A DNA stretch of 64,000 nt from a virus: IMG/VR virus record IMGVR_UViG_3300014834_000354, positions 1 to 64,000 of that record; one strand, given 5' to 3'. The first letter of the stretch is position 1; each line of letters opens with the position of its first letter. A program made the translations under genes and the position numbers. The notes under the pieces were generated by a model. The model had not been told where the DNA came from. It saw nothing but the letters and a program-made list of their open reading frames with translations, and searched no databases. Positions 1 through 64,000 of this stretch are shown one piece after another.

Positions 1-147
1 CCAAATGGAATTAAGACTGGTCCTTCAAGGACAATTCTTTTACTTATGAGTGTTGAAAATGAAAATGGAAGTATGCGGAACGTAGAACAACTTTTAGAAT
101 GGAAGGGAGCTTCCACTACTGATGGATCTTGGAAGAAAACAAATTAA
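1..147 (+). CDS. 3' end of a gene truncated by the window edge (hypothetical)
   Basis: Frame 1 is open from base 1 (PNGIKTG...WKKTN*) to TAA at 145-147, which overlaps the stop of the convergent 144..785 gene. Confidence 0.45.
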   Translation, partial: PNGIKTGPSRTILLLMSVENENGSMRNVEQLLEWKGASTTDGSWKKTN

Positions 148-785
148 AAGAAATTTTCAAACCATTGATTCCAGGTGCCAGGAAACTCAGCCGGATTATA
201 CAACCAAATTCCACCCTGTTTAGGCTGAACTGCTATATTAAGTTTTATCTGATATAGATCACCAACCAAAACTGGAGAAATAGCTGTAATAAAATGAGGG
301 CCTGCAGGATATAAGACCAGTGTGCCTCTTTGCGGCAATAAAGAAAAATTGTATGCCGGGAATTCTAATTTACCGCCATATACTTCAGTAGCAGGATCCA
401 ATGGAATTTGATTGTTATAAGACTTTAACCAGATAATAGCAGTTAAATCAACATCTTTTACTTTAACCCACTTTTTTCGAATATATTTTGAATTTTCACA
501 ACCTGGAGCCTCGGCTGCACGTTTGCTAAATTCTGGGTAATATTGAAAAACCAGCTTATCGCTCCCGCGATATTTTACATCATATGTCTCTTCGATTGTG
601 GGAACTAACTGAGATATTTTATTGTAAAGAGAAGATTGGAGCGCCTCATTGAAGCGCTCCATCTTAATTGGATCGCCATCTTTGTCAACGTCTGGCTGTT
701 CAACCCAGATCTTTTCAACTATGTCTTCACATAGTTTTGGGGATATAAATTCCTCAATGACAATAAACGGACTTTTAACCATCAC
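144..785 (-). CDS. 2OG-Fe(II) oxygenase (prolyl-4-hydroxylase-like) fold protein with degenerate metal ligands
   Basis: Fold motifs EEFISPKLCE, YGGKLEFP, PQRGTLVLYP and ISPV..G. The HxD/E, distal His and Arg positions read GCE, T and L. TATAAATA at 812-819 upstream. Confidence 0.7.
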   Translation of the reverse strand: MMVKSPFIVIEEFISPKLCEDIVEKIWVEQPDVDKDGDPIKMERFNEALQSSLYNKISQLVPTIEETYDVKYRGSDKLVFQYYPEFSKRAAEAPGCENSKYIRKKWVKVKDVDLTAIIWLKSYNNQIPLDPATEVYGGKLEFPAYNFSLLPQRGTLVLYPAGPHFITAISPVLVGDLYQIKLNIAVQPKQGGIWLYNPAEFPGTWNQWFENFF

Positions 786-811
786 ATCCTCGTTAAATTA
801 CTATTTTCTAT

Positions 812-819
812 TATTTATA
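812..819 (-). promoter_or_regulatory. T4-type late promoter TATAAATA
   Basis: Exact TATAAATA on the minus strand, ~27 nt upstream of the 785 start. Confidence 0.65.
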
Positions 820-827
820 ATTTTTGC

Positions 828-1337
828 TCAACCAAAATTTGAGCGCTGAACTGTCATATTGCTAACTAACAATATTCCTTGTAAAGTTGCTAAAGTTTTT
901 CCAATATCATTAATATTTCTAGTTAATTCAGCATGTACATGCTTCTGATCTTCTGAAATGTCTTCAACCATTTTATTCAAAACAAATAACGTTTTTTCCA
1001 AACTTTCAATTTTCTCTTTAACTAATTCGATATCTTGAACACTCTGCTGAAGTATCTCTTTAATTCTTTCATCATCAAATTTAATCTGTTGATCAGAATC
1101 ACCTATCTGCTGTGATAAATTGTCTTGAATTTTTTGAAGTTCTTCACCAAGAAATGATTTTATTTCTTCTTGCGCAGCTCTTTTGGATTTAAAAACTTCT
1201 CTAAATGCGTCTGAAAATTTTAATGTCAATTTTACGACTAAAATGCTTACAGCTATTATTATTGCAACCAAATAGATGAACATCTCAAGTGTCATCACAT
1301 TTGCGATGCTGGTAAAGAGTTTTAAAATAAGTTCCAT
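828..1337 (-). CDS. Hypothetical membrane-anchored coiled-coil protein
   Basis: Hydrophobic N-terminal segment (MFIYLVAIIIAVSILVV) followed by a heptad-rich helical region. Confidence 0.6.
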   Translation of the reverse strand: MELILKLFTSIANVMTLEMFIYLVAIIIAVSILVVKLTLKFSDAFREVFKSKRAAQEEIKSFLGEELQKIQDNLSQQIGDSDQQIKFDDERIKEILQQSVQDIELVKEKIESLEKTLFVLNKMVEDISEDQKHVHAELTRNINDIGKTLATLQGILLVSNMTVQRSNFG

Positions 1338-1366
1338 GATATTAAACTCAAAAAGGGTTAGTTAAA

Positions 1367-2146
1367 TTACGCGGCCATTAAATGGTATGCCTGTATATCA
1401 GATAAATTTGTTATCTTTATTCCCTTTTCTGCGAGTTGCTTAAACACTGCCTCAATATGAGGCGCATCGACATGCTTATAATTTTTTATTGCGAATTCTT
1501 TAACATCAAACAGCTCTTTCATCAAACACGCGCGTTCTGTTATTGCATATATCTTCTCATATTTTGCATCAAAATCTAATAAATCTGTAAAACATAAAAT
1601 CTTTTCTTTTTCCATTTTGCTATTTATAACATTATGGTTAAATTCAAACATGCTGAACATGATCATTTGCAGATATGCAGAAACGATTTTTGCAACCAGC
1701 GGAAACGCTATAAAAATTGTCTGACCTTCCAACTCATTTAACATGTCAGTGAGTGGTTCTCTTGCAATACGATGAATCCTCATAACATATTCAATTAAAG
1801 AACTACTGAATAATTCATCATGCGAAACTAAAATGTCTTCTATATAATTAAACACTTGATCTAAAATTGGTTTAACATGCGGCACGCAACAGCTTTGTAA
1901 TTTTTTTTCTTCTCCGCACTGCAAAAAATATCTTTCAACTTCTAAAAGAAAATTAAACCAATAATCATATTCGATTAAAACAATCTCACGAGTTGATTTT
2001 GAAAATTTATCTTTATATTCAGCTGTGTTTATTTCATTAAAGTCAAATGCTTGTGCTTCTTTAAATTTAGAAATAGTATGTGAAGATACTATTCTAAAAT
2101 TTATATTATTTTGCGCGTACTCTGGAAAAATTATTTTATTTTTCAT
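1367..2146 (-). CDS. Hypothetical protein
   Basis: 259-aa ORF with an ATGA overlap to the upstream gene; no recognised motif. Confidence 0.65.
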   Translation of the reverse strand: MKNKIIFPEYAQNNINFRIVSSHTISKFKEAQAFDFNEINTAEYKDKFSKSTREIVLIEYDYWFNFLLEVERYFLQCGEEKKLQSCCVPHVKPILDQVFNYIEDILVSHDELFSSSLIEYVMRIHRIAREPLTDMLNELEGQTIFIAFPLVAKIVSAYLQMIMFSMFEFNHNVINSKMEKEKILCFTDLLDFDAKYEKIYAITERACLMKELFDVKEFAIKNYKHVDAPHIEAVFKQLAEKGIKITNLSDIQAYHLMAA

Positions 2147-2805
2147 GATTGCGTGCCTAATACAAGGTCTAATTCTTGATCTTGTTTTTCTTTAAGCAAA
2201 CACTTAATACGCTGCAATTGCAATTCCTCGGTATAACAACTTAATTCAATAAATGTACCTTCTTCACTTTTTTCATTAACCTGATATCTATATGTTGTAT
2301 CCTTGAATTTAAATGACACATAAGGCATATCTACTGAGATGTTTTCAACAAAAAGAATAGATTCGTTTACACCTTTTTCTGTCTTTAATTCACTGTTTCC
2401 TAGGTAGAAGGAACGCACACCTTCGATAAATTCTTTTTGAGGAACTTCTTCACTTTCAATAACATCAGCGGCAACTGTCATTTCCTCAGGCTCGGCTTCT
2501 GGTTCTGTCATTTCGGCTTCAGGTTCTTCTGAAGCAACTTCTTCTGGTTCAGCTGGCTCAGCCATTTCGTTATCAGAATCTGATGGTTCTGGTTCTTCAG
2601 GAGTTTGTTCTTCGTCTTCTTTTTCTTCTTCCTCTTTATCATCTTCTGGCTGCATAATTTGTATTCCGCTAAGAATAGTTAATCCTGGCCCAGCCTGTTG
2701 AAGAACGTTAATTCCCTTTTCTTTTAAATGCTCACCTAGCATTTTAACTATTTCGCTGTATAAGGAATCATCCTTAATGGATAATGAAAGGACTAAGGTT
2801 TTCAT
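2143..2805 (-). CDS. Acidic (E/P-rich) hypothetical protein, probable head/core component
   Basis: Long EEPEP low-complexity tract; ATGA-coupled within the late operon. Confidence 0.6.
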   Translation of the reverse strand: MKTLVLSLSIKDDSLYSEIVKMLGEHLKEKGINVLQQAGPGLTILSGIQIMQPEDDKEEEEKEDEEQTPEEPEPSDSDNEMAEPAEPEEVASEEPEAEMTEPEAEPEEMTVAADVIESEEVPQKEFIEGVRSFYLGNSELKTEKGVNESILFVENISVDMPYVSFKFKDTTYRYQVNEKSEEGTFIELSCYTEELQLQRIKCLLKEKQDQELDLVLGTQS

Positions 2806-3341
2806 ACGAAGTTCCCCCGATGAGGAATCCCAGCTAATTCACGCATTCTTTTTGCTACTTTAGCTTGTGATTCACTATTTTTATTTTCTACGCTTTCTAC
2901 ACGAATTACTTTTCCATCTTGCTGTTTTAACGCATCTTCTAATAGATTTGCACTATCGATCTCAAATGTTCTACTTACTGGAACCATTGAGCCATCACTC
3001 AAATACACATTAAAGATGACGCTGAATTTAAGTTGAGGTTCATCTTGTGAACCACCCTTATATTGAATCGTGTCTGCTAAATGGATGCTGAACCCAGGGG
3101 TAGGTGGGGTTTCTGCCGGCAAATCAGTTTCTGGCGTCATTTCTACTTCTGCCGCAGATTGAGCTGCTGCCATAACTTCATCTTTAGTAAGATATTGTGG
3201 TTCGCTGCTTGGTTCAACGGCAACCATTGACATATTTGGTTCCTCAGCTGCTGGTGCTGGGTTAACCAGGGCAGCGCCAAGCGGTGGCATTGTAGAAGCT
3301 AATGTTTGAAGGTGTGTATTGAGAGGCATATTAATCTCCAT
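2802..3341 (-). CDS. Hypothetical head-associated protein with C-terminal RMRELAGI motif
   Basis: RMxxLAGI-type motif, as I recall from large-phage prohead/scaffold-associated proteins; acidic Pro/Ala-rich N-terminus. Confidence 0.55.
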   Translation of the reverse strand: MEINMPLNTHLQTLASTMPPLGAALVNPAPAAEEPNMSMVAVEPSSEPQYLTKDEVMAAAQSAAEVEMTPETDLPAETPPTPGFSIHLADTIQYKGGSQDEPQLKFSVIFNVYLSDGSMVPVSRTFEIDSANLLEDALKQQDGKVIRVESVENKNSESQAKVAKRMRELAGIPHRGNFV

Positions 3342-4009
3342 TATGCGTCAAGAAGGCGTGTATAAAATTCTTTAACGCGCTTTTCTAGTGCTAAAGTATG
3401 TTCAGAAGTGGTGTAATGAAATTCGCTCGGAAATCCCTGTTCAGTGATCATCAAAATAACACCTTTGTTTATCTCGGTGCCAAACATTTCATTGTGCATT
3501 TTTGCATATGCGGTAATCTGCAATACGTAATCCCCAATTTTTGATTTATCCTTCAACCTCGTGCTGGTTTTAAAATCAATTATTGCAGGGAAATCGTTAT
3601 AAACGCCAATCAAATCACAGCGGCCAGCTACTTCTAAATCATGAGAGAAAAGAACAACTTCTTGACCCCATATTTGTTTTATCTTTCCGAGTTTCAATTT
3701 TAGGCCATTAAACATGCCTATTATTTGCGGACTAAATTCATTTGGTTTTTGAACCACGGTTTCGCCTTTTAGAAAGCGTTCACACATCAAATGAATTTGA
3801 GTTCCTCGGTCGGCCGCATCTTTAGAGAATTTATCTGCCTTAGCTGCACCCAAAGAATTGCGCCAATTCTCTAAAGACTTTTTCTTTTCTGGCTCCATCG
3901 TATTACCTAAAACAGTGGTTATAGACGGATAATGACACCCTTCAATATCATAAAAACGCATGTTATTTAAATTAACAGTGCTATAGTCTTTATAATTAAA
4001 GGATGTCAT
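3341..4009 (-). CDS. PD-(D/E)xK exonuclease (RecB/Cas4-like phage exonuclease)
   Basis: YPSITTVL, RGTQIH, E...AGRCDLIG...IIDFKTS, Y.LQ..AY motifs. Confidence 0.85.
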   Translation of the reverse strand: MTSFNYKDYSTVNLNNMRFYDIEGCHYPSITTVLGNTMEPEKKKSLENWRNSLGAAKADKFSKDAADRGTQIHLMCERFLKGETVVQKPNEFSPQIIGMFNGLKLKLGKIKQIWGQEVVLFSHDLEVAGRCDLIGVYNDFPAIIDFKTSTRLKDKSKIGDYVLQITAYAKMHNEMFGTEINKGVILMITEQGFPSEFHYTTSEHTLALEKRVKEFYTRLLDA

Positions 4010-4302
4010 CTTTTTCTAATTGCCTTATTCAGCCGAACCAATTTAAAATGCGTAGCTTTTCTTAAGCCTAATTTTGTCTTAACTGCGCGTTGAGCTTTAG
4101 TTCTCCGAGCAGCCCGGCGCAATTTTAAACGGGTTTTTAATGGTTTACGCTTTTTAAAACAGGCAGTCAATTTGCTTACAGACTTTCCTTTGCGCGGTCC
4201 ACCTGCACAGACAAATGCGCGTTTAATTTCCTGCCCGCGCCTTTTAAAGACGCGGGCAGCTTCGTTAATTTGCTGTAAAAGTGATTTAACTGATTTGTCC
4301 AT
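4006..4302 (-). CDS. Small, very basic protein resembling T4 gp68 prohead core protein
   Basis: Arg/Lys-rich (KLRRAARRTKAQRAVKTK); INE-A possible prohead-protease site near the N-terminus; late-operon context. Confidence 0.55.
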   Translation of the reverse strand: MDKSVKSLLQQINEAARVFKRRGQEIKRAFVCAGGPRKGKSVSKLTACFKKRKPLKTRLKLRRAARRTKAQRAVKTKLGLRKATHFKLVRLNKAIRKR

Positions 4303-4327
4303 TTTAATTCACTTTTCCTTATTAGAG

Positions 4328-5767
4328 TTATTCGGCGCCTTCAGGTTTTGATTTGCCCTTGTTAATTAAATCAACAACAGAATTAAGCTTAGTTACAATC
4401 ATTGACATTCCTTTTAATTCCATCCTATCGTCTCTGATTTGTTTTTTCAATTTCTGAAGTACGTCTTGTTTGTTAATTGAATCACTTAATTCCAACGCGT
4501 TGAAGAGATTAACTAGAGCTTGAGCAAATGGTGAGTTTCCTAAAGCATCAACTGCTAACATTTCTTCTGCCATTATTTTTTCACCAACTGGCCGATCTGT
4601 TGATTTCATTTTTAGACTAAGTTCTTTTTCTTCTTTGCCGAGTGCTTTTTCTAAGTTGTTAATTATACGACGAAGTTCTGGTGAAGACATAACTAAAATT
4701 GCCATATCTTTTAGCTGCTCGATAAAACGTGTCTTCTTTTGTTGTCCTAATAATTCTTCTGGCACACCAAGCACTTTGTACAGATCATAAATTTTCTGTT
4801 GATAAATTGAAGAGAAGTGGGCTTCTTTTTCTGCTTCCATCACTTCAACATTTTTGCTTTCTTTTGCGCCAACCATTTGGCCTAAAGTTTTATGGAGTTC
4901 TTTAAAATAGCGTAAAGCTTGTGGATTGTCTAATAAAAGATCGTGTGCAGCTTCTACGCTATCGCGGAATGCTGAAATTTTGAGCTTCAATTGAGAAACC
5001 GGGAAACCCATTAACATGATTGTTTGAACAATCTTGCGCTGCATAGGTACTTGGAATTTACGCTCAAGATCTTTTTGTTCGTCTGATAAATCAAAAAGAA
5101 GTTCTTTTTTCTCTACGGCCTCAGTTAATGACTTACTAGTAATGGTATCGCCAAAAGATGCCATTAGACGCTGAGCAAATTTCTGTCCAAATGATGATGT
5201 TTTTATTTCTTCTTGTTTCATTTTTTCTTCCTCCTCTTCTTCCTCTTCCTCTTTTTCAGCTGCCTTTTCTAAATCTTCTGGACTTAATTCTAATTCTGCC
5301 TCAGAATCATCTTCTGATTCTGGTTCGCATTTTTCGCAGCCTTCGCCTTCACACTCTTCGCATTCTTCTTCCTCTTCTTCCTCTTCTTCCTCTTCTTCCA
5401 TATCTGGCCATTCCACGTCTACGATATCAAATGATTTTGAGAGTTTTTCCAGCGCAGTTTCAATATCATCTTCAGTTCCTAACATATCAGCAAGAGCTTT
5501 TTCAAAACCGTCGCTATCTTTTATGTTCACATAAACTTTTACGATGTCGCCTTCGTCTGTTTCTAGACCGAACGCTTCAGTTTCAACTTCTTCCTCAGCT
5601 TCATGTGCGGCAGATAAAATTTCATGAACGTCATTGGTTGACAATTCATGCCCTGCTTTTTTGGCGGCCTGAGCGTTATCTACTTGGCTCAAAAGGGAAA
5701 GATTCAATTTTGGTTGTGTGCCAGCAGCGGCAGTTTCGCTCAATGGCTTATCATTTTTTTGAGTCAT
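4328..5767 (-). CDS. Acidic internal-head/core-like protein with poly-Glu tracts and CxxC-x4-CxxC
   Basis: LSE-TAAAG, LTE-A and VME-A motifs; poly-E; CEECEGEGCEKC. Confidence 0.6.
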   Translation of the reverse strand: MTQKNDKPLSETAAAGTQPKLNLSLLSQVDNAQAAKKAGHELSTNDVHEILSAAHEAEEEVETEAFGLETDEGDIVKVYVNIKDSDGFEKALADMLGTEDDIETALEKLSKSFDIVDVEWPDMEEEEEEEEEEEECEECEGEGCEKCEPESEDDSEAELELSPEDLEKAAEKEEEEEEEEEKMKQEEIKTSSFGQKFAQRLMASFGDTITSKSLTEAVEKKELLFDLSDEQKDLERKFQVPMQRKIVQTIMLMGFPVSQLKLKISAFRDSVEAAHDLLLDNPQALRYFKELHKTLGQMVGAKESKNVEVMEAEKEAHFSSIYQQKIYDLYKVLGVPEELLGQQKKTRFIEQLKDMAILVMSSPELRRIINNLEKALGKEEKELSLKMKSTDRPVGEKIMAEEMLAVDALGNSPFAQALVNLFNALELSDSINKQDVLQKLKKQIRDDRMELKGMSMIVTKLNSVVDLINKGKSKPEGAE

Positions 5768-8139
5768 TTTTTATCCTTAACTGGTTTCATGAATTTGGAA
5801 GTAGGTTGATAATTACGTTTTCTTCGTATAATAGCTACACCATTAAAAATTTTACTAGGATAGCTCGCGATTGAAGCAGCCGTTGTAGCTGGAATATCAG
5901 CTGGCGCCATATGAACCATTGGGCCAGTTCCAGCTCCTGCTGCTCCACCGACAGCACCAGCAGCAGTTGCACCGGCTGCTGTTTCTTTAACCTGGTTTTC
6001 TTCAGCGATTTTGTTTACGCTTCTGATGAGACTGTTTTTAGCTTCCACCCCAGCTGCTCCTAATAAATTTGTGTTCTGTGTTTTTCTTAATTCTGACAAT
6101 AATCTTGATGCTGGGTCATGCGTTAGCAACAACATATATGTTTTTTGAATAACATCATTTTGCGCTGCCTGATCTAGGAAATCAAAATTAGGTATTCCAG
6201 CTCGAATAATATTTATAGCCTTTGTTCTATTTTCAAACCTAAGAGTGATCACTCTCATATTATCTGATTGTTCTTCCCAATTAACAGTATTATAACTTAT
6301 ATCAGCTGAGAGAGTGCGGTGAATTGTTCTTATTCTGTCTTTAAAAATACGCTTAGCTGATTTCCACAACGCCGCAGCTGTTTCTTCACTTAAGTATGGC
6401 TTTACGTGTTTCTTGTCTGGATAAAAAACAATTGCGCCCCAAAAGTTTAAATCGCTCATTTCTGGAGATAATTTTTGCAAACTCGCATGGTCAGGATCAT
6501 GCAGCTCTTTAATTCCAGTTCTAGAATTTGTTGCAATTAAAAGAAGGGCTGCCAACAAATTCGCGGTATACGCGTTATGTGCCTGTTCTGGAGTAATCCG
6601 TGAAAGCGCAGCTAATCTATCAGAAAATTGTAATAACGGAACTTTCATTTTACGAGGTTTCACCGCTTCTTCGAGCTGTTTGCCAAAAACCTTTTTAATC
6701 TTTTCACCATAAATTGCTGCAACTAAACCTTCTTTAGATTTAGCTCTATTAATTAGCCCTTCAAGTTGACTTATTTTTGATAAGGTTTCCGCAATTTGAA
6801 CTAGCGTGCGTTTAATTATTTCTTGTGTATATTTCACTTCTCGCCCATCTTTTAGGATTAATTTATAGTCTTTAGCTTCACGTTTGAACTTTTCGAGTTC
6901 TTCGTTAATATCTTTTTCTGCAGCTGCTAGTACAGAAAGGATCTTTGTTTTTAAATCCATGAAATTTGCTGAAGTCTGCTCAGCAATTTTTGCTGCGGCT
7001 TCTTCAGCTGTGTCAACATTTAATTTTTCAATTTGTCTTTTCGCCTGCATAGAGACAGCAAGTAAAGGATTGCCAAAAAGTTCAGCAATTCTAATCATGG
7101 CCCTACCTTCAATGCCGCCAGATAGTTCATCTTCAGCATCAACGTCTGCCTTTTTCACCGCCCCGGATATTTTCTTTCTCGCAGCAAAATTAAAAGAATT
7201 AATCTCGCCGTATGTGTCTTTATCAACCAGCTTAACTTGATCCTGAGTTTGTGGATCTAACAGCACGATTCCTTCGATACCAAATTTTTCTTTTGGATCT
7301 ACTGTACTTTTCTGTAATTTGGGTTCAATTTTACTAATAAGCTGTGATAGAAATTTCTGTTTAATAGGCAATTTAAAATTGTCTAATAACTCATTTTTAA
7401 CTCTTTCTCTTTCTTCTTTTGCTTTTTCACGTTCTTCTTTTGGCACTGAGCTTAAATTTAATCCAAGAACTTCTCTATTTGGGATGTCCATCAATTCATT
7501 TTTAGAATCTAGATAATTCTTCATTTCTTCTATTTCAGCTGACACGTCAATGCTTTTCAATTCTGCGCTGTCTATTTTTTGTGCCGGCACGAATTCCCAA
7601 GTCATGTCTACTGGTATAAATTTGAGATGTTTACCATCATCGGTATCCAAAATTGGGGTTCTGATTTTTGAAGTCTTTCCAAGTAAAGCGGCTGAAATAT
7701 CTTTAAGTCTGTTCTGATCTACTTCTTCAATATCGCCAGGAACCATTCTTAATAGCGAAATATGATTCTTATTGTCGATACCATAAGTAATTGCATTTGG
7801 CTGTTCACCAAATAAAACTTCTATTTCTACTGCTTCTCCTGGCTTTAATTCTGATTTAATTACTTTTGCTTGATCTTCGATTGCACGATGAGCTGCCGCA
7901 AATTTTAATTGCGCGGCGGAAGTTCCGTAATCATCAGCATCATAAATCCTATCTTTTGGGCCTTTACTTTCACGAGAAGTGTATAAATTGCCAGCAGAAT
8001 CAAGCCCAAAACGAAAATTAAAGCCATCGAGTTTTTCAGTAGCAATATATTTTTCTAAATTTTGGATGACCTCAAGAAAAGATTCTGGAGCTAAATCCTC
8101 AATATGTGCAATAGCTTCAGTTAAGATTTCTAATGGCAT
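5764..8139 (-). CDS. Large late protein with RNA/DNA-ligase-type nucleotidyltransferase domain
   Basis: Motif I EKLDG, motif III-like EIEVL, motif IV EGIVL, motif V KLVD; N-terminal LTE-A; late promoter at 8172-8179. Confidence 0.65.
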   Translation of the reverse strand: MPLEILTEAIAHIEDLAPESFLEVIQNLEKYIATEKLDGFNFRFGLDSAGNLYTSRESKGPKDRIYDADDYGTSAAQLKFAAAHRAIEDQAKVIKSELKPGEAVEIEVLFGEQPNAITYGIDNKNHISLLRMVPGDIEEVDQNRLKDISAALLGKTSKIRTPILDTDDGKHLKFIPVDMTWEFVPAQKIDSAELKSIDVSAEIEEMKNYLDSKNELMDIPNREVLGLNLSSVPKEEREKAKEERERVKNELLDNFKLPIKQKFLSQLISKIEPKLQKSTVDPKEKFGIEGIVLLDPQTQDQVKLVDKDTYGEINSFNFAARKKISGAVKKADVDAEDELSGGIEGRAMIRIAELFGNPLLAVSMQAKRQIEKLNVDTAEEAAAKIAEQTSANFMDLKTKILSVLAAAEKDINEELEKFKREAKDYKLILKDGREVKYTQEIIKRTLVQIAETLSKISQLEGLINRAKSKEGLVAAIYGEKIKKVFGKQLEEAVKPRKMKVPLLQFSDRLAALSRITPEQAHNAYTANLLAALLLIATNSRTGIKELHDPDHASLQKLSPEMSDLNFWGAIVFYPDKKHVKPYLSEETAAALWKSAKRIFKDRIRTIHRTLSADISYNTVNWEEQSDNMRVITLRFENRTKAINIIRAGIPNFDFLDQAAQNDVIQKTYMLLLTHDPASRLLSELRKTQNTNLLGAAGVEAKNSLIRSVNKIAEENQVKETAAGATAAGAVGGAAGAGTGPMVHMAPADIPATTAASIASYPSKIFNGVAIIRRKRNYQPTSKFMKPVKDKK

Positions 8140-8171
8140 GTAATAGCGCCTTTATAAACAGAATTATTGTC

Positions 8172-8179
8172 TATTTATA
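8172..8179 (-). promoter_or_regulatory. T4-type late promoter TATAAATA
   Basis: Exact match 33 nt upstream of the 8139 start, just after a terminator. Confidence 0.7.
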
Positions 8180-8184
8180 AAAGT

Positions 8185-8215
8185 GCAACCGGATTATTTA
8201 AAATAACCCGGTTGC
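8185..8215 (-). terminator. Intrinsic terminator-like hairpin
   Basis: Inverted repeat GCAACCGG...CCGGTTGC right after the stop of the 8233..10380 gene. Confidence 0.6.
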
Positions 8216-8232
8216 TTTATTGCGAGATAATA

Positions 8233-10380
8233 TTATTCAGGCGTGAAGCTATCAGTGTACTTTGCGTAGCCTTTATAAATTCTAAAATCATCAATATAAC
8301 ATTCTGCAGAACCAAATGTTAACACCGGAGTTGTTACTCTCACCAGTGCCAATGATGTAGACGTGCTGCTCACCAGCGTTCCATTTGCAAAAGTTCTTAT
8401 TGTGTTGCCATTTCGTGTTACAGCTAAATGGTGCCACACACTAGTTGTTGGCGTACCAGAAAAAACAGTAAGATTGTTTGCGATATTCCATGATGAACCA
8501 TCGGAAGTTGCATATAATCCGATTTTATTTGTTTCCGTTTGAATCAAGAGTGGATTATTAGTTATTGTTGCGCCACCGTTCCTGTTATAACACACTAAGT
8601 ATTTCCTATTTGATGATGCTGAACCAGTTAGATACGTCACAAAGTTGATCCAAAATTCTATAGTAAAATCTGATTTTTTGAGGTCTATAGTAGTTAATCC
8701 TTGTCTAATGAACGCGAAGTTGCCGTTTGCAAATCTTAAACTAGCATTTCCATTTTTATAAACCGAAGAATTAATCCCTGTCACCGCGCCAGCAGCAGCA
8801 TAAACAGACAGCGTACTTTTACCCGTCTTGTCAATCCACGCGCCATTAGTAAAATTCAATAATAGACTTGTTCCTGAAGTGGCGGTAGACATGCTTGTTG
8901 GTGGCGTAAAGTCGCCATTAAATAATGCTTGCCCATTAATAATTCGCAAATCACTAATATGGGCACGCAGATTTCCCGTAGATAAATCTCTACCTACACC
9001 AATTACTAAATTATTCTGTTGCGTTAAATTAGGCAGATTTGTTGAAGTTGTAGCTTCGGTTTTCCCATTAACATAAAGCCTCATTGTGCCGCCACTTCTT
9101 TCTACAGCAACATGCGTCCATTGATAAATTGGAATCTGATTTGGTGTTTCGAACGTTCGTGTTGTAGAAGTGCCAAACCCTAAACTGCCAGAAACACCAG
9201 AAATATAAAAATTGCGATTAACTCCAGAATGTAAACCTGATACTATTGCCGGATCAAAAGATACACCAGAACCGGTTCTCGTCAATCGCATATATACCCA
9301 ACAATCGATCGTAAAATCGGATTCGCCTATAACTAATGACGTTGATGATGAAACTATTAAAGCTTGGCCGTCAATGTAAGCAGACCCTCCAGTTGAAGAT
9401 GAGTACATTGTAAATTTGTATGGGCTACCAGGCACAATAGCACCCGCGAACGAGGCAGCGACTTGCGTGCATGTAAAATTGTTTATACTGTTGTCCATGA
9501 TTCTACTATTCTGATGCTGTAGAATTAAAAGTTTTGTAGTTGCTGATGACGCAGTTACTGGTGAAGTTGGCAAAGTAAAATTGGAATTATATAAAACGGC
9601 ATTTGAGATTCTCAAATCTGCGATCGTGCCTGTGTAGCCATTTGAACTTATATTGCCAGAACCACCAACAGCCAATGGATATCGCGCGCTCACGTTATTT
9701 GCATTACCGGCTCCTCTGTCTGCTACTCCATCTAAAATTCCGTTGATATAAATTTTTGCAGTGCCTGTTATAATTGAGCGGTCATATGTGACAGCAACAT
9801 GTGTCCATGTATTTAGTGCAATTTCTGACGAAGAACGAACATCGACAGCAAGAGTGCTTGTAGTACCAACTACTTGCATGAATAGTTTGTTGCTTGTTGT
9901 ATTCGCGCTGGTTGCGTATATGCCAATACGAGTTCCAGTATTAGTATTCAGATTCATAGTATTTTCTATTAATCTAGACTCAGTGTCTGTTTCCCGATAA
10001 AACCAACACTCAAATGTGAATGTTGCAGTAGAATTATGCATAAAATCGAAGTGCGGATATCTAGAACTCACGGCGTGACCAAATTCTAAATAACTAGCGC
10101 CGGAAGCAAAACGTCCACACCAACCATGAGTGCCAAATGGACTAAAGGCGCTCTGCGATATCTGTTCAGTAGCAAAAGTTGCCGTCACTGTTAAATTATT
10201 TGGTGAAGAATCGATAAATCTGTTATTTAGCGTAGCCGTGGTGCCAACTTCACCGTCGATGAATAATGAAAAAGACGTTAGTTCATCGCCAGTTGGAACT
10301 TGTATTGGGCCGGGCGGGGCATAAGCGCTCAACAGCAGTATTCTTCCGGCAGAAGCGACAGTTAATTTTAGTGCTAACAT
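8233..10380 (-). CDS. Tail fibre/appendage protein with three LamG (ConA-like) domains, paralogue A
   Basis: Repeated FTxExW...WTHVAV...IYING...I(S/D)DLRI motifs; Ser/Thr/Gly-rich; N-terminal MLALKLT. Confidence 0.8.
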   Translation of the reverse strand: MLALKLTVASAGRILLLSAYAPPGPIQVPTGDELTSFSLFIDGEVGTTATLNNRFIDSSPNNLTVTATFATEQISQSAFSPFGTHGWCGRFASGASYLEFGHAVSSRYPHFDFMHNSTATFTFECWFYRETDTESRLIENTMNLNTNTGTRIGIYATSANTTSNKLFMQVVGTTSTLAVDVRSSSEIALNTWTHVAVTYDRSIITGTAKIYINGILDGVADRGAGNANNVSARYPLAVGGSGNISSNGYTGTIADLRISNAVLYNSNFTLPTSPVTASSATTKLLILQHQNSRIMDNSINNFTCTQVAASFAGAIVPGSPYKFTMYSSSTGGSAYIDGQALIVSSSTSLVIGESDFTIDCWVYMRLTRTGSGVSFDPAIVSGLHSGVNRNFYISGVSGSLGFGTSTTRTFETPNQIPIYQWTHVAVERSGGTMRLYVNGKTEATTSTNLPNLTQQNNLVIGVGRDLSTGNLRAHISDLRIINGQALFNGDFTPPTSMSTATSGTSLLLNFTNGAWIDKTGKSTLSVYAAAGAVTGINSSVYKNGNASLRFANGNFAFIRQGLTTIDLKKSDFTIEFWINFVTYLTGSASSNRKYLVCYNRNGGATITNNPLLIQTETNKIGLYATSDGSSWNIANNLTVFSGTPTTSVWHHLAVTRNGNTIRTFANGTLVSSTSTSLALVRVTTPVLTFGSAECYIDDFRIYKGYAKYTDSFTPE
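8256..8563. repeat. 308-bp perfect direct repeat, copy 1
   Basis: Identical base for base, by manual comparison, to 10547-10854 (offset 2291). Confidence 0.9.
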
Positions 10381-10425
10381 TATAGTCCCTTATTAAAAGG
10401 CGGGTTAATTATTAATTGACACTTT

Positions 10426-10433
10426 TATTTATA
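10426..10433 (-). promoter_or_regulatory. T4-type late promoter TATAAATA
   Basis: Exact match 46 nt upstream of the 10380 start. Confidence 0.65.
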
Positions 10434-10459
10434 TTAAAAAGAGAAGCTTTAATATAAAT

Positions 10460-10493
10460 ATAAACGCTTCATGAATATTCATGAAGCGTTTAT
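10460..10493. terminator. 34-bp perfect palindrome, probable terminator
   Basis: ATAAACGCTTCATGAATATTCATGAAGCGTTTAT, downstream of the 10524 stop. Confidence 0.55.
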
Positions 10494-10523
10494 TGAGTTA
10501 TGAAACGTAAATGATTTTATGAA

Positions 10524-12680
10524 TTATTCTGGCGTGAAACTGTCAATGTACTTTGCGTAGCCTTTATAAATTCTAAAATCATCAATATAACATTCTGCAG
10601 AACCAAATGTTAACACCGGAGTTGTTACTCTCACCAGTGCCAATGATGTAGACGTGCTGCTCACCAGCGTTCCATTTGCAAAAGTTCTTATTGTGTTGCC
10701 ATTTCGTGTTACAGCTAAATGGTGCCACACACTAGTTGTTGGCGTACCAGAAAAAACAGTAAGATTGTTTGCGATATTCCATGATGAACCATCGGAAGTT
10801 GCATATAATCCGATTTTATTTGTTTCCGTTTGAATCAAGAGTGGATTATTAGTTCTTGTTGCGCTGCCGGCATGGTTATATGATACTAGGCGTTTGCCTG
10901 CTGCCCACGGCGCCCTGAAGTTGACCCAAAATTCTATAGTAAAATTTGCTGTTCCAAAGTTTATAGTACTCCTTCCCGGCTTGACTTGTGCATAGCCTCC
11001 GTCGCCAAATCTCAAACTCGCGTTTCCATTTTTCTTAACTGAAGAATCAATTAATGTTTGATTTGAGCCTAATGGAGTAGCAGGGAAACTAAACACATTT
11101 TTACCTGTCACATCAATCGCGGCGCCATTTGTAAAATTCAATAATAAGCTTGTCTGTGCAGTTGCTGTAGCCATGCTCGTCGGAGGCGTAAATGCTCCAT
11201 TAAACATCGCAACACCTTTGGTTATTCTAAAATCGCTAATATATCCATCAATCGCTCCACGAGATAGATCCGCACCACGACCGATTATCAAATTATTTTG
11301 CTGTGTTAAAACCGGAAGATTTGTTGTTGTTGTGCCGGCGATCACGCCGTTAATATAAAGTCTCATGGTGTTGCTACTTCTTTCAACAGCGACATGCGTC
11401 CATTGATCACCCGGAACTTCTATCGATGATTCAAACGTACGCGCTGTAGAAGTTCCAAAACCTAAACGCCTATTATAAGATATATAAAAATTACGATTTG
11501 CTCTAGTGTCTAATCTAGATAATAATGGTGGATCATACTCTGGCAAATCTGCGCCGGCCGTGTATGTATAGACCCAACAGTCAATAGTGAAATCATCTGA
11601 ACCTAAAACTAACGCCGTTGAAGACGAAACTGTTAGATAAGTTGCATTTGCTAAACACATAGAACCGCCTGTGGAAGACGTGTATAATGAAAATTTATAT
11701 GGACTCCCAGGAGAAATAGAAAACTTAGAACCAGTGCCTTGGTCTGCTCTATTACCAACCATGTTGTCAGGAGTGTAATTATTCACACTATTATCTACAA
11801 CTCTACTATTTTGATGCTGGAAAGTTAAAAGTGCAGTAGTTGCTGACGACGCAGTTACTGGTGCAGTCGGAGGCGTGAAATTTGAGTTATATAAAACAGT
11901 ATTTGAAATTCTCAAATCAGACATTGCGCCCTGAAACTGCCCAGAGCCGTTAACTTTGCTTAGACCTATGTATAATGGAGACCTGGAACCTAAATCATTA
12001 GGATTACCCGGTCCTCTGTCTGCTACTCCATCTAAAATTCCGTTGATATAAATTTTTGCAGTACCGGTTATAATTGAGCGATCATATGTGACTGCAATAT
12101 GTGTCCAGGTGTTTAGTGCAATTTCTGATGAAGAACGTGCATCAACCGCGAGAGTGTTTGTAGTACCAACTACTTGCATGTATAATTTATTACTTGTCGT
12201 GTTTACGCTAGCTGCATATATACCAATTCGAGTTCCTGTATTCGTGTTTATAGTATTATCAGTATTATCTATTAATGTATTAGCAACGCTAGTTTCTCTG
12301 AAAATCCAACACTCATAAGTGAATGTTGCGGTTGAATTATGCATGAAACTGAATTGCGGATACCTAACGCCGACGGGTGTGTTGCCAAAAGAAACTAAAG
12401 AATTGGACCCATCAAAAGAGGCACACCACCCTTGTTTGCCAAATGGACTAAAAGAACTTTGACCCCACAAATTACTAGAAGCAGTTACTGTTAAATTATT
12501 TGGTGAAGAATCAATATACGTGTTATTTAGCGTAGCAGTAGTACCAACTTCCCCATCAAAGAATACTGAAAAAGATGTTAATTCATTGCCGGTTGATACC
12601 TCTATTGGTCCTGGAGGCGTGTAAGAACTTAGTAGTAATATTCTACCAGAAGAAGCAGTAGTCAATTTTAACGCGAGCAT
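10524..12680 (-). CDS. Tail fibre/appendage protein with three LamG domains, paralogue B (start corrected to MLALKLT)
   Basis: Colinear paralogue of 8233..10380; AAGGA Shine-Dalgarno precedes the ATG at 12680. Confidence 0.8.
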   Translation of the reverse strand: MLALKLTTASSGRILLLSSYTPPGPIEVSTGNELTSFSVFFDGEVGTTATLNNTYIDSSPNNLTVTASSNLWGQSSFSPFGKQGWCASFDGSNSLVSFGNTPVGVRYPQFSFMHNSTATFTYECWIFRETSVANTLIDNTDNTINTNTGTRIGIYAASVNTTSNKLYMQVVGTTNTLAVDARSSSEIALNTWTHIAVTYDRSIITGTAKIYINGILDGVADRGPGNPNDLGSRSPLYIGLSKVNGSGQFQGAMSDLRISNTVLYNSNFTPPTAPVTASSATTALLTFQHQNSRVVDNSVNNYTPDNMVGNRADQGTGSKFSISPGSPYKFSLYTSSTGGSMCLANATYLTVSSSTALVLGSDDFTIDCWVYTYTAGADLPEYDPPLLSRLDTRANRNFYISYNRRLGFGTSTARTFESSIEVPGDQWTHVAVERSSNTMRLYINGVIAGTTTTNLPVLTQQNNLIIGRGADLSRGAIDGYISDFRITKGVAMFNGAFTPPTSMATATAQTSLLLNFTNGAAIDVTGKNVFSFPATPLGSNQTLIDSSVKKNGNASLRFGDGGYAQVKPGRSTINFGTANFTIEFWVNFRAPWAAGKRLVSYNHAGSATRTNNPLLIQTETNKIGLYATSDGSSWNIANNLTVFSGTPTTSVWHHLAVTRNGNTIRTFANGTLVSSTSTSLALVRVTTPVLTFGSAECYIDDFRIYKGYAKYIDSFTPE
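10547..10854. repeat. 308-bp perfect direct repeat, copy 2
   Basis: Identical to 8256-8563. Confidence 0.9.
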
Positions 12681-12726
12681 TTTATAGATCCTTTGGGCAT
12701 AATAGGTATATGTTGTAATATTTATC

Positions 12727-12754
12727 AAATCGGGGGCGTTTAATGCCCCGATTT
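12727..12754 (-). terminator. Intrinsic terminator hairpin
   Basis: AAATCGGGG...CCCCGATTT downstream of the 12778 stop. Confidence 0.6.
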
Positions 12755-12777
12755 ATTTCGCGTTTTTATTAAAAAAC

Positions 12778-13335
12778 TTAGAACGTATATGTCGCTGGAA
12801 TTGAGAATCTCAAGTTAAAGATTCTTACTAATTGGCCCGCTGTTATATTCACGTTTGAAATGACGAGGTCATCACTGCCGCCGATTGGACCTACAGAACC
12901 TACTATTTGATGCCATAATAATCCATTGTCAAAGGTATTTGAACTTGCTGCAGCTGATGATAATAAAAACCAGGTGGCAGTGCCGCTCATGGTTGCTGTG
13001 ACATACGCGGACGTTATTACTGATGGCGTGCCATAAAATGATATGTCTGAAGGAGCAAAGGTTACACCACCGTTATCATTGCGGAAAGTGCATAAAACTG
13101 TAGAAGTGTATGATGCAAATGACGTAACGGTCGAAATAGAGGTTGGCATAACACCGCTATGGATAGTTATTCTGCCAATTGGATAGAGTGTTGAGCCGGA
13201 ACCTATCTGCCTCTGAAATATAGCCTGAGACGTGCCTGTGGTAATAGCTGCTGAAGTTGTTAATTCAAATATTCTTTTAGCACTTGAATATATGTCGCCG
13301 GCCGCAAATGCTGGACTTAAATATATTGTTCCCAT
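12778..13335 (-). CDS. Small virion structural protein, 'SGTATWF' paralogue 1
   Basis: HSGVMP...SGTATWF...GSVG...NITAGQ pattern shared with three neighbours. Confidence 0.6.
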   Translation of the reverse strand: MGTIYLSPAFAAGDIYSSAKRIFELTTSAAITTGTSQAIFQRQIGSGSTLYPIGRITIHSGVMPTSISTVTSFASYTSTVLCTFRNDNGGVTFAPSDISFYGTPSVITSAYVTATMSGTATWFLLSSAAASSNTFDNGLLWHQIVGSVGPIGGSDDLVISNVNITAGQLVRIFNLRFSIPATYTF

Positions 13336-13344
13336 TTATCCACC

Positions 13345-13854
13345 TCACGCTATAGTAATACCGATATCAACAGGCTGTATTGCTGATGCGGTAGTGAAAT
13401 TGACTGAAGAAAAACGAACTACGCCAGTTCCGGCGCTGCTTGACACGTCCGCTATTATGAATTTTGTGGTGGCTATAGTTGATGAACCTATTTGTGGCGT
13501 AACTGCCTGAAGCCCGCCATTATTATTTCCATAATATACATCAGAAATAGCTGTTCCAGCAACAGTACTAATACCCCATAAAATACACCATGTGGCAGTT
13601 CCTGCCCTGTAAGGAGTAAAAGCTTTTGGCAACGTAGATGCATATACCACTAAAGAGTTCTGAAGACTCCAGATTGTATTAGTTCCGTGCCACAAGCATG
13701 CTGATGAGTTCGCGTTATATTGTGTCCAATTGTTTATTACAGTCTGAGGAGTTGGTTGTGTTCCGGAATATACAGTAATAGATCCGCAAAGACCTAGTCT
13801 AATACCCCTTTCAGCAAAAACTCTTTTAATATTCGGATGATAAAGAAGAGACAT
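13345..13854 (-). CDS. Small virion structural protein, 'SGTATWF' paralogue 2
   Basis: ITVYSGTQP...AGTATWC pattern. Confidence 0.6.
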   Translation of the reverse strand: MSLLYHPNIKRVFAERGIRLGLCGSITVYSGTQPTPQTVINNWTQYNANSSACLWHGTNTIWSLQNSLVVYASTLPKAFTPYRAGTATWCILWGISTVAGTAISDVYYGNNNGGLQAVTPQIGSSTIATTKFIIADVSSSAGTGVVRFSSVNFTTASAIQPVDIGITIA

Positions 13855-13892
13855 TTTAAATATACTCCTATAACTTGTTAATTATCATGGTA

Positions 13893-14258
13893 TTACGCCG
13901 ATGATGATTTTAGAGAAATTTGTATTTCATTTGGTGTACTATCATAGGTTGCGAAGAATGACGCAACCACTGAGCTTCCTGACTCTACTATTGATGATAA
14001 TGACAGCGGTATAATATCAGCGACATTCTCAGATGGTGAAAATAACGTTTTAACTGAACTCACGCCAGTTGCTTGTAGAGAATCTGCGCTAACATCCAAT
14101 TGTGAAATTAGTCCAGATAAGAATGTATTCGTGTCAATCTGTCCAATCACAAATACTTCTAAATCAGATATAGCGCTTCCCTCTAGCGTCAAGTCAGGCA
14201 GTCCTGATTCCAACAGAATTTTCCCGGCAGCGGCAGTTGTTAATTTTAACGCTAACAT
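13893..14258 (-). CDS. Small tail-associated protein combining the MLALKLT N-terminus with the C-terminal module of the 1573-aa protein
   Basis: MLALKLTTAAAGKILL plus LTLEGSAISDLEVF...SQLDV. Confidence 0.65.
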   Translation of the reverse strand: MLALKLTTAAAGKILLESGLPDLTLEGSAISDLEVFVIGQIDTNTFLSGLISQLDVSADSLQATGVSSVKTLFSPSENVADIIPLSLSSIVESGSSVVASFFATYDSTPNEIQISLKSSSA

Positions 14259-14278
14259 ATTTTTATCTCTGAATTAGA

Positions 14279-15376
14279 TTATGAAAAATTCAATCCAGAA
14301 ATAAACCCAAACCAAGATGTTCCACTATTATAAGTAATTAGCGTAATAATATCAACACGTGTCGCAGTCGTTGATAGCGTTGGTGCAGTGCCATTTCCCC
14401 ATTTAACAGTATTTGGCCAAGTTATTGTCTTACTTCCGCCACCAGCTTGTTCAATGAACATATTTAAGGCTGACACTTTTGGTGCAGGCGGAACATTAAT
14501 AAAACTTAAGTTGGTAATACTTGTGCCCAATGATAATAAAACAGTAGTACCTGAAGAAAGATCTAATGTAGTTGATGCTGAACTGCCTACAGAAAAATAT
14601 GTCTCCGTATAAGTTTTAATTTCTGCTGAGCCGCCTAGCACGAGATTTGTGACTGTCATAGTGCCAGTAGCTACATCTCCTTCTTTTAACATATATTGAG
14701 ATAATGTAGGAATATCTCCGGCTGTTAATGTGGTTCCAGCTGTCACTCGGCCTTTTGCGTCCACTGTAACTTTAGTGTATGTGCCTGTGTTTACACCAGA
14801 ATTGGCCAATGTCAATGAAATTGCTGTAGCACCAGAACCAGTGGCATCACCAGACACAGTAATTGATTGGTTGCCAGTCAGATATGTGTTAGTATCAAGA
14901 GACCAAGTATTGGCTGCTGTTTTCTTTAAAATACCTGATGAGCCAGATAATCCACCAATTGCAGTAAGATCGGCATCAAGAGGTTGATAAGTATCAGACA
15001 GGGATGGAATATCGCTTGCGGATAATGTTGTTGCTGAAGTTACTCGGCCTTTTGCGTCTACAGTGACTTTAGTATATGTTCCAGCAGACACGCCAGAATT
15101 GTTAAGAGATAATGTTAAGGTGCCTGATGAAGTAATTGGGCCGCCAGTAACTGTGATATCTGATGAGGTAGCATTAATGGAAGTTACTGAGCCTGATCCA
15201 CCTCCTCCACCAGCAACTTCAACCCATGCTGAACCATTATAAACTACGATTGCTTGATTGTCCGTCCTGTAAAACAATTCGCCAACATTAGGATTTGAAG
15301 GATTTACAGTTCCTGAGGCCAGGACTAAATTTGTTGCGGTGGAACCTTCCACCAGATTAAGGCCGTCGACTAACAT
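14279..15376 (-). CDS. Tail fibre protein
   Basis: PSNPNVGELFYRTD head; two GTYTKVTVDAKGRVT fibre repeats; C-terminal TITWP..VKW..GTAPTLST..DII tip domain. Confidence 0.75.
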   Translation of the reverse strand: MLVDGLNLVEGSTATNLVLASGTVNPSNPNVGELFYRTDNQAIVVYNGSAWVEVAGGGGGSGSVTSINATSSDITVTGGPITSSGTLTLSLNNSGVSAGTYTKVTVDAKGRVTSATTLSASDIPSLSDTYQPLDADLTAIGGLSGSSGILKKTAANTWSLDTNTYLTGNQSITVSGDATGSGATAISLTLANSGVNTGTYTKVTVDAKGRVTAGTTLTAGDIPTLSQYMLKEGDVATGTMTVTNLVLGGSAEIKTYTETYFSVGSSASTTLDLSSGTTVLLSLGTSITNLSFINVPPAPKVSALNMFIEQAGGGSKTITWPNTVKWGNGTAPTLSTTATRVDIITLITYNSGTSWFGFISGLNFS

Positions 15377-15446
15377 AATTGAATTCCCCTAAGGTTAAAT
15401 TAGGTAAAAGGTACCTGTTATTTATTAGAACAACAAAATAATACAA

Positions 15447-15478
15447 ATTAAATGCCATTTTCGAAAATGGCATTTAAT
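15447..15478. terminator. 32-bp perfect palindrome, probable terminator
   Basis: ATTAAATGCCATTTTCGAAAATGGCATTTAAT downstream of the 15514 stop. Confidence 0.55.
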
Positions 15479-15513
15479 GTCAAGTTTTATCTTAAATGCA
15501 ATATTATTTAAAA

Positions 15514-18500
15514 TTATCTTGTTAAGAAAACTGGCAATTCACTTGGCGACGATGATTCTGGTGAAAATAGTGTCAGTACTGCTGATTGGCCATCAGCAGG
15601 AAGAGATGACGCCATAACATCTATTGAGCTTGTTATAACACTATCTGGAGAAAATAAAGTCAATACTGCATTTTCACCACTAGCTGGGATAGACGTCATA
15701 GTGATGTCTAAATTATTCACTATTTCGTCTGGCATAATTAATGTTAATGGTGTATTTGAGCTCGTTGTATCTGACCATGAAGCTATCATCTTAACATCTA
15801 AAGGTGAAGTAAATTTCGCGAAAAATGAATTTTCGCCAACTTGGTCAAACATAAATATATCTAGATCATTTATGGAGTTTCCTTCTAAAGTTAAAGGCTC
15901 CAAAGGCTCAACTTCGGAATCAGGAACATTATAATCACCTGTATATAAACAAGAATTTTTTAGCAATTTTGTAGAATCTAGTCTACCGTTTAATCCCAAT
16001 CTATTACCACCAACCTGCTTATAAAAATTTCCAAAGTGCCATGACGAATTTAAAAAATTCGTAGTAACATCTAAAATTGTTGCAAAAACAGTTCCATTTA
16101 GGAATGCCCTAAAAATATTTCCGCTTCGTGTAACAGCAAGATTATTCCAAATGTTCGGTGGAGCTGAGTTACTGCTTAATACTGACGTTAACGCGCCATT
16201 ATTTCTAACTGAAAATTTTGGCCTAAGACTTCCACTAACAGTTTCTAAGCTCACTGACATGTCACTAGCATCAGCTAAAGCGCTGGTTGGATCTGAAGTC
16301 ATGCAAAAAATATACTGTGTCTGTGTGCCAACGGAACCAGCATGTTTAAACCAAGTTTCAAATGTGAAATCTGCGATTTCTAATGGTTTAACTATTCCTT
16401 TTTCAAAATAAATTCCAGATGATGAATCTGGATTATAAAAAGATGATAAACCCTTTTTATAATCGGTTGTTGTTATGGTCGCTGAGCCAATTAAATTAAC
16501 AGGATAATTATAAGCAGAAGTGTCAAAAATATTAGGAAATTCTTCGTACTCTAATCTAATTATCAGCTCTGGTTTATAAAATCTATCTTTTTGTGCATTA
16601 TAATTTTGTGTGATTTCAGCTAGCGCAAGTGATCTGTTATACACGCGCATTAGGCCAACATCTAAAATAGAATTAATAGTTCTTGAGCCAAATTGAATAT
16701 TTGAAATATCGGAGAAATCATTTCCAGTACCCCACAACGTCGCATTTTTATATCCTGAAACGACGCCGCTATTTCTTGAAAGAACAATATGATCCCAAAC
16801 ATTTGGTAGACCAGTTGGTGCATTTGAAGAAATCGTAGCAGGTAGCATCAGATTAGTTGAAGAATATGAATATATACAATTTGAGTTTTCATCAGATTTT
16901 AACCACATTTCTATAGTAAAATCGCCAGTTGTCTCGATATCAATATTTTCAGCAATTACGTATGTTGATGTGCCATCTGATTCAGAACATGAAAATGAAA
17001 ATGCATTTGAAGTGGCGTGAACAAAATTATGACCGCCGCCGATGGACATTTCTGTCTGGTCATTAACAATATTTAATGCTACGCCTGGCTCATTTCTATC
17101 GTATGAGAATGAATTTGACGGGTCATAATACAGAAGTAAATTTCTAGGAATAATATCTTCCTGATTAATATTTTCTGAAAATGCTAGTGCCGGCAAATTA
17201 AAATCTTCAGTGTATTTTGCAAAATTTGAAATTCTCAATTCATCGATATAACCATTGAATGAAACATTACTCGCAGTATATGCCCCAACATACAGAGTAG
17301 ATGTCGCACTTGAAAATCTATTACCAGACCCTGTTGGGATATATTTTTTACCATTGATAAAAAATGAATGAGAAGAGTTTTTCCTCTGAATTGCAAGATG
17401 GTACCATGAATTAGCTGAAAAGTTTGTAGCAGTTGTATAATTTCCATCAGAATGATAAGAAAGCGTAGCTGAACTTGATGTTATTGATATTGTGAATCCC
17501 GTGACAGACGTCAAATCTTGGGAAATTATCGTGTTAACAGAGCCAGTATTAAATGATCTTGGATATATCCATGCTTCAATGGTGAAATCTGAATTTAAGA
17601 CATTTTGATTAGGCGTGGTTTTAATTCCGGAGCCACCTGCTACAGATAGACCTCCGGAACCAAATGCCGCGGCATTTGACACTATAGTAGCAGAACTCGC
17701 CGGAGAACCTACACTATGATATGTCCAATTTGATTGCATTTCATCAATGAATTGCATTGATGATGTATCATCAAAATGCAATAAATGCAGAGGCAATATT
17801 GGCGGTTCAACTGATGTTTGCCGAAATGGAGTAAAATCATCATAATATCTGGCTATTCCACGTGTTATTCTAATATCGTCAAAGACTCCAAGGCTTGGCT
17901 TATTATTATTAGAAATTGTTGCAACTCGCAAAGAAGTTGACGGAGGATTAATTAGGCCATCAAAAAACCCGGTAAATGAGCTAATTTTTTTACCATTCAC
18001 GAATCCCTGAATCATGTCATTACGCCTGACGATTGCCCAGTGATACCAACCTAATGCTGAAAATGATGAATGTTCAGCATTATCTTTTTTTGCTTCAAAT
18101 GACGTGACGTTAGAACCATCAGAAATTGAAAATGCTAACTGAGACGGGTCAGAGCCTTGAGAAACTAACCAGCTCGATGTTGCTGTGGTGTCTGTCCATA
18201 TTCCAACTAAAGCACCACCACTTGACAATCTAAATGGACTCCACCAGCCCTCTATAGTAAAATTTTTATCAGCTAAATCTAATACTTTACTTTCATCTTG
18301 TAGAGCTAATAGTTGTGTGCCAGCTATAACAGGCAATTTTCTTTTAGGAACAACGAAATTTGATGTATAAACTTCTACGCCATTTACTACTCTAAAATTA
18401 GAAAGATAGCCACGCAAAGATAATGTTGGTGAATTGCCACCAATTATGAAATAATGATTATTTGCTGATAAGAGTGTGCCAGTTGAAGTTTGTGCTGAAA

Positions 18501-20235
18501 GAACCCCATTAATAAAAATCTTGACATACGGCGCCGCTGGTTTCCTAATAATTGCCACATGTGACCATGCATTGTTTTGCAAAGACCCCGCTGGCGTAGT
18601 TAATCTAAGCGTACTAGATACTGATGTATCTTCTGAATAAATTAGAGAATCTCCAGCTGCGGAAATTGAGCAATAATGTTTATTATTCTGAGAATTATAA
18701 TAATTCAGAAATATTACATTTTCATAAACAAAATCTGTTTTCTTAGGATGTACCCAAAACTCATAAGTTACGGTATCCTGATTTGTTATTGAAATTGCTG
18801 AATAGCCTGTAATTAAATATTCACCATTTCCATCAAAATACACGGATGATCCCAAATTTGACGTAAATGGTCCAAAATCATAAACTGGTGGTGAACCGTA
18901 GGCTGTTAATGTAGTATTAGAACTTCTATCAATAAAAGCGGTTGCAGATATACCAACACTAACATACGCACCTTCAGCGCGTGTTAATGCTGCCTTAGTT
19001 TGTGAATTATTCTGATCATTTGTAAATCTTGTCGCATTAGTTAATTGCATGCTGTTTGAAGTTACAATTTTTTCTGTCAACTCAGTAATTGATGTCTGCC
19101 CAGCATCACCCTCAAATTTAAAATGCAGAGAATTTTTATATAAGAAAAGATCTGGATCTGTAGAAGATATCGTCTCTGGTCCGCTCAATGGCGGAATTTC
19201 AACAGTAAATGACGGGATAGAAAATGAAGCTGGCACTGTTTCAGTATTTTTTTGATGCAATACTAATGAATTTGACATCTGATTATCAGTATCAAACTCT
19301 ATATCAGCACTAATTAAAGGGTCGTTGCTGCTAAAGATTGTGGAAAACTGATCGTTCTGTCCTGAGAAAACTGGCGGAATAATTATATTATTCGTAGTAT
19401 TAGGAATAAAGTGATTACCTGCTTGATTCTTTAGAAAAACTATAGGAGAGATTTTTAAATTATCTAAACTTAAAAATTCATCTGAACTTTCTATATTAAA
19501 CTGATTTGGTATATTTTTGAAATTATTTAAACTCACAAATTGGTCAGAGCTTTCTATATTAAAGCTTACCGGCAAATTGACTAAATTTTCCAATCCCAGA
19601 AATACAGGAATTTCAATTTTGTCGAATGATTGAAACTCTGAAATTGATTTTTTATTATTATCGGCAATGAATGTAAAAATTTCTTCTTTGACCGTAGAAA
19701 TTGGAATAACGCGCGTTTGATTAATATCTATTGCGCAAAATAATTCAGTTTTTTCCAATTTTATAGGTAAAGGATTGAGCGCATCTACAATAACAAATGT
19801 TGATAATTCAGTTTTCTCAAAAGATGTAGGAATTGGTTTTAGATAATCGTTAGTAACAAATGTTGATAATTCAGTTTTCTCAAAAGATGTAGGAATTGGT
19901 TTTAGATAATCATTTGATAGAAAAGTCAATAGTTCACTTTTTTGGAAAGATGTAGGAATTGGTTTTAGATAATCATTTGATAGAAAAGTTAATAGTTCAC
20001 TTTTTTGGAAAGAAACTGGTACGGGCTTCTGATAATCTTCAGCAAGAAATGTTAATATTTCATTTTTATCTAAATTTAACGGTACTTGGTTATAATAATC
20101 GACATCTAAAAATGTGAATATCTCAGATGCCGTAAATGTTACCGGAATATCTAGAAAAACATCAGTTGTTGTAAAATTCTCCGGTCCCCAAAGTGGAGCC
20201 TTTGAGGGCCGCCAAATCAGAATGACCGGGCGCAT
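15514..20235 (-). CDS. Large multi-LamG tail/appendage protein with N-terminal 21-aa repeats
   Basis: About five LamG-like units (FTIExW, WxHxAI, DxLRI) plus tandem repeats. Confidence 0.8.
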   Translation of the reverse strand: MRPVILIWRPSKAPLWGPENFTTTDVFLDIPVTFTASEIFTFLDVDYYNQVPLNLDKNEILTFLAEDYQKPVPVSFQKSELLTFLSNDYLKPIPTSFQKSELLTFLSNDYLKPIPTSFEKTELSTFVTNDYLKPIPTSFEKTELSTFVIVDALNPLPIKLEKTELFCAIDINQTRVIPISTVKEEIFTFIADNNKKSISEFQSFDKIEIPVFLGLENLVNLPVSFNIESSDQFVSLNNFKNIPNQFNIESSDEFLSLDNLKISPIVFLKNQAGNHFIPNTTNNIIIPPVFSGQNDQFSTIFSSNDPLISADIEFDTDNQMSNSLVLHQKNTETVPASFSIPSFTVEIPPLSGPETISSTDPDLFLYKNSLHFKFEGDAGQTSITELTEKIVTSNSMQLTNATRFTNDQNNSQTKAALTRAEGAYVSVGISATAFIDRSSNTTLTAYGSPPVYDFGPFTSNLGSSVYFDGNGEYLITGYSAISITNQDTVTYEFWVHPKKTDFVYENVIFLNYYNSQNNKHYCSISAAGDSLIYSEDTSVSSTLRLTTPAGSLQNNAWSHVAIIRKPAAPYVKIFINGVLSAQTSTGTLLSANNHYFIIGGNSPTLSLRGYLSNFRVVNGVEVYTSNFVVPKRKLPVIAGTQLLALQDESKVLDLADKNFTIEGWWSPFRLSSGGALVGIWTDTTATSSWLVSQGSDPSQLAFSISDGSNVTSFEAKKDNAEHSSFSALGWYHWAIVRRNDMIQGFVNGKKISSFTGFFDGLINPPSTSLRVATISNNNKPSLGVFDDIRITRGIARYYDDFTPFRQTSVEPPILPLHLLHFDDTSSMQFIDEMQSNWTYHSVGSPASSATIVSNAAAFGSGGLSVAGGSGIKTTPNQNVLNSDFTIEAWIYPRSFNTGSVNTIISQDLTSVTGFTISITSSSATLSYHSDGNYTTATNFSANSWYHLAIQRKNSSHSFFINGKKYIPTGSGNRFSSATSTLYVGAYTASNVSFNGYIDELRISNFAKYTEDFNLPALAFSENINQEDIIPRNLLLYYDPSNSFSYDRNEPGVALNIVNDQTEMSIGGGHNFVHATSNAFSFSCSESDGTSTYVIAENIDIETTGDFTIEMWLKSDENSNCIYSYSSTNLMLPATISSNAPTGLPNVWDHIVLSRNSGVVSGYKNATLWGTGNDFSDISNIQFGSRTINSILDVGLMRVYNRSLALAEITQNYNAQKDRFYKPELIIRLEYEEFPNIFDTSAYNYPVNLIGSATITTTDYKKGLSSFYNPDSSSGIYFEKGIVKPLEIADFTFETWFKHAGSVGTQTQYIFCMTSDPTSALADASDMSVSLETVSGSLRPKFSVRNNGALTSVLSSNSAPPNIWNNLAVTRSGNIFRAFLNGTVFATILDVTTNFLNSSWHFGNFYKQVGGNRLGLNGRLDSTKLLKNSCLYTGDYNVPDSEVEPLEPLTLEGNSINDLDIFMFDQVGENSFFAKFTSPLDVKMIASWSDTTSSNTPLTLIMPDEIVNNLDITMTSIPASGENAVLTLFSPDSVITSSIDVMASSLPADGQSAVLTLFSPESSSPSELPVFLTR
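19790..20100 (-). repeat. 63-bp (21-aa) coding tandem repeat
   Basis: (L/S)TF(L/V)xNDYLKPIPTSF(Q/E)K(S/T)EL; three near-identical copies plus degenerate flanking copies. Boundaries approximate. Confidence 0.8.
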
Positions 20236-20238
20236 ATC

Positions 20239-21162
20239 TTATATTGTCCATACCTGTGGAAAATTCAAGAAAATTCCGGCGCAATTATACCTTTGACCAG
20301 CAACAATGTTAGTAGTTAAAATCTGCATATCCGCGGTGGTATATAATTGCCCAACAGTTCCTATCATTGCGCCTCTACGATAATGCGCATATGGCGCAGC
20401 CCCAGTGTAATTATATGCGTTCATCGCATTTGTGAAATTTCCATAAATGAAAGAATCTGATGTAACTGTTCCAACTAGAGGACTAATTGTTGGTTGTCCA
20501 CCAAATCCGCCGCCAAAGAATGTTGCGGTATATGACATTGCGACAGTTCCGGTAGCTGCCACATTAAATTGAAATGTTGCGCTATCTCCTGAAACCGATG
20601 AAGTTGTTAGTGTTGCGACAGTGCCAGTTACTGCCGTGTATGCGTCCGGCGTACCAAATAAAATCGGTTCATTGAATAACTTAGTGTTAGTCAATAAAGA
20701 TGAAGAAACAACCCATGTGCTAGTCGCAACAGTTTGTTTATGCAACGCAGTTTGTTCACGATAATTCACTGCCGCGAACCATGTAGCTTGTCCAGATCTT
20801 TCGGCTGGAACAAAATTTAAATGCCTTCCGCAAACGTATCTATGGGAATCAGTCGCATCAATAAATCCCAAAGATAAGACGCTCGAACTATAACCATAAA
20901 ATTTAAATGATATTAATAAATCACTTTCTCTTGAAGCCAAATCTTTAAACTCGTCAACACCAGGCACTGTTCCTTTATAAATGTTTAATACGCTGTGAAT
21001 CGTACTTGTTCCAGCTGGGCCCCCAAATATGGCAGATGATGCTGTTGTATCCCATAAACCATAGCCACGATGATTATTATTTTGAGGATCTGGCTGGACA
21101 TCCCATGCTTTTCCGGCGCCCATGAAATATGCTGCATTTTTAGAAAATTTAATTGTTGCCAT
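20239..21162 (-). CDS. Virion structural protein, 'SGTATWF' paralogue 3 with an internal insertion
   Basis: IYKGTVP...SGQATWF...[Thr-rich insert]...GTVGQ..TADMQI..TNIVAGQ. Confidence 0.6.
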   Translation of the reverse strand: MATIKFSKNAAYFMGAGKAWDVQPDPQNNNHRGYGLWDTTASSAIFGGPAGTSTIHSVLNIYKGTVPGVDEFKDLASRESDLLISFKFYGYSSSVLSLGFIDATDSHRYVCGRHLNFVPAERSGQATWFAAVNYREQTALHKQTVATSTWVVSSSLLTNTKLFNEPILFGTPDAYTAVTGTVATLTTSSVSGDSATFQFNVAATGTVAMSYTATFFGGGFGGQPTISPLVGTVTSDSFIYGNFTNAMNAYNYTGAAPYAHYRRGAMIGTVGQLYTTADMQILTTNIVAGQRYNCAGIFLNFPQVWTI

Positions 21163-21174
21163 AATTTTTCTCTC

Positions 21175-21696
21175 TTATATAATAGACAAATTAAACCAGC
21201 ATATAATCGCTTGGCCTGTGGTAACAGTGCTTGTTGAAACAGTTAATAGGCTATTTGTTCCTGGAATTCCAACAGAATCAGAAATCGTAACTACGCTATT
21301 ATCTGTTGGATCATTGCCGCCAGCTTTTATTAAAAACCAATTTGGTGTGCCCGATTTAGTAGCTGAAAAAAGCACAGTGTTGAAATATATTTTATCATCA
21401 CGAACATCTCCTCGTGTAGCATTATCATCGATGGTGATGTTGGAATCAAAAGCTTGGGAATAAAGATAATCATCAAGTATTGGGTTACCGCCGGGACTAT
21501 AGGTTTCAAACGTGCTATCAATTGCATTTGCTGGGTATGGCACTACAGAACTATCATAAAGATATATGGTTTTACCGGTACCAAAAGGTGCATATGTTGA
21601 GTTGTTTACATCATTATCTCTATCACGCGTATGTTTGTGCGTCAAATTATAATATAAAGCATCTTTTATGAGATACTCGTTGAACAAAATAGCCAT
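21175..21696 (-). CDS. Virion structural protein, 'SGTATWF' paralogue 4
   Basis: ATKSGTPNWF...DSVG..GT...VTTGQ; late promoter upstream. Confidence 0.6.
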   Translation of the reverse strand: MAILFNEYLIKDALYYNLTHKHTRDRDNDVNNSTYAPFGTGKTIYLYDSSVVPYPANAIDSTFETYSPGGNPILDDYLYSQAFDSNITIDDNATRGDVRDDKIYFNTVLFSATKSGTPNWFLIKAGGNDPTDNSVVTISDSVGIPGTNSLLTVSTSTVTTGQAIICWFNLSII

Positions 21697-21741
21697 TCTA
21701 GATCTCCGAAATTCTAGGAAATTATCCTGCTTGTAGTAATC

Positions 21742-21749
21742 TATTTATA
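21742..21749 (-). promoter_or_regulatory. T4-type late promoter TATAAATA
   Basis: Exact match upstream of 21696. Confidence 0.65.
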
Positions 21750-21841
21750 TATTCTGCTGAACAAATAATAATTCTAAAAATATCAATTCAGTATTAAGCA
21801 AATCTCAATATAATCTGATTAAAATCATCTTAGAAAATAAA

Positions 21842-21864
21842 AAGCTGCCCTAATTGGGCAGCTT
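21842..21864 (-). terminator. Intrinsic terminator
   Basis: AAGCTGCCC-TAATT-GGGCAGCTT followed by a U-run on the minus strand. Confidence 0.7.
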
Positions 21865-21894
21865 AAGCTAATTACGTTTTGTAATTATTGAAAT

Positions 21895-22125
21895 TTATTC
21901 TGCGGCTGTAGTAGCATCGCCTTCTGATTTAACAGTTGAAATAATTTCTGTTGACAGTTGACGTAGAGCAGCTTCAAGCTTTGCGACTTCCAAACGCGCA
22001 ACAGCCAGTTCATTGCTCCAGGTTTGATAAAATGAAATCAACGTCCTGGCTGCTGGGGTTAGCTTGTCAATTTCATAATCGGTACCATCAATCATTACGG
22101 TTGGAACTTTTTGTTCTTGTGTCAT
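21895..22125 (-). CDS. Small coiled-coil protein (DUF6447-like)
   Basis: IDGTDYEIDKLT followed by a heptad helix; GGAG Shine-Dalgarno. Confidence 0.55.
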   Translation of the reverse strand: MTQEQKVPTVMIDGTDYEIDKLTPAARTLISFYQTWSNELAVARLEVAKLEAALRQLSTEIISTVKSEGDATTAAE

Positions 22126-22186
22126 ATACTTCTCCTATGTATTATGATATGGGATACGGGGACAAGATATTTATTAAATAGAATTT

Positions 22187-23485
22187 TCAACTTTTCATCA
22201 AGTCTAATAAACTTTTTGATGATTTAATTTTTTCTTCTCTGGCTTGTTCTGGGGATAGCTTCTTAAGGCCACCATTTAAAAGTGAAGTCACACGTAAAGT
22301 TTTTGCATCCCAGCCCAGCGTAACGGTTTTGCCAACAGTTGGCGCATTCCGCGCTTTTGCGACTTGGATTACATATTCACCGGCATCTCTCATTAAATTA
22401 TCTTGAATGATTGCCAATAAAAAGTCTGCAGTATTAACCTTCGAAATACCACCTTGAATATGACCTTGATTAATTTCTTCGGCGTCAAGAGCAGCTCTGC
22501 CCATCTGTGAAGCTGATAACACCGCACAATTGAATTCGGCACCAAGCGCCCGTGCTTCTTCAGTCAAATACTTGTCTTTGATAAAGAGATTATCTGCAGC
22601 GACTTTATTATTGGTAGCCATGATGTCAAGATAATCAATGATGATGACATCCGGATCCCAGCCAGCTTCAAGCTGTAACTGCTTTACGTATGCTCGAATT
22701 TGATTTGCGGATGTTACGCTTTCTGGCATTCTTTTGATTTGGAGTTTACCATAACTTTCCCGCCGCTTTTCAATTTCAGCAATGACCATCTGTTTATTGG
22801 ATTGCAACTTGAACTGCTCAATTCCAGTGATCATCGAGTCAAAACGTTTCGCAACAATTTTGTCTGCCAACTCAAGCGTGATATACACAACATTTAATCC
22901 TTGAGCTACCAGATAAGCACCAATATTTGCCAAGAATATTGACTTGCCAACGCCAGAGTTTGCCATAAAGAGAATAATTTCTTGCCGCATCAACCCACCG
23001 TTAATAACATCATCAAGTTCAGTCAGTCCAGTCGACATAGGTTTAAAAGCAGATTCTGCTTCGGCCATCCGCTTTTCAGGATCCGCGAAATAATCTACGC
23101 CAAGATCCTTGGTCAATCCAAGAGATACTGCTTCTTTTATCAATTTTTCAATTGCGCCAGTATCTTGTTTTTCGAGTAATTCTACAGATTTAATGATTGC
23201 GGAGGTGATAGCTTGGTTGCGACATAGAGTTTCGACTTCAGCCGCAACATAATCAAGTTCGGCTTTTTGTACTTGGAGACTTTCGAGCTCAACTGAAGTT
23301 TCAGCCTTGATTGCTTTGATGGATGGCAATCCTTTGTGCTTGCTGAAAAATTCTTGCATGAACCTAACGGCTTTACGCACGCTTGGATCAAAATAATCAG
23401 GCTTTATGATTGAATGGCAGATGGCAAATAATTCTGGATTACTTGCAAGACAGCTTACTAAATGTTGTTGTTTATTTGGTTCCAT
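22187..23485 (-). CDS. Replicative DnaB-like helicase (T4 gp41-like)
   Basis: Walker A ANSGVGKS, YITLEL, IIIDYLD, SASQMGR, K-x-RN. Confidence 0.9.
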   Translation of the reverse strand: MEPNKQQHLVSCLASNPELFAICHSIIKPDYFDPSVRKAVRFMQEFFSKHKGLPSIKAIKAETSVELESLQVQKAELDYVAAEVETLCRNQAITSAIIKSVELLEKQDTGAIEKLIKEAVSLGLTKDLGVDYFADPEKRMAEAESAFKPMSTGLTELDDVINGGLMRQEIILFMANSGVGKSIFLANIGAYLVAQGLNVVYITLELADKIVAKRFDSMITGIEQFKLQSNKQMVIAEIEKRRESYGKLQIKRMPESVTSANQIRAYVKQLQLEAGWDPDVIIIDYLDIMATNNKVAADNLFIKDKYLTEEARALGAEFNCAVLSASQMGRAALDAEEINQGHIQGGISKVNTADFLLAIIQDNLMRDAGEYVIQVAKARNAPTVGKTVTLGWDAKTLRVTSLLNGGLKKLSPEQAREEKIKSSKSLLDLMKS

Positions 23486-24476
23486 TTGGCGATATGATAT
23501 TTAATTTTAATCGTAATAATGCTTCTGTGGTAGATGGTGGAATACTTTTCATGATATTATATACAACCCATGGAGCTCCGGTTTTTATTAATGCTTCATT
23601 AGTGTCTTTGAAACCTGGCGGATTAAAAGCTACTTCAAAGCCGGCGTTGATTGCGGCTTCACCAAGCATCGTGCCATTTTTGTCTCGGTCAACCACGAAA
23701 ATTAATCGCCTTTTAGTAGTTTTTAATAATTCTATTTTGCTTTCGCTCAATTTACTTCCAAGCAATGCTATGCCATTAAATGGGATCGCATCAAAAATTC
23801 CTTCAAAAACCAACAATGGCAATTGTGTATGGCGATGCAGTTCATCCATCCCAAACATGACCGACGAGCTTGGTGCGGAGCATGAGATGTATCTAAGCTT
23901 TTCTGCCTCGTTGAAAGATCTGGCAGTCCAAAAAATTAACTTATTTCGATAGTAACATGGTATCAACAACCGGCCTGCAAGTTTACCTTCTTTGATCGTG
24001 AAGAACGTCAAATCTGGTCTAAGCGCCCGACGCTTTTCCAGGTACTCCACGGTTTGCTGCTCCAGGTCATCGAGGGGCTCTAGAGGATTTAGTTTTTTAG
24101 CTTCTGTAGGTAATGCTACCTCTCTTAGGAAGGTGCCCTGTTTTGGCTTAGTTAAAGCTTTGAGTGTTATTTCTGGTTCTTCTTTAGTCAGAAACTTTGT
24201 GGCTATTACTGAGTTGATATGTTCTTCTGAGATTCCGAATGAGGTCAACAGCTTTCTAAAATTTCCTGAAACCTTGTTGGCCGTCTCATCATGGATTGCT
24301 CTAAATTGACAATTGAAGCATGAATATCCAATTTTTCCAGATTCAAATTTAAAGCCACCACGATCCTTATAATCATTACAAATGGCGCACTTTGTTCTTT
24401 CAAACCCAGTGGCACTTGGGGTTTTCAAAAACACATTTGCGCGAATCAATTGTTCGAATGATGAAAAATCGTTCAA
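23472..24476 (-). CDS. DNA primase (T4 gp61-like)
   Basis: Zn-binding CAIC...CFNC; TOPRIM FEGIFDA and DRD; adjacent to the helicase; TTG start. Confidence 0.85.
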   Translation of the reverse strand: MNDFSSFEQLIRANVFLKTPSATGFERTKCAICNDYKDRGGFKFESGKIGYSCFNCQFRAIHDETANKVSGNFRKLLTSFGISEEHINSVIATKFLTKEEPEITLKALTKPKQGTFLREVALPTEAKKLNPLEPLDDLEQQTVEYLEKRRALRPDLTFFTIKEGKLAGRLLIPCYYRNKLIFWTARSFNEAEKLRYISCSAPSSSVMFGMDELHRHTQLPLLVFEGIFDAIPFNGIALLGSKLSESKIELLKTTKRRLIFVVDRDKNGTMLGEAAINAGFEVAFNPPGFKDTNEALIKTGAPWVVYNIMKSIPPSTTEALLRLKLNIISPNGTK

Positions 24477-24535
24477 TTTAACTTTCCGATAAAATTAGAT
24501 TGTATCATCTTTATTGCACAACCTGAATAGTTATT

Positions 24536-26842
24536 TTAGTGTTGATTAAGAAGAGACTTGATGATATTTTTAATAAATGGATTGTCCATCTGAGTGTAAC
24601 GATGCAATGTTCCTCTGGTACGCGTGATAATGTTTACAGAATTTTTTCCAAATAAATGCGAATTTAGCATTTCAAGCGTTGGAATTAAATTCCAACCTAT
24701 GGCGTTCACGTGTATGCCTTGTTTTTTTAATTTTTTAAGAATTAATTTTAAACCAACTCTTTTCGTATTTGACTCGCCCCACGCGACTCTCTCGGAATAC
24801 AGAGATAAAAAGTCTTTTTGTGACAATTGCGTGCCATCATAAGATAATGATTCTTCACCGTTTGAAATTTTTTTGATTATATTGTACGGCAGGCCGTGGG
24901 TAATACCAAACGTAGTGTCACAATTAAGTTGTGTTTTTCCTAAAATACTTTTAAATCTTCCAATCACCCCATAAAAAATTGAATCATCGCCATCTGTCAA
25001 TAAAATGATATTTTTAACTTCAGCTTTCATATTTTCTAATTGTTTTCCGGCCAAGCTCATGGCTTCAAAAATTGTTGTGCCATTCAGGTCAGTCATTTTC
25101 AGAATGCTTTTGAACATATCTAGTCGCTGTTCTTCGGACAGCAATTCAAATATTTGCATAATTTGATCTTTAACCGACTTATATTTTTCTCTCATCTTAA
25201 TCCTGCTTGAGCCAATTCCACTATCAAATAGATTAAACACTCCATGACCAGCAATCATGGATTTCCATTTTGTTGTTATTGTTGTTGCTGCGGTGGATTT
25301 GTTACAGAATTTAAAAATTTCAGAAATTGCGAGATGCGCAGAAATAAAAAGATTTAACAGTCTGTCATTTAATTCATATTTATTTTTCTTAGTATTTAGA
25401 ATCTTAATAATTTTTGGTTGCCTAAACAATAAACCCTTATAACGATTTTGTTGATCAACAGACATGTCTTTAAGACGGCTGGCGAATGAAGCAGGATTAC
25501 TGCTGGTATCAGTGTAAAGCCAAATTTCAAGCTCAATATCAGCAAGAGCCGCAAAGTGAGTTAATTCAAAAGCTCTATGAATTAATGCGCCAAGATCTTT
25601 TCTGATTGAGCCGCTCCAATCTAACAAAACAATGTATGCATGATTTTGTTGATTTGGCTGAATGTTCCGACTGATGAATATGTCATCTTGAATTTGATAT
25701 AGGCTCGCTTTTGTTGGATTTAATGTTCCGGTTTTTCTAAAACCGGTTGAAGCAAAATTGAATGCCTTTACTTGCTTAATAAATCCGGAGAACAATTTCT
25801 GCGCAGTAGATTTTGCGTCTTTGTTCACTTTGGTGAAATTGTGTTTGAGTTCAGAAAACACCGGGTGAATATCTAAAAATTTTGGATAACCATAATCAGA
25901 ATAGGCGGCCCTATCTGAATCCCTAGATTCAAAAATGTCAAAAATATCTGCTAATTCTAGAATATCTTGTTGTGATGGAAAACGTAAATTTCCAATATCC
26001 TCTTCAATCCAGGTATTACCCGAAAATTTTTCTCGATTATTAATATCTTGATCTTTTAATTTTTCATTAATGGTGTCATCATTCAGAACATCGTTTTTAT
26101 TATTTTGCAAAATTTCATCAAGCTGCTCATCTGTCAGTTTTTTGGATTGACCTTTTCCGTCCCCCATTTTATCAGTGTCTGATTGCTGACTTCCATTTGG
26201 AGCACCATCATCGTCTGGCGAAAGAATGATATCACCATCTCCGATGTCGGTGGCATCACCATAAGTTGATATGGCCTCTTTCACCAAATTCGAAAATGAA
26301 ATTCTTGCCATTAACTCTGGCTCATTGAGAAATATCGCCTGATTAAATAATTCGCGATGCTCTGGTGTTAGATATTCCGGCCAATCGAAAAATCTCCCGA
26401 TCGGGAATCCCTTGCAGTTTGCTATTAATAAATTTAATAGCTCAATTGCTCTGCATGTTTCTTTTTCATCATTCTTGAATATTTCATCAAACAACTCAGT
26501 TCTATTCTGCTTAATTCCTGGATATTTTTTACCAGTTCTGCGATCCACATATCCATCTTCGATGGCGTTCCAGACATTTTGCAGAAAGCGGCAGTTATTA
26601 AAAATGTCAATTGGCTTAACATCTTCGGGCATATTGGTGTATAAAGCATGACCAACTTCATGAACCAATAGCGCTGGCATGAATTTCTGCATTTCATTGT
26701 TGAGCTTAGATACGTGAAGAACCCTTGATTTTAAGTCAAAGGCTGCCAAGCTTTCAATATTTGAATTAAAACGCACGGAAATATCTTCTGCCGCAAGCAG
26801 CTTTGCAAGCAACTCATTTGGTTGTGTCATCGTTTCGGTCAT
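24536..26842 (-). CDS. Zincin (HExxH) plus VWA domain protein (CobT-like partner of a MoxR ATPase)
   Basis: LLVHEVGHALYT, NAIED; MIDAS LLDWSGS...GTT...LLTDG. Confidence 0.8.
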   Translation of the reverse strand: MTETMTQPNELLAKLLAAEDISVRFNSNIESLAAFDLKSRVLHVSKLNNEMQKFMPALLVHEVGHALYTNMPEDVKPIDIFNNCRFLQNVWNAIEDGYVDRRTGKKYPGIKQNRTELFDEIFKNDEKETCRAIELLNLLIANCKGFPIGRFFDWPEYLTPEHRELFNQAIFLNEPELMARISFSNLVKEAISTYGDATDIGDGDIILSPDDDGAPNGSQQSDTDKMGDGKGQSKKLTDEQLDEILQNNKNDVLNDDTINEKLKDQDINNREKFSGNTWIEEDIGNLRFPSQQDILELADIFDIFESRDSDRAAYSDYGYPKFLDIHPVFSELKHNFTKVNKDAKSTAQKLFSGFIKQVKAFNFASTGFRKTGTLNPTKASLYQIQDDIFISRNIQPNQQNHAYIVLLDWSGSIRKDLGALIHRAFELTHFAALADIELEIWLYTDTSSNPASFASRLKDMSVDQQNRYKGLLFRQPKIIKILNTKKNKYELNDRLLNLFISAHLAISEIFKFCNKSTAATTITTKWKSMIAGHGVFNLFDSGIGSSRIKMREKYKSVKDQIMQIFELLSEEQRLDMFKSILKMTDLNGTTIFEAMSLAGKQLENMKAEVKNIILLTDGDDSIFYGVIGRFKSILGKTQLNCDTTFGITHGLPYNIIKKISNGEESLSYDGTQLSQKDFLSLYSERVAWGESNTKRVGLKLILKKLKKQGIHVNAIGWNLIPTLEMLNSHLFGKNSVNIITRTRGTLHRYTQMDNPFIKNIIKSLLNQH

Positions 26843-26894
26843 GATTTGCTTATTTTATGCCTATTATGAAATTAAATATTCTGTTAATTATAAT

Positions 26895-27101
26895 TCAAAA
26901 TACGTCAAAATAGTCTCTTAGCGTATCTACGTACATATGCGCCTGAGAATCTTGTTCTAAAACGCCAGTCCTTTCAATTTGACGTATGGCATCTCTAAGA
27001 ATAAATTCTGCAAATTTTTCTAATTTTGTATGTTCGCCGGTAGGATTATAAGTCAATAATCCGGCTTCTGTTGCGAGCTGCTTGAACTTTTTATTATTCA
27101 T
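26895..27101 (-). CDS. KFAELIV-family small protein
   Basis: MNNKKFKQLATEAG / EKFAEFIL / LRDYFDV; start corrected to the ATG after GGAG. Confidence 0.7.
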   Translation of the reverse strand: MNNKKFKQLATEAGLLTYNPTGEHTKLEKFAEFILRDAIRQIERTGVLEQDSQAHMYVDTLRDYFDVF

Positions 27102-27435
27102 CGTTAACTCCAAATTTTGCTTTTAGCATTTTTTCAAAATGCAAGCTGAGGGCTACCGGATTGAAGCCACGCTCTTTGTTTGGGCCATATTCTCGAGTAA
27201 TTGATTGGAAGAGTTTCTCGCCAGCTGGCGTTCCAAAAACATTCCCATTTTCAAAATCTTCACATTCTAACCCAATTTGTTCTATGCACTTTTTCACGAT
27301 TGCTTCGGTAAATTTTTGAATGAAGCAATCTGGGATGTACATTTTTTCTAATTCTTCATTTAACGGATTGTTCTCATAAACGACGTCAATGTCAGAAATG
27401 ACGTCTTCCGTAATTTGCCTAATTAAACTATTCAT
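27094..27435 (-). CDS. KFAELIV-family small protein
   Basis: MNSLIRQ / QKFTEAIVKKC / LKAKFGV. Confidence 0.7.
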   Translation of the reverse strand: MNSLIRQITEDVISDIDVVYENNPLNEELEKMYIPDCFIQKFTEAIVKKCIEQIGLECEDFENGNVFGTPAGEKLFQSITREYGPNKERGFNPVALSLHFEKMLKAKFGVNDE

Positions 27436-27664
27436 CTGTGCTTATCCCAAGTGTCTCAGGGCTGTAATCAATCCAAAGTTTATCACCATCCTCATAGAGA
27501 TACGCATCCTCATCTGCAATTTCAAAACACAAATCAGATACCTTTAAGTCATAGTCCTTAAACATGCTAAGTTTATTTTCATCGTAAACTCTAATAAAAT
27601 AGCTATTATTGAGCGCTGAGTACATGAGAATGCCGAGCCGGCCAAGGGCAGGTTGTGATTTCAT
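27428..27664 (-). CDS. Hypothetical protein
   Basis: Start MKSQP is TAATG-coupled to the upstream ORF, with GGAG before it. Confidence 0.6.
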   Translation of the reverse strand: MKSQPALGRLGILMYSALNNSYFIRVYDENKLSMFKDYDLKVSDLCFEIADEDAYLYEDGDKLWIDYSPETLGISTDE

Positions 27665-27792
27665 TATTGAATACTCCAAATATGCGATGGCGGAAGCATG
27701 ATCAATGAATTACGCACATATTCATACGTGCCATACCTTTGGAATTCACTAGTAGAAAATCCATTAAATATTTTTACTGTCCATTGTTTCAT
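27664..27792 (-). CDS. 42-aa hypothetical protein (absent from the ORF track)
   Basis: MKQWTVKIFNGF...HIWSIQ* fills the gap exactly and is coupled to the next gene. Confidence 0.5.
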   Translation of the reverse strand: MKQWTVKIFNGFSTSEFQRYGTYEYVRNSLIMLPPSHIWSIQ

Positions 27793-27804
27793 GATAAGCG
27801 CCTA

Positions 27805-28104
27805 TTATTTTTTGTTTTCCAACTCATCGAGGTCTGCCGCTAGACGCTTAAGAAATTGTTCTTCACCATCATCGCCTGACACAAGCCAATCAATTCGCTG
27901 TGCATAAATTGTTGCCATACGCAATATTTTTAAACCCTTTTTAAATTCTTCAATAACTTCTGGCGAGTAATTCTGCACAAATGTATAATCATACCAATTT
28001 TCGCCTGTATTTTGTTCAACACCATTCATGATAATCAATTGTTCAACTTCATTAGCAATATTATCAATACGATATTGATCGTAGTCAAAATGGCCGCCGC
28101 TCAT
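27805..28104 (-). CDS. Hypothetical phage protein (MSGGHFDY...IDWLVSGDDGE)
   Basis: AAGGAG Shine-Dalgarno; the motif resembles a phage small-protein family. Confidence 0.7.
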   Translation of the reverse strand: MSGGHFDYDQYRIDNIANEVEQLIIMNGVEQNTGENWYDYTFVQNYSPEVIEEFKKGLKILRMATIYAQRIDWLVSGDDGEEQFLKRLAADLDELENKK

Positions 28105-28229
28105 GGCACTATCTCCTTATCTAAACACATATGTAGAATCCTATCATACTTTATGAAAAAAGTACAATACTTTTAGTCAGAGTTCTAATTTTCAGTCTTG
28201 GAATTGCGAACTATGATTTGTCTTACTTC

Positions 28230-28475
28230 TTATTCTACTTCAAACAAAATCTTTTCGTTCTCTACGCGAATACGAGTAATTTTGCGGCCATCAATCAGGC
28301 TGCCGAGGCCAATAAATGGCCCGCCGCTAGGATCCACAAATCCTAGGTCATTCCAGTCAATGTTAGGTTGACCTTCTCTACCACCGTATCTCCAATAATC
28401 AAGATCGCCGACGATAGTATAAACGTTTTCATCAACCTTTTCAAAATGATATTCATTTCCATGACGATTTTTCAT
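28230..28475 (-). CDS. Hypothetical phage protein (FVDPSGGPFI motif)
   Basis: DPSGGP motif; ends FEVE. Confidence 0.65.
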   Translation of the reverse strand: MKNRHGNEYHFEKVDENVYTIVGDLDYWRYGGREGQPNIDWNDLGFVDPSGGPFIGLGSLIDGRKITRIRVENEKILFEVE

Positions 28476-28692
28476 TTTTAGTCCCTGCTAGTTTTTGCAA
28501 TCTTTTGAGGTGAGGATATTTTACAATGAGATATTGTATCTTAAGTTTGTTATTGATTTCATAAACTTTTTCAACAACATTTGTGATTAGCGTGTATACG
28601 CATTGCACTATAACAAATATGTATCCCCAAAAACCATATAATATCCAGGATGAGTGGATAGATCTAAAGAATTTTTGAAAAATTTTATTCAT
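28453..28692 (-). CDS. Hypothetical membrane protein
   Basis: Single hydrophobic segment. Confidence 0.5.
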   Translation of the reverse strand: MNKIFQKFFRSIHSSWILYGFWGYIFVIVQCVYTLITNVVEKVYEINNKLKIQYLIVKYPHLKRLQKLAGTKNEKSSWK

Positions 28693-28695
28693 TGA

Positions 28696-28968
28696 TTAAA
28701 CGTCTTCATCTTCATGTAAAACATTCATAATATGAAATAACGCATCCACCGTTCCGCCGTTGCAACCTTGTAAATAACGCCTATCTTCAGGATCTGGTTG
28801 AGCCATAATGTCTGCATCATCAATCAGTTCTTCTCTCACTTTAGAATAAATTTCGTCAACCAGCGCCTCAGCATACTGGTGTAGAAATGGATCTAACACG
28901 TTGGCATCAAGTTGGTCATAGATTGTTGGATCAATCTGTTCAACACGTTCTTTAAGTTTTTTATTCAT
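28696..28968 (-). CDS. KFAELIV-family small protein (divergent)
   Basis: MNKKLKE / QYAEALVDE; coupled through the GGAGTTGAAGAATGA junction. Confidence 0.65.
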   Translation of the reverse strand: MNKKLKERVEQIDPTIYDQLDANVLDPFLHQYAEALVDEIYSKVREELIDDADIMAQPDPEDRRYLQGCNGGTVDALFHIMNVLHEDEDV

Positions 28969-29180
28969 TCTTCAACTCCAAAATGCTGTTTGATTTTATC
29001 GCCGATATAAGTGTAATTGCCAATATCGTTATAGGCCTTATTTCCTATATCTGCACATTCTCTGACAATCAATTCGGCGAACTTTTCTGTAACTTGAACA
29101 TCTTCTGATCCTGGAATATCCAACCAAAGATGATCGCCTAGACCAGCCTTTAGCGCAAGTTCTTTAAGTTTTTCATTCAT
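28965..29180 (-). CDS. KFAELIV-family small protein
   Basis: MNEKLKELALKAG / EKFAELIVRECA / IKQHFGVEE. Confidence 0.8.
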   Translation of the reverse strand: MNEKLKELALKAGLGDHLWLDIPGSEDVQVTEKFAELIVRECADIGNKAYNDIGNYTYIGDKIKQHFGVEE

Positions 29181-29434
29181 TCTTCAACCTCATCTTCAAC
29201 TCCGAAATGTTTCTTAATCTGTCTGGCAATGCGATATGCAGTATTGGTGCAACATGCATCACCGTCAGTAATATCATCTTCACTAACTTTAGCACATTTT
29301 CTCACAATCAACTCGGTCAACTTTTCTAAATCATCATAATGGATCCAACGACCGTGTTCATCTGGTTCCATTGATCCATCCATATCAAGATTAAATCTTA
29401 CCACTTCTGTTAGTTCTTTAAGTTTTTTATTCAT
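29177..29434 (-). CDS. KFAELIV-family small protein
   Basis: MNKKLKEL / EKLTELIVRKCA / IKKHFGVEDEVEE. Confidence 0.8.
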   Translation of the reverse strand: MNKKLKELTEVVRFNLDMDGSMEPDEHGRWIHYDDLEKLTELIVRKCAKVSEDDITDGDACCTNTAYRIARQIKKHFGVEDEVEE

Positions 29435-29652
29435 TCTTCAACTCCAAAATGTTCTAACACAGAATTACCACAACCTGGAGTGAAAAGTCCTACATTTTCA
29501 TTGGCAACCTTTGCACATTTTCTCACGATCAGCTCGGCGAACTTTTCTTCGTCTAATTCATACCCTTCAAAACTTGGAGCACCATTAAACGGGTCATTAC
29601 CCCAGATTTCTTTAGTAGCCTGCTCTTTAAGTTCACGAATTCGTTCGTTCAT
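29431..29652 (-). CDS. KFAELIV-family small protein
   Basis: MNERIREL / EKFAELIVRKCA / VLEHFGVEE. Confidence 0.8.
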   Translation of the reverse strand: MNERIRELKEQATKEIWGNDPFNGAPSFEGYELDEEKFAELIVRKCAKVANENVGLFTPGCGNSVLEHFGVEE

Positions 29653-29891
29653 TCTTCAACTCCGAAATGTTTTTTGATAGCGTCACCTTCTTCACTACGT
29701 TCCCAATCTTCGGCATCGGCGTAACGATCAAAATAAATCTTATCGCATACGTTGACACATTCCTCTACAATTAACCTAGCAAACTCCAGATTAAATACCT
29801 GGGTGAATTCTCTATCATGCAAACTTGCTGGCATATCAAGAGTTATTTTTTCTGCCTCTTTCTCTAATCGTTGTAGTAATTCTTCGTTCAT
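29649..29891 (-). CDS. KFAELIV-family small protein
   Basis: MNEELLQRL / EFARLIVEECVNVC / IKKHFGVEE. Confidence 0.8.
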   Translation of the reverse strand: MNEELLQRLEKEAEKITLDMPASLHDREFTQVFNLEFARLIVEECVNVCDKIYFDRYADAEDWERSEEGDAIKKHFGVEE

Positions 29892-30091
29892 TCTTCAACT
29901 CCGAAATGTTCCAACATCTTTTCTTTGACGAGGATTTCTTCACCGACAAAATCAAACTTATCTTCAACAAACTGAGCACATGCCCGAACAATCAACTCGG
30001 CAAATTCGTCAGCAACAGTCTGCCAGTTCATGGGATCTTTTGTGTGTTTCAATACAGATTCACGCCATAGTTCTTTAATTTGTTCGTTCAT
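29888..30091 (-). CDS. KFAELIV-family small protein
   Basis: MNEQIKEL / EFAELIVRACA / MLEHFGVEE. Confidence 0.8.
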   Translation of the reverse strand: MNEQIKELWRESVLKHTKDPMNWQTVADEFAELIVRACAQFVEDKFDFVGEEILVKEKMLEHFGVEE

Positions 30092-30321
30092 TATTCAACT
30101 CCAAAATGTTGTTTGATTGAATCACCAATACATTCAGCGGCCTTGCCCCATGCAGTGCCACGATATTCTTCAGTAACGCCAGCACATACACGAACAAGCC
30201 GCTCGACGAACTTTTGAAATTCGTCTTCTGTAAACTTGACGGAGTTTGGGCTTCCAGCAAATCCTTCGTAAAATTCTCCACCAGCCTGTTTAGCAAGTTG
30301 TTTGATTTGTTCGTTCATCAT
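30091..30321 (-). CDS. KFAELIV-family small protein (start corrected to MMNEQ)
   Basis: MNEQIKQLAKQAG / QKFVERLVRVCA / IKQHFGVE. The longer ORF start lies inside a promoter repeat. Confidence 0.8.
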   Translation of the reverse strand: MMNEQIKQLAKQAGGEFYEGFAGSPNSVKFTEDEFQKFVERLVRVCAGVTEEYRGTAWGKAAECIGDSIKQHFGVE

Positions 30322-30406
30322 TTTCAATCTTCCAAATGAATTGATCGATAGGCCTATTATACCATAAGCATGAGAAATATACACTAAAAATGTTGACTAG
30401 TTCACA
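30318..30406 (-). repeat. 89-bp promoter/leader direct repeat, copy 1 (GTGTAT-N17-TATAAT with TG extension)
   Basis: Near-identical to 31353-31441; runs up to the start codon. Confidence 0.8.
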
Positions 30407-30428
30407 CTAATCAATTTGGTGAACTTTG

Positions 30429-30764
30429 CTAAATCGGAAAAATCATCTCAGTGAAAACAGTATCCTCATGCATAATTTCAATGGTTGCGCCAAGTTCTCC
30501 TGCCTGCGCGATCAAGCTGCTGAGTACACCTTGTCCATACAGGTTAACCCCATAGTGTTCCTTGTGGCAGGTGTATGTAGACCCGCTGGCGCCGGAAAAA
30601 ACGTAGTAATTGTTTTCTTCTACTACACCGGTGATCCCCGAATTCATCTTCCATGAATCTCCTCCGGCGTAGCCGCCATACCAACATGCAAATACTTTGT
30701 ACACGATATTTTCACCGTGAGAAATCTTGATCACCACCCATCGGTCTGGCGTATAGTTACTCAT
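30429..30764 (-). CDS. Hypothetical phage protein (YTPDRWVVIKI...GGDSWKMNSGI)
   Basis: Resembles a small-protein family I recall from large phages. Confidence 0.7.
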   Translation of the reverse strand: MSNYTPDRWVVIKISHGENIVYKVFACWYGGYAGGDSWKMNSGITGVVEENNYYVFSGASGSTYTCHKEHYGVNLYGQGVLSSLIAQAGELGATIEIMHEDTVFTEMIFPI

Positions 30765-30775
30765 GTTTGTTTACT

Positions 30776-30982
30776 TTATTCAATCCCGAAATGATTCTTT
30801 AATTTGTAACCAATGCCATTTAAAGGACAGCTTGTTGGAGCTATTGTTTCATCTAGAGCTAGAGCGCATTTTTGAATAAGTAACTCGGCAAATTTTTCTA
30901 CAAATGCTGGATCTTGAGTCATCAAGTTTACGTCTACTGCCCGTGCACTTTCATACGCAAGTTTTTGAATTAGTTTATTCAT
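30776..30982 (-). CDS. KFAELIV-family small protein
   Basis: MNKLIQKLA / EKFAELLIQKCA / LKNHFGIE. Confidence 0.8.
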   Translation of the reverse strand: MNKLIQKLAYESARAVDVNLMTQDPAFVEKFAELLIQKCALALDETIAPTSCPLNGIGYKLKNHFGIE

Positions 30983-31005
30983 TGATTTCAGCAGACTCCC
31001 AAATC

Positions 31006-31356
31006 TCAGATCATTTCAAATTTGACGACGTAGCCCTTAGCTTCTGCTGCACTCATCCAGTCTCGAAGACATTTAACATGCTCTGTGGCTTCACACACTG
31101 TCTTAAAACCTACAGGTTCGCCTTCACCAAAGATGTCTTCATCAGCAAAGACTGGAACTTTTGTAGGATTGTTGCGGGCTTCAACCCATGCAATGTATGC
31201 AGCTGCAGGGTTTTCGGAAGCCAGGATACGGTTTGTTTCTTCAGTTCTGGTTTGCCATGCATCAAACTTAAGTCGCTGAACATCGTGGCCAATTGAACCA
31301 TCTGCCAGCTTAAAGAAGATTTCACGTTCAGCAACGATAAAAACATTCATGCTCAT
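31006..31356 (-). CDS. Hypothetical protein (start corrected to MSMNVF)
   Basis: Directly follows promoter repeat copy 2. Confidence 0.65.
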   Translation of the reverse strand: MSMNVFIVAEREIFFKLADGSIGHDVQRLKFDAWQTRTEETNRILASENPAAAYIAWVEARNNPTKVPVFADEDIFGEGEPVGFKTVCEATEHVKCLRDWMSAAEAKGYVVKFEMI

Positions 31357-31441
31357 TTTCAATCTTCCGAATGAATTAGTCAATAGACATATTATACCAT
31401 AAGCATGAGAAATGTACACTAAAAATGTTGACTAGTTCACA
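31353..31441 (-). repeat. 89-bp promoter/leader direct repeat, copy 2 (GTGTAC-N17-TATAAT)
   Basis: Near-identical to 30318-30406. Confidence 0.8.
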
Positions 31442-31543
31442 TTGTGACAGAGCATTTTTCTAATAAATGGCCTTCTCTCTGGCATGCTCTTCATCTAGAA
31501 GAATATCGTAGATCGCTATTCGCGGTATAAAGGTACTCCAAAA

Positions 31544-31551
31544 TATAAATA
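31544..31551 (+). promoter_or_regulatory. T4-type late promoter TATAAATA
   Basis: Exact match 36 nt upstream of the plus-strand gene at 31588. Confidence 0.65.
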
Positions 31552-31587
31552 ATACCAAGTTATAATTTTTGGAAGAAAGTATTAAAC

Positions 31588-32130
31588 ATGTTATTATGTG
31601 AACTAACCGAAAACAATGAGACATGGTATCACGGTTCAACCGCGGAAATAAAGCGATTTAATCTTGACAATGTTGGCAAAGCTGATGCAACAGATCAAGA
31701 AGGTCCAGGCATTTATTTAACGAACTCAATTGATGATGCGCTGCATTATGGTAATATTGTACACACCGTAAAAACAATTAGATCGCCAAGACTTGTTCCG
31801 GAAAAAAAATCATTTTCAATATTAACAATTAAAGAGCTAATTAATCTATCTCCGAATAAAGAAGATATTCTTCAGGACTGGGACCAAAAACCAGAAATTG
31901 CTATCGCAAAAGCATCAAGAGCAATATATGATCGCTGGGGTCCTAATAAATTTCGCGAAATGCTTGAACAGGTGTGGTACGATTTTTACAGAGAGACTCC
32001 AAAGGAGTGGTTGAATATTTTGACGACAAATCTTAAATATGATGGGTTTATTCTACCAAGTGCTGGCGTTAAACACTTCATCTGTTTTAATCCTGAGATA
32101 CTAGAAATTACTAAGGTAGAAAATTATTAA
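31588..32130 (+). CDS. ADP-ribosyltransferase-fold protein (HY-type), late, possibly virion-packaged
   Basis: WYHGS, GPGIYLT, A..YG, YDGFI...CFNP motifs; N-terminal LTE; only long plus-strand gene in the array. Confidence 0.6.
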   Translation: MLLCELTENNETWYHGSTAEIKRFNLDNVGKADATDQEGPGIYLTNSIDDALHYGNIVHTVKTIRSPRLVPEKKSFSILTIKELINLSPNKEDILQDWDQKPEIAIAKASRAIYDRWGPNKFREMLEQVWYDFYRETPKEWLNILTTNLKYDGFILPSAGVKHFICFNPEILEITKVENY

Positions 32131-32188
32131 TTTACTGCACACGTAAGCTGCTACTTAAAGCCTCAGCTAAAATAAATATTGTTTTGCA

Positions 32189-32383
32189 TTATTCTGTTCT
32201 TAGTAAAATCCACCTAGGCCCAAAAGATGATTCATTTACACGGTAAACAGCCATTCGAAACTTGCCCTTGTTTCTTACGATATATCGCTCAACATGATAG
32301 GCTGCCGAATGTAAGTCGTGTTCGAAAAAGTAAGTACTGAATCCAGAATTAATGTTTGTAATTTTAAATTCTTGCTTTTTCAT
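32189..32383 (-). CDS. Hypothetical protein
   Basis: ATGA-coupled to the FGVKE junction of the upstream gene. Confidence 0.55.
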   Translation of the reverse strand: MKKQEFKITNINSGFSTYFFEHDLHSAAYHVERYIVRNKGKFRMAVYRVNESSFGPRWILLRTE

Positions 32384-32574
32384 TCTTTAACCCCAAAATG
32401 TTCTTTAAGTTTTTCAACTAACTTGGGTCGACTAGCAAATTCTCCACCATTGCTGACAATATCAATGCATCTTTCAATAATCAATTCTGCAAATTTTTCT
32501 CTATCAAAGAAATAATACCCATGTTCCTTGGTTTCTGCACGTTCAATCATATTTCGTAAATTTTTATTCATCAT
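32380..32574 (-). CDS. KFAELIV-family small protein
   Basis: MNKNLRNM / EKFAELIIERC / LKEHFGVKE. Confidence 0.8.
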   Translation of the reverse strand: MMNKNLRNMIERAETKEHGYYFFDREKFAELIIERCIDIVSNGGEFASRPKLVEKLKEHFGVKE

Positions 32575-32915
32575 TTTTCCCAAATCATTCGAGCAATTTT
32601 AATTTCTTCTGCTGTCAACGACTCCTTATGTCGTTTCGGCACGTCACCGCGGACAAATTCGTAATCGCTCATTTCTGTTGCATGCCTGTCTCTTTTCAAC
32701 ATCTCTCGTCTAAATTCTCCTACTGTTTTTCCTACCCAAGCGGGACAAAAGGCCCAAGCAGGTATCCACCTCATACGGTTCATAGGCATGCCACCGTATG
32801 TGGCATTAGTTTGCAGATAATCACTTTGGCCCGTATAGATTAAGTTGAGTTGTCGAACCCAATCATCTTTTTCAATTTTGTCCAGGTCTTCTAGAATATT
32901 AACTGAGATCATCAT
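32571..32915 (-). CDS. Hypothetical protein
   Basis: 114-aa ORF, ATGA-coupled at both ends. Confidence 0.6.
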   Translation of the reverse strand: MMISVNILEDLDKIEKDDWVRQLNLIYTGQSDYLQTNATYGGMPMNRMRWIPAWAFCPAWVGKTVGEFRREMLKRDRHATEMSDYEFVRGDVPKRHKESLTAEEIKIARMIWEK

Positions 32916-33181
32916 TCAATTCCAAAACGTTTAATCATAGAACTGCGCACTTTACCACACGCACGATTATGTTCAGTGTCACCATTTCTAATAACTTCCC
33001 ATTCAGCGCATTTGATGCATTCGTTAACAATAAGCTCTGCGAATTTTTCTTCAAATCTTAATTGAAATTCATTGTCTTCCATATAATAGCCATATCTCTC
33101 ACAATCAGCAACATGTGAACGAGCATATTTTTTAGCTTGTTCGGAAAGTTCTTGAATTAACTGTTTTCCGATGTTCATCAT
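32912..33181 (-). CDS. KFAELIV-family small protein
   Basis: LIQELSEQA / EKFAELIVNECIKC / IKRFGIE. Confidence 0.8.
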   Translation of the reverse strand: MMNIGKQLIQELSEQAKKYARSHVADCERYGYYMEDNEFQLRFEEKFAELIVNECIKCAEWEVIRNGDTEHNRACGKVRSSMIKRFGIE

Positions 33182-33390
33182 TCAATTCCAAAATGTTCTT
33201 TTAACACGTAATTAACCTGATAATTTCCAAGTTCATTGTCGTACAGCACATCGCAACACCGTTTAACAATCAACTCACATAATTTTTTGGTGTACGCTGT
33301 ATGGAATTCTCCTCCAATGTCAACCGCGTCATCAGCATAGTCCTCTGCGTCATCTGCTAGCTGTTGCAACTGCTCATTTAAGGAATTCAT
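33178..33390 (-). CDS. KFAELIV-family small protein
   Basis: NEQLQQLA / KKLCELIVKRCC / LKEHFGIE. Confidence 0.8.
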   Translation of the reverse strand: MNSLNEQLQQLADDAEDYADDAVDIGGEFHTAYTKKLCELIVKRCCDVLYDNELGNYQVNYVLKEHFGIE

Positions 33391-33641
33391 GTTTGACTTT
33401 CCTCTTGCTGATAATAAGCATCACCAAAAACGTTATGCAGCATATCTCTAATTACTGCTTCTTGTTTCTTTTCTTTGATGTTGGAACAATAAACTGCCGA
33501 AATACACTTAGAAACAAGCAGCTCGGCGAATTTCTCTAATTCAAAATCGGCTCCCTTATATAAGTCCGCCATATCAGGGCAATTGCTTGGCATATGGCTC
33601 AAGCCAGCTTCTATTGCAAGTTTTTGAATTCGTCTGTTCAC
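33387..33641 (-). CDS. KFAELIV-family small protein
   Basis: MNRRIQKLAIEAG / EKFAELLVSKC / NVFG; GGAGG Shine-Dalgarno, GTG start. Confidence 0.8.
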   Translation of the reverse strand: MNRRIQKLAIEAGLSHMPSNCPDMADLYKGADFELEKFAELLVSKCISAVYCSNIKEKKQEAVIRDMLHNVFGDAYYQQEESQT

Positions 33642-33675
33642 AGTCAGCCTCCAGAATACATACCGTAGATTAACA

Positions 33676-33705
33676 ATTATACATTAAAAAATGTAAGATG
33701 TAAAC
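33676..33705 (-). promoter_or_regulatory. Early sigma70-type promoter GTTTACA-N17-TATAAT
   Basis: Exact 17-nt spacing, upstream of 33641. Confidence 0.75.
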
Positions 33706-33734
33706 ATGCCATTACGTAAACGCGTCTAATACGT

Positions 33735-33959
33735 TCATTCATTTACATACTGCCAATCATCGGGCCAGCTATCAGTATATCGCCATTTATACGCACTCCA
33801 GCGCATACCGTGTAGTTCAATTTCTCGTTCTGCTTTTCTTTCGTGAATATCTTGCAAAAGTATCATCTTATTTTCACAACGGTAAACAATTTCAACAAGC
33901 TTCGGCGCAGCTGGGTAGCGGCGCTGGATTGGGCCCGCAATTACAGGTACCCAGATCAT
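33735..33959 (-). CDS. Hypothetical protein
   Basis: AGGAG Shine-Dalgarno supplied by a KEHLGVK remnant. Confidence 0.6.
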   Translation of the reverse strand: MIWVPVIAGPIQRRYPAAPKLVEIVYRCENKMILLQDIHERKAEREIELHGMRWSAYKWRYTDSWPDDWQYVNE

Positions 33960-34019
33960 GATTTAACTCCTAAATGTTCTTTTGACATATAATGAACTTG
34001 ATAATTTTAAAATTGATTA

Positions 34020-34274
34020 TCATTTATGATGTCGTGTATCATAAATCAAAAAAATAAAATTGAATGTCAAAAGTCCGAATTCAACTTCTATAACTCGTTG
34101 ATGAAATGATCTAGGTGACATTATTTCAACGCTGGCTTTTATGATGTTATTACATCTCAATAACTGAAGTTCCCAATTTTTATCAGGAATGAATGTTTTG
34201 CCAGCCCACCACTTGATATTCGAAAAACCTATTTCTTTGAATGGATTTGAAATACAAAAATTTAATTTAATCAT
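34020..34274 (-). CDS. Hypothetical protein
   Basis: 84-aa ORF in the array. Confidence 0.6.
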   Translation of the reverse strand: MIKLNFCISNPFKEIGFSNIKWWAGKTFIPDKNWELQLLRCNNIIKASVEIMSPRSFHQRVIEVEFGLLTFNFIFLIYDTRHHK

Positions 34275-34300
34275 AGCATGCCTTTATTCAAACTAAAATA

Positions 34301-34340
34301 ACACGGAATCATCTATATTAATTTACAGATGATTCCGTGT
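34301..34340. terminator. Hairpin with a 14-bp perfect stem
   Basis: ACACGGAATCATCT-N12-AGATGATTCCGTGT downstream of the 34358 stop. Confidence 0.55.
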
Positions 34341-34357
34341 GTCAATTTGCTTTGTTG

Positions 34358-34570
34358 TTATTTCTTCTTTTTGCCAATTTTTGCAACAACAGCCGCTTTA
34401 CTCTGCAGCAGTTGATTTAACAGATGGCGGTAGGTGCGAGTCGCTGCGATGCTCATATCATCTTCTTTGCCTTCGAGCTCAGAGATCTTTTGAAGTAACT
34501 CTTGTTCTCGTGCCCGATGGCGTTCAACATCGGCGTTAACGCCCTTCACATCTCTATAGAAGTATTTCAT
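34358..34570 (-). CDS. Hypothetical coiled-coil protein
   Basis: GAGGTG Shine-Dalgarno; has its own promoter and hairpin. Confidence 0.65.
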   Translation of the reverse strand: MKYFYRDVKGVNADVERHRAREQELLQKISELEGKEDDMSIAATRTYRHLLNQLLQSKAAVVAKIGKKKK

Positions 34571-34597
34571 GATGCACCTCTTTCAATCAATATGGTA

Positions 34598-34627
34598 ATT
34601 GTATCATATACTAATTTATATGTAAAC
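34598..34627 (-). promoter_or_regulatory. Early promoter GTTTACA-N17-TACAAT (TG-extended)
   Basis: Exact spacing, upstream of 34570. Confidence 0.7.
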
Positions 34628-34717
34628 AATTTTATGCGCCTGAATGTAGGCTGAGGAACATCTGGTTTGGGGTGTTACTTGGATTTTACCTTGTAGGCGC
34701 TGAAGAATGGCACAAAT

Positions 34718-34882
34718 TCAATCTCTCGAATTGTCTGCAAGTTGCTGTCTTAGTTTTTTGATTTCTTGAAGACTTTCCTCAAGTAACCGCATTGCCTCTC
34801 CCCAATATAAATCGGCGAAAGTGTCATAGCATGCGAATTCCAACTTTTCTACAATATCGTTTGAGCCATGATAACCATCCAT
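34718..34882 (-). CDS. 54-aa hypothetical protein (DIVEKL...EIKKLR; absent from the ORF track)
   Basis: AGGAGG Shine-Dalgarno; MDGYHGSNDIVEKLEF...NSRD*. Confidence 0.6.
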   Translation of the reverse strand: MDGYHGSNDIVEKLEFACYDTFADLYWGEAMRLLEESLQEIKKLRQQLADNSRD

Positions 34883-34899
34883 ACAGCGTGCCTCCTAAC

Positions 34900-35121
34900 T
34901 CAACTGTTATCTTTAAACATTTGGCGCATTGCGCCTGCACATTCGGTTGGATGCATGTCCCTTTTTCCAAATCTATCACATAGTTCAGCACACTGTTCAG
35001 TGATCAATTGCGTGAATTTTTCCATTTGCTCTGGGGTCATGACATACACCGGTTCATACCAATCTGTTGACTTAGAAGTCTGCTTTGCAGCTTTGATCAT
35101 TTCTTTTATGAGATAATTCAT
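34900..35121 (-). CDS. KFAELIV-family small protein
   Basis: MNYLIKEM / EKFTQLITEQCAELC / MRQMF. Confidence 0.75.
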   Translation of the reverse strand: MNYLIKEMIKAAKQTSKSTDWYEPVYVMTPEQMEKFTQLITEQCAELCDRFGKRDMHPTECAGAMRQMFKDNS

Positions 35122-35138
35122 TGTTAGTCTCTTTAAAA

Positions 35139-35426
35139 TTACAGTAAAGTTTTTTCAATATGTTGGGCTACGTCTTCAGCATCAACCGCCCGAACTGTAT
35201 AACACTGCCGCGCAGTATATGCGCATTTCTCAATAATCATATTAGCAAATCTAATTTGATTCTGATGTATTTTGTCAAAAATACGACTTCTCACTTCTGC
35301 AGGCTGTTCATTCCACGCTTCAGCAATTTTAACACTAACTTCACTGTCATTGCACAACATTTCTGCGAATAAGGTGCCAGCATCCACGTATGCTCTTGAC
35401 ATTAGTTCTTCAATCTGTTTATTCAT
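35139..35426 (-). CDS. KFAELIV-family small protein (start corrected to MNKQIEEL)
   Basis: GGAGG Shine-Dalgarno; RFANMIIEKCA. Confidence 0.7.
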   Translation of the reverse strand: MNKQIEELMSRAYVDAGTLFAEMLCNDSEVSVKIAEAWNEQPAEVRSRIFDKIHQNQIRFANMIIEKCAYTARQCYTVRAVDAEDVAQHIEKTLL

Positions 35427-35538
35427 CTTTGCGTCCTCCAGTTTGTTAATTTTTGTACTTACCGCACCTACATAATACCCCACACAAATACCAGAGCACC
35501 ACCAATCACCATACCAATTAATGACCACAGAGTTGATT

Positions 35539-35784
35539 TCATTTTAGCTCCTTAATACGGTTTTCAATCATTTCAACGCACCATAAAATAACTTGTTCTT
35601 GAGTTGGTGGCACAATATTCCTTATATGTTGTGCATCATAACATGCGCGAATACACTCTCTCATGACTAATTCTGCGAACTTTTTACGCCAATCGTCATA
35701 TTTGACTGTGCCTGTGCCTAATTTTGCTATTTCTGCCCAGCACTGTTTTTCAAGTTGATCGAGGTCAAAAGTCATCTCATCCAT
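35539..35784 (-). CDS. KFAELIV-family small protein
   Basis: KKFAELVMRECIRAC. Confidence 0.75.
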   Translation of the reverse strand: MDEMTFDLDQLEKQCWAEIAKLGTGTVKYDDWRKKFAELVMRECIRACYDAQHIRNIVPPTQEQVILWCVEMIENRIKELK

Positions 35785-36025
35785 GATTCACTCCAAAATA
35801 GTCTTTAATGTCATCTGCACAATTCTCAGCGGCATCGTTATAATACTGCGCTGCTGCACCATCTTCAGGCGGGCAATATCCGGTATAGCGTACATTACTG
35901 CAAATTTTAACACACTGCTTAATTAAAGAAACTGCGAAACGCTCTATAATAAAATCAGGAACCGTCCATACTCCTGCCGTCAATTCGGCTTCATCTGCAA
36001 GTTTTTTAATATTTTCATTCATCAT
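35777..36025 (-). CDS. KFAELIV-family small protein
   Basis: MNENIKKLADEA / ERFAVSLIKQCVKIC / IKDYFGV. Confidence 0.8.
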   Translation of the reverse strand: MMNENIKKLADEAELTAGVWTVPDFIIERFAVSLIKQCVKICSNVRYTGYCPPEDGAAAQYYNDAAENCADDIKDYFGVNHG

Positions 36026-36303
36026 TCGATGCCTTCAAGCCAATTGAAAATCGTAATTACGTTATCTACCGAATTTGCCCACCGATCAAATTCATCTTTT
36101 GGGCAACTCATGTCGACAAAAAATTCATCATTCCACCACCGAAACCTATATAGCCTACCTTTATACTGTGCAATAGAACCATTTTTGAAAAAGCTTCGTT
36201 CTATCTTATATCCACGTCTTTTTAATAAAGTTTTGAATTCGCTTGCGCTAAAACCGTGTAGCTGTTTGCGAGTCGGCTTTGGTTGTGTATATTTGAATTT
36301 CAT
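36022..36303 (-). CDS. Hypothetical basic protein
   Basis: Start MKFKY after GGTG; TG-extended TATAAT at 36337-36342. Confidence 0.6.
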   Translation of the reverse strand: MKFKYTQPKPTRKQLHGFSASEFKTLLKRRGYKIERSFFKNGSIAQYKGRLYRFRWWNDEFFVDMSCPKDEFDRWANSVDNVITIFNWLEGIE

Positions 36304-36386
36304 AAATCTCACCAAATCAACAATATGTAATAATGAATTATACCATAATTCTCACGTAGGTTGACGATAATTTGTATACTTTATTT

Positions 36387-45024: not shown

Positions 45025-45095
45025 GTTTATCTCCTATGATATATTTGAATTCGCACCACGCCATTATGGAATGTTGGGCGATATTGTGGCAAAGT

Positions 45096-45103
45096 TATTT
45101 ATA
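45096..45103 (-). promoter_or_regulatory. T4-type late promoter TATAAATA
   Basis: Exact match upstream of 45024. Confidence 0.6.
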
Positions 45104-45130
45104 AAATTCGCAAGGCGTATTTTTAATGTA

Positions 45131-46147
45131 CTAAAATTGCAATATAGATTTCTTAGTCGGTGTGTCTGATTGAGAAGACATCTGTTCATTCAACAAATTT
45201 GCTGCTGAAGAAGATTTCTGATTTTGCATACTTAGGATTTCAACATAGCTGCTAACATTCTCAGAAATTTTCTTCAATTCATATTTTCCGAGAAATTTCT
45301 GAAAATGAAATAACGAAAATTTTGACCTAGCTTCAATAGCATTATCTACCATCTCTGGCATAATATTTCTAATTTCTTCGGGCTGACAAGTTAAATCCAT
45401 TAACAGCTTATTTTCTTGCCACAGCTCGCCGACATTAAACACGGTTTTTACACCAGGTTCTAGTTCTGCTTCCCACTCATGACTAAATAACGCTTGCCGT
45501 GCATATTCGTCTTTGTATGCCTCTTCTATTTTTGTTTTGCGCAATCTTGGGTAGGCGCTCATGACATTATCACCAGAATCGCCGCGAAAACATTTTTCAA
45601 AAATAAAATAATCTGGATCCAACGGCTTTTTGGATTTCTTATCAACACCTACATTTTTATCCAGCTTTCCAACGAATTTAACATTTGGCTGACGGTATAA
45701 TTGTAAGAAGTCATCATCACCAGATACCACGTATAACTCATCTTCTGGCGTATTAAATCGTTGACAATATGCGGCAATGCTATCATCTCCCTCGAGCGAT
45801 GCATGACTTAAACAAACCAAACTGGTATGTTCACGAGCCATCTCTTCAAAATTTTTAATTAGATCAAAGAAAAGCTGCATTGACGGATCTTTTACACGAT
45901 TCGCCTTATATACTTGTTTTGAAATACACGCTTCTGATTTTGTGTAATCCTTTCTCCAATTTGCTCGTCCTTCAAAAGCTAGAGCGATCTGTTGTGGTTT
46001 TAATTCTCTAGCATATTTCGCCAAAACATTCAACGTCATGTGCATCGCCAAGCCTGCAGTATCTTTGGGATCTGCAGCGCGATTATATGAATTGACTGCA
46101 GCTACGCTAAAAAGTAAATTTGATGTATCTACGACAAGACGTCTCAT
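45131..46147 (-). CDS. rnh: T4-type RNase H / 5'-3' exonuclease (FEN family)
   Basis: VDTSN, YKANR, EGDD, SGDDDFLQL, GDSGDNV. Confidence 0.85.
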   Translation of the reverse strand: MRRLVVDTSNLLFSVAAVNSYNRAADPKDTAGLAMHMTLNVLAKYARELKPQQIALAFEGRANWRKDYTKSEACISKQVYKANRVKDPSMQLFFDLIKNFEEMAREHTSLVCLSHASLEGDDSIAAYCQRFNTPEDELYVVSGDDDFLQLYRQPNVKFVGKLDKNVGVDKKSKKPLDPDYFIFEKCFRGDSGDNVMSAYPRLRKTKIEEAYKDEYARQALFSHEWEAELEPGVKTVFNVGELWQENKLLMDLTCQPEEIRNIMPEMVDNAIEARSKFSLFHFQKFLGKYELKKISENVSSYVEILSMQNQKSSSAANLLNEQMSSQSDTPTKKSILQF

Positions 46148-46156
46148 TATTTTTCC

Positions 46157-46456
46157 TTAGGTGCGAAGTTGATTTTCTGATGAAAGCAGCGGGTGAGATT
46201 CAGAATTTACGCTATCCTCTGGATCCGGAAATTCATTCGGGCGCAGCTGTGACCCTACTAAAAACAGCATAGCGGTTTCATTATCATTTGCTCCCCTAAT
46301 TCCATTCTTATGGAGATTTTCAATCAGGCCTTTATTCCAATACATCTCAAATTTAATTTGCCCATCATCGCTGATGCCAGAAGTGATATATGCAACATAA
46401 GGATGTTTGGTCCGTTCAACTAAAAAGTTAATTAACCATGTAAGTATTTTTCTCAT
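46157..46456 (-). CDS. Hypothetical protein
   Basis: TAATG-coupled within the replication operon. Confidence 0.65.
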   Translation of the reverse strand: MRKILTWLINFLVERTKHPYVAYITSGISDDGQIKFEMYWNKGLIENLHKNGIRGANDNETAMLFLVGSQLRPNEFPDPEDSVNSESHPLLSSENQLRT

Positions 46457-46920
46457 TATGAACTCCTTGAAACTGAAGCATTTTGAATAATAGATTTCGA
46501 AAAATCTTTAAGTGTTTCTTTTAGCAGTGGTTTAAAAATTGAGTCTGCGAAATGACGTGAAATCATTTCAAGAAATGTATCTTGATCAACACAAAAATCA
46601 ATTGCCTGAAGATCACTCACTGCGTATGAACACGTTTTTGTATTTCCTAAAGAATCTTCCATCCAAATTGAAAGCGTTTGGGCCGCCATATCTGGATTTT
46701 TGTCTAATATAATTCTTTTTGGCGTCCAGTTGTTCGCAACATCAGCAAAATCAGACATGTGTTTCAACAGGAAAACAACATTGTTCAATTCTGCTTCTGT
46801 CAAAACAACTGAGCCATCTGACGTTCGACCTGCGTACCACCGCATCTCGAGCTTTTCTGCTAGGGCTTTAGCTACATCTATTTGTTTTTTGGTAATTGTT
46901 TGCTTTTTGCTATCGGCCAT
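46456..46920 (-). CDS. Hypothetical protein
   Basis: GGAGG Shine-Dalgarno. Confidence 0.65.
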   Translation of the reverse strand: MADSKKQTITKKQIDVAKALAEKLEMRWYAGRTSDGSVVLTEAELNNVVFLLKHMSDFADVANNWTPKRIILDKNPDMAAQTLSIWMEDSLGNTKTCSYAVSDLQAIDFCVDQDTFLEMISRHFADSIFKPLLKETLKDFSKSIIQNASVSRSS

Positions 46921-46942
46921 TGTGAACCTCCGGTGTTATATT

Positions 46943-47665
46943 TTAATCTATTTTTGAAATAATTGTTAAGAAGTGGCCACCAATCTGAGTTGTAAGTGTT
47001 CCATTTTCGCCAATAACTAATTCACATGATTGCTTTTGTTTAAAGACTGCTAGAAGCATGTTTGCTGGATAGTAATGCGCAAAAGCAACTTCTGGTGTAG
47101 ATGTTTCTTCGCTGACCCATTCGGGATTTTTTTCTAAAGAAATTGAAAAAACATCATTATTAGAATCTGAACATTCAATTACTACATCATTGCCTTTCTT
47201 CGCAATGACAACAGTTTTTGCTCCCATGACGCGAACTGCCGAACTTACCATCTCAGCCTGCTCTTTACTAATTTCAAGTCGCCAATTTGGTGGATCATTT
47301 ATTGCTTTTGGCGCTCGGATCAAACCTGGTGCAGCACACCTGAAATCAACCTTAGCTCCACCACCAGAAAGACGAATATGTGTAACTTCATCTTTATTAT
47401 TAACAGCAAGTTCAATATTAAAATTTTTGGAATTTTTTAATACGCTCAAGCGGGCAGCAAGTACTGATAATCTAGCTAATCCTAGTTTTGTGGAACCTAA
47501 ACCTGATAAGCTGATGTTGGATGATAAAATGACACAACTTTTTTCATCATTAATTCCGCGAATCATTCCGTCTTCGATGATAATATTATCAATACTAACC
47601 GATGAACAAACTGAGATAATATTTTCATAAAATTCAACAATCTGCTGTGTATTATTTTTCATCAT
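46943..47665 (-). CDS. Probable DNA polymerase sliding clamp (gp45-like)
   Basis: ~240 aa with an alternating beta/alpha pattern, immediately downstream of the polymerase; the call rests mostly on position and size. Confidence 0.55.
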   Translation of the reverse strand: MMKNNTQQIVEFYENIISVCSSVSIDNIIIEDGMIRGINDEKSCVILSSNISLSGLGSTKLGLARLSVLAARLSVLKNSKNFNIELAVNNKDEVTHIRLSGGGAKVDFRCAAPGLIRAPKAINDPPNWRLEISKEQAEMVSSAVRVMGAKTVVIAKKGNDVVIECSDSNNDVFSISLEKNPEWVSEETSTPEVAFAHYYPANMLLAVFKQKQSCELVIGENGTLTTQIGGHFLTIISKID

Positions 47666-47671
47666 TTATCC

Positions 47672-48625
47672 TCAGTAAACTAAAACTTTTTTAAGATGTG
47701 TGCGATAAGGAGTTGGCACTTCCTGTCCTAACGCAGAAAAGATTCCTTCCAATTTTGAATCAATCATTTTTTCTTCGGTCTTACGTACATCAATTTTTAC
47801 TTCTGAAAACCAAGCCGGGAATTTTGTCATTTCTGCTGGGATTGCGATACTTTCTAGATTTCTATCATTTTTCTGCAAATAATAGATTAAAACCTTATCA
47901 CCTGAATTTATCAATGAAGCACTGTTGCCTTCATATTCAATCGCCAGTTCATTATAGTTTATTGAAGCTCTTACGTGACCAGGAAGTTTAGCTCTACCTA
48001 ATCCAGCTTTTTCTTTCATTTTCCATTCATCGTAAAATTTATCAAGGTTATTTACGGCCTTAGAAACGCCAATGCAGATTAGGTCACTATCACTCGTGTA
48101 ATTTCTCAGCAACCCATACCGAGATTCATTAATAAACTTTTCAAGTTCAGGATATGATTTGCCATCAAGAATTTGCTGCAGCACCTGCTTCAAGAAATTT
48201 TGAATGACCTTTGGTGTATCAGATTTTTTAACTTCTGAGCCCATCGATTTTAGCTTGTTAACTGCTGCACCTTCAAGATCAACAACCTTAATAACATATT
48301 TCTTTTTGGCTTGAAACAGCGCTCGCTCACCAACGAGTTCCCGAGCTGCCTTAATTAAATCATCATAACCTGGTGTACACAAAAAGGCTTCACTCATGAA
48401 ATCTTTAAATGAATTATTAATTCCGACGGCGACGGCATCGGCTATTTCAACTGCGTTTTCTTTATCAGTCGCAAATGTTTGATAATAACACGAATTATGT
48501 ACCAACACATCATTTGCGAAGAAATAAGGCGCTGAGTCATCTTCCATGACAACATCATACACATACTCTTCATCAAAATCCGGAAGTTGTTCAACACACA
48601 TAACTTTTTGCCGTTCAATTTTCAT
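47672..48625 (-). CDS. DNA polymerase B, C-terminal part, fused to C-terminal split-intein half
   Basis: 44-aa IntC ending VYDV...FFANDVLVHN, then S+1; KKKY, GSEVKKSDTP and PGHVRAS PolB motifs; own AGGTGG Shine-Dalgarno. Confidence 0.9.
   Translation of the reverse strand: MKIERQKVMCVEQLPDFDEEYVYDVVMEDDSAPYFFANDVLVHNSCYYQTFATDKENAVEIADAVAVGINNSFKDFMSEAFLCTPGYDDLIKAARELVGERALFQAKKKYVIKVVDLEGAAVNKLKSMGSEVKKSDTPKVIQNFLKQVLQQILDGKSYPELEKFINESRYGLLRNYTSDSDLICIGVSKAVNNLDKFYDEWKMKEKAGLGRAKLPGHVRASINYNELAIEYEGNSASLINSGDKVLIYYLQKNDRNLESIAIPAEMTKFPAWFSEVKIDVRKTEEKMIDSKLEGIFSALGQEVPTPYRTHLKKVLVY
48494..48625 (-). mobile_element. C-terminal half of a split intein (IntC, 44 aa)
   Basis: Blocks F/G: YVYDVVME...YFFANDVLVHN/S. 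Confidence 0.9.
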
Positions 48626-49607
48626 TTAACCACCTGACTATGTTTAGTAGCGTTTCTTGTCTTTTGGTTTTCCAATCATTTTCCCATATTATCATTATAT
48701 CATAACCGCGCGAAATAGCTTCATTATGTTTTTTAGCATCATATTCCCATATTTCTGCTGCAAATCTTTTTTTCATCGTATGATAAAAGTTCGGATGGTA
48801 TTTTATTGGATTGCAGTGCCAGTAGTCGCCATTAAATTCTATGATCTTCTTGCCAATCCCAAAATCAAAACATCCTGGGATCCCCGGAATATGTACTTGG
48901 TATGATAGTTTTTTGCCAGATGCGTTGTTAATTGATCGTAAAACCTCTTTTTCTAAAAAATTTTTAAAATCTATACAATTTCTTCCTCTGCTAAAATCAG
49001 CAAATCTACGCGCTCCATCTTCTTCGCCATATTTTTCTTTGAAATATTGCTCTGATGTTGTAAATCTTTGTCGTTCACAATATTGATTCCATTTTTCTAA
49101 TCCAGCTTTTTCACCATGCCTTTTGACAAAATTAGGAAGAGTGCATGATCTTGATTTATTGAATTGCATAAAATGATCTTCGCTCCAACCGTACGTTGCG
49201 GCCTTAAATTGGAACGTATTTGTTAAGGCTTGGAGTTCACGATATTTTTTCCATCTTAATTCGCCATCAGCGCGACCATATTTTTGAATCATTTTTTCTA
49301 AAGTTATAGCCTGGTTTTTTGCTAAATTTGGCGCGACCAAAGCGGCGTCAGGGTGTTTCTGTTTATACTCCTTCAGCGTTTTAATTTTGCATCTATGCGT
49401 AAAGTGTGTATGTTGCAATCTAGTTGTAATATAACCACACTCAAGACATCTTATAGCATTTCCGTTATCAATCTCGGCATCTAAATTATTTGTGTCTAAT
49501 ATTATTTTAGTTCTATTTGCATTTTTATTCCACTTATTGATTCCTTCAATTTCTCCGTACTTTTTAATGTAATCATCCTTTGATAGAACATGACCCTTAA
49601 CTGGCAT
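48615..49607 (-). mobile_element. Free-standing homing-endonuclease-like gene (Vsr/DUF559-type PD-(D/E)xK domain, KYG repeats, Zn-finger-like segment)
   Basis: FDF...IIEFNGDYWHCNP...GYDIMIIWENDW; repeated KYG..xG..W; CLEC...HFTH. Start at MPVKG after GGAG. Confidence 0.8.
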
Positions 49608-49658
49608 ATGCGTCTCCATTTCTAAATTGTTGACACGAAATTTGCCAGCACATGATAC

Positions 49659-51869
49659 TTAATCTTTTACAGAGATGAAAATATCGGTTTTTTGAATATC
49701 AGCAGGTTTGACTTCTATTAATTCCCCATTACGTTCTACCATTATTGAATGGTCATTTGTAATCTCTACTGATTTTCCATTTTCTAATGTTACTTTCCAG
49801 CGAGCTTTTGAAACTTTGTGTCTATAAATGCTTCTTGCATTAAGATAGCGCGCTTCGCCTGATTTATAAGAAAGAACTTTAAGATTAAACAAACCTTCAC
49901 CGAATTGTTTTGACCCTTGCGGTTGAGTTTTTATAGGACACGCTTGGAATAACTCTTCCAAGGAAAATGATCCATAATTTGTTTTAACCAAGCTATCGCC
50001 AGTAAGAGAATCCGTATCAGAGTAGATGATAGCTTCTGAATCTACGTGGTAATCATGTTGAACTTTACCTTGATTATCAACGCTTGTTGTTTTAATAAGA
50101 GATAGTCGCTCTCCTGTTAGAATTTCACCGGCCGTTTCGATCATGTGCGTAGTAATCTGCCTGCCAGAAGCAGTAACGCTGGCGCCCATTCTTTCATCAA
50201 AGAAGGCAAAGAACGCATTCAATAATGCGCCATAAGCTGAGTTCAGCGAAATTTTCTTAGTATGCTGAAGTAGATCGTAGTGTGCAACATTCTTTTCAGC
50301 TTCAGCTATCTCGGCTTCTGGGGCATTTGATTTAATCAACTCCTTAAGCTTCATACCCCATTCTTTCTTTTTCTTTTGCAAATCTTTCCGGGCGGCGAAC
50401 CATGAAGTTAATACCGCAGCAACCGCGCCTTGCCCAGAACTCTGATCAAAAACCGTGCCATAAGCGGATATTGCCCATTTCTTCTGTTTTAGAAGTTCAT
50501 ACCATTCAGCACCAGTAGCTTCATACGTATCGTAATTTTCCATTTCCAATACGTGTTTCTTATCATCTTTATGCCAGATTCCTCGCCAATCTTCTTCTTT
50601 ATTCGTGAATTGACCTATAATCTTTTCGGAAGATATATTCAATGACCTAATCACTGAAGGATAAAGTGAATTGATGTCGACTGAACCGACCCACTCGTGT
50701 AAACCAATCTTCGGCGTCATAACGATGGCGCCTTCAACTTTACCATTATTCGGACGAGTGATTTTATCTGGCATAACTTTATGCATCACATTGTGTACAT
50801 AATTAATAATACCAGTTTCAACATACTTCACTGTTCCTAGCACTGCCTCAACCGGAACAGTATTCTCATGCGACATCTGATTTGCTAACGCAATAAATTT
50901 AAATTTCTGATCTAGCTTTTTCAAGATCTCAGTATCGCGTACGTTATATTTTATGAAATGAATAAAATCGTTTTTGTATAAATCTTCGAGTGTTCCTTCA
51001 TATTCTAGCTTCGGAATATCAAGCTCTTCTCCAGCAATTGCGCCGAGCGCAAAAGAAACTCTGCCTTCAAATGTGAATTTTTTGAAGAGCGCCAAATAGT
51101 CAAGGTGAATTCTGCCACTTAGGCTAGCATTGATTTGTTCTTTACCAAATCTTTCTACGGTATCAAATCTTGGTGGCAGTGCGCCAAGAAAACACCACCG
51201 GTTCATTGCCTTTTTTCCAAGAACCATCTCAGTTCTTTTGAGCAGATATGGCAAATCAAAAAACTCAGAGTTCCAACCTGATAACAGATCGCTATCTTCA
51301 ATTAAATCCAAAGTTGAATAAATTAATTCTGCTTCATCTTTTGCGATGATCAGATTTGTTTTAATTTCTGGCATTATCTCATCGAATTGCTTTAGGATGT
51401 CACCCTTCCAACCTTTTGGAGGAACTACAATCGTGACAAATTCATCGAGCCATTGGTGATATAACGTAATTGCGTTGATAGGTGCATACGGATTTTCTGG
51501 ACTTGAAAAGCCGATGTTCTTGTCGTAATCAACTTCAATATCAAGAAATGTATAATTGAGAGATGGCGTTGGTGCCTGATAGTATTCATTCATCAGGACC
51601 TTTGCGGTTGGATTAATATCAGATTCAAATCTTTTATCATGCCTAAATTTTGCGGCTTCAAATTCTGCTTTGCAGTCAAAATCAAGACGTGTTAATTTAT
51701 GTCCAAATAAAGACTCATGCTCACCGTCATTATCTTCGACATAAAAATAATATGGCGCGTTATAACGAACCATATTACGACCAGTTGGCCCTCGCTCCCA
51801 AACCAGCACCTGTTCTGTTTCATAGTCAGCACAGGCGCTGATATAGCCGAGTTTTTCCTTATTAGTCAT
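49659..51869 (-). CDS. DNA polymerase B (T4 gp43-like), N-terminal part, fused to N-terminal split-intein half
   Basis: Exo motifs DIEV, GWNSEFFD, YNVRD; DINSLYPS; KISLNSAYG; YSDTD followed by intein sequence. Confidence 0.92.
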   Translation of the reverse strand: MTNKEKLGYISACADYETEQVLVWERGPTGRNMVRYNAPYYFYVEDNDGEHESLFGHKLTRLDFDCKAEFEAAKFRHDKRFESDINPTAKVLMNEYYQAPTPSLNYTFLDIEVDYDKNIGFSSPENPYAPINAITLYHQWLDEFVTIVVPPKGWKGDILKQFDEIMPEIKTNLIIAKDEAELIYSTLDLIEDSDLLSGWNSEFFDLPYLLKRTEMVLGKKAMNRWCFLGALPPRFDTVERFGKEQINASLSGRIHLDYLALFKKFTFEGRVSFALGAIAGEELDIPKLEYEGTLEDLYKNDFIHFIKYNVRDTEILKKLDQKFKFIALANQMSHENTVPVEAVLGTVKYVETGIINYVHNVMHKVMPDKITRPNNGKVEGAIVMTPKIGLHEWVGSVDINSLYPSVIRSLNISSEKIIGQFTNKEEDWRGIWHKDDKKHVLEMENYDTYEATGAEWYELLKQKKWAISAYGTVFDQSSGQGAVAAVLTSWFAARKDLQKKKKEWGMKLKELIKSNAPEAEIAEAEKNVAHYDLLQHTKKISLNSAYGALLNAFFAFFDERMGASVTASGRQITTHMIETAGEILTGERLSLIKTTSVDNQGKVQHDYHVDSEAIIYSDTDSLTGDSLVKTNYGSFSLEELFQACPIKTQPQGSKQFGEGLFNLKVLSYKSGEARYLNARSIYRHKVSKARWKVTLENGKSVEITNDHSIMVERNGELIEVKPADIQKTDIFISVKD
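49662..50009 (-). mobile_element. N-terminal half of a split intein (IntN, 116 aa)
   Basis: Block A SLTGDSLV...SLEELF; block B VEITNDHSIMV; ends at TAA. Confidence 0.9.
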
Positions 51870-52188
51870 TAGTGCCAGTACGACGGCTTGAGTTTGAGAG
51901 GAGCAGGCTTAACACTGCTTCCCACTTTTCAATTTCGGTTTGTGCTTCAGCAAAATCATTTTTGAAGTACATTTTCACGAGCTTATTGAAATCTTTTCCG
52001 GAGATGCCAATTTTTTCTTGTGCATCTTCACGTAAAGCTTTAACGCTTTCAGCTTCATCAGCCATGCGTGTCTTTGCGGCAACGGCTTCATCGATGAAGA
52101 CTTGCAGCTTTTCTTTTTCACTAGGATTGTTGAGGATAGAAACAAGATCTTGAGCTTGCTTTTTTGCTGCTTTCTTTTGGCGTGCCAT
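51862..52188 (-). CDS. T4 DsbA-like double-stranded DNA-binding protein
   Basis: A.EKIGISGKDFNKLVKMYFK.DF pattern, size and position next to the polymerase. Confidence 0.65.
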   Translation of the reverse strand: MARQKKAAKKQAQDLVSILNNPSEKEKLQVFIDEAVAAKTRMADEAESVKALREDAQEKIGISGKDFNKLVKMYFKNDFAEAQTEIEKWEAVLSLLLSNSSRRTGTND

Positions 52189-52268
52189 AACGCTCTCCTT
52201 TATGAAAATGAATATACGAATTGGTCAATACCAACACTTAGATTATAACATAGAATTTGATAATGATT

Positions 52269-52703
52269 TTAATTTGTGCGATTTTTTTCACTGAAATTGT
52301 TTTCAGCTAATTTAAAAACAGATTCGTTATTAACTTTAATGACATTGGCGCTAAAATTGGTTGGCAGCTCACCTAGTGATTTGCCTATGTAGTCTGCATT
52401 GACCAAATAAAATTTTGCAACAGTTAATTCAGCCGCAGCCGGATCAATTAAATCTTTTTTATCAGCCACATCCCATAACAATTTATAACTGTTATCGCTG
52501 ATTTGATTAACTTCCGACATTACCTTTTTTACAAAGTTTGCGCATGCAAGTACGCATTCTTCTGAAGTGCTAAATGTCTTTGAGGAAATGCTAATATCAT
52601 GACAATCTACTAAACCTGAAAATAACGAAACATTCTTAAAATCTTTTGAAGCATTAATAAGACAATAATATTTGTAATACGATTTGTCCTTAGTGGATGA
52701 CAT
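52269..52703 (-). CDS. Hypothetical protein
   Basis: Weak similarity to the adjacent 52690..53097 protein. Confidence 0.6.
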   Translation of the reverse strand: MSSTKDKSYYKYYCLINASKDFKNVSLFSGLVDCHDISISSKTFSTSEECVLACANFVKKVMSEVNQISDNSYKLLWDVADKKDLIDPAAAELTVAKFYLVNADYIGKSLGELPTNFSANVIKVNNESVFKLAENNFSEKNRTN

Positions 52704-53097
52704 GTTTCGTGGTCCTTTTTAGATCATCTTTAATATTTAAATATTCCTCAATCTCCATAATCGAAAAAACTTTTCCAATAAGATTTGATGTGGAGATTTC
52801 ATTATTATCAGTTGCTGTTACCAACAATTTCAAAAAATTATTCCCAAGCTCGATAATACTTTTGTCCTCAAATTCATCTTCTTCAGAGACTGGATACTCA
52901 GTTGAATTGAATTTATATTTGACATCTTGTGAATTTAAATTATTTAAGGTAGTACTTAATGCTTCAATTGCTTCAATATCAGAGTGATAACCATCCGATG
53001 AAACAACCATCTGTTCAATTCCAAATTCATCAAAATCTAAGGGAAGTTGATCCTCAGAAATTGATAATAGATAAAAATATTTTTCTTTTTCTGTCAT
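52690..53097 (-). CDS. Hypothetical acidic protein
   Basis: ATGA-coupled. Confidence 0.6.
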   Translation of the reverse strand: MTEKEKYFYLLSISEDQLPLDFDEFGIEQMVVSSDGYHSDIEAIEALSTTLNNLNSQDVKYKFNSTEYPVSEEDEFEDKSIIELGNNFLKLLVTATDNNEISTSNLIGKVFSIMEIEEYLNIKDDLKRTTKHVIH

Positions 53098-54173
53098 GTT
53101 GGTCCAAGTAGATAAGGGTTGTTTGCCTTTTCTACGGTTTCAGTTGATCCAGCCAATTGATTCTGTTCTGCACTGGCATTCACCAATAATGAAGCAGAAA
53201 TTGTTGGCCACGCGGATTTTTCTAACCTATTCACCGTAGAAAGATTCAATTTTTCAGAAACCGGAGCAATTAACCATTCTGAAACAATTTCAGAAAATTT
53301 TATAACAGAATTCAGTTCTCGGTCAACTGGAGAGTAAGGAGAATATGCTAACATCAAATATGCTGAAGAAGTGAGCGAAGTTGCGCCAGCTGCAACTGAC
53401 AGGAGTTGCAATTCTTCACCAATTTTAAGTATTGAAGAAAGCGCGCTATAGGTGTATAGCTTATACGTGGCGCCGAATAATTTGATCTGTCTAACATTTG
53501 ACCAGCTGCTATTTTCTACTACTGCGGAGTTGTATGTAAAGGTTAAATTGTAACTTGGCGTGACCACAGCTTTTGCAACATTTATTTTAATTTGTAAATT
53601 TTCGCCAACTAACGCTGGTGAAAATGAAATGGCTTGAGTTGTTACGTTTTTAGACCATGCCGAACTACTAAGCTTGACACTGTTTACGTAAACTTCTATC
53701 GTATCCGTATTTTCAAAAGCGAGTGTTTTATTATCGGCACTATTATCCATGCCTGAAATAAATGAAACAGTGCCGGCTCTCAGGAAGGTGAACACTGAAA
53801 ATACCGAAGCATCAACGCGCCGCTTATTTGCGACAACCGTTAATGATGAAGACGGCATTGAACTAGGAACAGCTATCGTTAATTCTGAATTAATTCCGGT
53901 AATTAATGAAATAGGAACGACCTGTATTGGAGCTATCGCCGCTGCTTTTGCGGCAACCTGTTCACGTGGCATCCAATCCTCAGTGCTCACTTCTGTCGCG
54001 GCAGATGTTGCAACAATGTTTCTTGTATTTTTACTGCCAATTGGATAAAGTTTACCTTCGCAACCAAGGGTGATATTACACTTGGTAAACTTAACGGTTG
54101 TTATTTTATTTTCTTCATCAATCGTGCGCTTGCACAGATTGCATTTGTAGGTTATAAATCTTGTAGTTGACAT
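53094..54173 (-). CDS. Hypothetical, probably structural protein with N-terminal Cys cluster
   Basis: CNLC...CNITLGC; Ser/Thr-rich beta composition. Confidence 0.6.
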   Translation of the reverse strand: MSTTRFITYKCNLCKRTIDEENKITTVKFTKCNITLGCEGKLYPIGSKNTRNIVATSAATEVSTEDWMPREQVAAKAAAIAPIQVVPISLITGINSELTIAVPSSMPSSSLTVVANKRRVDASVFSVFTFLRAGTVSFISGMDNSADNKTLAFENTDTIEVYVNSVKLSSSAWSKNVTTQAISFSPALVGENLQIKINVAKAVVTPSYNLTFTYNSAVVENSSWSNVRQIKLFGATYKLYTYSALSSILKIGEELQLLSVAAGATSLTSSAYLMLAYSPYSPVDRELNSVIKFSEIVSEWLIAPVSEKLNLSTVNRLEKSAWPTISASLLVNASAEQNQLAGSTETVEKANNPYLLGPT

Positions 54174-54335
54174 TTAATTTAAATTTTCTATGACGTCTCA
54201 ATAAATTGATGACGTCTCCGTTGATATGATTTGTCAATTCATGTTATGTGTTTCGCGGGCCCACAACACCATTGATGTATTTCTATTTACTTCAATTTGA
54301 TTGGAGTCTGGAAGCTCAGAGATAATTCAAAAACG

Positions 54336-54530
54336 TCAAATGTGATCTTTGCCCGATTCATCAAAGATCTCATATAAATCTTCACGCCTAACCCATTTTT
54401 TCCAGTTAACATCTTTGTCAACTGGAGTGATTTCCAAAAGCGTAAACTCCCGAGAATTTACGCGTTTAACGGCTTTTCTCCCTGTCAAAACAATTTCTTG
54501 ATTTTCATAGACGAAAGTCTTTTCAGACAT
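54336..54530 (-). CDS. Hypothetical protein
   Basis: Overlap-coupled to the exonuclease gene. Confidence 0.6.
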   Translation of the reverse strand: MSEKTFVYENQEIVLTGRKAVKRVNSREFTLLEITPVDKDVNWKKWVRREDLYEIFDESGKDHI

Positions 54531-55134
54531 TGCCTAATGCCTCATTAATCAGAAGTCTGACAGTTCTGACAACTTCGAGAGTGTACAGCGCGTCTTCTAG
54601 GGGATCATGATCACCGCGTTTTTCCATACCAATAAACTCAAAAAGCTGATCTGATTTATATTTGCCGAAGGCAATAAGACCCATTCCTGAAGTGTCAAGC
54701 AGAACATGATGTACATCAAACATCAAACCATGTGGTTGAAGAAGTTGTCTTGTGAAGCTAATGTCAAAGCCTACATTGTGGCCAAGCACCATGATCTTTG
54801 GACTCGGGCCAAAGTATTTCAGAATCATTTCAGCTAGATCTGCAGCAGCTTCTTCTTGAGTTATACCATTTTCTTCAAGAAATTCACGCGTCATGCCGTG
54901 AATTCGCTGAGCATCGGCGCTCCACTTATATTTTGATGGTTCATATTTCACATATCTTTTTAAAGTATCGACTACTTCAAAATCAGATAGACGAAATACC
55001 ACCGCACCAAACGCGATGCCTTGATACTCGAGCGAGCTATCACCACCAAAATTTGAACCAGTGGTCTCCCAATCGATACACAGAGCTAAGTTTGGAACAT
55101 TACCGCCTCTTACAATCGTTTGTCTATTTTGCAT
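54523..55134 (-). CDS. DEDDh 3'-5' exonuclease (DnaQ-like)
   Basis: IDWETTG, GHNVGFD, LDT, HDPLEDA. Confidence 0.85.
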   Translation of the reverse strand: MQNRQTIVRGGNVPNLALCIDWETTGSNFGGDSSLEYQGIAFGAVVFRLSDFEVVDTLKRYVKYEPSKYKWSADAQRIHGMTREFLEENGITQEEAAADLAEMILKYFGPSPKIMVLGHNVGFDISFTRQLLQPHGLMFDVHHVLLDTSGMGLIAFGKYKSDQLFEFIGMEKRGDHDPLEDALYTLEVVRTVRLLINEALGNV

Positions 55135-55768
55135 ACCTTAGGTCCTTTGCAAAATTCTTAATTTGAGTAACCCTGTAAGAGCGGTCGGCGTGAGAAATCA
55201 TTTTTACTGGTGGCCCAATTAGAGTAGTGCTAAGCATTAGAATTTCATCTTGAATCCATTGCCTAGAATAATAATCTGCCCTATTTGGGTCTTCAACAAA
55301 TGCTACATCATCATTGATCAAAAATAAAGCAACTCCTCCATATAACCACGATTGCATAGTCAGACATTTTCGAGAAAATGCTTCTGACCATTTTCGTAAT
55401 TCTTCTCTATATTCAGTTGGCAAAAATGCATTATACTCACTAGCCAATACTCGTTTCAACCATAAGTTAGTATATGCTGCAATGTCGAATAAAGATCTTT
55501 CAACAATGATTGTTTTATGTTTGAGTTTTGGATTGTCAAGAAGTTCGCCGTCATGATCTGCCTTTTGGCCAAGAATCTCCATTTGAAATTCAATCAGTTT
55601 TTCTGGTGTCTTGTAAGCTTCTTCCAATTTTGCGTATCCGAGCTTTTGCTGGACAAACCGTGAGACTTTGAAATCATCAATGTAAAAGTCTGGTTGGTTT
55701 TTAAGATCATTGACGGTGGTGCTTTTGCCCGTGCTGTGAGTACCACTGAATGCAATGATGTTTGACAT
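55124..55768 (-). CDS. P-loop kinase (NadR/AAA_28 or nucleotide-kinase-like)
   Basis: FSGTHSTGKST, IVERSLFD, EDPNR. Confidence 0.7.
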   Translation of the reverse strand: MSNIIAFSGTHSTGKSTTVNDLKNQPDFYIDDFKVSRFVQQKLGYAKLEEAYKTPEKLIEFQMEILGQKADHDGELLDNPKLKHKTIIVERSLFDIAAYTNLWLKRVLASEYNAFLPTEYREELRKWSEAFSRKCLTMQSWLYGGVALFLINDDVAFVEDPNRADYYSRQWIQDEILMLSTTLIGPPVKMISHADRSYRVTQIKNFAKDLRYAK

Positions 55769-55862
55769 TGGTTTGTCCCTTACAAGTATGGATTATTATG
55801 GGTTTGATTATACAACAGAATTTTCAAAAGGAGAACAATTTTTCTCCAAATTAGCATAAAAT

Positions 55863-55887
55863 AGCTGAGGCCTGACTGGCCTCAGCT
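55863..55887 (-). terminator. Intrinsic terminator
   Basis: AGCTGAGGCC-TGACT-GGCCTCAGCT. Confidence 0.7.
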
Positions 55888-55917
55888 TGTTTCATGTGCT
55901 ACAATAATAAGAAGTTA

Positions 55918-58110
55918 TCAGTTGATATCAGTTGACGAAAACGCAGGGAATGAGATTGTGGGTGAATTCAGGTATGTAGAACTTGGCTTGATCAACGTAA
56001 CCTGCGTCGTCAGATTCCCAGTTATTGACGTATTTATGGATGCATCTCTCTCATGAGAATACCTAACTTTAACAGTTATAACAAGTGTGTTATCTAGTTG
56101 TTTAACAGCCTTAGCAATAATACGATATCTGACTGGCAAACGAAGTGGATTTCCTGAAATGCCTCCTCCTTCTTGATAAGACTTGACTTCTAAAATATCC
56201 TCAAAACTCGATGATAGCCCATAATAACCATCCCGCTTTGGCATAATTCTAGACTTAGTCAAAATAAACTGAGGTTCCATACTATTTGGAGGAGGTGGGA
56301 TCAAGCTCTGCGAAATTGCGCCACCATAGTCTATTAAATTGTATCCAGAATATTGGTAATATTTTCCAACATCACCAGCTGAAGGCACAGTGTATAATAC
56401 ATTAAATGATCCTCTTTCGAAGAATGTATCAGTGTTAAATGCGCCAGCTATGTACGTGTCTCCAGCCAAAGATAAAGCATCAGCGAATGTAGAATTGGCG
56501 CCAGTGCTACCTGATTGAGCGAAGCTCTTGGAAATTTTAATTTTTCCGCCGGCATTAAAAAACGCATTTGATGCTGCAACAGACGCGAATGTTAATGTCA
56601 CTGTCAATTCTTTTGCATTTTCGCCGGGTGCCAATGCTGTCCATGAGATGGTCGAAGTTTGGCCGGGCCGTGGAAATTCACCAGCGACGGCTGTTGTGTA
56701 CGCGTTTGGTGCTGTTGAAAGATTTGAACTATTTTTAATAAGTGAATTTACCGCGTGTTCTGTTTTTTCATATTCTCTCATAAGAGTTAAAACACCACAA
56801 TTAATAGGCTGCGCAGCATTTGGCTCAACTATAAATCCCCTATTTGAAATATTTTCAAGTGCTTCAGCATTCCCTTGATGCCGAGCTATATTTTTAAATT
56901 TATCCAATAAATTGAGCCAACTGCCATTATTCACTGCCTGTTGTGTGTCTAATTCTATTTGACCATATCCATATGCTTGCGGCGTAATTACCACATCTGT
57001 AGATGTTACTGTTTTACCAGTGTCTTCGGCCAGAGAATCCATTCTCATTAAAAACTTAACGCTAGTGTCGCCTGGCGCAAGATAATAGCTCTCATTTGTC
57101 AGAGTAGATGTATCAAAATCCTGCGTGTATCTTATGACATTTTTTGTTATTCTGATGCAATCCATCAATCCATAAAATGGGAATAAATCTCTTAACAGTG
57201 TATCGTTTTGTGTAAGATAACGCCCAATATAAAGATTGGCTGTTGAGTTTGGTGGAGTCCAGCCTGTTTTTTCAGCAACAAGTTTTCCATTTAAGAAAAT
57301 TGCTACGCCATCAGCTGCGGTCGAGAAAGTTACAGCTATGTGGTTCCATTCATCCAATTTAACAGTATCAAATTCACGGGATTCTAAATAAGTTTGATAA
57401 GTGCCTTCAGAGAACACAACTGATCCATTTTTAGTTATGGCTACTACCCAATCTTTAGAAGCGCCCTGTTCAATTAGGTTCATAGATGTTATAGTTTTTG
57501 GACAAACCCATAGCTCGATTGTTCCGGACGTATATGTGCTTAAGTTTAAATCTGAGTTTCCAGTAACTGTTATTAATGATGTTCTGCCATTAAAACTTGC
57601 TGCCCTATCAGTTACATCAGTTGGCGAACCAGCAATTAGGTTGTAATTCGCGACCATCATATTATATTCTTCTGGGCCAGCGACGACGACAGGAGTTGCA
57701 AAGGATTTCCAGCTTCCGCCTTGATACATGGTCATTGCTGAATTTGCGGTATTATACCACAACATACCTTCAAATGATCTATTCACTGGTGGTGCGCTTG
57801 AGTCTACATACACGGAATTAACTGGTTTCCATGTTGAATCGGAATCATAAATTTTGATTGCATTTAGCGTCGTATCAAACCAAAGCTGCCCTGAAGTTGG
57901 CGCAATTGGCGCAATGTTGCTTGCAAAATTTTCGAGCATCCTAACAAAATTTTCTTGCTGGCCTTCGCCATACCTCGGCGCACCTTTACCAAACAATACC
58001 AATGAACACCTTGATGTTCCGGAAGTAGTTCCTGGTTCTAAAGTAACTTTTGGGGTAAGCGTGATAGTTTGCTTCGTACTGGATGACCAGTTCAGAATAT
58101 ATTCTTGCAT
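55918..58110 (-). CDS. Virion structural (baseplate/fibre-like) protein with a LamG domain
   Basis: LFGKG...YGE..QENF..MLENFA..P..GQLWFD head; central LamG; late promoter upstream. Confidence 0.75.
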   Translation of the reverse strand: MQEYILNWSSSTKQTITLTPKVTLEPGTTSGTSRCSLVLFGKGAPRYGEGQQENFVRMLENFASNIAPIAPTSGQLWFDTTLNAIKIYDSDSTWKPVNSVYVDSSAPPVNRSFEGMLWYNTANSAMTMYQGGSWKSFATPVVVAGPEEYNMMVANYNLIAGSPTDVTDRAASFNGRTSLITVTGNSDLNLSTYTSGTIELWVCPKTITSMNLIEQGASKDWVVAITKNGSVVFSEGTYQTYLESREFDTVKLDEWNHIAVTFSTAADGVAIFLNGKLVAEKTGWTPPNSTANLYIGRYLTQNDTLLRDLFPFYGLMDCIRITKNVIRYTQDFDTSTLTNESYYLAPGDTSVKFLMRMDSLAEDTGKTVTSTDVVITPQAYGYGQIELDTQQAVNNGSWLNLLDKFKNIARHQGNAEALENISNRGFIVEPNAAQPINCGVLTLMREYEKTEHAVNSLIKNSSNLSTAPNAYTTAVAGEFPRPGQTSTISWTALAPGENAKELTVTLTFASVAASNAFFNAGGKIKISKSFAQSGSTGANSTFADALSLAGDTYIAGAFNTDTFFERGSFNVLYTVPSAGDVGKYYQYSGYNLIDYGGAISQSLIPPPPNSMEPQFILTKSRIMPKRDGYYGLSSSFEDILEVKSYQEGGGISGNPLRLPVRYRIIAKAVKQLDNTLVITVKVRYSHERDASINTSITGNLTTQVTLIKPSSTYLNSPTISFPAFSSTDIN

Positions 58111-58188
58111 TATATCTCCTAATGTCTGCTGGCTCAGACAGATGTTATAACTTTATGTGATACCAGTATTTTCACGTAAAGTTTATCA

Positions 58189-58196
58189 TATTTATA
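58189..58196 (-). promoter_or_regulatory. T4-type late promoter TATAAATA
   Basis: Exact match just after the PhoH terminator. Confidence 0.65.
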
Positions 58197-58199
58197 AAA

Positions 58200-58224
58200 A
58201 AGGCCCTAGTATTACTAGGGCCTT
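58200..58224 (-). terminator. Intrinsic terminator after phoH
   Basis: AAGGCCCTAGT-ATT-ACTAGGGCCTT plus a U-run. Confidence 0.75.
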
Positions 58225-58254
58225 AAGCGTGATAAACACTAAGCAGTTAATAAA

Positions 58255-59037
58255 TTACAACTCTACCCCTCCATATAAGGTTTTACGATCTGCTTGTGGT
58301 CGCGCTGGACCTGGACCATCGAGGTGCGTCAGGATTGTTGTGATTATTGGATTTCTAACAATATCGGCTCGGTCAAACGTGCAGACCATGATGCTTGGGT
58401 CAATGCCAGTTAACCGCTCTGAAAGCCATGACAACGAATTCTCATTTTTATGAGAAGGTAAATCGGATTGGGAAGGATCGCCATTAATTGCAAATGTAGA
58501 ATCATAACCAATACGAGTGATGAACATGCGGAGCTGTTCACGTGTTGCATTCTGAGCTTCATCTAAAATAACGAAACAATTATTGAAACCGCGGCCTCGC
58601 ATATATGCTAATGGCGCAATTTCTATTTTACCGGCATCCATTAATTTTTTGGTCATGGTTGGGCCGATGTGATCTTGAATGCTATCGATTAAGGGTAAAA
58701 GATAAGGATGGAGTTTTTCTTCCATGGTACCAGGAAGGAAACCTAGATGTTCGCCGGCTTCGACGACAGGGCGTGATAAAACAATTTTGGAGACTTGATT
58801 TGAGAGGAGTTTTTCCAGGGCGAGAGCGGTAACTAGAAAAGTCTTACCAGAGCCTGCTGGACCTAAACATATGGTGATTGTCGACTCGCGGAGTGCATCA
58901 ATATAAAACTCCTGAGCGGCATTTTTTGGCTGTATTTTATGTTTTATGAATATTTCTTTTTCTGCTATTGGCTGCGGATATTTTTGTTTTGGTGTCCGCA
59001 GTGGTGTCGCTTTTGCCTTTGTTGCAGATCTTGCCAT
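58255..59037 (-). CDS. phoH: PhoH-family ATPase
   Basis: GPAGSGKT, RPVVEAGEHLGFLPG, AYMRGR, ILDEAQN, GDPSQSD. Confidence 0.95.
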   Translation of the reverse strand: MARSATKAKATPLRTPKQKYPQPIAEKEIFIKHKIQPKNAAQEFYIDALRESTITICLGPAGSGKTFLVTALALEKLLSNQVSKIVLSRPVVEAGEHLGFLPGTMEEKLHPYLLPLIDSIQDHIGPTMTKKLMDAGKIEIAPLAYMRGRGFNNCFVILDEAQNATREQLRMFITRIGYDSTFAINGDPSQSDLPSHKNENSLSWLSERLTGIDPSIMVCTFDRADIVRNPIITTILTHLDGPGPARPQADRKTLYGGVEL

Positions 59038-59146
59038 TTTAATGTCCTTCTCGTATAAAGGTTCAGAGTTGAAAATGATCTAAGAACTTAGACTAATATA
59101 AAACTTTTATTACCTCCTTTCAAAAATGGTTTATCTAATTTGAAGC

Positions 59147-59509
59147 TCAGTCTTGTTTTCTTAGAACATACTTAATCCAATCAAGAACTTCCATCTGTTC
59201 TTCATCTTTAGACAAAGATGCAAATGGTTCACCGGCATACAAGCTGGCATAAAGCCATTGTACTAATTCGAGTAGTTCTGATTGATTGAGATTTTTGACG
59301 GCATTAAGAGTTTCTTCCGTTGGTGGATGTTCTCTTAATTCATGAATGGCAACGGCTGGACGATATTTGAAGAAATGAACAAGATTTGCGATAAGCTGTG
59401 TTTGAGCCGTATTTGTTAATTTGCCAGCATTGATGACTTCTTTTAGAATCATGTAAATCTCAATTGGGATGAGACTTTCGAATACTGGAGTGATTTGTGA
59501 TAGTTTCAT
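59147..59509 (-). CDS. Hypothetical late protein
   Basis: MKLSQI...FE-S N-terminus; TATAAATA at 59546-59553. Confidence 0.6.
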   Translation of the reverse strand: MKLSQITPVFESLIPIEIYMILKEVINAGKLTNTAQTQLIANLVHFFKYRPAVAIHELREHPPTEETLNAVKNLNQSELLELVQWLYASLYAGEPFASLSKDEEQMEVLDWIKYVLRKQD

Positions 59510-59545
59510 ATTATTATATATGGTTAAATTGTTTATATACGATTT

Positions 59546-59616
59546 TATTTATAAGATTTTTTTCAAAGACAGTTTATGATTTACAACTTTTTACTTAACT
59601 TTTGATGCTATAAATA
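59546..59616. promoter_or_regulatory. Divergent pair of late promoters (minus 59546-59553, plus 59609-59616)
   Basis: Two exact TATAAATA, each facing a gene start. Confidence 0.6.
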
Positions 59617-59639
59617 ATCAATTTAGGAGGTATACTCAT

Positions 59640-59834
59640 ATGGATAATTCAGAATTTGATAAAATAGATTCCTCTCGTTGGGAAAGTATGTCTGTTAATG
59701 AATTGATTGAACAGAAATCAATAATATTGAACAGATACTTTTATCTCTCTTCAAGAGGAGTTCCTTATGCTCAAACTTTAAGTTCTGGTATTACTAAACT
59801 AGATAACTTAATTAATTCAAAAATCAACGCGTAG
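59640..59834 (+). CDS. Hypothetical late protein
   Basis: AGGAGGT Shine-Dalgarno and late promoter. Confidence 0.65.
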   Translation: MDNSEFDKIDSSRWESMSVNELIEQKSIILNRYFYLSSRGVPYAQTLSSGITKLDNLINSKINA

Positions 59835-60504
59835 CTTTTACCTTTTTTGGAATTTTCACAACTGTGCTTTCTGGCGGAGCAAAGTGGTCAGCAACAACAT
59901 CGCATAGACCAAACTTTTTACATTCCTGCGGTGTTAACCAACGATCAGATGGCGCGAGCAAAATATCTTTAATTTGTTTCTCAGTCATAGATGAGTGAGT
60001 CATGAAATATTTGACAAACTGGTGCTCCAGCTGCACGTGTCTTTTTTGTCCTGCGACTAATTCGTGATGTTTTCCTTCAAGGTATGAATAAAACTGGTGC
60101 GCCATAATTGCTGAGTTCTTTGTTAATACTCGACGGCCTTTTGTTCCTGCGGCCAGAATCAACAGAGCCATTGATGCAATTAGACCAACACCAACAGTTT
60201 GAATTGGCAATCTTGACGTTTCCATTACATCAATTATTGCAAAACCATCAGTAACATGTCCACCTGGACTATTGATAAAAAGATTTAACACATATGAATC
60301 CGGAAGAAGCATATTTGCCTTAAGCAAGAATTCTATTGCAAACAACGATGTGGATTCTGAAATTTCACCAAACAACATATGTGAACCGAGGGCCTGAATA
60401 GAAAAATTATCCATTGGCAATAAACTTAAACCTCCGGCACCAGCTTGGTCATCTGAATTATCCGAAGAGTTGTCCAGCTGTTTGATTGATTTCAATGATT
60501 TCAT
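59824..60504 (-). CDS. clpP: ClpP-family protease
   Basis: INSPGG, GLIASMA (Ser), IMAHQ (His), DRWL (Asp). Confidence 0.85.
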   Translation of the reverse strand: MKSLKSIKQLDNSSDNSDDQAGAGGLSLLPMDNFSIQALGSHMLFGEISESTSLFAIEFLLKANMLLPDSYVLNLFINSPGGHVTDGFAIIDVMETSRLPIQTVGVGLIASMALLILAAGTKGRRVLTKNSAIMAHQFYSYLEGKHHELVAGQKRHVQLEHQFVKYFMTHSSMTEKQIKDILLAPSDRWLTPQECKKFGLCDVVADHFAPPESTVVKIPKKVKATR

Positions 60505-60631
60505 ATTTTTTATGTCCTAATATTATGATGGATTTTATTAATACTGTCAAAACATAATTAATTTTGATTATAAGTATTTACAATTCGCAACTACGCCAAT
60601 TTTGAATCTACTCTATAACCAAATAATAATT

Positions 60632-61765
60632 TCACTCAATTTCCCCAATGCTTTGTAAAAGATTCAACTGCTTTAAACTAAATTTTTCTTTTAACAGATA
60701 CTTGATAAAAAATTGTTTAAAATTAGCTTCTTTGCCAGAAAACATGGTCATCATTAAACCAAACTCGGCGCAATTTTTATGCTTAATTGCAAAATCTTTA
60801 CGTTCAAGATGTTTATCTTTTTCAACAAGCTCAGAAACTCTTGATACAAGATGTCTCAAATCCGATAAGACATGAGATTCAATTTCTAAAATTTGCGCAA
60901 TATCAACGCCTTCACCAACTAGAGTGGATTTTACATCGTCGAGTTCTTCATTAAGGGCCATCTCAGCAACATCACGCTCGCGCATGAATGTCATAACATG
61001 GTGACGTTTTAAATACCAATCGGTTTTTAATTTTACCATATCACCATTTTCAAATTGAACAATCCACCCTTCTATTCCCTCAACAGTTTTCGCAAGCTCA
61101 ATAAGATGCTCTCCAAGCTTTTCAGCCGGAACATTAAATGTTGGTTCAGTCACAGCAGAAATATTGAACTCCTTAACTAAGGAGGTAATTGTTTCTTTAT
61201 CGAGATATTCGCCAGTCATATTATTTCGAATATGTAAAAGACGTAATTCTTCTTGCGGATAATAAACAACAATCCGCGCAGTCGGAGAGGTCCACTCGAA
61301 AATAGCCGTGCAATTCCGTTCTACTATACGAGAACAAAATTTCCGCGTATTTTCACCAGCAGCTGAATTGAGCCAATCTGTTGCAGCTAACGCCACATCC
61401 GAATTAAATGATTTTTTGGATTTTAATCTTACGCCATTTTCGTTAGCAACAGTGTGAATCATAGAACCATCAAGCTTATCCATGACTCTAACAACTTTTG
61501 TCCAATCGAGGGCGTGTAGCTGTGTTTGTTCACGTTCATTAACATTGAAAAACTTATGCAATGGCCGAGCGACCACAGCGCCAGATTTATTATTGAACAC
61601 AATCCCACGGCATTCCCTGGCCCAAGCCGTATTAAATGTATCTGGCGCAGAAATCATATAACAGAATGAAGTTAAATCATCGCCAATGACCATCTCACGA
61701 ATTTCTTCTTGATGACAAATATGCGACTTAAACTCATCAATATGAGTAATATTTGGGAATTGCAT
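60632..61765 (-). CDS. rnlA: RNA ligase 1 (T4 RnlA-like)
   Basis: RECRG, KFFN, KLDGSMI, FEWTSP, EGWIV, KLKTDWY. Confidence 0.88.
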   Translation of the reverse strand: MQFPNITHIDEFKSHICHQEEIREMVIGDDLTSFCYMISAPDTFNTAWARECRGIVFNNKSGAVVARPLHKFFNVNEREQTQLHALDWTKVVRVMDKLDGSMIHTVANENGVRLKSKKSFNSDVALAATDWLNSAAGENTRKFCSRIVERNCTAIFEWTSPTARIVVYYPQEELRLLHIRNNMTGEYLDKETITSLVKEFNISAVTEPTFNVPAEKLGEHLIELAKTVEGIEGWIVQFENGDMVKLKTDWYLKRHHVMTFMRERDVAEMALNEELDDVKSTLVGEGVDIAQILEIESHVLSDLRHLVSRVSELVEKDKHLERKDFAIKHKNCAEFGLMMTMFSGKEANFKQFFIKYLLKEKFSLKQLNLLQSIGEIE

Positions 61766-61798
61766 TGTTGATCCAGTATTAATTTAAAATATGATAAA

Positions 61799-61825
61799 TT
61801 CAGCGGGGCAAAAAACCCCGCTGAA
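61799..61825 (-). terminator. Intrinsic terminator-like hairpin
   Basis: TTCAGCGGGG-CAAAAAA-CCCCGCTGAA. Confidence 0.65.
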
Positions 61826-61833
61826 TCTGATGA

Positions 61834-62019
61834 TTACAGATAGCCTAAAACCAAGCCCACGGTTGCTGCGACATTTACGAACAAAACTGCCACGGTAGCA
61901 AATAACACTCGCTTAACTGAAGTGAGTACTTTATCTTGATCAAGATTTTTTTGATCATAGGCTGAAACGAACGCTTTGAATTCATCTGCAGTAAAAATGT
62001 TAGAATTCATAATCTTCAT
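61834..62019 (-). CDS. Small C-terminally anchored membrane protein
   Basis: Hydrophobic C-terminus; AGGAG Shine-Dalgarno. Confidence 0.6.
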   Translation of the reverse strand: MKIMNSNIFTADEFKAFVSAYDQKNLDQDKVLTSVKRVLFATVAVLFVNVAATVGLVLGYL

Positions 62020-62100
62020 TATGTATTATCTCCTATAGTGTTAATAAAATCCAATTAATATTATAACATATTGCGCAAATAATATTGGATTTTACGTTAA

Positions 62101-62697
62101 TCAATTGTCAAGCTGTTGATCTTTTAATATCTGTGCATTGTACTGAGCTGCGTAGAATTTATCTTTTGCGATTGCTTCTTCTCCGGCCGGAAATCTGCCT
62201 TTAAGAACATCTGTCGCATATTGAAATGCCCATTCCGCGTCTTTAGCAATCGCAGCTTCACCTTCTGGAAATCGGCCCCTAATAACAAATTTTGCATATC
62301 TGAATGCCCATCTTGGGTCTTTAGCAATTGCAGCTTCGCCTTGTGGGAACCTTTTTCTTAAAAGAACATCTTTTGCGTAGTGATATGAATAATATGCATC
62401 TTTAGCAATTGCTGCTTCACCTTCCGGAAATTTATCGTGAAGCACTTCCTCCGCGTAATAATACGAGAGTTTTGTATCTTTTGCAATTGCTGCTTCACCG
62501 GCTTGGAACGGTTTCTTTAGAACACGTCTGGCGTACTTATATGCATACTCGCCATCTTTAGCAATTGCTGCTTCACGCTTCTTCAATTCTTCAGGATCAT
62601 TTTCATATTTGTCCCAAAATAATTTTGGGACCACATCATGCGCCTCATGATAATGCGATAGTTCTTCTGGATTAGCATGCAATTTATACAGGTTCAT
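62101..62697 (-). CDS. Helical repeat protein (six ~26-aa repeats)
   Basis: FPxGEAAIAKDxxxAxxYAxxVLxxR repeats. Confidence 0.8.
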   Translation of the reverse strand: MNLYKLHANPEELSHYHEAHDVVPKLFWDKYENDPEELKKREAAIAKDGEYAYKYARRVLKKPFQAGEAAIAKDTKLSYYYAEEVLHDKFPEGEAAIAKDAYYSYHYAKDVLLRKRFPQGEAAIAKDPRWAFRYAKFVIRGRFPEGEAAIAKDAEWAFQYATDVLKGRFPAGEEAIAKDKFYAAQYNAQILKDQQLDN

Positions 62698-62709
62698 GAT
62701 TCAATCATT

Positions 62710-62934
62710 TTACTTTTTCTGATCATCCTCTGAATCATCATCATAATCATCGAAGTCGTCATAGTCGTCTTCTAATTCATCGCTTTTAAGCTGATTTAAA
62801 TATCTCTTAAAATTGATTTTCTGATGACGTTTTGCTTGATGATCATCAAATTCGCCGTGACTGCGTTTTTTACCCTTCTTTTTAGAGTGTTTTTCTACAC
62901 GTGAATTTTTAATGTAAAGATCCTCTTTTGACAT
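62710..62934 (-). CDS. Hypothetical charged protein
   Basis: Basic N-terminal half, acidic tail. Confidence 0.55.
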   Translation of the reverse strand: MSKEDLYIKNSRVEKHSKKKGKKRSHGEFDDHQAKRHQKINFKRYLNQLKSDELEDDYDDFDDYDDDSEDDQKK

Positions 62935-62938
62935 AATC

Positions 62939-63166
62939 CTATTTCTCAATTAAGTTAATGAAAGTTTTGAAGCTAAGTTTTTCTTCTTCTGTTATATTTA
63001 ACATTTTCTTTAACGTACCGGTGGCGTACGCCCATTTGCGTGAAGAATCTTTCTTTCTTGGAAATTTTTCTTCAGCTCCTTTTTTAGCTTTAAGCCATAA
63101 GTCTTCAACTTCTTTTTCTGACTTATCGGCTCGTTCTGCAAAAGATTTTATGATGGCTGCTGGCAT
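62939..63166 (-). CDS. Hypothetical small protein (start corrected to MPAA)
   Basis: EDLWLKAK...WAYATGTLKKML; ends ITE...SFKTFI. Confidence 0.6.
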   Translation of the reverse strand: MPAAIIKSFAERADKSEKEVEDLWLKAKKGAEEKFPRKKDSSRKWAYATGTLKKMLNITEEEKLSFKTFINLIEK

Positions 63167-63176
63167 GATATTAATA

Positions 63177-63998
63177 TTATACATTAGTTTTGGCTATTTT
63201 AACCTTCATTTCTGTAGGTTTAATTTCACCTTTGGTGTTTCTGATTTCGATAACATATGTAGTAAATTCATTCCATAGCTTTATCTTTAATTGTTTTGAA
63301 GAAGTATGTGGATAAGAAATTTCTGATACGCATAAATCTTTTAATAAAATATCATGCACAAAATCTTTATCCATCTTCAAAACTTTAAAATTCGTACCAT
63401 TATGTCTAACGTAAAGATAATTAAATCCCCATGAATTAGTCATAAAATCATAAAAGGCACTATCTACTGGAATTTTCCTAACAGTGTTATCTACTACAGG
63501 CTTCATTTCTTTTTCATCTCTGTAAGCTTTAAGCCCCTTAGAGAAGTTTGAAAAATTGACGCCTATTTCACGGAGCATTTCATAAAGTGAATTTGATTTA
63601 TTTACTTCTAAATGCTCCGTGAATAAACGATTCATGCCAATGTTTGCAAATGTATCACCGGTTTGATTCTTAATGGAGAGGTAGAGTCGGTTTCCATTTT
63701 GCAATTCTATTATAATATCAGCTACAACTTCACCAATTTTTTCAGCCGGAATGTTGGCTCTTGAGGTTGAACCGGATCTTTTTCTTATTTCTTTAATCTG
63801 AGAAATATCAAAATCCTGGACAACTTTTCCTAGAGCTTCAAATAAGTTCTTAGCTTCTTCAACTTTCTTACTTTTAACTGGTTCCTTTATATACTTCTTA
63901 AGTTTTGAAAATAATTCATTTTCAAAAACTTCACCTTCATTTGCACCTTTTATGACAACTATATCATACTTTTTATCAGCTTTATCAAAAGAAACACT
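63177..63998 (-). CDS. PD-(D/E)xK restriction-endonuclease-fold protein, 5' end outside the window
   Basis: Frame open to the window edge; GEVFE...VADIII...YLSIK motif. Confidence 0.55.
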   Translation of the reverse strand, partial: SVSFDKADKKYDIVVIKGANEGEVFENELFSKLKKYIKEPVKSKKVEEAKNLFEALGKVVQDFDISQIKEIRKRSGSTSRANIPAEKIGEVVADIIIELQNGNRLYLSIKNQTGDTFANIGMNRLFTEHLEVNKSNSLYEMLREIGVNFSNFSKGLKAYRDEKEMKPVVDNTVRKIPVDSAFYDFMTNSWGFNYLYVRHNGTNFKVLKMDKDFVHDILLKDLCVSEISYPHTSSKQLKIKLWNEFTTYVIEIRNTKGEIKPTEMKVKIAKTNV

Positions 63999-64000
63999 TA

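Follow-up and report, generated by a model that had tools for sequence, protein, structure and literature searches.

The mini-gene array and its repeated 21-mer

The window, meaning the whole stretch of 64,000 nucleotides of viral DNA that was analysed, carries six family mini-genes in tandem on the minus strand (28965..30321), recognized from the ORF list, HMM membership and their tails. These genes (30091-30321, 29888-30091, 29649-29891, 29431-29652, 29177-29434 and 28965-29180) overlap one another as ATGA or TAATG. An 89-nt promoter-plus-RBS cassette (repeat D7) lies at the head of the run on the same strand (30318..30406), and a second copy with 92% identity (31353-31441) stands before an unrelated gene.

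A search of the window for CATTTYGGAGTTGAAGAATGA on the minus strand found exact copies at 28965-28985, 29431-29451, 29649-29669 and 29888-29908, and near-copies at 30088-30108 (one mismatch), 40293-40313 and 32380-32400 (two each) and 33175-33195 (three). The eight matches compare with 0.02 expected, and none of 100 shuffles gave eight. All six minus-strand sites listed by the first-pass annotation were found again; the variants at 32380-32400 and 33175-33195 are additional to that list, as are a duplicated tail and a decayed copy described below. Each copy encodes H-F-G-V-E-E-stop or a near variant at the C-terminus of an ORF of 64-97 aa, with GGAG 7 nt 5' of the next ATG and that ATG overlapping the TGA (ATGA; TAATG at 30088), just as had been read from the window alone. 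No promoter or terminator was found at the 21-mers; the junction block is wholly coding sequence and start codon.

All tail copies described here are on the minus strand. Within the tandem run, the exact copy at 28965..28985 ends gene 28965-29180 as HFGVEE-TGA and starts ORF 28696-28968 through GGAG-N7-ATG, and that at 29431..29451 ends gene 29431-29652 and starts 29177-29434. Two more exact copies, both the TTC variant, end 29649-29891 and start 29431-29652 (29649..29669), and end 29888-30091 and start 29649-29891 (29888..29908); similarity to a related viral locus, L080, stops at the latter. The variant at 30088..30108 reads HFGVE-TAA with a 1-nt overlap (TAATG), and its GGAG-N7-ATG starts gene 29888-30091. 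The duplicated tail, HFGVEDEVEE (29177..29209), contains a 9-12 nt internal duplication that restores GAGG-N7-ATG for gene 28965-29180.

Outside the run, the ATGA of non-family ORFs 32189-32383 and 32571-32915 is provided by HFGVKE with Gly GGG and a GGGG core (32380..32400) and by RFGIE with GGA ATT (32912..32929), respectively. HFGIE, likewise with GGA ATT (33178..33195), starts family gene 32912-33181, and HFGLE with Gly GGG (37522..37542) starts ORF 37361-37525, again through ATGA in both cases. Two longer tails keep GGAG-N6-ATG because the next ATG has moved upstream: KFGVNDE (27094..27117; ATG at 27101) and YFGVNHG (35777..35800; ATG at 35784, upstream of the stop). The decayed copy (33956..33978) is a non-coding remnant of the 3' end of a family gene, with 79% identity to 33175-33240, and still gives AGGAG-N7-ATG to ORF 33735-33959. 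HFGVEQ (40293..40313) sets GGAG-N7-ATG(A) at 40296, and this ATG is likely the true start (MTLRK...) of the large ORF 38863-40329. The uncoupled copy at 30776..30793 (HFGIE, Gly GGG, TAA stop, 11-nt gap to the next ATG) has lost the Shine-Dalgarno (SD) core and retained the protein motif; all other tail copies in the window have overlapping stop and start codons.

A large family of phage mini-proteins

The 21-mer forms the 3' constant block in a family of ~70-aa proteins that is very large and undescribed. By HMM, 29 members reside on the 101-kb freshwater phage contig, whose phage is present in river and lake populations. Related loci, collected with a fully degenerate DNA pattern for EKFAELIV, bring the family in viral loci to 415 members at 141 loci, and public data hold 9,002 representative clusters. 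Members are laid out as an N-terminal block (MNERIKELAxxAG), a variable segment V1, the central block EKFAELIVRECA, a second variable segment V2 and the tail IKxHFGVEE, the constant blocks being ~25-65 nt long. An example of the central block lies at 29285..29327 on the minus strand (EKxxELIVRKCA; repeat family D2, nine copies in 29046-37657). The heptamer GAGTTGA occurs in both the central and the tail block, though not in the same frame, with a chance estimate of ~3%, and is left uninterpreted.

No match came from megablast or tblastn searches of 50,697 phage records, eight members had no significant hit in Pfam or PHROGs, and Foldseek against the PDB gave no fold match at E<=0.001; family matches in the ESM Atlas were viral hypothetical clusters only. 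In a confident AlphaFold2 model (pLDDT 93.6), helix 59-73 ends at Phe, followed by Gly, which is predicted to cap this last helix. As protein, the tail would end the helix, with Phe packing into the fold, Gly capping and a short acidic tail following. Phe is present in 328 of 333 tails and His in 273 of 333; both are nearly invariant and lie outside the SD core. Uncoupled copies hold Phe-Gly with GGT or GGG. With these observations and the modelled cap, the initial suggestion that the motif may be conserved for translational coupling rather than for protein function finds no support.

The tail as a probable Shine-Dalgarno site and start codon

The tail Gly codon is GGA in 272 of 295 non-redundant family tails from the 141 loci (92%), against 28% elsewhere in those genes and 26% in 52 long ORFs. 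The predominance of GGA anticipated by the first-pass annotation is therefore borne out, and the adjoining Phe codon varies freely (TTC 172, TTT 123). Stop and start overlap as ATGA in 209 of these tails and by 1 nt in 22. Long genes of the phage carry GGAG or AGGA at N5-8, an SD geometry that GGAG-N7-ATG fits; the 267 coupled tails place GGAG at N7 in 228 cases and at N4 in 26.

Comparison of coupled with uncoupled copies, also proposed at the outset, separates the two classes. GGA drops from 253/267 coupled tails (95%) to 19/28 uncoupled tails (68%, p=5.7e-5) and, with one tail per V2 cluster, from 205/216 to 19/27 (p=2.7e-4); because the sequences are related, these p-values overstate independence, for which the per-cluster counts are a partial correction. 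The split uses a cut-off of 20 aa for the downstream ORF; an earlier split at >=40 aa gave a weak contrast (p=0.10), and the cut-off was lowered because many tails it classed as uncoupled feed hydrophobic mini-ORFs of 23-39 aa. The Val:Ile ratio shifts from 240:18 in coupled to 17:7 in uncoupled tails (p=0.002), and the spacer GAA from 98% to 73%. No relaxation in uncoupled tails was found for His CAT and Val GTT, with Val GTT at 87% against 42%.

Copies that depart from the standard form, whether displaced, substituted, out of frame or non-coding, all have an SD core at N6-7. In longer tails the next ATG has moved upstream (27094, 35777) or a fresh GAGG or GGAG stands at N7 (29177 in the window; loci L101, L112 and L102). 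Tails in which Gly is substituted retain the SD core at N6-7 through E-V, R-G, K-E or P-E codons. The DNA block is preserved out of frame (..RTFRS*) after at least four unrelated V2s, and as non-coding DNA past a stop at loci L145 and L013 and at 33956-33978 in the window. Junction RNA is unstructured (z-scores of -0.6 to +1.1 for six junctions against shuffles). RNA-library contigs from three studies run through four junctions without a single difference, contaminating DNA being a possible source of these contigs. Apparent sequence joints, with sides of at most 35 nt at 88% likeness, were ascribed to other family members and not to deletion variants.

These statistics support the proposal that the tail bases also act as the SD and start of the next cistron. 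GGAG is made of the Gly codon GGA and the first G of Val, followed by a 7-nt A-rich spacer (TTGAAGA) and an AUG overlapping the UGA stop. Given this arrangement, sequence statistics suggest that the downstream gene is translated via termination-reinitiation, direct SD-led initiation, or both.

Synonymous constraint, likewise put forward as a check with the original idea, is present in the tail, but it is non-discriminating on its own because synonymous sites in the N-terminal and central blocks are just as strongly biased toward rare codons (GCC 76%, GAG 82%, TTG 79% and CGA 86%). Since these two blocks are equally biased, much of the DNA conservation of the tail is not explained by the RBS.

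Recombination at the constant blocks

Reassortment of the half-gene modules V1 and V2 is almost complete, and similarity ends at two places, the central block and the ATGA junction. Pairs sharing the same V1 also share V2 in only 9 of 163 cases, and the corresponding count across the junction is 0/9; among the 48 V1 clusters that recur, 44 are joined to two or more V2 clusters. Of the HSPs with at least 80% identity, 192 are confined to one V1 and 107 to one V2, with blocks as their bounds, whereas 27 take in whole genes and 4 run from V2 into V1 across a junction. The mosaic between the window and L080 breaks in the central block and at ATGA, the same downstream gene follows different V2s in 8 of 14 pairs, and two proteins, P0042 and P0091, look like unequal-crossover products. 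At 159 family/non-family junctions, conservation ends exactly after ATGA. The central block, lying within the gene, is a boundary of the same rank, which makes the half-gene the exchanged unit. Block identity within a locus is not above that between loci, in a comparison confounded by how the loci were found; the blocks being no more alike within than between loci, there is no sign of concerted evolution or of intragenomic gene conversion, and the comparison was set aside. DGR-type hypermutation was ruled out, since identical V1 and V2 modules recur in different combinations.

Recombination is evident from these comparative mosaics, and the enzymology behind it is surmised. The tail and the N-terminal block of the next gene together make up one of the constant DNA blocks, itself conserved synonymously, where homologous recombination has probably reassorted half-genes and downstream genes, and any crossover within this block would leave the RBS and start of the downstream gene intact. 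A more far-reaching proposal, offered tentatively and on balance doubtful, is that the three constant blocks are evolved recombination linkers for the combinatorial diversification of phage early mini-proteins. V1, V2 and neighbouring genes would be exchanged via short-homology recombination across a shared environmental pool, the junction would be built for automatic translation of crossover products, and rare-codon conservation would reflect selection for recombinability beyond protein or RBS function.

Weighing the explanations

The best explanation, with a probability of about 0.7, is that the tail is a dual-use block, serving as the end of one protein and probably as the RBS and start of the next gene, and that it also acts as a recombination linker. 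A motif selected as protein only, with DNA identity left over from recent duplication or shared ancestry and GGAG-N7-ATGA arising as an unselected by-product of the G-V-E-E-stop codons, would account for the conservation of H-F-G in uncoupled copies as well and for GGA remaining at 68%, far over background, where no gene is coupled. That the DNA itself is conserved in all three constant blocks makes a contribution from ancestry or recombination clear. This reading is nevertheless unlikely: GGA reaches 95% against a 28% background while the adjacent Phe codon drifts freely, relaxation where no gene follows is specific to the SD core and spacer, compensatory SDs arise when the tail is displaced or Gly substituted, and the block persists both out of frame and outside coding sequence. 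Those same out-of-frame and post-stop copies, which indicate that some members dispense with the peptide, fit a pure RNA signal in which the HFGVEE residues are merely what the RBS encodes, as does a tendency toward G-[VE]-x-x endings ahead of ATGA among the non-family genes of these phages. Such a signal is very unlikely to be the whole account, as His and Phe, 5' of the SD core, are the best-conserved residues, uncoupled copies retain H-F-G-[VI] yet switch to GGT or GGG, and the model places Phe in the last helix and Gly at its cap with pLDDT above 90. Other tails build their SD cores with a wide range of residue pairs, and an RBS therefore does not need HFGVEE.

T4 RegB cuts GGAG within the SDs of early genes, and the junction GGAG might, additionally or instead, be the target of a RegB-like phage endoribonuclease that inactivates early mRNAs, a second constraint at the RNA level. 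The array does stand behind sigma70-like promoters in a T4-like giant phage, but this role is distinctly unlikely: the incomplete contig yielded no RegB homologue, the control genomes were uninformative, and the RBS role alone accounts for GGA relaxation in uncoupled copies. The first-pass annotation had also likened the junction to an integron-style cassette boundary. As a recombination boundary it is real, given the mosaics and reassortment; the genes flanking it are reassorted between phages and conservation stops sharply at ATGA, as cutting and joining by a dedicated site-specific recombinase would predict. The integron-like part of the claim fails, and such a mechanism is extremely improbable. 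Neither a tyrosine recombinase (PF00589) nor a reverse transcriptase was found on the 101-kb contig, itself ~28% of the genome; the junction lacks an inverted repeat or stable attC-type hairpin, with six junctions folding no better than shuffles and a logo free of palindromes; the central block inside the gene breaks equally often; and the block-duplicated proteins resemble unequal homologous crossovers.

Relation to known systems

An SD inside an upstream gene reportedly constrains that gene's synonymous codons, a point said to go back to Eyre-Walker in 1996. Overlapping ATGA or TAATG gene pairs with an intragenic SD motif are coupled by termination-reinitiation (Huber et al. 2019, PMC6728339), and the junctions described here resemble them in the 4-nt or 1-nt stop/start overlap, the SD in the 3' end of the upstream ORF and the normal spacing. 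Unlike those pairs, one fixed SD-bearing peptide tail is common to hundreds to thousands of paralogues, with coupling predicted from sequence, and the tail block survives out of frame or as non-coding DNA.

The closest analogues are found in T4-type phages, namely PeSL cassettes and gp38 GRM/HVS shuffling. PeSLs are mobile regulatory cassettes (Arbiol et al. 2010, PMC2839356; Comeau et al. 2014, PMC4122927). Like them, the blocks are short, conserved signals for expression that recur between small early genes of a non-essential kind, and they offer homology for modular shuffling, with reassortment of neighbours and modules breaking at the blocks; because such signals act as the shuffling homology, each recombinant stays expressed. 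A separate promoter cassette of this kind is present in the window (30318-30406, 31353-31441). PeSLs, however, are intergenic promoter-plus-terminator units, whereas the junction combines coding sequence with a translational signal and contains neither promoter nor stem-loop, and a second boundary lies inside the gene. In the gp38 adhesin, conserved glycine-rich motifs separate hypervariable segments (Trojet et al. 2011, PMC3157838), and here too constant scaffold motifs alternate with interchangeable hypervariable segments in one small phage protein. The family differs from gp38 in fold and in motifs, which are unrelated and not glycine-rich; the searches of Pfam, PHROGs and PDB folds gave no homology, and an adhesin role is without support. 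Unlike gp38, the family is present dozens of times per genome, in arrays, and the RBS of the next gene is embedded in its terminal block. As with integron gene cassettes, ORFs that lack promoters move as units and rely on upstream signals for their expression, but in contrast to attC/IntI systems exchange is seemingly homologous and also occurs within genes.

Implications

An SD embedded in an upstream gene is textbook biology. Here the SD appears fixed in the conserved C-terminus of a phage protein family that ranks among the largest unannotated ones in these data. The family supplies natural replicates by the hundred, in the form of copies that are coupled, uncoupled, displaced, frame-shifted or non-coding, and with them selection on the protein can be told apart from selection on the RNA for the same bases. 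Annotators can rely on the block to mark where genes end and where they truly start, as at the likely ATG at 40296 of the large downstream gene; assemblies are also known to break at it. The junction and the central block mark module exchange, making Botstein-type "linker" recombination testable at sub-gene resolution in abundant freshwater phages.

A new family of phage mini-proteins

The 21-mer that encodes H-F-G-V-E-E-stop recurs, as the first-pass annotation held, and does so far above chance. A motif search of the window's minus strand returns eight matches against 0.02 expected, with exact copies at 28965, 29431, 29649 and 29888 and variants at 30088, 32380, 33175 and 40293. Each copy ends an ORF of 64-97 aa in H-F-G-V-E-E-stop or a near variant. 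The GGAG within it is formed by the Gly codon GGA and the G of the Val codon, and lies 7 nt upstream of the next ATG, which overlaps the stop codon as ATGA or, at 30088, as TAATG. The large ORF listed from GTG 40329 (minus strand) most likely starts instead at ATG 40296 in such an ATGA overlap (MTLRK...), because GGAG-N7 stands upstream.

These ORFs belong to a new mini-protein family. Iterated HMM searches find 29 members on the 101-kb IMG/VR virus contig whose first 64 kb are the window (completeness estimate, 28%), all on the minus strand and 23 of them within 26895-41780. The layout runs from an N-block (MNERIKELAxxAG) through a variable segment V1, a central block (EKFAELIVRECA) and a second variable segment V2 to the tail (IKxHFG[VI]E(E)). 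The family has no match in Pfam or PHROG, among phage records or among PDB folds. Searched with the family profile, a set of 1.84 billion representative proteins yields 9,002 clusters at E<=1e-3, of which 1,351 reach E<=1e-10, and ESM Atlas neighbours are viral hypothetical proteins throughout. The window also has genes for a PolB polymerase, a DnaB-like helicase and structural proteins of baseplate-wedge-like type. Array DNA turns up in freshwater metagenomes, river and lake among them, from at least 17 studies. Downstream of the last exact 21-mer, a 90-aa ORF (28696-28968, minus strand) begins with the N-block-like MNKKLKE and contains the central-block-like YAEALVDEI; it scores under the family HMM threshold and may be a highly diverged member.

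A larger sample combines a protein-seeded scan with a fully degenerate DNA pattern for E-K-F-A-E-L-I-V, which introduces no bias in codon choice. Together they yield 141 viral loci (1.34 Mb). Of the 415 family members in them, 367 are unique when CDS and context are taken together.

The tail as a probable ribosome-binding site

The tail probably doubles as the ribosome-binding site of the next gene, as first proposed. Long genes of this phage carry GGAG or AGGA 5-8 nt upstream of ATG, and the Shine-Dalgarno (SD) spacing in coupled tails, those at which the next gene starts, is 7 nt in 228/267 and 4 nt in 26/267. GGA, expected on this proposal to dominate the tail Gly codon, is used in 272/295 tails (92%), compared with 28% in the remainder of the same genes and 26% over 52 long contig ORFs; GGT falls to 3% from a background of about 40%. 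The adjacent Phe codon is free to vary (172 TTC, 123 TTT).

The proposed comparison of coupled tails with those at operon ends points the same way. An initial split requiring a downstream ORF of >=40 aa was misleading, because many tails feed hydrophobic mini-ORFs of 23-39 aa, and was replaced by a 20-aa cut-off. Gly is then GGA in 253/267 coupled copies (95%) and 19/28 uncoupled copies (68%; p = 5.7e-5), or 205/216 and 19/27 with one copy per V2 cluster (p = 2.7e-4). The Val:Ile ratio after Gly moves from 240:18 to 17:7 (p = 0.002) and GAA as the first spacer Glu codon from 98% to 73%, while CAT for His (95% and 96%) and GTT for Val (87% and 88%) do not change; thus only the SD core and the spacer relax.

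Altered tails retain the signal by several routes. Longer tails at 27094 and 35777 place the next ATG upstream and keep GGAG-N6, and others gain a new GAGG or GGAG at N7, including an HFGVEDEVEE duplication (29177) and tails in three of the sampled loci (L101, L112 and L102). Where Gly is substituted, by E-V (GAG GTN), R-G (AGA GGT), K-E (AAG GAG) or P-E (CCG GAG), an SD core remains at N6-7 in every listed case. At least four unrelated V2 segments run out of frame into the intact DNA block, giving proteins that end ..RTFRS*, and in L145 and L013 the block lies after a stop codon. A decayed 3' family-gene fragment (33956-33978, minus strand; within 33956-34021, which is 79% identical to 33175-33240) sits outside any intact ORF, between ORFs 34020-34274 and 33735-33959, and still supplies AGGAG-N7-ATG to the latter.

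RNA across the junctions shows no more structure than shuffled sequence does. In window 28900-30400, RNA-library contigs (718-932 nt; three studies) run across four junctions without a single difference, which is compatible with polycistronic transcription but not proof of it. Overlapping gene pairs with an intragenic SD form a known class, to which the tail belongs as a ribosome-binding site; their known mechanism is termination-reinitiation helped by that SD (PMC6728339).

The mini-ORFs ATGA-coupled to tails in L059, L046, L132, L078, L108, L092, L114 and other loci of related phages are strongly hydrophobic and resemble single transmembrane helices; at 23-39 aa they would escape usual gene-length cut-offs. 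At L011:119-332, a tail ending HFGVK (GGA GTT, TAA) is followed directly by tRNA-like sequence, not a coupled ORF.

Protein-level and block-level constraint

The further suggestion that the motif is conserved for translation rather than for protein function does not stand. Phe (328/333) and His (273/333) are the most conserved residues of the tail, and both precede the SD core on its 5' side; H-F-G-[VI] persists in uncoupled copies with GGT or GGG (e.g., window 30776, L119, L065, L080 and L088). SD cores can be made from many residue pairs, so HFGVEE is not needed for one. An AlphaFold2 model of a member (pLDDT 93.6) has a helix at 4-12, a hairpin and helices at 32-53 and 59-73; the motif Phe lies at the end of the last helix, with Gly directly after it as a predicted helix cap. 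Statistics and model together suggest dual constraint on the tail bases, from protein and ribosome binding, and all functional statements on the tail and family derive from sequence statistics.

Column-wise codon analysis reveals equal bias in the N-block and central block, toward codons that are rare in the genome. N-block Arg is CGA in 86% (family background, 30%; contig long ORFs, 12%) and Leu is CTT in 64% (22%; 18%). In the central block, Ala is GCC in 76% (27%; 15%), Glu GAG in 82% (20%; 20%), Leu TTG in 79% (31%; 19%) and Lys AAG in 82% (family background, 35%). Tail Val is GTT in 87% against 42%. This GTT excess and the 68% GGA that persists in uncoupled copies are part of a general block-level conservation, and the ribosome-binding site would account for only part of the conservation of block DNA. 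The heptamer GAGTTGA arises from the rare codons used in both the central block (GCC GAG TTG ATT; e.g., window 29969-30011) and the tail (GGA GTT GAA; e.g., 29888-29908), in different reading frames, with a chance estimate of roughly 3%.

Exchange of half-genes

The unit exchanged among these genes is the half-gene. V1 and V2 clusters are close to linkage equilibrium: distinct genes with the same V1 cluster share V2 in 9/163 pairs, and of 48 recurring V1 clusters 44 are found with two or more V2 clusters. Inter-locus BLASTN HSPs at >=80% identity cover a single V1 bounded by blocks in 192 cases, a single V2 so bounded in 107, a whole gene in 27 and V2 plus V1 across a junction in 4, and HSP ends accumulate at block edges. 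Linkage is broken about equally per opportunity at the junction (4/98) and the central block (27/395); concordance across family-to-family junctions is 0/9.

Individual genes illustrate the pattern. Gene 29888-30091 has its central block, V2 and tail in common with an L080 gene at about 85% identity; V1 and all sequence beyond the ATGA are unrelated. For gene 30091-30321, 11 loci have in common only the N-block, V1 and central block, and its V2 is reused behind other V1s in five family proteins (P0006, P0008, P0013, P0019 and P0023). The same non-family downstream gene follows different V2 clusters in 8/14 pairs. Junction logos are conserved over positions -26 to +38 where the downstream gene is a family member, and only over -26 to +4 where it is unrelated (159 junctions). 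P0042 and P0091, in which a V1-plus-central-block unit is duplicated, and P0031, in which two family units are fused in frame, look as if they arose by unequal crossover at the constant blocks.

Short-read contigs end at junction blocks (28956-76, 29422-42, 29645-66 and 29881-910; runs X8, X9, X13 and X18). Depth in a lake DNA run peaks on constant blocks, a sign that this water contains many further members of the family.

Relation to known cassette systems

Of the earlier comparison with integron cassettes, the recombination boundary at the junction stands and the integron-like nature does not: the incomplete 101-kb contig has no detected integrase, and RNA folding against shuffles finds no attC-like hairpin at the junctions. 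Reverse transcriptase and RegB were likewise not found on this contig. Identical modules recur in different combinations, which rules out DGR-type hypermutation.

Promoter cassettes also occur. An 89-nt repeat (30318-30406 and 31353-31441, minus strand; 92% identity) has both a ribosome-binding site and a promoter-like site with an extended -10 (TGGTATAAT); one copy precedes the family gene that heads the array, the other an unrelated gene. Its placement is genuinely like that of PeSLs, the mobile regulatory cassettes of T4-type phages. Tails ending GAATAA at L109:429-678, L109:1417-1609 and L140:9835-10042 are followed by one and the same promoter-like cassette, CCCTACAGG-TTGACA-N17-TATTAT/TATACT, which looks like a mobile early-promoter unit that has been inserted immediately behind the tail.

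The shuffling of the family works like that of PeSL cassettes (PMC2839356, PMC4122927) and of the motif and hypervariable segment (GRM/HVS) design of gp38 (PMC3157838). Unlike in either system, the linker is coding sequence as well as a probable translational signal and half a gene is the unit exchanged, in a family that is new.
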